This document shows positions 1 to 32,746 of a DNA stretch of 32,746 nt, one piece after another. The notes beneath the pieces are model-generated. The model worked only from the letters and a program-made list of their open reading frames with translations. It ran no database searches and was not told the DNA's origin. Source of the DNA: Octopus bimaculoides (Eukaryota); contig NC_068983.1 of NCBI RefSeq assembly GCF_001194135.2, positions 24,685,535 to 24,718,280 on the forward strand, read 5' to 3'. The translations under genes were made by a program, and so were the position numbers. Within the stretch, counting starts at the first letter, position 1; each line of letters begins with the position of its first letter.

Positions 1-201
1 CCTATCACACATCTCAGTAAAGTACATTTATGAGGCTAAGAGGGATACACAGAAAGAAGACGACAGGCATCTTTCTCTCTTTTAGCCTTGTTTTGTCATC
101 TTCATTTGAGCAGTCTCATTCATATGCAATATATTTCTAAATTACCCATTAGTTGGAGATCATAGTAATAGATTGTCATGAGTGCTCTCCCTTGAATTTA
201 A

Positions 202-420
202 TTCTTTCTTTTCATTACCAGCCTGGCTGGAACCGGCTCTGGTTACAAATGTCTTGTTTTCATAAGTTTTGAATAAAAAACTTCCACGAAATCTTAGTCG
301 CAATTTATGTTCCTAACACTAGCTGAATGTTAACTAAATTATTTTACAATATTCTTTGTTATATTTAAAGTCACTGAAAGAAACACAGAGCATCTCAAAA
401 TAAATACAGTAACAGAAGGG
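202..420. mobile_element. Probable piggyBac-type MITE with a decayed left end
   Basis: Right end GTAACAGAAGGG|TTAA (421-424). Left TTAA at 198-201 is followed only by a degenerate match (…TTTCATTACC). Confidence 0.45.
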
Positions 421-555
421 TTAAACATCATCAATTGGTTTCTGTTTCTTCAAATTATGACTTCTTACATGAGGTCATTAGTTTTGTGAGATAAAGACAT
501 ATTCAGTTGAGCCAATTATCCATCATACATATTGTATATACCCTAGAGGAGTAGT

Positions 556-851
556 GAAGGTGCATGGCTCAGTGGTTAAAGTGTTGGGCTGTGTGTTGTG
601 AGCAAGACACTTTATATCACATCACTCCAGTTCACTGAGCAGTAGAACTGAGTTGCGACGTCACTGGGGCTAAGCTGTATCAGTGTTTGCCTTTCCCTTG
701 GATAACATCGGTGGAATGGAGAGGGGAAGCTGGTATGCATGGGTGATTGTTGGTCTTCTATAAACAACCTTACCTGGACTTGTGCCTCGGAGGGTAACTT
801 TCTAAGTGCAATCGATGGTCATTCATGACTGAAGCGGGAGTCTTTACTCCT
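556..851 (+). mobile_element. SINE family A (tRNA-derived), internally deleted head
   Basis: TGGCTCAGTGG A-box; body shared with 1332-1690 and 16140-16480. Confidence 0.8.
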
Positions 852-859
852 TCATTCCT

Positions 860-906
<47 letters not shown>

Positions 907-1016
907 GGTAATTAATCATATATTAATTAATATCGATTAATTATCAGGAGGCCAGCACATCTAAAGAATCAAAGAGATTCAGAAATAATATCTGCAATCT
1001 CAGGGGATTAAGGTAC

Positions 1017-1161
1017 ATTTTTTAAAATAACGTTGACCACTAATGTGGACAATTATATTTCATGCTGAGAGCATTTTAGGTCTTAATAGACACAAGATGT
1101 GATCTATTTCTAGCACATTAATTGTCCACGTTAGTGGTCAACGTTATTTTTTTAAAAAAAT
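1017..1161. mobile_element. Short MITE-like foldback with about 40 bp inverted arms
   Basis: TTTAAAATAACGTTGACCACTAATGTGGACAATTA (to 1055) pairs with TAATTGTCCACGTTAGTGGTCAACGTTATTTT (from 1119). Confidence 0.8.
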
Positions 1162-1300
1162 ATTTATATATATATATATATATACATAATACTGTACACT
1201 TCAATTAATATACCCACTCTATTGACAAAGATGCTAGCGCATTTTTTCCTGACTTATAGATTCTTAGACAGCTGTATGGATGTATGTATGTATGTATATG

Positions 1301-1331
<31 letters not shown>

Positions 1332-1332
<1 letters not shown>

Positions 1333-1690
1333 AAGGCACAAGGCTCAGTGGTTAGAACATCAGAGCATCGAGCTTACAAACATGAGGCAATGAGTTTGAT
1401 TCCTGGACTGGACTGTGTGTTGTGTTCTTGAGCAAGACACTTTATTTCACGTTGCTCCTGTTCACTCAGCTGTAGAAGTGAGTTGCAATTTCACTTCTCC
1501 CAAGCTGTATCAGCCTTCGCCTTTTTCTTGGATAACACTGGTAGTGTGAAGAGGGGATGCTGGTATGCATGGGCGACTGCTGGCCTTCCATAAACAATCT
1601 TGCCTAGATATGTGCCTTGGAGGGGAACTTTCTAAGTGCAATCCCACGATCATTCATGACTGATTCGGGTCTTTACTCTTTTTACTCTAG
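1332..1690 (+). mobile_element. SINE family A
   Basis: GGCTCAGTGGTTAG...GAGTTTGATTCC head; body TTGAGCAAGACACTTTATTTCAC...GGTCATTCATGACTGA-like. Confidence 0.85.
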
Positions 1691-1859
1691 AGGAGTAAAT
1701 GGTAAAATTGATTTGGGCAAAATTTGAACTGTTACTGTTGAGAGATGAAACTAAAACCTCGAAAATTATTCAGGTCATCCACAGTATTGCCTTTATGGCT
1801 AATCTTTCATCGGTTATCTTTTGCTTGTTTCAGTATTGGAATGTGGCCATGCTGGGGCA

Positions 1860-2040
1860 TTACTTAAAAGGGTTTACTTGAACAAATTGACCCCAGGATT
1901 CATTTCCTTTTTAAAACTTGATACTAATTCTGTCAAACACTTTTAACAAACTGCTAAGTTACAAAGATGCAAACAAGTCAGCACTAGCTGTCAAGTGGTA
2001 GTGAAGACAAATGCATTCACACACACACACACACACAGAC
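1860..2040 (-). mobile_element. SINE family B 3' half, decayed
   Basis: Reverse complement of the 2270-2420-type segment. Confidence 0.6.
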
Positions 2041-2090
2041 ACAAATATGCATACACACATACATATACATACATACATACATACATACAT

Positions 2091-2209
2091 ACATGGTGCT
2101 GGGTACAGTCCTACCATGTGGCACCTTGGGCAAGTATCTTCTACTTTAGCCTCAGGCTGACCAAAGCCTTTGTGAGTGGATTTGGTGGATGGAAACTGAA
2201 AAAAGCCTG

Positions 2210-2248
<39 letters not shown>

Positions 2249-2477
2249 GCATATTTATGTGTGTGTGGGTCTGTTTGTTCCCACCATCATCACTTGACAA
2301 CTGATGCTGGTGTGTTTATGTCCCTGTAACTTAGCAATTTGACAAAAGAGACTGATAGAATAAGTACTAGCCTTACACAGAATAAATCCTTGGGTTTATT
2401 TCTTTGACTAAAACCCTTCTAGGTGGTGCTCCAGCATTGCTGCAGTCAAATGACTTAAAAGTATAAAAGAATAAAAG
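2091..2477 (+). mobile_element. SINE family B, 5' decayed
   Basis: GTGGCACCTTGGGCAAG...GAAACTGAAA...CAGTCAAATGAC. Confidence 0.85.
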
Positions 2478-2494
2478 TGTCCATGATAGGCCTC

Positions 2495-2612
2495 CCCAGT
2501 TTCAATCTGCCAAATTTCTTCACAAGGTGTTGGTTAGCCAGGGCCTATTGTAAAAGACACTTGCCCAAGGTGCTGCACAGTGGGACTGAACCTGAAGCTA
2601 TGTAGTTGCAAA
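2495..2612 (-). mobile_element. SINE family B 5' half
   Basis: AAGACACTTGCCCAAGGTGC...GGGACTGAACC. Confidence 0.75.
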
Positions 2613-3118
2613 AGGGAAAGAAAAGGGATTTTGTAGTTCTCATGTCATTTTTGTAACATCCTTTACAATATAAATATATGTCAGTACCAACAGAGAATAA
2701 AAAAAAACCCTCATGTATTTTAGTTCTCAAAGCATTTACCATTGTGCAAATAATGCATGTGCTGGTGATTTCTTAATGGTAATAGTCATGATGAGATTTG
2801 AATGCCACTTCCCATTCGTGGGCAACTTGACCCTATCGTATAGTAATGTGTGGTCAGTGTGTAAATGGTCAAGCAAGACCTAAAATAAGCCATTATTGTG
2901 GTCGTCATCTGGTTGTGCAATTTGCAACTTTACCATGCCAGTGGGTTTTTAATCACACTGGTCTTTTGCTAGCTGAGATATTTCGTCAGTGCATGCCAAG
3001 ACTGCAGATGATAGTAGTTTGCTTGCTGAACTGATTAATCCTAGCTGCTGACAGTTTATTATCTTCTCATTCGCTCAGCATCTGGTGATGTTTGTCATTG
3101 ACCCACTAAAATTCATTT

Positions 3119-3471
3119 CTTTTCTACTCTAGGCACAAGGTGCGAAATTTTTGGGGTGGAAGGGGCCAGTCGATTAGATCGACCCCAGTACACAACTGGT
3201 ACTTAATTTATTGACCCCGAAGGGATGAAAGGCAAAGTCGACCTCGGCGGAATTTGAACTCAGAACATAAAGACAGACGAAATACCACTAAGCATTATCG
3301 GCCGGTGTGCTAACGTTTCTGCCAGCTCGCTGCCTTTTTTTTGTTTTTTTAACGTTTACAGCGCCTAGGTTTCCCAAGAGGTCACCCATCTAAGTACTAA
3401 CTAGGCTCAATGTTACTTAACTTCGGTGATCAGACGAGAACCGGTGTTTTCAAAGTGATATGGCCATAAAC
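3119..3471 (-). mobile_element. Composite retroposon: 5S + A-rich linker + family C SINE, inserted as one unit
   Basis: Identical direct repeats ACTAAAATTCATTT at 3105-3118 and 3470-3483 flank the composite (the first 2 nt of the right copy overlap the 5S 5' end). Linker about 3335-3353; SINE part 3119-3334. Confidence 0.8.
3354..3471 (-). rRNA. Full-length 5S rRNA-like copy, most likely a retroposed pseudogene or SINE head
   Basis: Reverse complement reads GTTTATGGCCATATCACTTTGAAAACACCGGTTCTCGTCTGATCACCGAAGTTAAGTAACATTGAGCCTAGTTAGTACTTAGATGGGTGACCTCTTGGGAAACCTAGGCGCTGTAAAC. It is 118 nt, has the terminal helix GTTTATGGC/GCTGTAAAC, and has box A-like (AGTTAAG) and box C-like (GATGGGTGACC) motifs. 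It is followed by an A-rich tract rather than an oligo-T terminator. Confidence 0.9.
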
Positions 3472-3723
3472 TAAAATTCATTTGCTAAAATAGTTCATAT
3501 TCACCGTGTTGCGTCCCATGATTTCAATGAAACCCATCTCAGGTTGTTACATGCTATTTAGCCCATAACTGGGACCCTAACAGATGCTACTACTCTGAGT
3601 CAAAGTAGACATGGGAACAATAATGGCTAAAAGGTGGTTCTACACACCTCAAAACCCTAGAATTCCTCAACCAGAGCCCTATTAATGGATGCAGTGTAAA
3701 GTTATACCTGCATATACATTAGT

Positions 3724-3980
3724 GGAGGCATGTGGTTTAGTGGCTAGGGTGTTGGACTCATGATCGTAAGATTGTGGTTTCGATTCCTGGACTAGGTGAC
3801 GCGTTGTGTTCTTGAGCAAAACACTTCATTTCACATTGCTTCAGTTCACTCAGCTGGCAAAAAATGAGTAACCCTGCGATGGACCAGTGTCCCATCCAGG
3901 TGGGGAATATATAGACCACGAAACTGGGAAACCAGCTCTTATGAATCGGTGACACTCAAGAAGGAAATTTTACCTTTACT
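3724..3980 (+). mobile_element. SINE family A variant (same head, different 3' body)
   Basis: TGGTTTAGTGGCTAG...GTTTCGATTCC head and CAGTTCACTCAGCTG core. Confidence 0.8.
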
Positions 3981-4239
3981 TGACATTATACATTGTGTTA
4001 AAATTCTTCATCTTTTAGTTGAAAAATATTCACTTTAACTCCGTTACTAAAAATAAAAATAAAAAAAGGTTTGAATTTGGGAAAAGCACTACTTCACAAC
4101 ATCCATATTTTCTCAATACTGTGGCCTTTGAATTTAGTCTCAAAGAAATTAGGATATTGGCATTTGTAAAATGTGGAAAATTCTTGAAACGTTTTATGAT
4201 TTAACATTTTCCTGTTTATTATTTTTTCCCATCTATGTA

Positions 4240-4615
4240 TATTTGGATTTGGGTTCTGTCGCAATGTGTGTGTCCTCTTGGGAAAGTGTCTTCTACTATA
4301 ATGTTCTTGTTGACCAAAGTTTTGTGAATGGATTTGAGAGACAGAAACTGAAAGAAACCTGTAATTGTGTGTGTGTGTGTGTGTGTGTTAGTGACTCCTT
4401 GCTTTGACATCATGTGATAGTTGTAAATGAATGCCACCATCATGCAAGTGGAGTTATTTGTTTCCAATCTTCTGAGACATACCTAGTCATGGCGAAATAT
4501 TACCCTACTTGGAAACATGTTGATGTTGGCAACAGGAAAGGCATCCAGTTGTAGATAGTCTGTCTCAACAAATTGTGTATCAAAAAGTGGACATTAAATG
4601 ATCGTAATGATATAT
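4240..4615 (+). mobile_element. Chimeric SINE: family B head/core plus family D-type 3' end
   Basis: AAGTGTCTTCTACTATA...GAAACTGAAAGAAAC(GT)n, then GTTGGCAACAGGAAAGGCATCCAG...GTGGACATTAAATGAT. Confidence 0.6.
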
Positions 4616-4972
4616 ATTTATTAATTTTCAAATTATTAAATTAATTTTTGCCTGGTTGGTGTTTTTCTTTTGATAGTCTATGTTCTCACAAATCAGATTT
4701 TCCAGTTCATAGAACCTTCTTATAGTGGAATATAAGGAAGGGAATGCTATCTTTCTTTAAATTAGAAATACTTCTTTGGATTAGTCATAATGAAACCAGT
4801 TTTTGTGATTATAACTTTACATTTAAATTTCTAGAAACGTCTCATAGATTCAACAATTTTTTTTTTGTTCAGTTGTAACTCATGTAAAGAGATGACATAT
4901 AAGTGCAAGATTGACAGTTGGTAGTTAAAAACAAAATTGCCAGCACAGTGTGGTTATACATATATGTGTATA

Positions 4973-5019
<47 letters not shown>

Positions 5020-5029
5020 NNNNNNNNNN

Positions 5030-5182
5030 TCTTACAAACTGAAAAGGGAGCTTGACAAAATTAACTAAATTAGCATAGAATAATGGTCTCATATTTTTTT
5101 TTATAATTAAGATCTAAACTGTTAATATATGAATGTGAAAGAGATAATTGAATAACTGTAAACCTACTTCTGGGCCACCCTG
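5030..5182. mobile_element. One end of a Tc1/mariner-type element; the other end is probably in the gap or microsatellite
   Basis: Ends GGGCCACCCTG|TA(TA)n, a CAGGGTG-type terminus. Confidence 0.45.
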
Positions 5183-5288
5183 TATATATATATATATATA
5201 TATATACACACAGACCTGTTTAGTGTTAACTATCAGTAAAAGAGTACCTTAGTAGAGGATGATATATTTTATTTTGGTTGAGTTTGCT

Positions 5289-5475
5289 TCTTGCTACTCT
5301 GAGTTTCACCTGTAGATGCACAGGACTTTTAAGCAAGTTGTAACTGAAGATTGATGAGTTTGTACATCTTTATATAGTTTTCTTGTCAAAAGGTGTGATG
5401 TGCATCCCATCAATCTTCAGTCGTAACTTACCTGAAGGTCTTGTGCTCCCTCAAGGGATACTCAGAGTAGCAAGA
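5289..5475. repeat. Imperfect foldback with about 80 bp arms and a 28 nt loop (MITE-like)
   Basis: TCTTGCTACTCTGAGT (5289-5304) vs ACTCAGAGTAGCAAGA (5460-5475), and ACTGAAGATTGATG vs CATCAATCTTCAGT. Weaker pairing extends to about 5268/5492. Confidence 0.8.
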
Positions 5476-5490
5476 GACTATCTTCACCAA

Positions 5491-5523
<33 letters not shown>

Positions 5524-6299
5524 GTATAATCATCATTTAACATCCATGTTCCATGCTGGCTTGTGTTATATGATGATGATGTTGATATGATACGTACGTC
5601 TTCCATGCATGGGTAGGACGGTTAACAGGAGCCAGCCAGGTAGAAGACTACTTCAGGCTATATATAGTTCACAGATGAAATCCAGAGCTTCCCAGTGTAG
5701 AAGACAGTTAGTAGTGCCAAAAAGATTCAAACTTAAAAGTTACCTCTCTCTCTCTGAATATATATANNNNNNNNNNNNNNNNNNNNNNNNNNNNNNNNNN
5801 NNNNNNNNNNNNNNNNNNNNNNNNNNNNNNNNNNNNNNNNNNNNNNNNNNNNNNNNNNNNNNNNNNNNNNNNNNNNNNNNNNNNNNNNNNNNNNNNNNNN
5901 NNNNNNNNNNNNNNNNNNNNNNNNNNNNNNNNNNNNNNNNNNNNNNNNNNNNNNNNNNNNNNNNNNNNNNNNNNNATATATATATATATATATACACACA
6001 CACTCCTATGTCCTAGTTTTACACTAACAGACAGAAAATTAGTTGTATTGATCTTTGAGGGATTCTGCTCTAGCTGACAATAGAAACGAAACAAGACGAC
6101 ATTTCACACTTGCTGTCTTTTTGTTTTGACTACACAGCCTATGCTTTTATTGATGAATGAGGGAGTGAATCTAATTGAATTCTTCTTCTTGGTGCTAGTG
6201 TTTTTTTGATATTTGAACTCTCTACTGATTCCTAGTTGTTCTTCTCCTTGATTATATAAAAAGTTGCTTCACCAGATAAGAAACTGCTTGTACATCTAA

Positions 6300-8345
6300 T
6301 CTTTGCTACAGGTTTTGTGTAATAACATTTGGTGTCCGCTGGAATCTGAATGTATATAGATAGGTCAATTGTTAGATTTTATATAAGTTTTGTTGGAATC
6401 TTGTTTACCTAATGACCATCAGACTACAGACGAGTTGAGCCTTATCAAAGGAACTTCTCCAGCTCAACAAATACTAAATTTAGTGATTTGCTCTTAGCTA
6501 AGAACTTGTCTCTGTAGAAATAGGACATCATTGGTGCCCCACATGGCACAAACCTGAACTGCTACTCATCTAAGCTAATTCTGTTCCTAACTTGTTATGC
6601 TATAACTGTTTATGTTATTCTTGTAACCTTGGTCAGTTTGATAACTCTGAGTTTCTTCTTCACAAATCATCTTCTTTAGCCTTTGTAGTAGTTGGTGATG
6701 ACATTGCTACACCAGTTATTAGGTATATATATATCTGGTTCACTATGCCAGTGACTAGAACATGACATACTGTGCTATTTATTTTCAGTTTCTCAGTGAG
6801 TATCTTTGATAGTCCAATTCCTTTTCTTGATTTCACATCCTTAATTGTGCTTTTTGACTATAAAGCTGTCAACCTTAATAGCTGGTTCCTTTGTTAGATT
6901 TACTTGGAGTAGTCTTTACTCTAGAACATTCATAACATTCAGCGACCTTCTGCAGTAGCAATTTTAAGCCTATTTCATGGTGTTAGTGAGAATAAGTGCA
7001 CTGCTATCATTCTAAATAAACTTTTCCCAATGACGATGATTAACACTAGAACACTGATTTGCAGTCCGGAACACCTAACGCCTATGATCCTCTCATCATT
7101 GGATATTTTTAAACTTTAAACTCTCGGCTTCTCATTGTACTTTGTATATTTGCCATTTTGCTTCTCTCTTAGCTGCCTGATATTATTGTCAGATTCTCTT
7201 TTTCTTCCAGTCTTTCCAGGCCAGTCTCTTAGCTTTTATGGCTCTGTCTACTCTGACGTTCCAAAATGATGTTGCCTTCTGTCTAGTTAGTACCATGCTT
7301 CAACCACAGATATAGCCTGCTGTGGTTCACAGCACTTTGTTTCATAGAAATTCCTAATTGTTCTAGGAGTGGCTGTGTGGTAAGTAGCTTGCTTACCAGC
7401 CACATGGTTCCAGGTTCAGTCCCAACTGCGTGGCACCTTGGGCAAGTGTCTTCTACTATAGCATCGGGCCGACCTTGTGAGTGGATTTGGTAGATGGAAA
7501 CTGAAAGAAGCCTGTCGTATATATTTATATATATATGTATGTGTGTGTATATGTTTGTGTGTCTGTGTTTGTCCCCCCAACATCGCTTGACAACCGATGG
7601 TGGTGTGTTTATGTCCCCGTAACTTAGCGGTTCGGCAAAAGTGACCGATAGAATAAGTACTAGGCTTCCAAAGAATAAGTCCTGGGGTCGATTTGCTCGA
7701 CTAAAGGCAGTGCTCCAGCATGGCCGCAGTCAAATGACTGAAACAAGTAAAAGAGTGTATTATGAATCTCTGATGATCTTTTCCTTCTCAATATATGTAT
7801 CACTTTGAGCTTATCTAGTCCTGTGTCTAGCAGTGACATCGATCAGTTCCCATACCTTCCTTCTTCAAGTTGTCTTGTCTCTCTAGATCCATTTAGCTCT
7901 TACTCTCAAGTCATTAATCACTAGTTTTTGCTTCAGTGATACATTCTTCATTATGGAATAACTTGGTATTCACAACCTTCTGTTCATTCTGTTTCCTGGT
8001 GAGTATGAAGTCTATCTTTCTCATATATTTACCTGATTTGCCTAATTAGTTGGCATCCAGGTTTGCTGGTCCATTTCTTAAAGTTAGTGTTATGTATGGT
8101 TAGGCCAGTTTGCATCACAAAATTCTAACCTTGAAACTTCCTTGTTCCATGTACCATATCAATAGTTTCCATATACGTCAGATTAGCTAGTATAATAATG
8201 TCCAAAAATGGTCATTGACATTTCTAGCAATGATATTAAAGTTGCTGTCATTTGCTATTCCCAGACATACCATCAGAATCTTTGAATCCAGTGGTGACAT
8301 CAGAGTCACTCCATCCTATGGACTTATGAACAAGATTACCTTCTT
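6300..8345 (-). mobile_element. Highly decayed RTE-type LINE fragment (APE endonuclease to start of RT), interrupted by a SINE at 7365-7757
   Basis: Minus-strand broken translation: GYGTWNKE..LEFCDAN, IDFILTRK, EECIT..KLVIND (endonuclease end); DRAIKAKRLAWKDWK; PNNWCSNVITNYYKG; DE*QFRFVP; LVFVELEK..FDK (RT start). Many stops and frameshifts. Confidence 0.8.
7365..7757 (+). mobile_element. SINE family B, near full length, nested in the RTE LINE
   Basis: AGGAGTGGCTGTGTGGTAAG...GGTTCAGTCCC head, central (TA)/(TG) tract, 3' end CAGTCAAATGACTGAAACAAGTAAAAGAG. Confidence 0.9.
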
Positions 8346-8767
8346 ACATGTTTATGTGTTCACCTATATATATATATATATATATNNNNNNNNNNNNNNN
8401 NNNNNNNNNNNNNNNNNNNNNNNNNNNNNNNNNNNNNNNNNNNNNNNNNNNNNNNNNNNNNNNNNNNNNNNNNNNNNNNNNNNNNNNNNNNNNNNNNNNN
8501 NNNNNNNNNNNNNNNNNNNNNNNNNNNNNNNNNNNNNNNNNNNNNNNNNNNNNNNNNNNNNNNNNNNNNNNNNNNNNNNNNNNNNNNNNNNNNNNNNNNN
8601 NNNNNNNNNNNNNNNNNNNNNNNNNNNNNNNNNNNNNNNNNNNNNNNNNNNNNNNNNNNNNNNNNNNNNNNNNNNNNNNNNNNNNNNNNNNNNNNNNNNN
8701 NNNNNNNNNNNNNNNNNNNNNNNNNNNNNNNNNNNNNNNNNNNNNNNNNNNNNNNNNNNNNNNNNNN

Positions 8768-9062
8768 TTGAAACCGTGACCTGTTCACTGACAAAATTCT
8801 GTGCTGCATCTCTAGATGCAAGATATTTGCTTGCAAAAGATCTATCACATACACATCTCAGAGATGCAGCATGGTATTTTGTCAGTGAACAGGTCGCAGT
8901 CTCAAAGCGCCGAAAATATTTTGACAAATTAAATTTAAATGTTGAAGTGAATCTAATGGTTTTTGTGTGTTATTTTAAATGGCTTATAAACACCTTCCAT
9001 GCTGCAATTGTTTCATTCCAGCACACAATCTCAGATCAGGTCACTTGCTATGCAAGTACATC
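8768..9062. mobile_element. Palindromic (foldback) element; most of the left arm is probably in the N gap
   Basis: 8768-8820 pairs with 8854-8905 (GACCTGTTCACTGACAAAA / TTTTGTCAGTGAACAGGTC). The remaining sequence runs to the (TA)n at 9066. Confidence 0.7.
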
Positions 9063-9063
9063 T

Positions 9064-9103
<40 letters not shown>

Positions 9104-9717
9104 AACATCTTGCATGGATGCTTGTATGGAATTTGTTGAGAAGTACTGTCAAAAAGTTGAATAAATAAATAGATAAGAAAAGTTTTTAGTACATAGCATA
9201 CAATTTATCTCATCATCTCATATAAATCTACATGTAATATTTCAGTAAATAAATGCCTTTTTCAAGTTTGGAAAACTAACCACTAACAGAAAAAAATAGA
9301 TATATAAAGTAAACAAAATAGACATATAAATAAATAAAATGTACTGGAACCTCAGCTTAATTGTTCATTGATTTTTCTGATAGTCACCCTGCCACTAGCA
9401 ATGTCTGTTAGTCTGTCAAGCCATTTTCTAAATGTGAGCCATGAGTAATAACATAATCAAAACAAGCATTTCACTTGAACTTAAAATTATTGTAAATATC
9501 ATCTCTGTTGTTGTTGTTTGTGAGAGAATACCATTAGAGATTCCTTGTTGCTCTGATTTATGTATGTTTATGTGTGTGGTGCATGTATGTCCATATGCAT
9601 GCATGTATGCGGGCACAGTATAGCCAAATGGTTAAGAAGTTCACACCACCGTGATGAGGTCCTAGGTTTGATACCATTGTGTGTCTTCTTGGACAAGTAT
9701 CATTTTTCTATTGCATA

Positions 9718-9908
9718 GCATCAACTCATTCCATAGGGTAAGTCGATTGCATCGACCCCAATGCGTAACTGGTACTTATTTAATCTACCCCAAAAGGATG
9801 AAAGGCAAAGTCGACGACGGCGATATTTGAACTCTGAACGTAACGGCAGACGAAATACCACTAAGCATTTCACCCAGCGTGCTAACAATTCTGCCAGTTC
9901 ACCGCCCT
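9718..9908 (-). mobile_element. SINE family C
   Basis: Reverse complement of GGCGGTGAACTGGCAGAATTGTTAGCAC...GAGTTCAAAT. Confidence 0.85.
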
Positions 9909-10601
9909 TACCCAATATCATGTATTTGATATTTGGTACACAAAAATTGTAGAAGCCAGGCAGGTAGCTGGTATCTGTAATTCAAGGCTCCAACCTTGTC
10001 ACACTGTGTTAGGTTGATGCTGCCTGAGAGTTATGTTAAGGGCATAGATATCTATAGCATCCTCAGTGACAAACACACTAATGCAATGTGCTTGATAGTT
10101 CATTTGATCAAAGAACTGAAAATTCATGGTTGGANNNNNNNNNNNNNNNNNNNNNNNNNNNNNNNNNNNNNNNNNNNNNNNNNNNNNNNNNNNNNNNNNN
10201 NNNNNNNNNNNNNNNNNNNNNNNNNNNNNNNNNNNNNNNNNNNNNNNNNNNNNNNNNNNNNNNNNNNNNNNNNNNNNNNNNNNNNNNNNNNNNNNNNNNN
10301 NNNNNNNNNNNNNNNNNNNNNNNNNNNNNNNNNNNNNNNNNNNNNNNNNNNNNNNNNNNNNNNNNNNNNNNNNNNNNNNNNNNNNNNNNNNNNNNNNNNN
10401 NNNNNNNNNNNNNNNNNNNNNNNNNNNNNNNNNNNNNNNNNNNNNNNNNNNNNNNNNNNNNNNNNNNNNNNNNNNNNNNNNNNNNNNNNNNNNNNNNNNN
10501 NNNNNNNNNNNNNNNNNNNNNNNNNNNNNNNNNNNNNNNNNNNNNNNNNNNNNNNNNNNNNNNNNNNNNNNNNNNNNNNNNNNNNNNNNNNNNNNNNNNN
10601 N

Positions 10602-10965
10602 TCATCATCATCATCATCGTCGTTTAATGTCCGCTTTCCATGCTAGCATAGGTTGGACGATTTGACTGAGGACTGGTGAAACCAGATGGCTACACCAGGT
10701 TTCAATCTGATTTGGCAGAGTTTCTACAGCTGGATGCCCTTCCTAACGCCAACCACTCAGAGAGTGTAGTGGGTGCTTTTACGTGCCACTGGCACGAAGG
10801 CCAGTCAGGCGGTACTGGCAATGGCCACTCTCAAAATGGTGTATTTTATGTGCCACCCACACAAGAGCCAGTCCAGGGGCACTGGCAAAGATCTCGCTCG
10901 AAAATCCTTACACATGCCACGGGCACAAGTGCCAGAAAGGCGACGCTGGTCACAGGTGCCATCAC
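10602..10965 (-). mobile_element. Retroposon family D with a (GAT)n tail (resembles RTE-type 3' ends)
   Basis: (CAT)n CGTTTAATGTCCGCTTTCCATGCTAGCA...GGATGCCCTTCCTAACGCCAACC; colinear with 23575-23888. Confidence 0.85.
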
Positions 10966-12096
10966 AATTTCGCTTTTGCTTGCCCCAATAAGTCTTATAT
11001 ATATAATGTCTGTGCCTGCATGCATGGATGTTTGGATGGATGCTCAGTCACACTTCTGGTTTTCCTTTTCAAATTCCTCACCAATGGAAAAAAAAAAACT
11101 GGCTTCTTACCCAGAAATAAGGCTCCTTCATTGGAATTTAGACAAGACCAATGTGGTAGTCATGATTGTGTGTATGTATATATATATATATATATGCACA
11201 TATGTGCATGTGTGCAAATATGGAGGTCACTGCATGTGTGTATCTGCATGTTTTGATGTATGTGTACACATATATATATGCTTGCATGTCTACACATTAA
11301 ATGCTAAACTTCTTTCAACAGCTTGTTGCTGTGAGTTCCTGGTTAGTTTAGCAGTGTCTTTTATAGTTTTGTGAAGCCCAGCTTCTACAGATTGTTGCTG
11401 TGACAGTTACATATCCAAGTTGCCTAATAATTATATGTAATACTATGAAACTATAGTCTGTGTGGAGTAACAGTAGATTTCATATTATTTCAGCATAGAT
11501 ATTTTTTATTTCCTCACCAATCTTTAATATCATGTTAACACCTACTGAGCAACTGATTTTCGCTACGTTACACAATTTCCTCTGTTCTAGATCATGCTTC
11601 TCGTGTCTGTTATGCTTACATTTTACTGAGATCTTAATAGGAACATTCCACCAGTATTCTTTCGTATGAACGATTGTGCTCTTCACATCATGTCTGTGCA
11701 TACGTAGTTTAGTGTAGTGTCTCAGTGTTGTAAGATTACATAGATTTTGCTGTTTGTCTTGACTCTCATATCACTTTGTGTCTTGTGTATAGGTATTGAG
11801 CATGTCCAATCATATATCTTTTGTCTATATCTGGTATTATTGAGGAACAAAAGGGAAATCCAGAACAGTAAAGTACCCTTATGATGCCCCACTTATTATC
11901 ACAGACTTCTTGCATAGTCATTCACCTCCAACATATTGCAGACTTTGGGAATATGATGCTGATCTTCAGTCAACTGGAATTTCAGAAGAGATCTGTTTGA
12001 AGTCCAGTGTCATATTATTGCATTGCAGTTAGGAATGGACTGAGGTGCCTTATCACTTGTAGGTTTTGAAGCACTGTTTCCTTAAAATGACAGTTG

Positions 12097-12352
12097 CATC
12101 ATCATCATCATCATTTAGTGTCTGTTGTCCATGCTGGTATGGGTTGGATGGTTTGACCAGGGCTGGCAAGCTGGGTAGCTACACCAGACTCCTGTCTGAT
12201 TTGGCATGGTCTCTATGGCTGGATGCCCTTCCTAATGCCAACCACTTTATAGAGTATGCTGGGTGCTTTTACGTGGCACTGCTTGGGCACTTTCATGTGA
12301 TGTCGCACAGGTGCTTTTATGTGGTACTACACAGGTACTTTTACATGGCACC
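12097..12352 (-). mobile_element. Retroposon family D, decayed, with an internal minisatellite
   Basis: (CAT)n...GGATGCCCTTCCTAATGCCAACCAC...; repeated TTTTACGTGGCAC-like units. Confidence 0.75.
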
Positions 12353-12364
12353 ACAATGGTCTAC

Positions 12365-12640
12365 TAAAGGTGATGCAGAATTTCTGTTTCAGCAGGATTT
12401 AGCACTGATACTCAACGTCAAAACAACTTCTGCTTAGTTTGTTGATTAACATGTTTCCGGGGTCAGTTACGTCACCTGACCTGGATCTCTATGGAGAATC
12501 TATGGGGTATGATTTGAAGGAAGATTGCAAGTCTATACTGCAGTAACCAGGTAGGAACGAAGGTTATTATTGAAATCACTCATGCTTTCATCACACCTGA
12601 GTAGTGTCACAGGCTGGTTGGTTTTCTCTATGTCACAAAA
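12365..12640 (+). pseudogene. Remnant of a second, different Tc1-family transposase (C-terminal catalytic part)
   Basis: Broken translation DAEFLFQQDLA...SPDL..MENLWGMI*RK...ITPE*CHRLV matches Tc1 motifs (FQQD, SPDLNPIENLW). Weaker upstream traces (CLKSSV, VLKHCFL) at about 11990-12085 are separated from it by a family D SINE. Confidence 0.7.
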
Positions 12641-12651
12641 TATTCAGAAAC

Positions 12652-12795
12652 ACTGGCACATGGCTCAGTGGTCAAAGCATTGGGTTCGCAGTCATAAGGT
12701 TGTGAGTTTGATTCCTGAACTGGGTTGTATATTGTGTTCTTAAGCAAGACACTTATTTCATGTTGCTCCAGTTCACTCAGCTGTTGAAATGAGCT
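12652..12795 (+). mobile_element. SINE family A, 3' truncated
   Basis: TGGCTCAGTGG...GTTTGATTCC...CAGTTCACTCAGCTG. Confidence 0.75.
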
Positions 12796-12965
12796 CAGTA
12801 CTTAATTTTAAGTCTGGTGCTTATATTTTCAAGTTTAGTATTCTCTCAATTTATTTTGCTGAACTGCTTAGTTACAAGGACGTAAACAAACCAGCACTGG
12901 TTGTCAAGAGGTGGGGTGGACAAACACAGAAATAAGGACAACAATATACACACATACACATGCGC
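12795..12965 (-). mobile_element. SINE family B 3' half
   Basis: CTGAACTGCTTAGTTAC...CCAGCA...GTTGTCAAG...GGACAAACACAGA. Confidence 0.65.
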
Positions 12966-12967
12966 TG

Positions 12968-13009
<42 letters not shown>

Positions 13010-13148
13010 TGGTGTTAGGAAGGGCATCTAGTCATAGAAACCATGCCAAAATAGACATGGAGTTTAGGCAGCTCTTTAGCTGGCCAGCTCCTGTCTAACC
13101 CATGCCAGCATGGAAAATGGACATTAAACGATGATGATGATGATGATG
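13010..13148 (+). mobile_element. Retroposon family D 3' part
   Basis: TTGGTGTTAGGAAGGGCATC...GCATGGAAAATGGACATTAAAC(GAT)n. Confidence 0.75.
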
Positions 13149-13189
13149 ATATTGATATATATATATATATATATATATGACAGGCTGTT

Positions 13190-13335
13190 ATATAGTTTTG
13201 TTTACCAAATTCACTTACAAGGCATTAGTTGGCCTGGTTCTTTAATAGAAAACAATTGCCCAAGGTCCTGTGCCATAGGACTCGAACCCCAGACTGTATG
13301 GTTGCAAAGTGTGCTTCTTTACTACACAGACATGT
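13190..13335 (-). mobile_element. SINE family B 5' half, decayed
   Basis: TTGCCCAAGGT...GGACTCGAACCC. Confidence 0.6.
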
Positions 13336-13635
13336 CTGTGCTTTATTTATTTTCCTGACCCCTCCCCCCACACCACCATCACGCACACACTTATGATGGA
13401 AAATTTTAGATTGGAAAGCTTCCTAACAAGCTTACTTTGATAGTTAGGTGTGCTGTGTTATTTCATTTATTGTCTGTGTCTGTAATTTTTGGCTGTGTTC
13501 AGTGGCTTGGATAAAGAATGGACTCATTACCAGACTGAAAGACAAAAATCATAGTGAAGGATTCAGTTTTGTTACAAAGGGTCAAATGATTTTTTTTTCC
13601 TTTTTAATTTTTATTTTCTAAATTTTTTTCCACAT

Positions 13636-13670
<35 letters not shown>

Positions 13671-14082
13671 CACACACACGTGCACAAGCACACAATCATG
13701 CTTAGGTGTCCACACATATATCATAACAAATGCAATCTCATGCACATATATATCCAAACACATACAGGAATACATACACCAGCCTACGAATTACATTGTA
13801 TTTGTTGCTTCTTTGTAGAAATGTTTGCTATTAGCTGTTGTTATTCATATGATTATGTCTCATTAACCTTTTGTCTAAAGTANNNNNNNNNNNNNNNNNN
13901 NNNNNNNNNNNNNNNNNNNNNNNNNNNNNNNNNNNNNNNNNNNNNNNNNNNNNNNNNNNNNNNNNNNNNNNNNNNNNNNNNNNNNNNNNNNNNNNNNNNN
14001 NNNNNNNNNNNNNNNNNNNNNNNNNNNNNNNNNNNNNNNNNNNNNNNNNNNNNNNNNNNNNNNNNNNNNNNNNNNNNNNNNN

Positions 14083-14114
<32 letters not shown>

Positions 14115-14128
14115 TGTGTGTGTGTATA

Positions 14129-14345
14129 TGAGGGGGTACTGAAAAGTTCCTGGCTTTAAGGGTATTGTGGAAGGCCTTGGTTGGAGGCCCAATCTTCTGA
14201 GTTCTTTGACAGGGCTTAAAAAAAACTGAAGGACTGCTGCAATAAGTATGTGAATCCTAGAGGTGAATATGTTCAATAAAATCATAATTAACTGAGCCTT
14301 CTGTATTTTCCTTTACCCAAAGCCAGGAACTTTTCAGCACCCCCA
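14129..14345 (+). mobile_element. Mariner-derived MITE in a (TA)/(TG) microsatellite
   Basis: TIRs GGGGGTACTGAAAAGTTCCTGGCTTT / AAAGCCAGGAACTTTTCAGCACCCCC with TA on both sides. The interior encodes KLKDCCNKYVNPRGEYVQ*, resembling the mariner transposase C-terminus. Confidence 0.85.
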
Positions 14346-14487
14346 TATATATGTGTGTGTGTGTGTGCGTGTATAGATGTATGTGTGTGTGTCTTTGAAA
14401 TCGTTCTATGTGTTTGTGCAGAATATTTCATTTAAAGTTGAGTGAAATCTCAAGTACGAGGTATTTTACACTCTGTTATTTCTACAG

Positions 14488-14961
14488 GTGGAATGCAAGC
14501 GAGCTGAACCTCTTGGACGTATGAAAGGCGACCAAAATAGTGGTCAGGCATTACCATCGTCACTAGATCAACTTCAGCATCAGTTGATGCTGCCAAAAGA
14601 CCAGGTCCCAGACGGACTGTCGGCGTGGAGGCCCACTGCTGCTGTACTTACTGACAATGGAAATATCGGTGCTAAACCTGGCTTTGAAATGGTCAATGGC
14701 ACCAGCACTGCTATTGGAGATGCTGCAGGTTGTAGTAACATTGATGCAAATGGTGTGCGTAGCAACCCAGCTGGTGTTTGTGGTGCTGCTCTGCCTTACG
14801 TTGCAAATCCCCCGGCTAGTAACGGTGTGAAGGTCTCCATGTACCATCAACTTGTTAGCTATCCTGGGATTTACTCTGTTAGTCAGCAGCAGCAGTTTCA
14901 GCAACAGTTGCAACAACAACAACAACAACAGCAGCAGCAGCAACAACAGCAGTTGCAACAA

Positions 14962-14992
<31 letters not shown>

Positions 14993-15235
14993 TGCAACAA
15001 CAACAACAACAACAACAGCCACAGCAACCACAGCAACAATCGCCACAACAGCAATCTTTAATGCCAGTTCCGCCGCCACAATCAGTTGTTCCAACAACAA
15101 ACCAACCTATCCAGTCAGATGGTTACGGACAACAGACTGCTCCTGTATATGTTGCACAATCGGTACAATCTAGGCAACAGCCCCCGCAAGGCTACCTTAC
15201 CTCTTGGGGACAGCCACCCCCTTCTGTACCACCAG
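14488..15235 (+). CDS. Internal coding exon of a Musashi/DAZAP1/Hrb27C(hrp48)-like RRM RNA-binding protein: last strand of an RRM followed by a Q/P-rich low-complexity region
   Basis: Acceptor ttatttctacAG at 14486-14487. Exon opens VECKRAEP, which resembles the RRM2 end of DAZAP1 (VEVKRAEP) and Musashi (VECKKAQP). Open frame of 249 codons plus 1 nt. Donor CAG|GTATGT at 15235/15236 (phase 1). Family call rests on only about 8 residues, so no symbol is given. Confidence 0.85.
14884..15050 (+). repeat. Coding CAG/CAA repeat (polyglutamine interrupted by Leu/Phe/Pro)
   Basis: Encodes Q4-F-Q3-L-Q14-L-Q12-L-Q8-PQQPQQQSPQQQ in the exon frame. Confidence 0.95.
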
Positions 15236-15459
15236 GTATGTAAGAGTACTTTGAATTTATGTTTTAATGATTGGTTAATAAAAGACATTACTTTGGTACA
15301 CTTGTTTTCATATCACCTCTGCGTTGGCAGGCGAATTCAGTTGTAGATCAAGGGAAATTGATGCCAAACATAGTTCATAATTACATATAAAGATAAAGTA
15401 TTATTTCCAAGTCCTATGGACTCATAAGGGTCAGTTTCCTGGTTTCTGTTATGTCGTTG

Positions 15460-15607
15460 TCATCATCATCATTTAGCATCCATTTTCTATGCCGGCATGG
15501 GTTAGATGGTTTGACTGGAAAACTGATGAGTCAGAGAGCTGCACCAAGCTCCAGTATATTTTGACTTGGTTTCTCCTGCTGGATGCCCTTCCTAATGCCA
15601 ATCACTC
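15460..15607 (-). mobile_element. Retroposon family D 3' part, inverted relative to 15655-15947
   Basis: (CAT)n...GCATGGGTTAGATGG...CTGGATGCCCTTCCTAATGCCAA. Confidence 0.75.
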
Positions 15608-15654
15608 AACTGGTTTAATATTTATATATTATATTAGATACATTGAAAAGACAT

Positions 15655-15947
15655 TCAAGCGAGATCGTTGCCAGTGCCGCTGGACTGGCTCCTGTGCAGG
15701 TGGTACGTAAAATACACCATTTTGAGTGTGGTTGTTGCCAGTACCACCTGACTGGCCTTCATACCGGTGGCACGTAAAAAGCACCCACTACACTCTCAGA
15801 GTGGTTGGTGTTAGGAAGGGCATCCAGCTGTAGAAACTCTGCCAAACCAGATCGGAGCCTCGTGTAGCCATCTGGTTCACCAGTCCTCAGTCAAATCGTC
15901 CAACCCATGCTAGCATGGAAAGCGGACGTCAAACGATGATGATGATG
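15655..15947 (+). mobile_element. Retroposon family D
   Basis: ...GGTTGGTGTTAGGAAGGGCATCCAG...CATGGAAAGCGGACGTCAAAC(GAT)n. Confidence 0.9.
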
Positions 15948-16139
15948 TTTATAATTTGGTGCATGGGCATATAAGGTTTTGATCTTTAAGGAAAAGACTC
16001 AAGTCCTTTTTATGTAAAGAGTTTTAAGTTAAAATAAGCTGTAAGTTACCAAGACTTATATTAAATAATGTTATGATGTGAGGTGGTGCGAAGTTTTTGG
16101 TCAGTAGATTGTAAATCTATTTATAAGTGTATTACTTTC

Positions 16140-16480
16140 ACATGACTCAGTGGTTAGAATGTTGGGCTCACACTCATAAGGTAGTGAGTTCGATTCCCGG
16201 CCTGGGCTGTGTCGTATTCTTCAGCAAGACATTTTATTTCACAATGCTCCAGTTCACCCAGCTGTAGAAATGAGTTGTGATGTCAATGATGCCAAGCTGT
16301 ATCAGCCTTTGCCTTTCCCTTGGATAACATCAGTGAGGTGGAGAGAGGTGGAGGCTGGTATGTATGGATCACTTGTGGTCTTCCATAAACCACAATGTTT
16401 GGACTTGTGCCTTGGAAGGTAACTTTCTAAGTGCAATCCCATGGTCATTCATGACTGAAGGGAACCTTTAACCTTCACTT
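16140..16480 (+). mobile_element. SINE family A
   Basis: TGACTCAGTGGTTAG...GTTCGATTCC; full body. Confidence 0.85.
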
Positions 16481-16559
16481 TCTCATGGTTTTATATTTAA
16501 AACAAAATGTTAAATTGCAAATTTAAAGATTCATAAATTATGTTAAAACTTACCTTCAA

Positions 16560-16670
16560 CATGTCACCGGCATGGATGCCTTTAATGTGTCACCTGCATG
16601 AGTGCCTTTAATGTGTCACCAGCACAGGTGCCGTTAACGTGTCACTAGCATGGATGCCTTTAATGTGTCA
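16560..16670. repeat. About 25 bp minisatellite, 4-5 copies
   Basis: Unit about TTTAATGTGTCACCAGCATGGATGCC; resembles the internal repeat of family D. Confidence 0.8.
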
Positions 16671-16671
16671 T

Positions 16672-16806
16672 ATATTTACCCCTTAATGGGATGCCAGTCC
16701 ATTGCAGGATTACTCATTTTTGCCAGCTGAGTGGAATGATGCAACATAAAATGAAGTGTTTTGCTTAAGAACACAATGCAGTTCAGGGATTGAAACCGCA
16801 ACCTTA
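16672..16806 (-). mobile_element. SINE family A fragment, truncated at the TIR unit
   Basis: Reverse complement of the core seen at 3780-3900; it stops at the TA at 16805-16806. Confidence 0.65.
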
Positions 16807-17840
16807 CAGTGACATGTACAACTCATCCCATGAGATAAAAGTACCTTTCTTTAGAACATTAGACCAGTGTCCCACCTATGTAAAACACATTTCTGACAAA
16901 AGAGCCTCTAAGTGTTTGCTCAAAATGCTAGAAATAGCAACAGCAAAATGTACTACTCACTGTTGTAAAATTCTAAGTGTCACTATGTTATGGTGCCTCT
17001 TTACAGCTAAATAGATTTGGCCATTGAAAGTTATATCTACAGAGTGTCCACAAGGTCTGGGTACATGGAGTAAATAAAATCATAACATAAACAATTAAAT
17101 ATAAGAAATAATAATTTCTTAAAGTATGTGTTAATCCCCATGTACCCAGACTTTGTGGATACCCTGTATAAACATAATTCAGTGATATGATGTGAACTGC
17201 TGACTTCTTGGGTGATGTCCTTCCAGCTCAGCCATCCATGCTCTCTTAGAGGCTACCTAGAAAGTTAAGGGGTGAACTTAAATTAACCCCATATACCCTA
17301 ACCAGTAGGGCAGATTCCTCCACTCATAATTACATATAGCAAATGAAAATGTTTTCGTAGACCACCACCTTTGATTTTGTGAAATATGAAAATTTGAATA
17401 AGTTATATGCTGTGCTGAGAGCTGAAGGAATGCCAGGACACTCATTTCTCTATGGCATAGAGATTCATCTAAACGTTCTCAAAATAATAACTTCACCTGA
17501 CTCTCATTGTCAGATCGCCTGTTCAGTTTTATTAACCGGAAAAGTAATTAACATCGGTTAGGTTTGTTAACTTAGGAAATTACTGTACTCTGTTTCAGAG
17601 TTGCAATTTTACTTTGGTCATTTTTGGCAAAGATCTTGCAACACATAGTCCAGATCTAGCTTATTGAATCATTAAATTTTACAACAGTGGGTAGTATATT
17701 TATTTGCTGCTATTTCTAGCATTTTGAGCAAACACTTAGAGGCTTTTTTGTCAGAAATGTGTTTTACATAGGTGGGATACTAGTTTAATGTTCTAAAGAA
17801 GGATACCTTTATCCCATGAGATGAGTTGTACATGTCACTG
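16807..17840. mobile_element. Non-autonomous Tc1/mariner-like unit bounded by about 166 bp TIRs with TA TSD
   Basis: TA|CAGTGACATGTACAACTCAT... (16805-16972) is the reverse complement of about 17674-17842 (...ATGAGTTGTACATGTCACTG|TA). Confidence 0.8.
17040..17166. mobile_element. Tc1/mariner-type MITE (about 127 bp, about 30 bp TIRs, TA TSD)
   Basis: TA|CAGAGTGTCCACAAGGTCTGGGTACATGG ... CCATGTACCCAGACTTTGTGGATACCCTG|TA. The empty site is visible in the paralogous copy near 17945-17955. Confidence 0.9.
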
Positions 17841-18409
17841 TAATCTAAGAAAACACTTTTCAGTTATACAGTTCTGTCAGTAGTGGACTATATTGTATTA
17901 TGGTGCCTCTTTACAGCTAGATAGACTTGGTCATTAAAAGTTATATTTATAAACACAACTCAGTGATATGACATGAACTATTGACTTCTTGAGTGATATC
18001 CTCCCACCTCAGCCATTCATGCTGTCTTAGAAGCCACCTGGGAAGTTAAGGGGTGAACTTGAATTAACCCTATGCACACATATTGTTAGACATCTTGTTG
18101 CAAATGATTACTCAGTTGAGTGACAGAATTAAAAATGAGTTTCATAGTGATTTCAGTTGAGACTGCTAATTCGTCTTGAATGTTCAGTTTACACAAAGTT
18201 TCAATCAATGTAAATCTCCAGTCATTTTCAGGTTTGCATCTTCATTATTATTATTATTTTTTTATTTTCAATATTTCATATTTTGTTTTTGCAATTGATG
18301 TGAACTCATATGTTGAAACAGATTTTGTTGTATCTCAGGAAGGTCATTATGCCAGTAAACACATGCACTGGTACAATTTCACTTCATTATTATTCTTCAA
18401 TTGTACATT

Positions 18410-18665
18410 ATTTACATTATTTATATTTGACTGATATTCGTTCTCATCTTGTTTATTGTTAACACAACATTTCGGCTGATATACCCTCCAGCCTTCATCA
18501 AGTGTCTTGGGGGAAATTTTGAACCTGGGTTCTCATTCCTAAGGTAGTTTTTGATGTTGTTATTATTATTATTATTATCATTATTATTATTATTAAGGTC
18601 ACTGCCTGGAATTGAACTTGGAATCTTGGTGTTAGTAGCCCACGCTCTTAACAACTACGCCATAT
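18410..18665 (-). mobile_element. tRNA-derived SINE: tRNA-like head, (AAT)n spacer, 3' body containing a hammerhead-like fold
   Basis: Minus strand head TGGCGTAGTTGTTAAGAGCG (A-box-like) ... GTTCAATTCC (B-box-like) at about 18665-18595, then (AAT)n, then the body. Confidence 0.75.
18461..18506 (-). ncRNA. Degenerate type I hammerhead ribozyme motif
   Basis: Minus strand GACAC-TTGATGA-A-GGCTG-gagggtatat-CAGCC-GAAA-TGT-T-GTGTT. Stem I GACAC/GUGUU, stem II GGCUG/CAGCC, core UUGAUGA...GAAA. Two C>T changes relative to the canonical core (C3 and C15.2). Confidence 0.6.
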
Positions 18666-19074
18666 AGAACCATTCTTCAGTTGGTTCACAATCTTACCAA
18701 CTAACTATTAAATTGTTTGATTAGTATTTCAGTTAATCACTCAATCAATCAATCAGTTGCAGAAGGTGTCATTGAAGAGGGTGTGAATGGCAAGAAAAGA
18801 GCATTGAGAAACACAATTGATTGGTTTGAGTGATTAAACAAATGATTAATTAAACACCTGATTAATTTCTTGGTTAAATAGTTAACCAATAAAGAAGTGA
18901 AATTGAACCTGTGTGTGTGTGTTTATTATCAGCATAATGACCCTACCAAGATGCAACAAAATTTTATATTTAAATAGTTTTAAATATTCAGTAAGATAAA
19001 ACTTCCCTAATCATTCAATCATTCGATAACTGCATCCTGTTATTTAACTAGTGTTATTGTTTCTTCATTTTCAG

Positions 19075-19497
19075 CAAACTTTGGTAACCCACCTTCTGGT
19101 CTGCCTGAATATACTTTTCAAGGACCAATCCAGGACCAAGTAAGCTCTCAGGTTTACAATCAGTGGAATGACAGAGCCCAGCAAGGCCTGCCTATCACAA
19201 TGCCTTCTCAACAGCAACAACACCAGCAGCACCAACAGCAACAACCACAACAGCAGCAGCAACAACCACAGCAACAGCATCATCAACAGCAGCACCAACA
19301 ACAACAGCTTACTCAAAGCAATCAGGGTCAACTGACTACTACACCACTACCTCCAGCTGTTGCAAGTAGCTATCAAGGATATTCACAGATGCCTCTCTTA
19401 GGACAAACCGTTCCTCCACCTCCTAACTATGGAATTCCACAGCAAACTCTGTCACAGTCACCAGCCTTACCTCCTACTGTACAGTATGCCAATTACA
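19075..19497 (+). CDS. Next coding exon of the same gene (Q/P/Y-rich low-complexity region)
   Basis: Pyrimidine tract ttgtttcttcattttcAG (19073-19074). A phase-1 join to the previous exon gives G|CA AAC TTT GGT... (ANFGNPPSGLPEY...), in frame with ORF 19200-19505. Donor ACA|GTAAGT at 19497/19498. Length 423 nt, symmetric phase 1-1. Confidence 0.85.
19208..19308 (+). repeat. Second coding Gln-rich CAA/CAG repeat (with His/Pro interruptions)
   Basis: Encodes QQQQHQQHQQQQPQQQQQQPQQQHHQQQHQQQQ in the exon frame. Confidence 0.9.
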
Positions 19498-19837
19498 GTA
19501 AGTAGAACTCTGCCAATCATTTAGCACTGAACTGCTTTGAGGTGTGCATTAAAAATGAACCTGATAGCTATGGGTTATGAATTTTATCACTCAGCTTGCA
19601 AAGACCTGTTGGGGCAAGTGAGATCGAAACTGAACAAAATTTGATGACTGGCACCCGTGCCAGTGGAGTGCTAACAGCACCGTCCGAGTGGGATCACTGT
19701 CAGAGCAACAGTTTCGCTCCCATGTCGGTGGCACGTAAATGATGATGATGCATTAGGGATTAGTGTTTTGAAAGGTGGGGGAGGAGGTACTAGCTAGGGA
19801 AAGGCGAGTATGGAAGTTGAAATATGTTGCAGCCTGT

Positions 19838-20048
19838 GGCAGAATCATAAGCATGCTGGGTAAAATGCTTAGCAGCATTTCGTCCATCTTTATGCTCTGA
19901 GTTCAAATTCTGCTGAGGTCAACTTTGCCTTTCATCCTTTTGGAGTTGATGAAATAAGTATGAGTTGAGCACTGGTGGGTGGGGAGTCAATATAGTCGAG
20001 TAGCCTCTTCCTCCAAATTTCAGTTCTTCTGTCTATAGTAGAAAGGAT
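19838..20048 (+). mobile_element. SINE family C with a long (ATT/ATC)n tail to about 20195
   Basis: TGGCAGAATC...GAGTTCAAATTCTGC...TAGTAGAAAGGATTATC. Confidence 0.8.
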
Positions 20049-20050
20049 TA

Positions 20051-20111
<61 letters not shown>

Positions 20112-20125
20112 CACAATCATTATTA

Positions 20126-20159
<34 letters not shown>

Positions 20160-20161
20160 CA

Positions 20162-20196
<35 letters not shown>

Positions 20197-20892
20197 TAGT
20201 TTTATTTTTATAACGTGCTTTCACNNNNNNNNNNNNNNNNNNNNNNNNNNNNNNNNNNNNNNNNNNNNNNNNNNNNNNNNNNNNNNNNNNNNNNNNNNNN
20301 NNNNNNNNNNNNNNNNNNNNNNNNNNNNNNNNNNNNNNNNNNNNNNNNNNNNNNNNNNNNNNNNNNNNNNNNNNNNNNNNNNNNNNNNNNNNNNNNNNNN
20401 NNNNNNNNNNNNNNNNNNNNNNNNNNNNNNNNNNNNNNNNNNNNNNNNNNNNNNNNNNNNNNNNNNNNNNNNNNNNNNNNNNNNNNNNNNNNNNNNNNNN
20501 NNNNNNNNNNNNNNNNNNNNNNNNNNNNNNNNNNNNNNNNNNNNNNNNNNNNNNNNNNNNNNNNNNNNNNNNNNNNNNNNNNNNNNNNNNNNNNNNNNNN
20601 NNNNNNNNNNNNNNNNNNNNNNNNNNNNNNNNNNNNNNNNNNNNNNNNNNNNNNNNNNNNNNNNNNNNNNNNNNNNNNNNNNNNNNNNNNNNNNNNNNNN
20701 NNNNNNNNNNNNNNNNNNNNNNNNNNNNNNNNNNNNNNNNNNNNNNNNNNNNNNNNNNNNNNNNNNNNNNNNNNNNNNNNNNNNNNNNNNNNNNNNNNNN
20801 NNNNNNNNNNNNNNNNNNNNNNNNNNNNNNNNNNNNNNNNNNNNNNNNNNNNNNNNNNNNNNNNNNNNNNNNNNNNNNNNNNNNNNNNNNNN

Positions 20893-20977
<85 letters not shown>

Positions 20978-21220
20978 GGCAGTGAGCTGGCAGAATCGTT
21001 AGCACACCAGGCGAAATGCTTAGCGGTATTTCGTCTGTCTTTACCTTCTGAGTTCAAATTCCGCCAAGGTTGACTTTGACTTTCATCCTTTCATGGTCGA
21101 TAAATGAAGTATCAGTTGAGCACTGAGGTTGATGTAATCAACTAGTCTCCCCCGCAAAAAAATTTCAGGCCTTGTGCCTATAGTAGAAAGGATTATTATT
21201 GTAGTAGTAGTAGTAGTAGT
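20978..21220 (+). mobile_element. SINE family C
   Basis: GGCAGTGAGCTGGCAGAATCGTTAGCAC...TAGTAGAAAGGATTATT. Confidence 0.9.
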
Positions 21221-21306
21221 AGTCGTAGTAGTAGTAGTAGTAGTAGTAGTATAATAAGTCTCGGGCCAGCCTTGTTCAACTAGACCTAAATAATAATAAC
21301 AACAAC

Positions 21307-21520
21307 CCTTTCTACTATAGGTACTAGGCCTGAAATTTTGAGGGAGGGAGTTAGTCGACTACATTGACCCCATTGTTCAACTCATACTTATTTCAATGAC
21401 CCAGACAGGATGAAAGGTGAAGTTGACCTCAGTGGAATTTGAACCCAGAATGTAAAGACAGTCAAAATGCCACTAACCATTTTGTCCAGCTTGCTAATGA
21501 TTCTGCCAGCTTACCTCCTT
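21307..21520 (-). mobile_element. SINE family C, inverted relative to 20978-21220
   Basis: CCTTTCTACTATAGG...TGCTAATGATTCTGCCAGCT. Confidence 0.85.
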
Positions 21521-21536
21521 AGTAGTAGTAGGAGTG

Positions 21537-21592
<56 letters not shown>

Positions 21593-21808
21593 GGTTTTAA
21601 ATTTTGGCACAAAGCCAGCAATTTTGGGGGAGGAGGTAGGTAGCTGGTTTCATCGACCCCAGTGGTCAACTGGTACTTGTCTTATTGAGCCCAAAAGGGT
21701 GAAAGACAAAGTTGACTTCGATGGAATTTGAACTCAGAACACAGAGATAGAGGAAATACTGCTAAGCATTTCGCCTAGCTTGCTAACAGCACTACCAGCT
21801 CACTGCTT

Positions 21809-21839
<31 letters not shown>

Positions 21840-21864
21840 TGTGGTAGTGGTGGTGGTGGTGGTC

Positions 21865-21903
<39 letters not shown>

Positions 21904-22017
21904 TTAGTAGTAGTAGTAGTCGTGGTGGTGGTGGTAGTAGTAGTAGTAGTGATGGTGGTGGTTGTGATGGTAGTAGTAGTAGTAGTGGTGGTGGTGGTGG
22001 TAGTCGTAGTAGTAGTG

Positions 22018-22078
<61 letters not shown>

Positions 22079-22108
22079 TAGTAGTAGTAGTGGTGGTGGT
22101 GGTGGTAA
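21520..22108. repeat. (TAG)n/(TGG)n trinucleotide microsatellite blocks around SINE C copies
   Basis: Direct reading: 21521-21595 and 21808-22108. Confidence 0.95.
21598..21808 (-). mobile_element. SINE family C
   Basis: ...GAATTTGAACTCAGAAC...CCAGCTCAC. Confidence 0.8.
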
Positions 22109-22580
22109 TGAGCTTATTGTATATAGAGCTGACTACAACTTGTCAGAAATGGGTAAAAGAAGGAACAAAAAGCAGTAATAAGTCAAAAAGAAAGACAGCA
22201 AAATAGTGCATGTACAGTACACAGAATAAAATGAAGGAAAAAAAAAGAAAGAAAGAAGTGAGCAGTAAAAGAGCTATAAAGAGAAAAGGGCACATTGGCA
22301 CATCAGGAGTGGTGTTGGCAAATTTTAGGATCCGTGGGATTTTTGAAGGATGGAATTTTGTGACAGCTATCAACTAAAACAGGTATTTTATGTCATGTTT
22401 CAGCAATTCTGAGCATGGAAAAATGTTTCTGAAAGTCATAGGTGCAGCTCTGCTTTTTGATTTTTATAAGCAGAAACAGAGATATTCTAGCTGGAACCAT
22501 TCTGTCTTTCCAGAAAGAATATATCCAGGATTACATAACCCAATATATCCTTTGCTTTTTTGTTTTTTTCCTGTTTTTAA

Positions 22581-23126
22581 CCCTTTAGCATTTAAACCGA
22601 CCATATCCAGCCCAAATATTCTGTAAATAAACAATCATATCCTCAAAATCTCTAAACTAGAAGATAATACAGGATTAATTTTTAAATGTGAATGAGGCGC
22701 AGGAGTGGCTGTGTGGTTAGTAGCTTGCTTACCAACCACATGGTTCCGGGTTCAGTCCCACTGTGTGGCACCTTGGGTAAGTGTCTTCTACTATAGCCTC
22801 AGGCTGACCAAAGCCTTGTGAGTGGATTTGGTAGACGGAAACTGAAAGAAGCCCGTCATATGTATGCATATGTGTATGTTTGTGTGTCTGTGTTTGTCCC
22901 TCCAACATCGCTTGACAACCGATGCTGGTGTGTTACTTAGCAGTTGGCCAAAAAAGATTGACAGAATAAGTACTAGGCTTACAAAGAATAAGTCCTGGGG
23001 TCGATTTGCTCGACTAAAGGTGGTGTTCCAGCATGGCCACAGTCAAATGACTAAAACAAGTAAAAGAGTAGAAAGTAAAGAGGGAGTAAATTTCACATTT
23101 GACAGAGTAATCTGAATGCTAAAGGG
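22581..23126. mobile_element. piggyBac-type MITE with a nested SINE
   Basis: TTAA|CCCTTTAGCATT ... AATGCTAAAGGG|TTAA: perfect 12 bp TIR, with TTAA at 22577-22580 and 23127-23130. Confidence 0.85.
22694..23080 (+). mobile_element. SINE family B, full length, nested in the piggyBac MITE
   Basis: Colinear with 7365-7757. Confidence 0.9.
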
Positions 23127-23574
23127 TTAAATATGTGTGAGATTTGAGGGAAATTTGGCTGTTTTTTCTAGCTATTTGAACCACTACATAGTTTGTCTGA
23201 TTGAGTCATATGCCACAGAATAAGTATATACAAAAGTGTAAATAATTATTTTCTTAGTTGCTGAATTGTCTCTGTTCCTTCATTCTAGCTGGACCCTGCC
23301 ATCCTCTTAACACTGTTGCAAATAATAACCCTGCCTTCATAGTTCTGAGAAGTCCATCTCTTAGGCAGTGTACCTCCTGGTCTGATGTTTGGGAAGTCTA
23401 AGTAGAATGCTAGTACTACATAGTTACTGTGTGGCCTTCTTTATTACAAGGATGAGCAATTTTAGTATCTTCCTTCTTATTACTTTGCGTTAATGAATAC
23501 ATGAAAGCAATTATATGTATATAAATATGTCTGTACATATATAAATATATAAATATAAATATATAAATATATCA

Positions 23575-23888
23575 TTTCATCATCATCATCATCGTTTAAC
23601 GTCCGCTTTCCATGCTAGCATGGGTTGGACAGTTTGACTGAGGACTGGTGAAACCGGATGGCAACACCAGGCTCCAATCTGATTTGGCACAGTTTCTACA
23701 GCTGGATGCCCTTCCTAACACCAACCACTCAGAGAGTGTAGTGGGTGCTTTTACGTGTCACCTGCACGAAGGCCAGTCAGGCGGTACTGGCAACGGCCAT
23801 GCTCAAAATGGTGCATTTTATGTGCCACCTGCACAAGAGCCAGTCCAGGGGCACTGGCAACGATCTTGCTCGAAAATCCTACGAAGCC
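23575..23888 (-). mobile_element. Retroposon family D
   Basis: Colinear with 10602-10965; flanked by an exact 30 bp direct repeat (23519-23548, 23891-23920). Confidence 0.9.
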
Positions 23889-23975
23889 AAATATAAATAT
23901 GTCTGTACATATATAAATATGTCTGTACATATATATATGTGTGTGTACATATAAATACATATATGTATGTGTGTG

Positions 23976-25548
23976 TGTGTCCCACATTATTAGGCAAATC
24001 AACTTTCTCTCAATAAACAAATGTATATTCGTACAAAACCAGTTATTTTCCCACTGACTGTTGGCAACATCTCTCTGCACACATTCTGTTAAAATAAATC
24101 GGATCAGTGCAGATGCTAGCAAATGACAGCCATTTTTGTGATTGGGCAACATTTTCACCATCACAAATTATTAGGCAAGTAATAACAAAAATGATAATTG
24201 TGTCAGAACAAATATTTATTTAATTCAACAGTAAAGGTTTAACAAAAAAATTATTCATAAAGGACTTAATGGTAAACATAATAATACATTCGAATGAGAA
24301 TAATCATAGGATTATGATGTCATACGGCTGTTTGATATATGGTCCTCCTCATGCAATAACCTTCCTTATGTGCTGATCCATTGAATTTATCAAGGTGATG
24401 ATATCTTCTTGTGTCATGCTTTGAGCAGCATCTACAATAGCATCCCAGAGGGAAACTTTACTTGAAAACTGCCATCCATCTTGGTAAACGCACTGCTTCA
24501 GGAAACTCCACAGGTTCTCGATAAGGTTTAAGTCAGGGGAACAAGGTGGCTTCTCCATCAAACGACCTCCAGAGAAGCTTATTTGTTGCAAGTATTCCTT
24601 AGAATTCTTCGCTGCATGAGACAGGGCATCATCTTGCATGAAAGCTTTTGCCTTTTGAACCACGGTTGGAAATTGTCCTTTAAGAAGGTAACATATGCTT
24701 TTGATATCATCTTAATGCCATCTAGGACTTCCCATGGCCTGACCATCATACCACCAATGATGCCAGCCCAAAACATGACACCACCTCCTCCCTGTTGGTG
24801 TCTCAAATGATGAGGACGATTCCTGATGATTGATACCCAACCTTTACTCCAGCCATCAGGTCCATCAAGGGTAGCATGGCATTCGTCAGTGAACAGAACT
24901 ATTGAAAAGTCTATCTTCGTGTACTCTTCTGCCCATTTCAGTCTCTTCTGCTTATGAACAACCTTCAGTGGGGTGGGGGGGCTTTGCAACAGGTTTAATA
25001 TTCCTGGCTACCTGCTTCAAGAGGTGACACCTAGTAGTCTTCAATACATCTTTCCTGTCACAATGTTTGAAGATTTCATACTTGTCAGACACGGGTTCTG
25101 CACAGTTTCTCTTTTCACACTTGACAAAGTATGATTCGAAGCAGCCCTCGACTCACTCTTATCTGCCCTCGACCGAACAGAAATAGGCAATTGCACAAAT
25201 TTCTTCACTGCTCAGTGATCTTTTCCCAGTATTTTTGATATTTCTATGTTTGTTTTTCATTTCCCAAGCTCTGACACGGTGATAGACTTCTCGTTTGAGA
25301 TAAGATCACGTTTCTGACCCATAATGACCCTTAATTGGGCACTTGCTTAATAATTTGGGACAGCAGAAATGTTGCTGCTACACAATAATGGCTGCCGCTT
25401 GTTTCTGTCTGCGCAGATCCGATTTATTTTAACAGAATTTATGCAGATTGGTGTTACCAGCTGTAAGTGGGAAAACAACTGGTTTTGAAAACGAATATTC
25501 ATTTGTCTATTGAGAGAAGGTTGATTTGCCTAATAATGTGGGACACAA
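23976..25548 (-). mobile_element. Decayed full-length (about 1.57 kb) Tc1-like DNA transposon, DD37E (TRT-like), with about 200 bp IR/DR-type TIRs
   Basis: Imperfect inverted repeats at about 23976-24180 and 25341-25548 enclose a broken transposase frame. Both ends sit in (TG)/(CA) microsatellites, so the TA TSD cannot be resolved. Confidence 0.9.
24330..25322 (-). pseudogene. Tc1-family DD37E transposase pseudogene
   Basis: ATG at 25322 gives MGQKRDLISNEKS... (HTH-like N-terminus with stops), then VLFTDECHATLDGPDGW, QQGGGGVMFWAGI, and MQDDALSH...PPCSPDLNLIENLW. There are 37 residues between the second D and the E. Premature stops and frameshifts are present. Confidence 0.9.
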
Positions 25549-25579
25549 TACACACACACACACACACACACATATGTAT

Positions 25580-25614
<35 letters not shown>

Positions 25615-27379
25615 TATGTATACACGCACACATGCACAAATTAGCCTAATGCGGTGATGAGGATATCTCAATGTGGTTGTTTGACCAGCTAGAAATAATA
25701 GCCAAATCTCTCTCTAATCATACTTTACATCTTGAAAATAAAGGGAAGGATTTGTTGGAAAACATAGACCTAGACACAGTATGTTGGGGCAATGGAAGCT
25801 TGGAATGGTTTAGCAGGAATTCCTTTGAGACAGCATTGCTTGATAAACAACACCACCAACAAGAAGAGCAGCAACAGCTAATGATATAATCACTGCATCT
25901 AAATAATTTATGAAGTTGCAGGTAATTGCAATTTTAAGTGTATGAGATATATTGGTTAAGAGTATAAGGTGGTAGGTAACTCACCTCATAGTTATAAGTT
26001 CAGACCTTATAACAGTCATGCTGTGCACTTCATTAAAAAGAAACAAGGATGCTTGCTCTAGCTTGATGGAACAGATAGAACTACAGACCCCTTCCCCCCT
26101 GCTCTACTTCTTCATAATTATGTAGTTAGAAGCGCGAAGGGCATCCTACTTTTAAAATATTGTTGCGACAAATAAATTATGTGAGCAGGGAATGAAAAAG
26201 AAAATAGTAAAAGAGTTTAAAAAAGAAGCATTTATTAAAATCTGAAGAGTTTAAATATTTTATTTCATGTGATAGTTAGAAACCCATAAATAGCATGGTT
26301 GTTGTTTGAATAGAAAATGAATACTTTGCTGGATTTTCTAAAAGGCTCTGTTACAGTTGTTATAATCAGATAAATCACTTAACACACAGTGCTGATTTTC
26401 TTAATGGCTGAGAGCAAAACAGCTGCTTGATGCCTGCACAGAAGAATCTATAGAAGAATCTTAGAAATCAGCAATCTAAGAATCCTTAATTTGAGATACA
26501 CAAGCTATCTTTTCTTCATCCACGTCCATGGGAAAAAAAACCTTCAGCTGTTTTGGTAAAGAAAAGACTCATTCACCAACACACTCAAAACTGCCATGTA
26601 GTTGGTTTTTCATGCCAGAATTATTTCTCAAATCTCCCTCTGACTACACCCACCTCTCCATTGCTACCACGACAGTCTGTTTTGAAAAACAAACTTAAGT
26701 GAATTCAGACCAGTTTTCCNNNNNNNNNNNNNNNNNNNNNNNNNNNNNNNNNNNNNNNNNNNNNNNNNNNNNNNNNNNNNNNNNNNNNNNNNNNNNNNNN
26801 NNNNNNNNNNNNNNNNNNNNNNNNNNNNNNNNNNNNNNNNNNNNNNNNNNNNNNNNNNNNNNNNNNNNNNNNNNNNNNNNNNNNNNNNNNNNNNNNNNNN
26901 NNNNNNNNNNNNNNNNNNNNNNNNNNNNNNNNNNNNNNNNNNNNNNNNNNNNNNNNNNNNNNNNNNNNNNNNNNNNNNNNNNNNNNNNNNNNNNNNNNNN
27001 NNNNNNNNNNNNNNNNNNNNNNNNNNNNNNNNNNNNNNNNNNNNNNNNNNNNNNNNNNNNNNNNNNNNNNNNNNNNNNNNNNNNNNNNNNNNNNNNNNNN
27101 NNNNNNNNNNNNNNNNNNNNNNNNNNNNNNNNNNNNNNNNNNNNNNNNNNNNNNNNNNNNNNNNNNNNNNNNNNNNNNNNNNNNNNNNNNNNNNNNNNNN
27201 NNNNNNNNNNNNNNNNNNNNNNNNNNNNNNNNNNNNNNNNNNNNNNNNNNNNNNNNNNNNNNNNNNNNNNNNNNNNNNNNNNNNNNNNNNNNNNNNNNNN
27301 NNNNNNNNNNNNNNNNNNNNNNNNNNNNNNNNNNNNNNNNNNNNNNNNNNNNNNNNNNNNNATACATACTTATATACGA

Positions 27380-27541
27380 TAGGCTTTTTTTAGTTTCTGT
27401 CTACCAAATCTACTCACAAGGCTTTGGTCAGCCCGAGGCTATAGTAGAAGACACTTGCCCAAGGTGCCACACAGTGAGACTGAACCCGGAGCCATGTGGT
27501 TGGTAAGCAAGCTACTTACCACACAGCCACTCCTGTGCCTA
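27380..27541 (-). mobile_element. SINE family B 5' half
   Basis: ...GACACTTGCCCAAGGTGCCAC...CTTACCACACAGCCACTCCTG. Confidence 0.85.
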
Positions 27542-27719
27542 TTTGCTACAAATTTTTAAAAAATTAGTGAACACTGAAAGGATTACTGATTCTTTTTGTT
27601 TCTGTAGATGTAAACTTAGAAATTTTTATTTGATAAAAAAAAAAAACCTATTTCATTTTATTTTTTATGACTTTGTGTTGTACCCTTCATTGATCAAGTC
27701 AATAGCAAATAAAAGCAAG

Positions 27720-28435
27720 TGATGAAACCGTTCTGCAAGTTCTTATTCAGTGTCTGGGCATTGCTGACTTGTGGGGGTTATGTTGAACAGCTGCTGTCTT
27801 GTGTGGGACGGATCTTTCTGTCAGCTGAGACTAGTGATGATTGCACCACTGCCCTCCTTCAATCGGGCAGGCAAGGTAGTTTTCCTTTGCCTGTTGGCTG
27901 CGATGAAACAAGTTGTTTGGTGGACAAGGCTGAAAGGTATGAGGACAGATACATTCCTCATTGGTAGAGTTCTCATTGACTTCAAGTTTCACTTGAAAAG
28001 GAAATTGAGAGTGGAGAAGGAAGTGCTGTCCTTGAGTGAGTTTATTGAAAGGTGGATAAAAGTTGTGAAAAGGGCAAGAGTAGATGGTACCTCTCTAAGT
28101 GTAGACCTGTGAGTCAGAGAGAAGGAATTGGAGAGAGCACTTGCTCCTAGGGTTTCAGGGAAATCTTGGACAGTGGGGTTCCTCGATTATCCCTCGAGGC
28201 ATTCCTGTCTCAGAAGGGCCACATTTCTATCATCCCTTCCCCATCATTTTTCCTTTTTACCTTTGTACGCTAAGCATATGTTCCTTCTTTTCCAGTGTAT
28301 GCCATATATACTTTTTTTTTATCATTTCACTATTATATGTAAACCCCCACACTTTATATCTGTCTTTGTACTGTCCCCCTCATCCTTTACCCTTGTGACA
28401 AATAAATGAAATCATTGTTATTATTATTATTAAAG
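27720..28435 (+). mobile_element. 3' fragment of an L1/Tx1-type LINE (ORF2 C-terminus, 3' UTR, AATAAA, (ATT)n tail)
   Basis: DETVLQVLIQCLGIADLW resembles the end of the ORF2 zinc knuckle. It continues ...VFLCLLAAMKQVVWWTR...FKFHLKRKLRVEKE...FIERW to a stop at 28112, followed by a pyrimidine-rich UTR, AATAAA near 28400 and an ATT repeat. Confidence 0.65.
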
Positions 28436-28442
28436 AGGGTAA

Positions 28443-28835
28443 AGCGGTGAGCTGGCAGAATTGTTAGCACACTGGGCAAAATGCTTAACTGTATTTCAGC
28501 CATCACTATGTTCTGAGTTCAAATTCCACCATGGTTGACTTTGCCTTTCCTCCTTTCGGGGTTGATAAATTAAGTACCAGTTGATTACAGGGGTCAGTGT
28601 AATCGACTACCCGCTTCCCCAAATTTCAGGCCGCCTTGTGCCTAGAGTAGAAAGGATTATAATTAAAGGGGGTGAGTTGGCAGAGTTATTAGCATTCTGT
28701 TTCGTGGCATTTCGTCTATTTTACGTTCTAAGTTCAAATTTCAGCAAGGTTGACTTTGCCTTTTATTCTCCTCAAGGGTTGATAAAATAACACTGGGGTT
28801 GATGTATTTGTCTTACCCCTCCCCCAAAATTTGAA
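28443..28835 (+). mobile_element. Two tandem SINE family C copies (about 28443-28665 and 28667-28835)
   Basis: Two heads, GCGGTGAGCTGGCAGAA and GGGGTGAGTTGGCAGAG. Confidence 0.85.
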
Positions 28836-28844
<9 letters not shown>

Positions 28845-28934
<90 letters not shown>

Positions 28935-29876
28935 NNNNNNNNNNNNNNNNNNNNNNNNNNNNNNNNNNNNNNNNNNNNNNNNNNNNNNNNNNNNNNNNNN
29001 NNNNNNNNNNNNNNNNNNNNNNNNNNNNNNNNNNNNNNNNNNNNNNNNNNNNNNNNNNNNNNNNNNNNNNNNNNNNNNNNNNNNNNNNNNNNNNNNNNNN
29101 NNNNNNNNNNNNNNNNNNNNNNNNNNNNNNNNNNNNNNNNNNNNNNNNNNNNNNNNNNNNNNNNNNNNNNNNNNNNNNNNNNNNNNNNNNNNNNNNNNNN
29201 NNNNNNNNNNNNNNNNNNNNNNNNNNNNNNNNNNNNNNNNNNNNNNNNNNNNNNNNNNNNNNNNNNNNNNNNNNNNNNNNNNNNNNNNNNNNNNNNNNNN
29301 NNNNNNNNNNNNNNNNNNNNNNNNNNNNNNNNNNNNNNNNNNNNNNNNNNNNNNNNNNNNNNNNNNNNNNNNNNNNNNNNNNNNNNNNNNNNNNNNNNNN
29401 NNNNNNNNNNNNNNNNNNNNNNNNNNNNNNNNNNNNNNNNNNNNNNNNNNNNNNNNNNNNNNNNNNNNNNNNNNNNNNNNNNNNNNNNNNNNNNNNNNNN
29501 NNNNNNNNNNNNNNNNNNNNNNNNNNNNNNNNNNNNNNNNNNNNNNNNNNNNNNNNNNNNNNNNNNNNNNNNNNNNNNNNNNNNNNNNNNNNNNNNNNNN
29601 NNNNNNNNNNNNNNNNNNNNNNNNNNNNNNNNNNNNNNNNNNNNNNNNNNNNNNNNNNNNNNNNNNNNNNNNNNNNNNNNNNNNNNNNNNNNNNNNNNNN
29701 NNNNNNNNNNNNNNNNNNNNNNNNNNNNNNNNNNNNNNNNNNNNNNNNNNNNNNNNNNNNNNNNNNNNNNNNNNNNNNNNNNNNNNNNNNNNNNNNNNNN
29801 NNNNNNNNNNNNNNNNNNNNNNNNNNNNNNNNNNNNNNNNNNNNNNNNNNNNNNNNNNNNNNNNNNNNNNNNNNNN

Positions 29877-29961
<85 letters not shown>
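28845..29961. repeat. (CAT)n microsatellite spanning an N gap
   Basis: CAT repeats on both sides of gap 28935-29876. Confidence 0.9.
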
Positions 29962-29962
<1 letters not shown>

Positions 29963-30180
29963 GGCGGCAAGCTGGCGGAATCATTAGCATACCGGGCCAA
30001 ATGCTTAGCAGTATTTCTCCTGTCACTATGTTCTGAGTTCAAATTCTGCCAAGGTCCACTTTTCCTTTAATCCTTTGGGGGTTGATAAATTAAGTACCAG
30101 TGAAACACTGGGGTTGATGTGATTGACTGTCCCCCTCCCACCAAATCCAGGCCTCGTGCCTTTAGTAGAAAGGATTATTA
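29962..30180 (+). mobile_element. SINE family C
   Basis: GGCGGCAAGCTGGCGGAATC...TAGTAGAAAGGATT(ATT)n. Confidence 0.85.
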
Positions 30181-31812
30181 TTATTATTATTATTATTGTT
30201 ATTATTATGGCTGCCATACTGCAAAGCCATAGAAATTTGGGGCTCTGTAAGTTGAAATAGTGTTTGTAATCTTTTTGGCCTTCTATGGCCCTGTGTTTTT
30301 GCTAATAAAGAAGCCATCATAATGCTCGACAAAGGAACACGTTCCTCATTGGAGAAAAATGAGAACAAAAATGTAGAATGGCTTAAACTTAATGTTTAGA
30401 GACTGTTTCGTCTCTATGCAATGTCAAAACTTTTGGTGATGACAAAGACAACAACAGCAACAGCAGTGACAACAACAACAACGATACTAAAGAAATAAAG
30501 CTTAGAAACATGAATATCACTACTTTGACTGCCACCAAAACTGCCTCCACTGTAATTTCTTTTGTGATTACTGTGAGAAATTTGGAAGATTTCCGCATAG
30601 ATGAAGATTTAATGATAGCAAGGAAAATTGTAAAAAGGAATGGGAGAAGGGTAGTTCTAAACTCTCCATCCATGAATACATTATTAGTGTAGATTATGAT
30701 TATATTGGAATTTGATGTAAAAAAAAAACCCACACAAATTCACACAAAGAGTCTTTCAAACCAAGTACAAAAATGCCCTCACACACACATACATACATAA
30801 TAGATAGAGGTCATCATAAGATTGTTTGTCCTGGCAGTTGTAGATCTCACTACAAAAAAAAAAAAGAAAGAAAAGCAGGGGTAAAGCTCCTTCTCAAGTC
30901 ATATCAAGAACTTTTCAATTTTTTTTTTTTTAGTTTTTCAAATTTTTCAGAAAATGGAAGGAGAGTGGATAATTCACAAACTTCATCAAAATGTATGCGG
31001 AAACAAAATCCAAATGTGTGAATTATTCAACCCACCTCCTGTTTTTTTTTGTCCAGCAAATTCTGATATTATTGCAATTTATACCACCTGAAATGCATTT
31101 TTCGAAGTTTTTATTAAAAAAATATTCAGTTTTCATTGATGTGTGTGAATACCCCTCTCAAATAGTGTTTCACAGTAAATTCCAATATAACCTTAATCGG
31201 CATCTAAAGTTTATATCTGGAAAATTTCATTAAAAAATATGCTTTTTTTTTTCCAGTGAGTTATGAAGAAATAAAATCTGAGACACACTACGCCTGTAGT
31301 TATGTTGAAATCTTAAGTGTTGTTTAACCATCTCTCTTAAGAACTGCAGACATTTATCTACAGAAATATTCCAGCTTTTAATCGGCTGCTGCAATAACGT
31401 GCAACTTCGTCGTCAGAACACCTTCACGACGAACGCGCTTACGCTCTCTCTCTATCTCCCTCTCTCTCTCTCTGTCTCTCTCTCTCTCTCTCTTCTGGTA
31501 TACACAAATACATACGCACACACGCGTTTCCATTATCAAGGGAAGTAACTTTTACTTACTAGGGGAGGTAACTCTGTAATACCTACCTGACACCCAGTTT
31601 CATGGTTTAGTTGTATTATCAGTAATAATGATTTTTCTAACTAATCTCTTAGGAATGCACCTCTTTCTCTTTGTCTTTTCTAAACTAGGTTTTCTTCTTC
31701 TTTCCATACACACACACACATACACATATCGTTTGTAGAAAACATAAATCCGGAGAAGCACACTCTAAGATGTAGAGCAGTGTATATTTTAATATTTTAA
31801 TGGGCCTACCTC

Positions 31813-31871
<59 letters not shown>

Positions 31872-32044
31872 TGGCACTCTGTCAGTTGCGACGAATATTC
31901 CAGTGGATCCATTCAACAGAACAGCCTGCTCGTGAAATTAACGTGCAAGTGGTTGAGCACTCCACAGGCATGTGTACTCTTAACGTAGTTCTCACGAAAA
32001 TTCAATGTGAGACAGAATGTGACAAGGCCGGTCCTTTAAAATAT

Positions 32045-32190
32045 AGCCACTACTCATTGTTGTCAGCTGAGTGGATTGGAGCAACATGAAATAAAGTGTC
32101 TTGCTCAAGGACACAACATGCCACCAGGTATTGAACTCATGACTTTACGATTGTGAGCCGAATGCCCTAACCACTAAGCCACGCACCTTC
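32045..32190 (-). mobile_element. SINE family A (head and core)
   Basis: Reverse complement GAAGGTGCGTGGCTTAGTGGTTAGG...GAGTTCAATACC. Confidence 0.8.
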
Positions 32191-32191
32191 A

Positions 32192-32215
32192 AACCCTAAC
32201 CCTAACCCTAACCCT
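32192..32215 (+). repeat. Four copies of the telomere-type hexamer (AACCCT)4
   Basis: AACCCTAACCCTAACCCTAACCCT, directly abutting the 5' end of a minus-strand SINE A. Confidence 0.9.
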
Positions 32216-32670
32216 TACACCGGTGTGGTCACATACTTCCGGTCAATAATCCTTTTCTTCCTTGGCTATCGCCTAGCAAACACGCGAACTTACTTCGTCC
32301 CTACTTTCAAGTTCGTGCCTCACAGCGTTCATACACACATAATTTTTCCCATCTGGCCGTAAAGCCTTTTCTGTTTGTTTTCTTGTCTTGTGTTTTGTCC
32401 TCCACTACATTCCTCCATGGCAAGGTTTAATTTGTGTATACAAATTTAATTTGCGGTCCATGGGAAGAGCCGTTTTAACGATGCGTCCTACCCATCTCTT
32501 TGAAACGCCGGTGTTAAAACGGGGGTAGCTGATGAAGAAGAATGTTCTCTATGTGGCTTGTGTGTTTTCTCGTCTACGTTTTGTTTGCAATGTCCTGTAC
32601 CCAGATATGCACCTATACATACAGGTGGATGTCGGTATGCACATACCTGTACGTATATATGCATATACTC
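32216..32670. mobile_element. Unclassified CpG-richer interspersed element next to the telomere-type repeat
   Basis: Compositionally distinct segment with a palindrome at 32217-32226, a hairpin at 32470-32522, and a run into (TA)n. No coding signal seen. Confidence 0.4.
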
Positions 32671-32686
32671 ATTTACTGTTTGTTTA

Positions 32687-32734
<48 letters not shown>

Positions 32735-32746
32735 TTTATTTATTTA

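What the first reader, a model, noticed from the sequence alone, without database searches (positions are those of the whole stretch)
3105..3483. 5S rRNA-SINE chimera retrotransposed as a single unit (one TSD flanks both parts)
Seen: minus strand = complete 118 nt 5S copy, then GTT plus an A-rich linker, then a complete family C SINE. The same 14-mer ACTAAAATTCATTT flanks the whole unit (3105-3118, 3470-3483). No oligo-T terminator follows the 5S. The other family C copies whose heads are visible in the window start at GGCGG/GGCAG-like motifs with no 5S. Established: 5S-headed SINEs (SINE3 type) exist, and small RNA-retroposon chimeras form by template switching or RNA ligation. Inference: this is either a one-off chimera or a member of an unannotated dimeric 5S+SINE family driven by the 5S internal promoter.
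Basis: partly seen in the sequence, partly recalled or inferred. Interest (0 to 1): 0.72.

Follow-up and report, generated by a model that had tools for sequence, protein, structure and literature searches.

The report
5S rRNA copy fused to SINE
A full-length 5S rRNA retrocopy and a full-length SINE, joined by a short A-rich linker, share one perfect 14-bp target-site duplication, so they most likely entered this site together; composite retrocopies like this are a known kind and no public data reachable here could show how common this one is.

Summary
On the minus strand the order is:
- 14-bp repeat (3483-3470)
- complete 5S rRNA (3471-3353; Rfam 101.6 bits, model 1-120)
- TT
- A7CA8 linker (3350-3335)
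- full-length copy of the window's abundant SINE (3334-3119)
- the same 14-mer (3118-3105)

The 14-mer occurs only at these two places (0.03 expected). Neither part has its own duplication: any separate SINE duplication is at most 3 bp.

My estimates:
- One-piece LINE-mediated insertion of a 5S-A-linker-SINE composite: about 0.6. Within that, about 0.33 for a copy of a multi-copy composite element and 0.27 for a one-off template switch or ligation.
- SINE inserted later into the A-tail of an older 5S retrocopy: about 0.3. This stays a serious rival because this SINE family habitually lands behind tails.

No collection contained this genome, so junction copy number and the orthologous empty site could not be tested. 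A 2026 Octopus vulgaris annotation already lists four "5S" SINE families (9.8 Mb).

Verdict: a real feature of a known kind, of modest interest.

The parts
3470..3483 (.). Target-site duplication, copy at the 5' end of the element (minus-strand AAATGAATTTTAGT). Its last two bases, GT, overlap 5S nucleotides 1-2.
   Evidence: exact 14-mer, two copies in the window, 0.03 expected.
3353..3471 (-). Full-length 5S rRNA retrocopy, 119 nt, GC 44.5%. Of 34 model base pairs, 32 are standard. The two broken pairs are 17:61 and 18:60.
   Evidence: RF00001, 101.6 bits, model 1-120; pair count; MFE -29.3 kcal/mol, z = -0.6.
3351..3352 (-). TT, read as the residual 3' U residues of a Pol III 5S transcript. 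It is not a terminator of four or more T.
3335..3350 (-). A-rich linker, A7CA8. The last one or two A may be the first bases of the SINE. I read it as an oligo(A) tail of the 5S part.
   Evidence: the heads of other copies start AAGGC or AAAGC.
3119..3334 (-). Full-length copy of the window's abundant SINE (GGCAGCGAG...GTAGAAAAG). It is 9.0% diverged from the window consensus and keeps 12 CpG. It has no (ATT)n tail.
3105..3118 (.). Target-site duplication, copy at the 3' end of the element.
3108..3111 (-). First run of four T downstream of 5S +1 (offset 361-364), lying inside the 3' duplication. It is the only terminator-like site a Pol III transcript started at the 5S would meet.

Best explanation
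The 365-bp unit (5S, TT, A-rich linker, full-length tail-less SINE) was inserted here in one target-primed reverse-transcription event by a LINE enzyme. That event made the single 12-14 bp target-site duplication.

The A-rich linker is the oligo(A) tail of the 5S part. The composite therefore has the "monomer, A-linker, monomer" layout of dimeric SINEs such as Alu.

Two routes could have produced the composite template, and I cannot separate them here:

1. **Master-locus route (about 0.33).** At a master locus the SINE sat behind the A-tail of a 5S retrocopy. Pol III started at the 5S internal promoter and read through, because no run of four T lies inside the unit. This would make the unit a member of a 5S-headed composite SINE lineage.
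2. **One-off route (about 0.27).** A reverse transcriptase copied a SINE RNA to its 5' end and then jumped onto, or had been supplied with a ligated, oligoadenylated 5S RNA.

What is shown: the anatomy, the duplication, the lack of secondary duplications and the absence of internal terminators.

What is inferred: the single event, the tail origin of the linker and the choice of route.

This copy itself is probably a dead end. It has no LINE-recognisable tail, and retroposed 5S promoters usually lack their upstream signals.
For: **The duplication**
- A perfect 14-mer lies at both outer ends and nowhere else in the window (0.03 expected). The chance at a fixed position is about 3e-8.
- There is no secondary duplication for the SINE alone or the 5S alone. 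An independent SINE insertion would need a duplication of 3 bp or less.
- Copy 28449-28653 of the same family shows a duplication of about 9-12 bp, AAAGRGGGT.

**The two parts**
- The 5S runs from nucleotides 1-2 to its 3' UU, as expected for a copy of an RNA.
- The immediate flanks are unique in the window, and no assembly gap lies nearer than 5020. This argues against misassembly.

**Transcribability**
- There is no TTTT between 5S +1 and the 3' duplication.
- Every highly conserved Rfam position in the box A and box C regions is retained.

**Relative age**
- The 5S has 2 broken pairs, plus 2 G.U pairs (6:113, 21:57) that I read, against typical metazoan 5S recalled from memory, as products of decay.
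- In a rough model (my assumption that about 65% of changes break a pair), seeing two or fewer broken pairs becomes unlikely above 15% divergence.
- The SINE part is 9.0% diverged from the window consensus. The two ages are therefore compatible.

**Literature**
- Composite 5S plus tRNA-SINE heads are attributed to a switch from a SINE to 5S rRNA (PMC4824008; PMC4758252; HaSE3, PMC3272025).
- A small-RNA-SINE chimera flanked by 12-bp repeats is known (PMC2104539).
- Polyadenylated mature 5S RNA exists in yeast (PMC11115967).
- O. vulgaris has 4 annotated "5S" SINE families covering 9.83 Mb, 0.35% of the genome. That coverage predicts about 0.3 copy per window of this size.
Against: - Classical template-switch or ligation chimeras are fused directly, and their 3' part is usually 5'-truncated and keeps its tail (PMC2104539; PMC13174262). 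Here there is a 14-16 nt linker, a full-length SINE and no tail.
- Human 5S/LINE-1 chimeras are mostly antisense and truncated.
- The missing (ATT)n tail is unexplained by either route if the usual tail-dependent LINE did the work.
- Only one copy is visible in the window, and none of the eight other SINE copies has a 5S.
- I could not see the published "5S" consensus sequences. They may have a different body, may be inflated by cross-matching, or may partly be 5S rDNA arrays: the "recently active" 5S class is 7 insertions of about 6 kb each.
- The age comparison is weak without the species' own 5S sequence.
Confidence: 0.6

Rival explanations
1. Two separate insertions at this locus. First, a 5S retrocopy with an A-tail was inserted and made the 14-bp duplication. 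Later, a SINE landed exactly at the junction between the A-tail and the 3' duplication, with a duplication of 3 bp or less. This could have been a near-blunt or endonuclease-independent event, which would also explain the missing tail.
For: - The A-rich stretch sits exactly where the tail of a 5S retrocopy would be.
- This SINE family habitually sits head-to-tail directly behind the microsatellite tail of an earlier copy: 19837-20044 then 20979-21189; 21606-21806 then 21309-21511; 28449-28653 then 28698-28766.
- In such nests the outer duplication seems to flank both elements.
- Endonuclease-independent insertions typically lack both the duplication and the tail (my own knowledge), and both are missing for the SINE here.
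- Law and Burns stress that sequential and chimeric insertions can only be separated by comparative alignment (PMC13174262).
Against: - The 3' side has only the AAA that is also present in the 5' copy of the 14-mer. The SINE's own duplication would therefore be 0-3 bp, against about 9-12 bp in copy 28449.
- The break must fall at one exact position.
- An A-run is not the (TAA)n-type target that the other copies use.
- The 5S shows no sign of being clearly older than the SINE.
Confidence: 0.3
2. An artefact or a DNA-level event: misassembly across a repeat, or capture of unrelated cDNA fragments during repair of a double-strand break.
For: The window is a gapped draft assembly with eight runs of N. 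SINEs are frequent points of misassembly.
Against: - The unit lies in 1.5 kb of gap-free sequence.
- Both flanks are unique, and they carry the same 14-mer precisely at the element ends. A misjoin or break-repair capture would not produce that.
Confidence: 0.04
3. A functional or variant 5S rRNA gene that merely sits next to a SINE.
For: The Rfam score is high and 32 of 34 pairs are standard.
Against: - There is no terminator of four or more T; TT is followed by an A-run.
- It is a single copy outside any tandem array.
- Two helix pairs are broken.
- GC is 44.5%, and the fold is no more stable than shuffled sequence, z = -0.6.
- The 5' boundary coincides with a target-site duplication.
Confidence: 0.01

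Closest known systems
Chimeric retrocopies made during LINE reverse transcription or by prior RNA ligation: U6/L1, 5S/L1 and Alu/L1 in mammals; WEIRD-Mg-SINE and the tripartite chimera in Magnaporthe (PMC2104539, PMC13174262).
   Same: A full-length small Pol III RNA sits at the 5' end and a retroposon copy at the 3' end, in the same orientation. One duplication of 10-20 bp surrounds the whole; the Magnaporthe examples have 12- and 14-bp repeats.
   Different: - Those parts are fused directly; here TT plus a 14-16 nt A-rich linker lies between them.
- Their 3' part is usually 5'-truncated and keeps its tail; here it is full length and has no tail.
- Human 5S/L1 chimeras are mostly antisense and truncated.
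Composite SINE families with a 5S head and a tRNA-SINE part: the Deu-SINE subgroup including AmnSINE1 (Nishihara 2006, as cited in PMC4824008 and PMC4758252), HaSE3 in Lepidoptera (PMC3272025), and the fruit-bat MEG families (listed in PMC10946416).
   Same: A 5S sequence lies 5' of a tRNA-type SINE, in the same orientation. The proposed origin is a template switch from SINE RNA to 5S rRNA, with the 5S internal promoter as driver.
   Different: - In those families the tRNA head is partial or lost, and there is no A-linker.
- They are defined by many copies.
- Here both modules are complete, a linker is present, and only one copy is known to me.
Alu-type dimeric SINEs: two monomers joined by the A-rich tail of the left monomer (my own knowledge; SINEBase defines complex SINEs, PMC3531059).
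   Same: The layout is monomer, A-rich linker, monomer. The linker is most simply the tail of the 5' monomer.
   Different: The monomers here are unrelated (a 5S and a tRNA-type SINE). Multi-copy status is unknown, and there is no 3' tail.
The "5S" SINE class in the 2026 Octopus vulgaris repeat annotation: 4 families, 9.83 Mb (PMC13282606).
   Same: It is a 5S-containing interspersed repeat class in the presumed host genus. Its coverage fits finding about one copy per 100 kb.
   Different: Part of that class may be 5S rDNA arrays.

Membership tests
Chimeric retrocopy (LINE template switch or RNA ligation) | One target-site duplication of 7-20 bp around the whole composite | tested here: met
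   A perfect 14-mer lies at 3105-3118 and 3470-3483.
Chimeric retrocopy (LINE template switch or RNA ligation) | The 5' part is a full-length small Pol III RNA in the same orientation as the 3' part | tested here: met
   The 5S covers model positions 1-120 on the minus strand, and the SINE is on the minus strand.
Chimeric retrocopy (LINE template switch or RNA ligation) | The parts are fused directly to each other | tested here: not met
   TT plus A7CA8 lies between them. Non-templated addition by the R2 enzyme is 3-4 nt and mostly A on the cDNA, which would read as T on this strand (PMC8857657).
Chimeric retrocopy (LINE template switch or RNA ligation) | The 3' part ends in the retroposon's normal tail, next to the 3' duplication | tested here: not met
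   The unit ends GTAGAAAAG and then the duplication follows. There is no (ATT)n, unlike six of the eight other copies.
Chimeric retrocopy (LINE template switch or RNA ligation) | Both parts appear together in related species | not testable with these tools
   No related genome is reachable.
5S-headed SINE family (SINE3 or composite; SINEBase criteria, PMC3531059) | The head is at least 60% identical to 5S rRNA over at least 60 nt | tested here: met
   Full-length match to RF00001, 101.6 bits.
5S-headed SINE family (SINE3 or composite; SINEBase criteria, PMC3531059) | At least 100 interspersed copies with the same modules | not testable with these tools
   There is one copy in the window and no host genome in any collection. 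Published class-level counts exist, but their sequences are not visible to me.
5S-headed SINE family (SINE3 or composite; SINEBase criteria, PMC3531059) | Substitutions shared with a source element and not with the cellular 5S | not testable with these tools
   No host 5S rDNA sequence is available. The paper PMC326244 is not held.
5S-headed SINE family (SINE3 or composite; SINEBase criteria, PMC3531059) | Intact box A, IE and box C, and Pol III transcription | tested here: inconclusive
   All highly conserved Rfam positions in those regions are retained, and no internal TTTT is present. No transcription data exist, and retroposed type 1 promoters often lack upstream signals (PMC3272025).
5S-headed SINE family (SINE3 or composite; SINEBase criteria, PMC3531059) | A 3' tail usable by a partner LINE | tested here: not met
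   This copy has no repeat tail and no A-tail.
Nested independent insertions | The inner or later element has its own target-site duplication | tested here: not met
   The best word shared by the SINE's two flanks is 5 nt and is not at the junctions. The maximum possible duplication is the AAA.
Functional 5S rRNA gene | A terminator of four or more T after the gene, and a tandem-array context | tested here: not met
   TT is followed by an A-run, and this is the only 5S in the window.

The most novel reading that the evidence does not exclude
The unit is a member of a cephalopod dimeric SINE caught at an early stage. It would have a complete 5S monomer with a type 1 promoter, the monomer's A-tail as linker, and a complete tRNA-type SINE with its own type 2 promoter, amplified as one element. 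This would be the intermediate that the "5S takes over the promoter" model for AmnSINE1 and HaSE3 predicts. A 2024 review table lists no 5S-derived SINE from molluscs (PMC10946416).
Probability: 0.3. Interest if true: 0.5.

Novelty: new member of a known kind. Interest (0 to 1): 0.3.

Why it matters
If it entered as one piece, the locus is a clean invertebrate example of how small-RNA heads get attached to SINEs. That is the step thought to create new SINE families.

Here both modules and the joining A-tract are still intact. In principle one could read from it how the join was made: a tail-mediated dimer or a direct template switch.

If many copies share the junction, it would document a 5S-plus-SINE dimer family in a genome whose SINE load is unusually large. 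If it is a nest of two insertions, it is an ordinary by-product of a SINE family that targets tails.

Tried and rejected
**Searches that found nothing**
1. A gapped pattern spanning 5S box C, the SINE head and SINE box B found nothing in the metagenome contigs. The control pattern for the SINE alone also found nothing in metagenome, prokaryote-genome or viral contigs. These negatives therefore say nothing about copy number.
2. I translated the junction and SINE in one frame, with X at the stops, and searched the protein collection. This was meant to catch ORFs called on host contigs. Only two candidates shared words, and none scored.
3. An exact look-up of the 33-aa junction ORF and of the 251-aa exon-like ORF found nothing on record. 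A homology search with the exon-like ORF, meant to reach orthologous loci, also found nothing.
4. I tried to obtain a cephalopod 5S reference and the primary papers (PMC326244, PMC1484453, PMC169886). None is held. The age test therefore relied on a reference-free count of base pairs.

**Ideas rejected or left open**
5. The linker as non-templated addition by the reverse transcriptase: rejected. That addition is 3-4 nt and mostly A on the cDNA strand.
6. tRNA ancestry of the SINE: not demonstrated. ARAGORN and Rfam give no tRNA hit, even at E up to 10 around the unit and E up to 1 for the whole window. [quoted passage not shown]
7. A functional 5S gene, and misassembly: both rejected (see rivals).

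Full report
**What is there.** I read the region on the minus strand. In order it contains:
- AAATGAATTTTAGT (3483-3470)
- a 5S rRNA sequence (3471-3353)
- TT (3352-3351)
- AAAAAAACAAAAAAAA (3350-3335)
- a 216-nt SINE running from GGCAGCGAG to GTAGAAAAG (3334-3119)
- AAATGAATTTTAGT again (3118-3105)

Rfam finds exactly one 5S in the window, at these coordinates. It scores 101.6 bits against a gathering score of 38 and covers model positions 1-120 without truncation. A permissive scan of the whole window finds no second 5S, not even a fragment.

The 14-mer occurs only at these two places, and shuffles predict 0.03 occurrences. The chance of this word at a fixed position is about 3e-8. The last two bases of the 14-mer are also 5S nucleotides 1-2. 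The duplication is therefore 12-14 bp, with a 2-nt microhomology at the 5' junction.

**The SINE.** BLAST of the SINE part against the window finds eight other copies:
- 9741-9900 (-)
- 19837-20044 (+)
- 20979-21189 (+)
- 21309-21511 (-)
- 21606-21806 (-)
- 28449-28653 (+)
- 28698-28766 (a partial copy)
- 29964-30171 (+)

In the alignment, the copy in the finding covers every consensus position.

It is 9.0% diverged from the window consensus. It keeps 12 CpG, more than all but one of the others, so it looks like one of the younger copies. None of the others has a 5S in front.

The others start AAGGC or AAAGC, so the last one or two A of the linker may belong to the SINE. ARAGORN and Rfam do not recognise a tRNA in it, so I do not claim tRNA ancestry as tested.

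Six of the eight other copies carry a trinucleotide-repeat tail after AGAAAGG. It is (ATT)n or a derivative such as (GTA)n or (ACT)n. Several copies sit head-to-tail directly behind the tail of an upstream copy.

This pattern fits a partner LINE that integrates into TAA-type microsatellites. It is also in line with the large and recently active Dong-R4 fraction reported for Octopus vulgaris. That Dong/R4 elements target such repeats is my own knowledge.

The copy in the finding has no such tail. GTAGAAAAG abuts the duplication, and the target is a unique A/T-rich site. No explanation I considered accounts for this well.

**One event or two.** I looked for a separate duplication for each part. 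The best word shared by the SINE's 5' and 3' flanks is a 5-mer away from the junctions, and for the 5S it is a 4-mer.

Suppose the SINE had entered later, into the A-tail of an existing 5S retrocopy. Its own duplication could then be at most the AAA that is also present in the upstream copy of the 14-mer. The break would also have had to fall at one exact position. Copy 28449-28653 of the same family shows a duplication of about 9-12 bp, AAAGRGGGT.

This favours a single event, but it does not exclude the nest. The family's habit of landing right behind tails makes a tail a likely target. An endonuclease-independent insertion would lack both the duplication and the tail (my own knowledge). Law and Burns make the same point: sequential and chimeric insertions are only separable by comparative alignment (PMC13174262).

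**Relative age of the two parts.** I had no 5S sequence from the host, so I counted base pairs on the Rfam structure.
- Of 34 pairs, 28 are Watson-Crick, 4 are G.U and 2 are broken (17:61 C.A and 18:60 U.C).
- Two of the G.U pairs (6:113 and 21:57) look like products of decay. This judgement rests on typical metazoan 5S sequences recalled from memory.
- In a rough model, in which I assume that about 65% of changes break a pair, seeing two or fewer broken pairs becomes unlikely above about 15% divergence (P = 0.04).
- It is quite compatible with the SINE's 9% (P = 0.24).

The sequence has a GC content of 44.5% and folds no better than shuffled sequence (-29.3 kcal/mol, z = -0.6). It is a decaying copy and not a working gene. 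The ages are compatible with co-insertion, but the test is weak.

**The linker.** Classical chimeric retrocopies are direct fusions of a small RNA to a 5'-truncated retroposon (PMC2104539). Here a 14-16 nt A-tract intervenes, and the SINE is full length.

Non-templated addition by a non-LTR reverse transcriptase is 3-4 nt and mostly A on the cDNA strand, which would read as T here (PMC8857657). That cannot be the source. The simplest reading is an oligo(A) tail on the 5S part. It could have been added to the RNA, since polyadenylated mature 5S is documented in yeast (PMC11115967). Or it could be the tail of a 5S retrocopy at a source locus.

The layout is then that of a dimeric SINE whose linker is the left monomer's tail, as in Alu (my own knowledge). 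No TTTT occurs between 5S +1 and the 3' duplication. A Pol III transcript starting at the 5S could therefore run through the whole unit.

All highly conserved Rfam positions in the box A and box C regions are retained. Retroposed type 1 promoters are nonetheless expected to be weak (PMC3272025).

**Family or one-off.** I could not test this. The gapped junction pattern and a SINE-only control both found nothing in the metagenome contigs, and the SINE-only control found nothing in the prokaryote-genome or viral contigs either. The protein collection holds no ORFs from this SINE. Exact look-ups failed.

The literature does bear on the question. A 2026 annotation of O. vulgaris lists a SINE class \"5S\" with 4 families and 9,831,953 bp. 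At 0.35% of the genome, that predicts roughly 0.3 copy in a window of this size. A unique chimera would turn up in a random window with a probability near 1e-5.

This raises the family reading, and it equally raises the nest reading if the class is a simple 5S plus A-tail element. There are caveats:
- I cannot see the consensus sequences.
- A shared body could inflate the coverage.
- The \"recently active\" 5S entry is 7 insertions of about 6 kb each, which look like arrays.
- I cannot confirm the host species.

**Comparison with known kinds.** The unit works like the chimeric retrocopies of mammals and Magnaporthe, and like the composite 5S plus tRNA-SINE families (AmnSINE1 group, HaSE3, MEG). 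Their origin is attributed to a switch from a SINE RNA to 5S rRNA.

It fails two descriptive features of the classical chimeras: direct fusion, and a tailed, truncated 3' part. The defining feature of a SINE family, at least 100 copies (PMC3531059), could not be tested. I therefore file it as a new member of a known kind and not as a demonstrated family.

**Verdict.** My estimates are:
- one-piece insertion: about 0.6, of which about 0.33 is a copy of a multi-copy composite and 0.27 a one-off switch or ligation
- nested independent insertions: about 0.3
- artefact, another DNA-level event, or a functional 5S gene next to a SINE: about 0.05
- unassigned: about 0.05

Interest is modest (0.3). 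A genome-wide junction count and the orthologous locus would settle both open questions.

Noticed in passing
window 19837-21189 (+), 21309-21806 (-), 28449-28766 (+), 29964-30171 (+): SINE copies sit head-to-tail, each directly behind the trinucleotide-repeat tail of the copy upstream. The repeats are long arrays: (ATT)49, (TTA)28, (TAG)94 and (CAT)29. This suggests a partner LINE that integrates into TAA-type microsatellites, possibly Dong/R4-like, and tails that expand and change motif.
   Followed up: partly
window 3730-3910, with similar stretches at 592-640, 1395-1472, 12692-12783, 16149-16275, 16670-16807 and 32051-32182: A second interspersed repeat family, 74-83% identical between copies, begins about 250 bp from the unit. 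It is unrelated to the 5S or the SINE.
   Followed up: no
window 24349-24989 (-): Two overlapping ORFs in different frames. One has a Pfam DDE_3 match (E = 6e-7), indicating a frameshifted remnant of a Tc1/mariner-type transposase.
   Followed up: partly
window 14488-15243 (+) and 19200-19505 (+): Long glutamine- and proline-rich ORFs that look like exons. No homologue was found in the protein collection for the non-repetitive first 132 aa. There is only a sub-threshold, probably low-complexity, TFIIA match.
   Followed up: partly
window 5020-5029, 5767-5975, 8386-8767, 10135-10601, 13883-14082, 20225-20892, 26720-27361, 28935-29876: Eight assembly gaps (3520 N in total). Where I looked (20225-20892, 28935-29876, 13883-14082) they sit inside or next to micro- or dinucleotide repeats. 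Repeat lengths and some SINE neighbourhoods in this window are therefore not fully resolved.
   Followed up: no
window 16553-16670 and 23744-23877: Tandem repeats with periods of 26 bp (4.5 copies) and 67 bp (2 copies), of unknown origin.
   Followed up: no
window 9741-9900 (-): This SINE copy diverges from the family consensus after about position 166. It ends ...AATAGAAAAATGATAC without an (ATT)n tail. It is a second tail-less or variant 3' end in the window.
   Followed up: no
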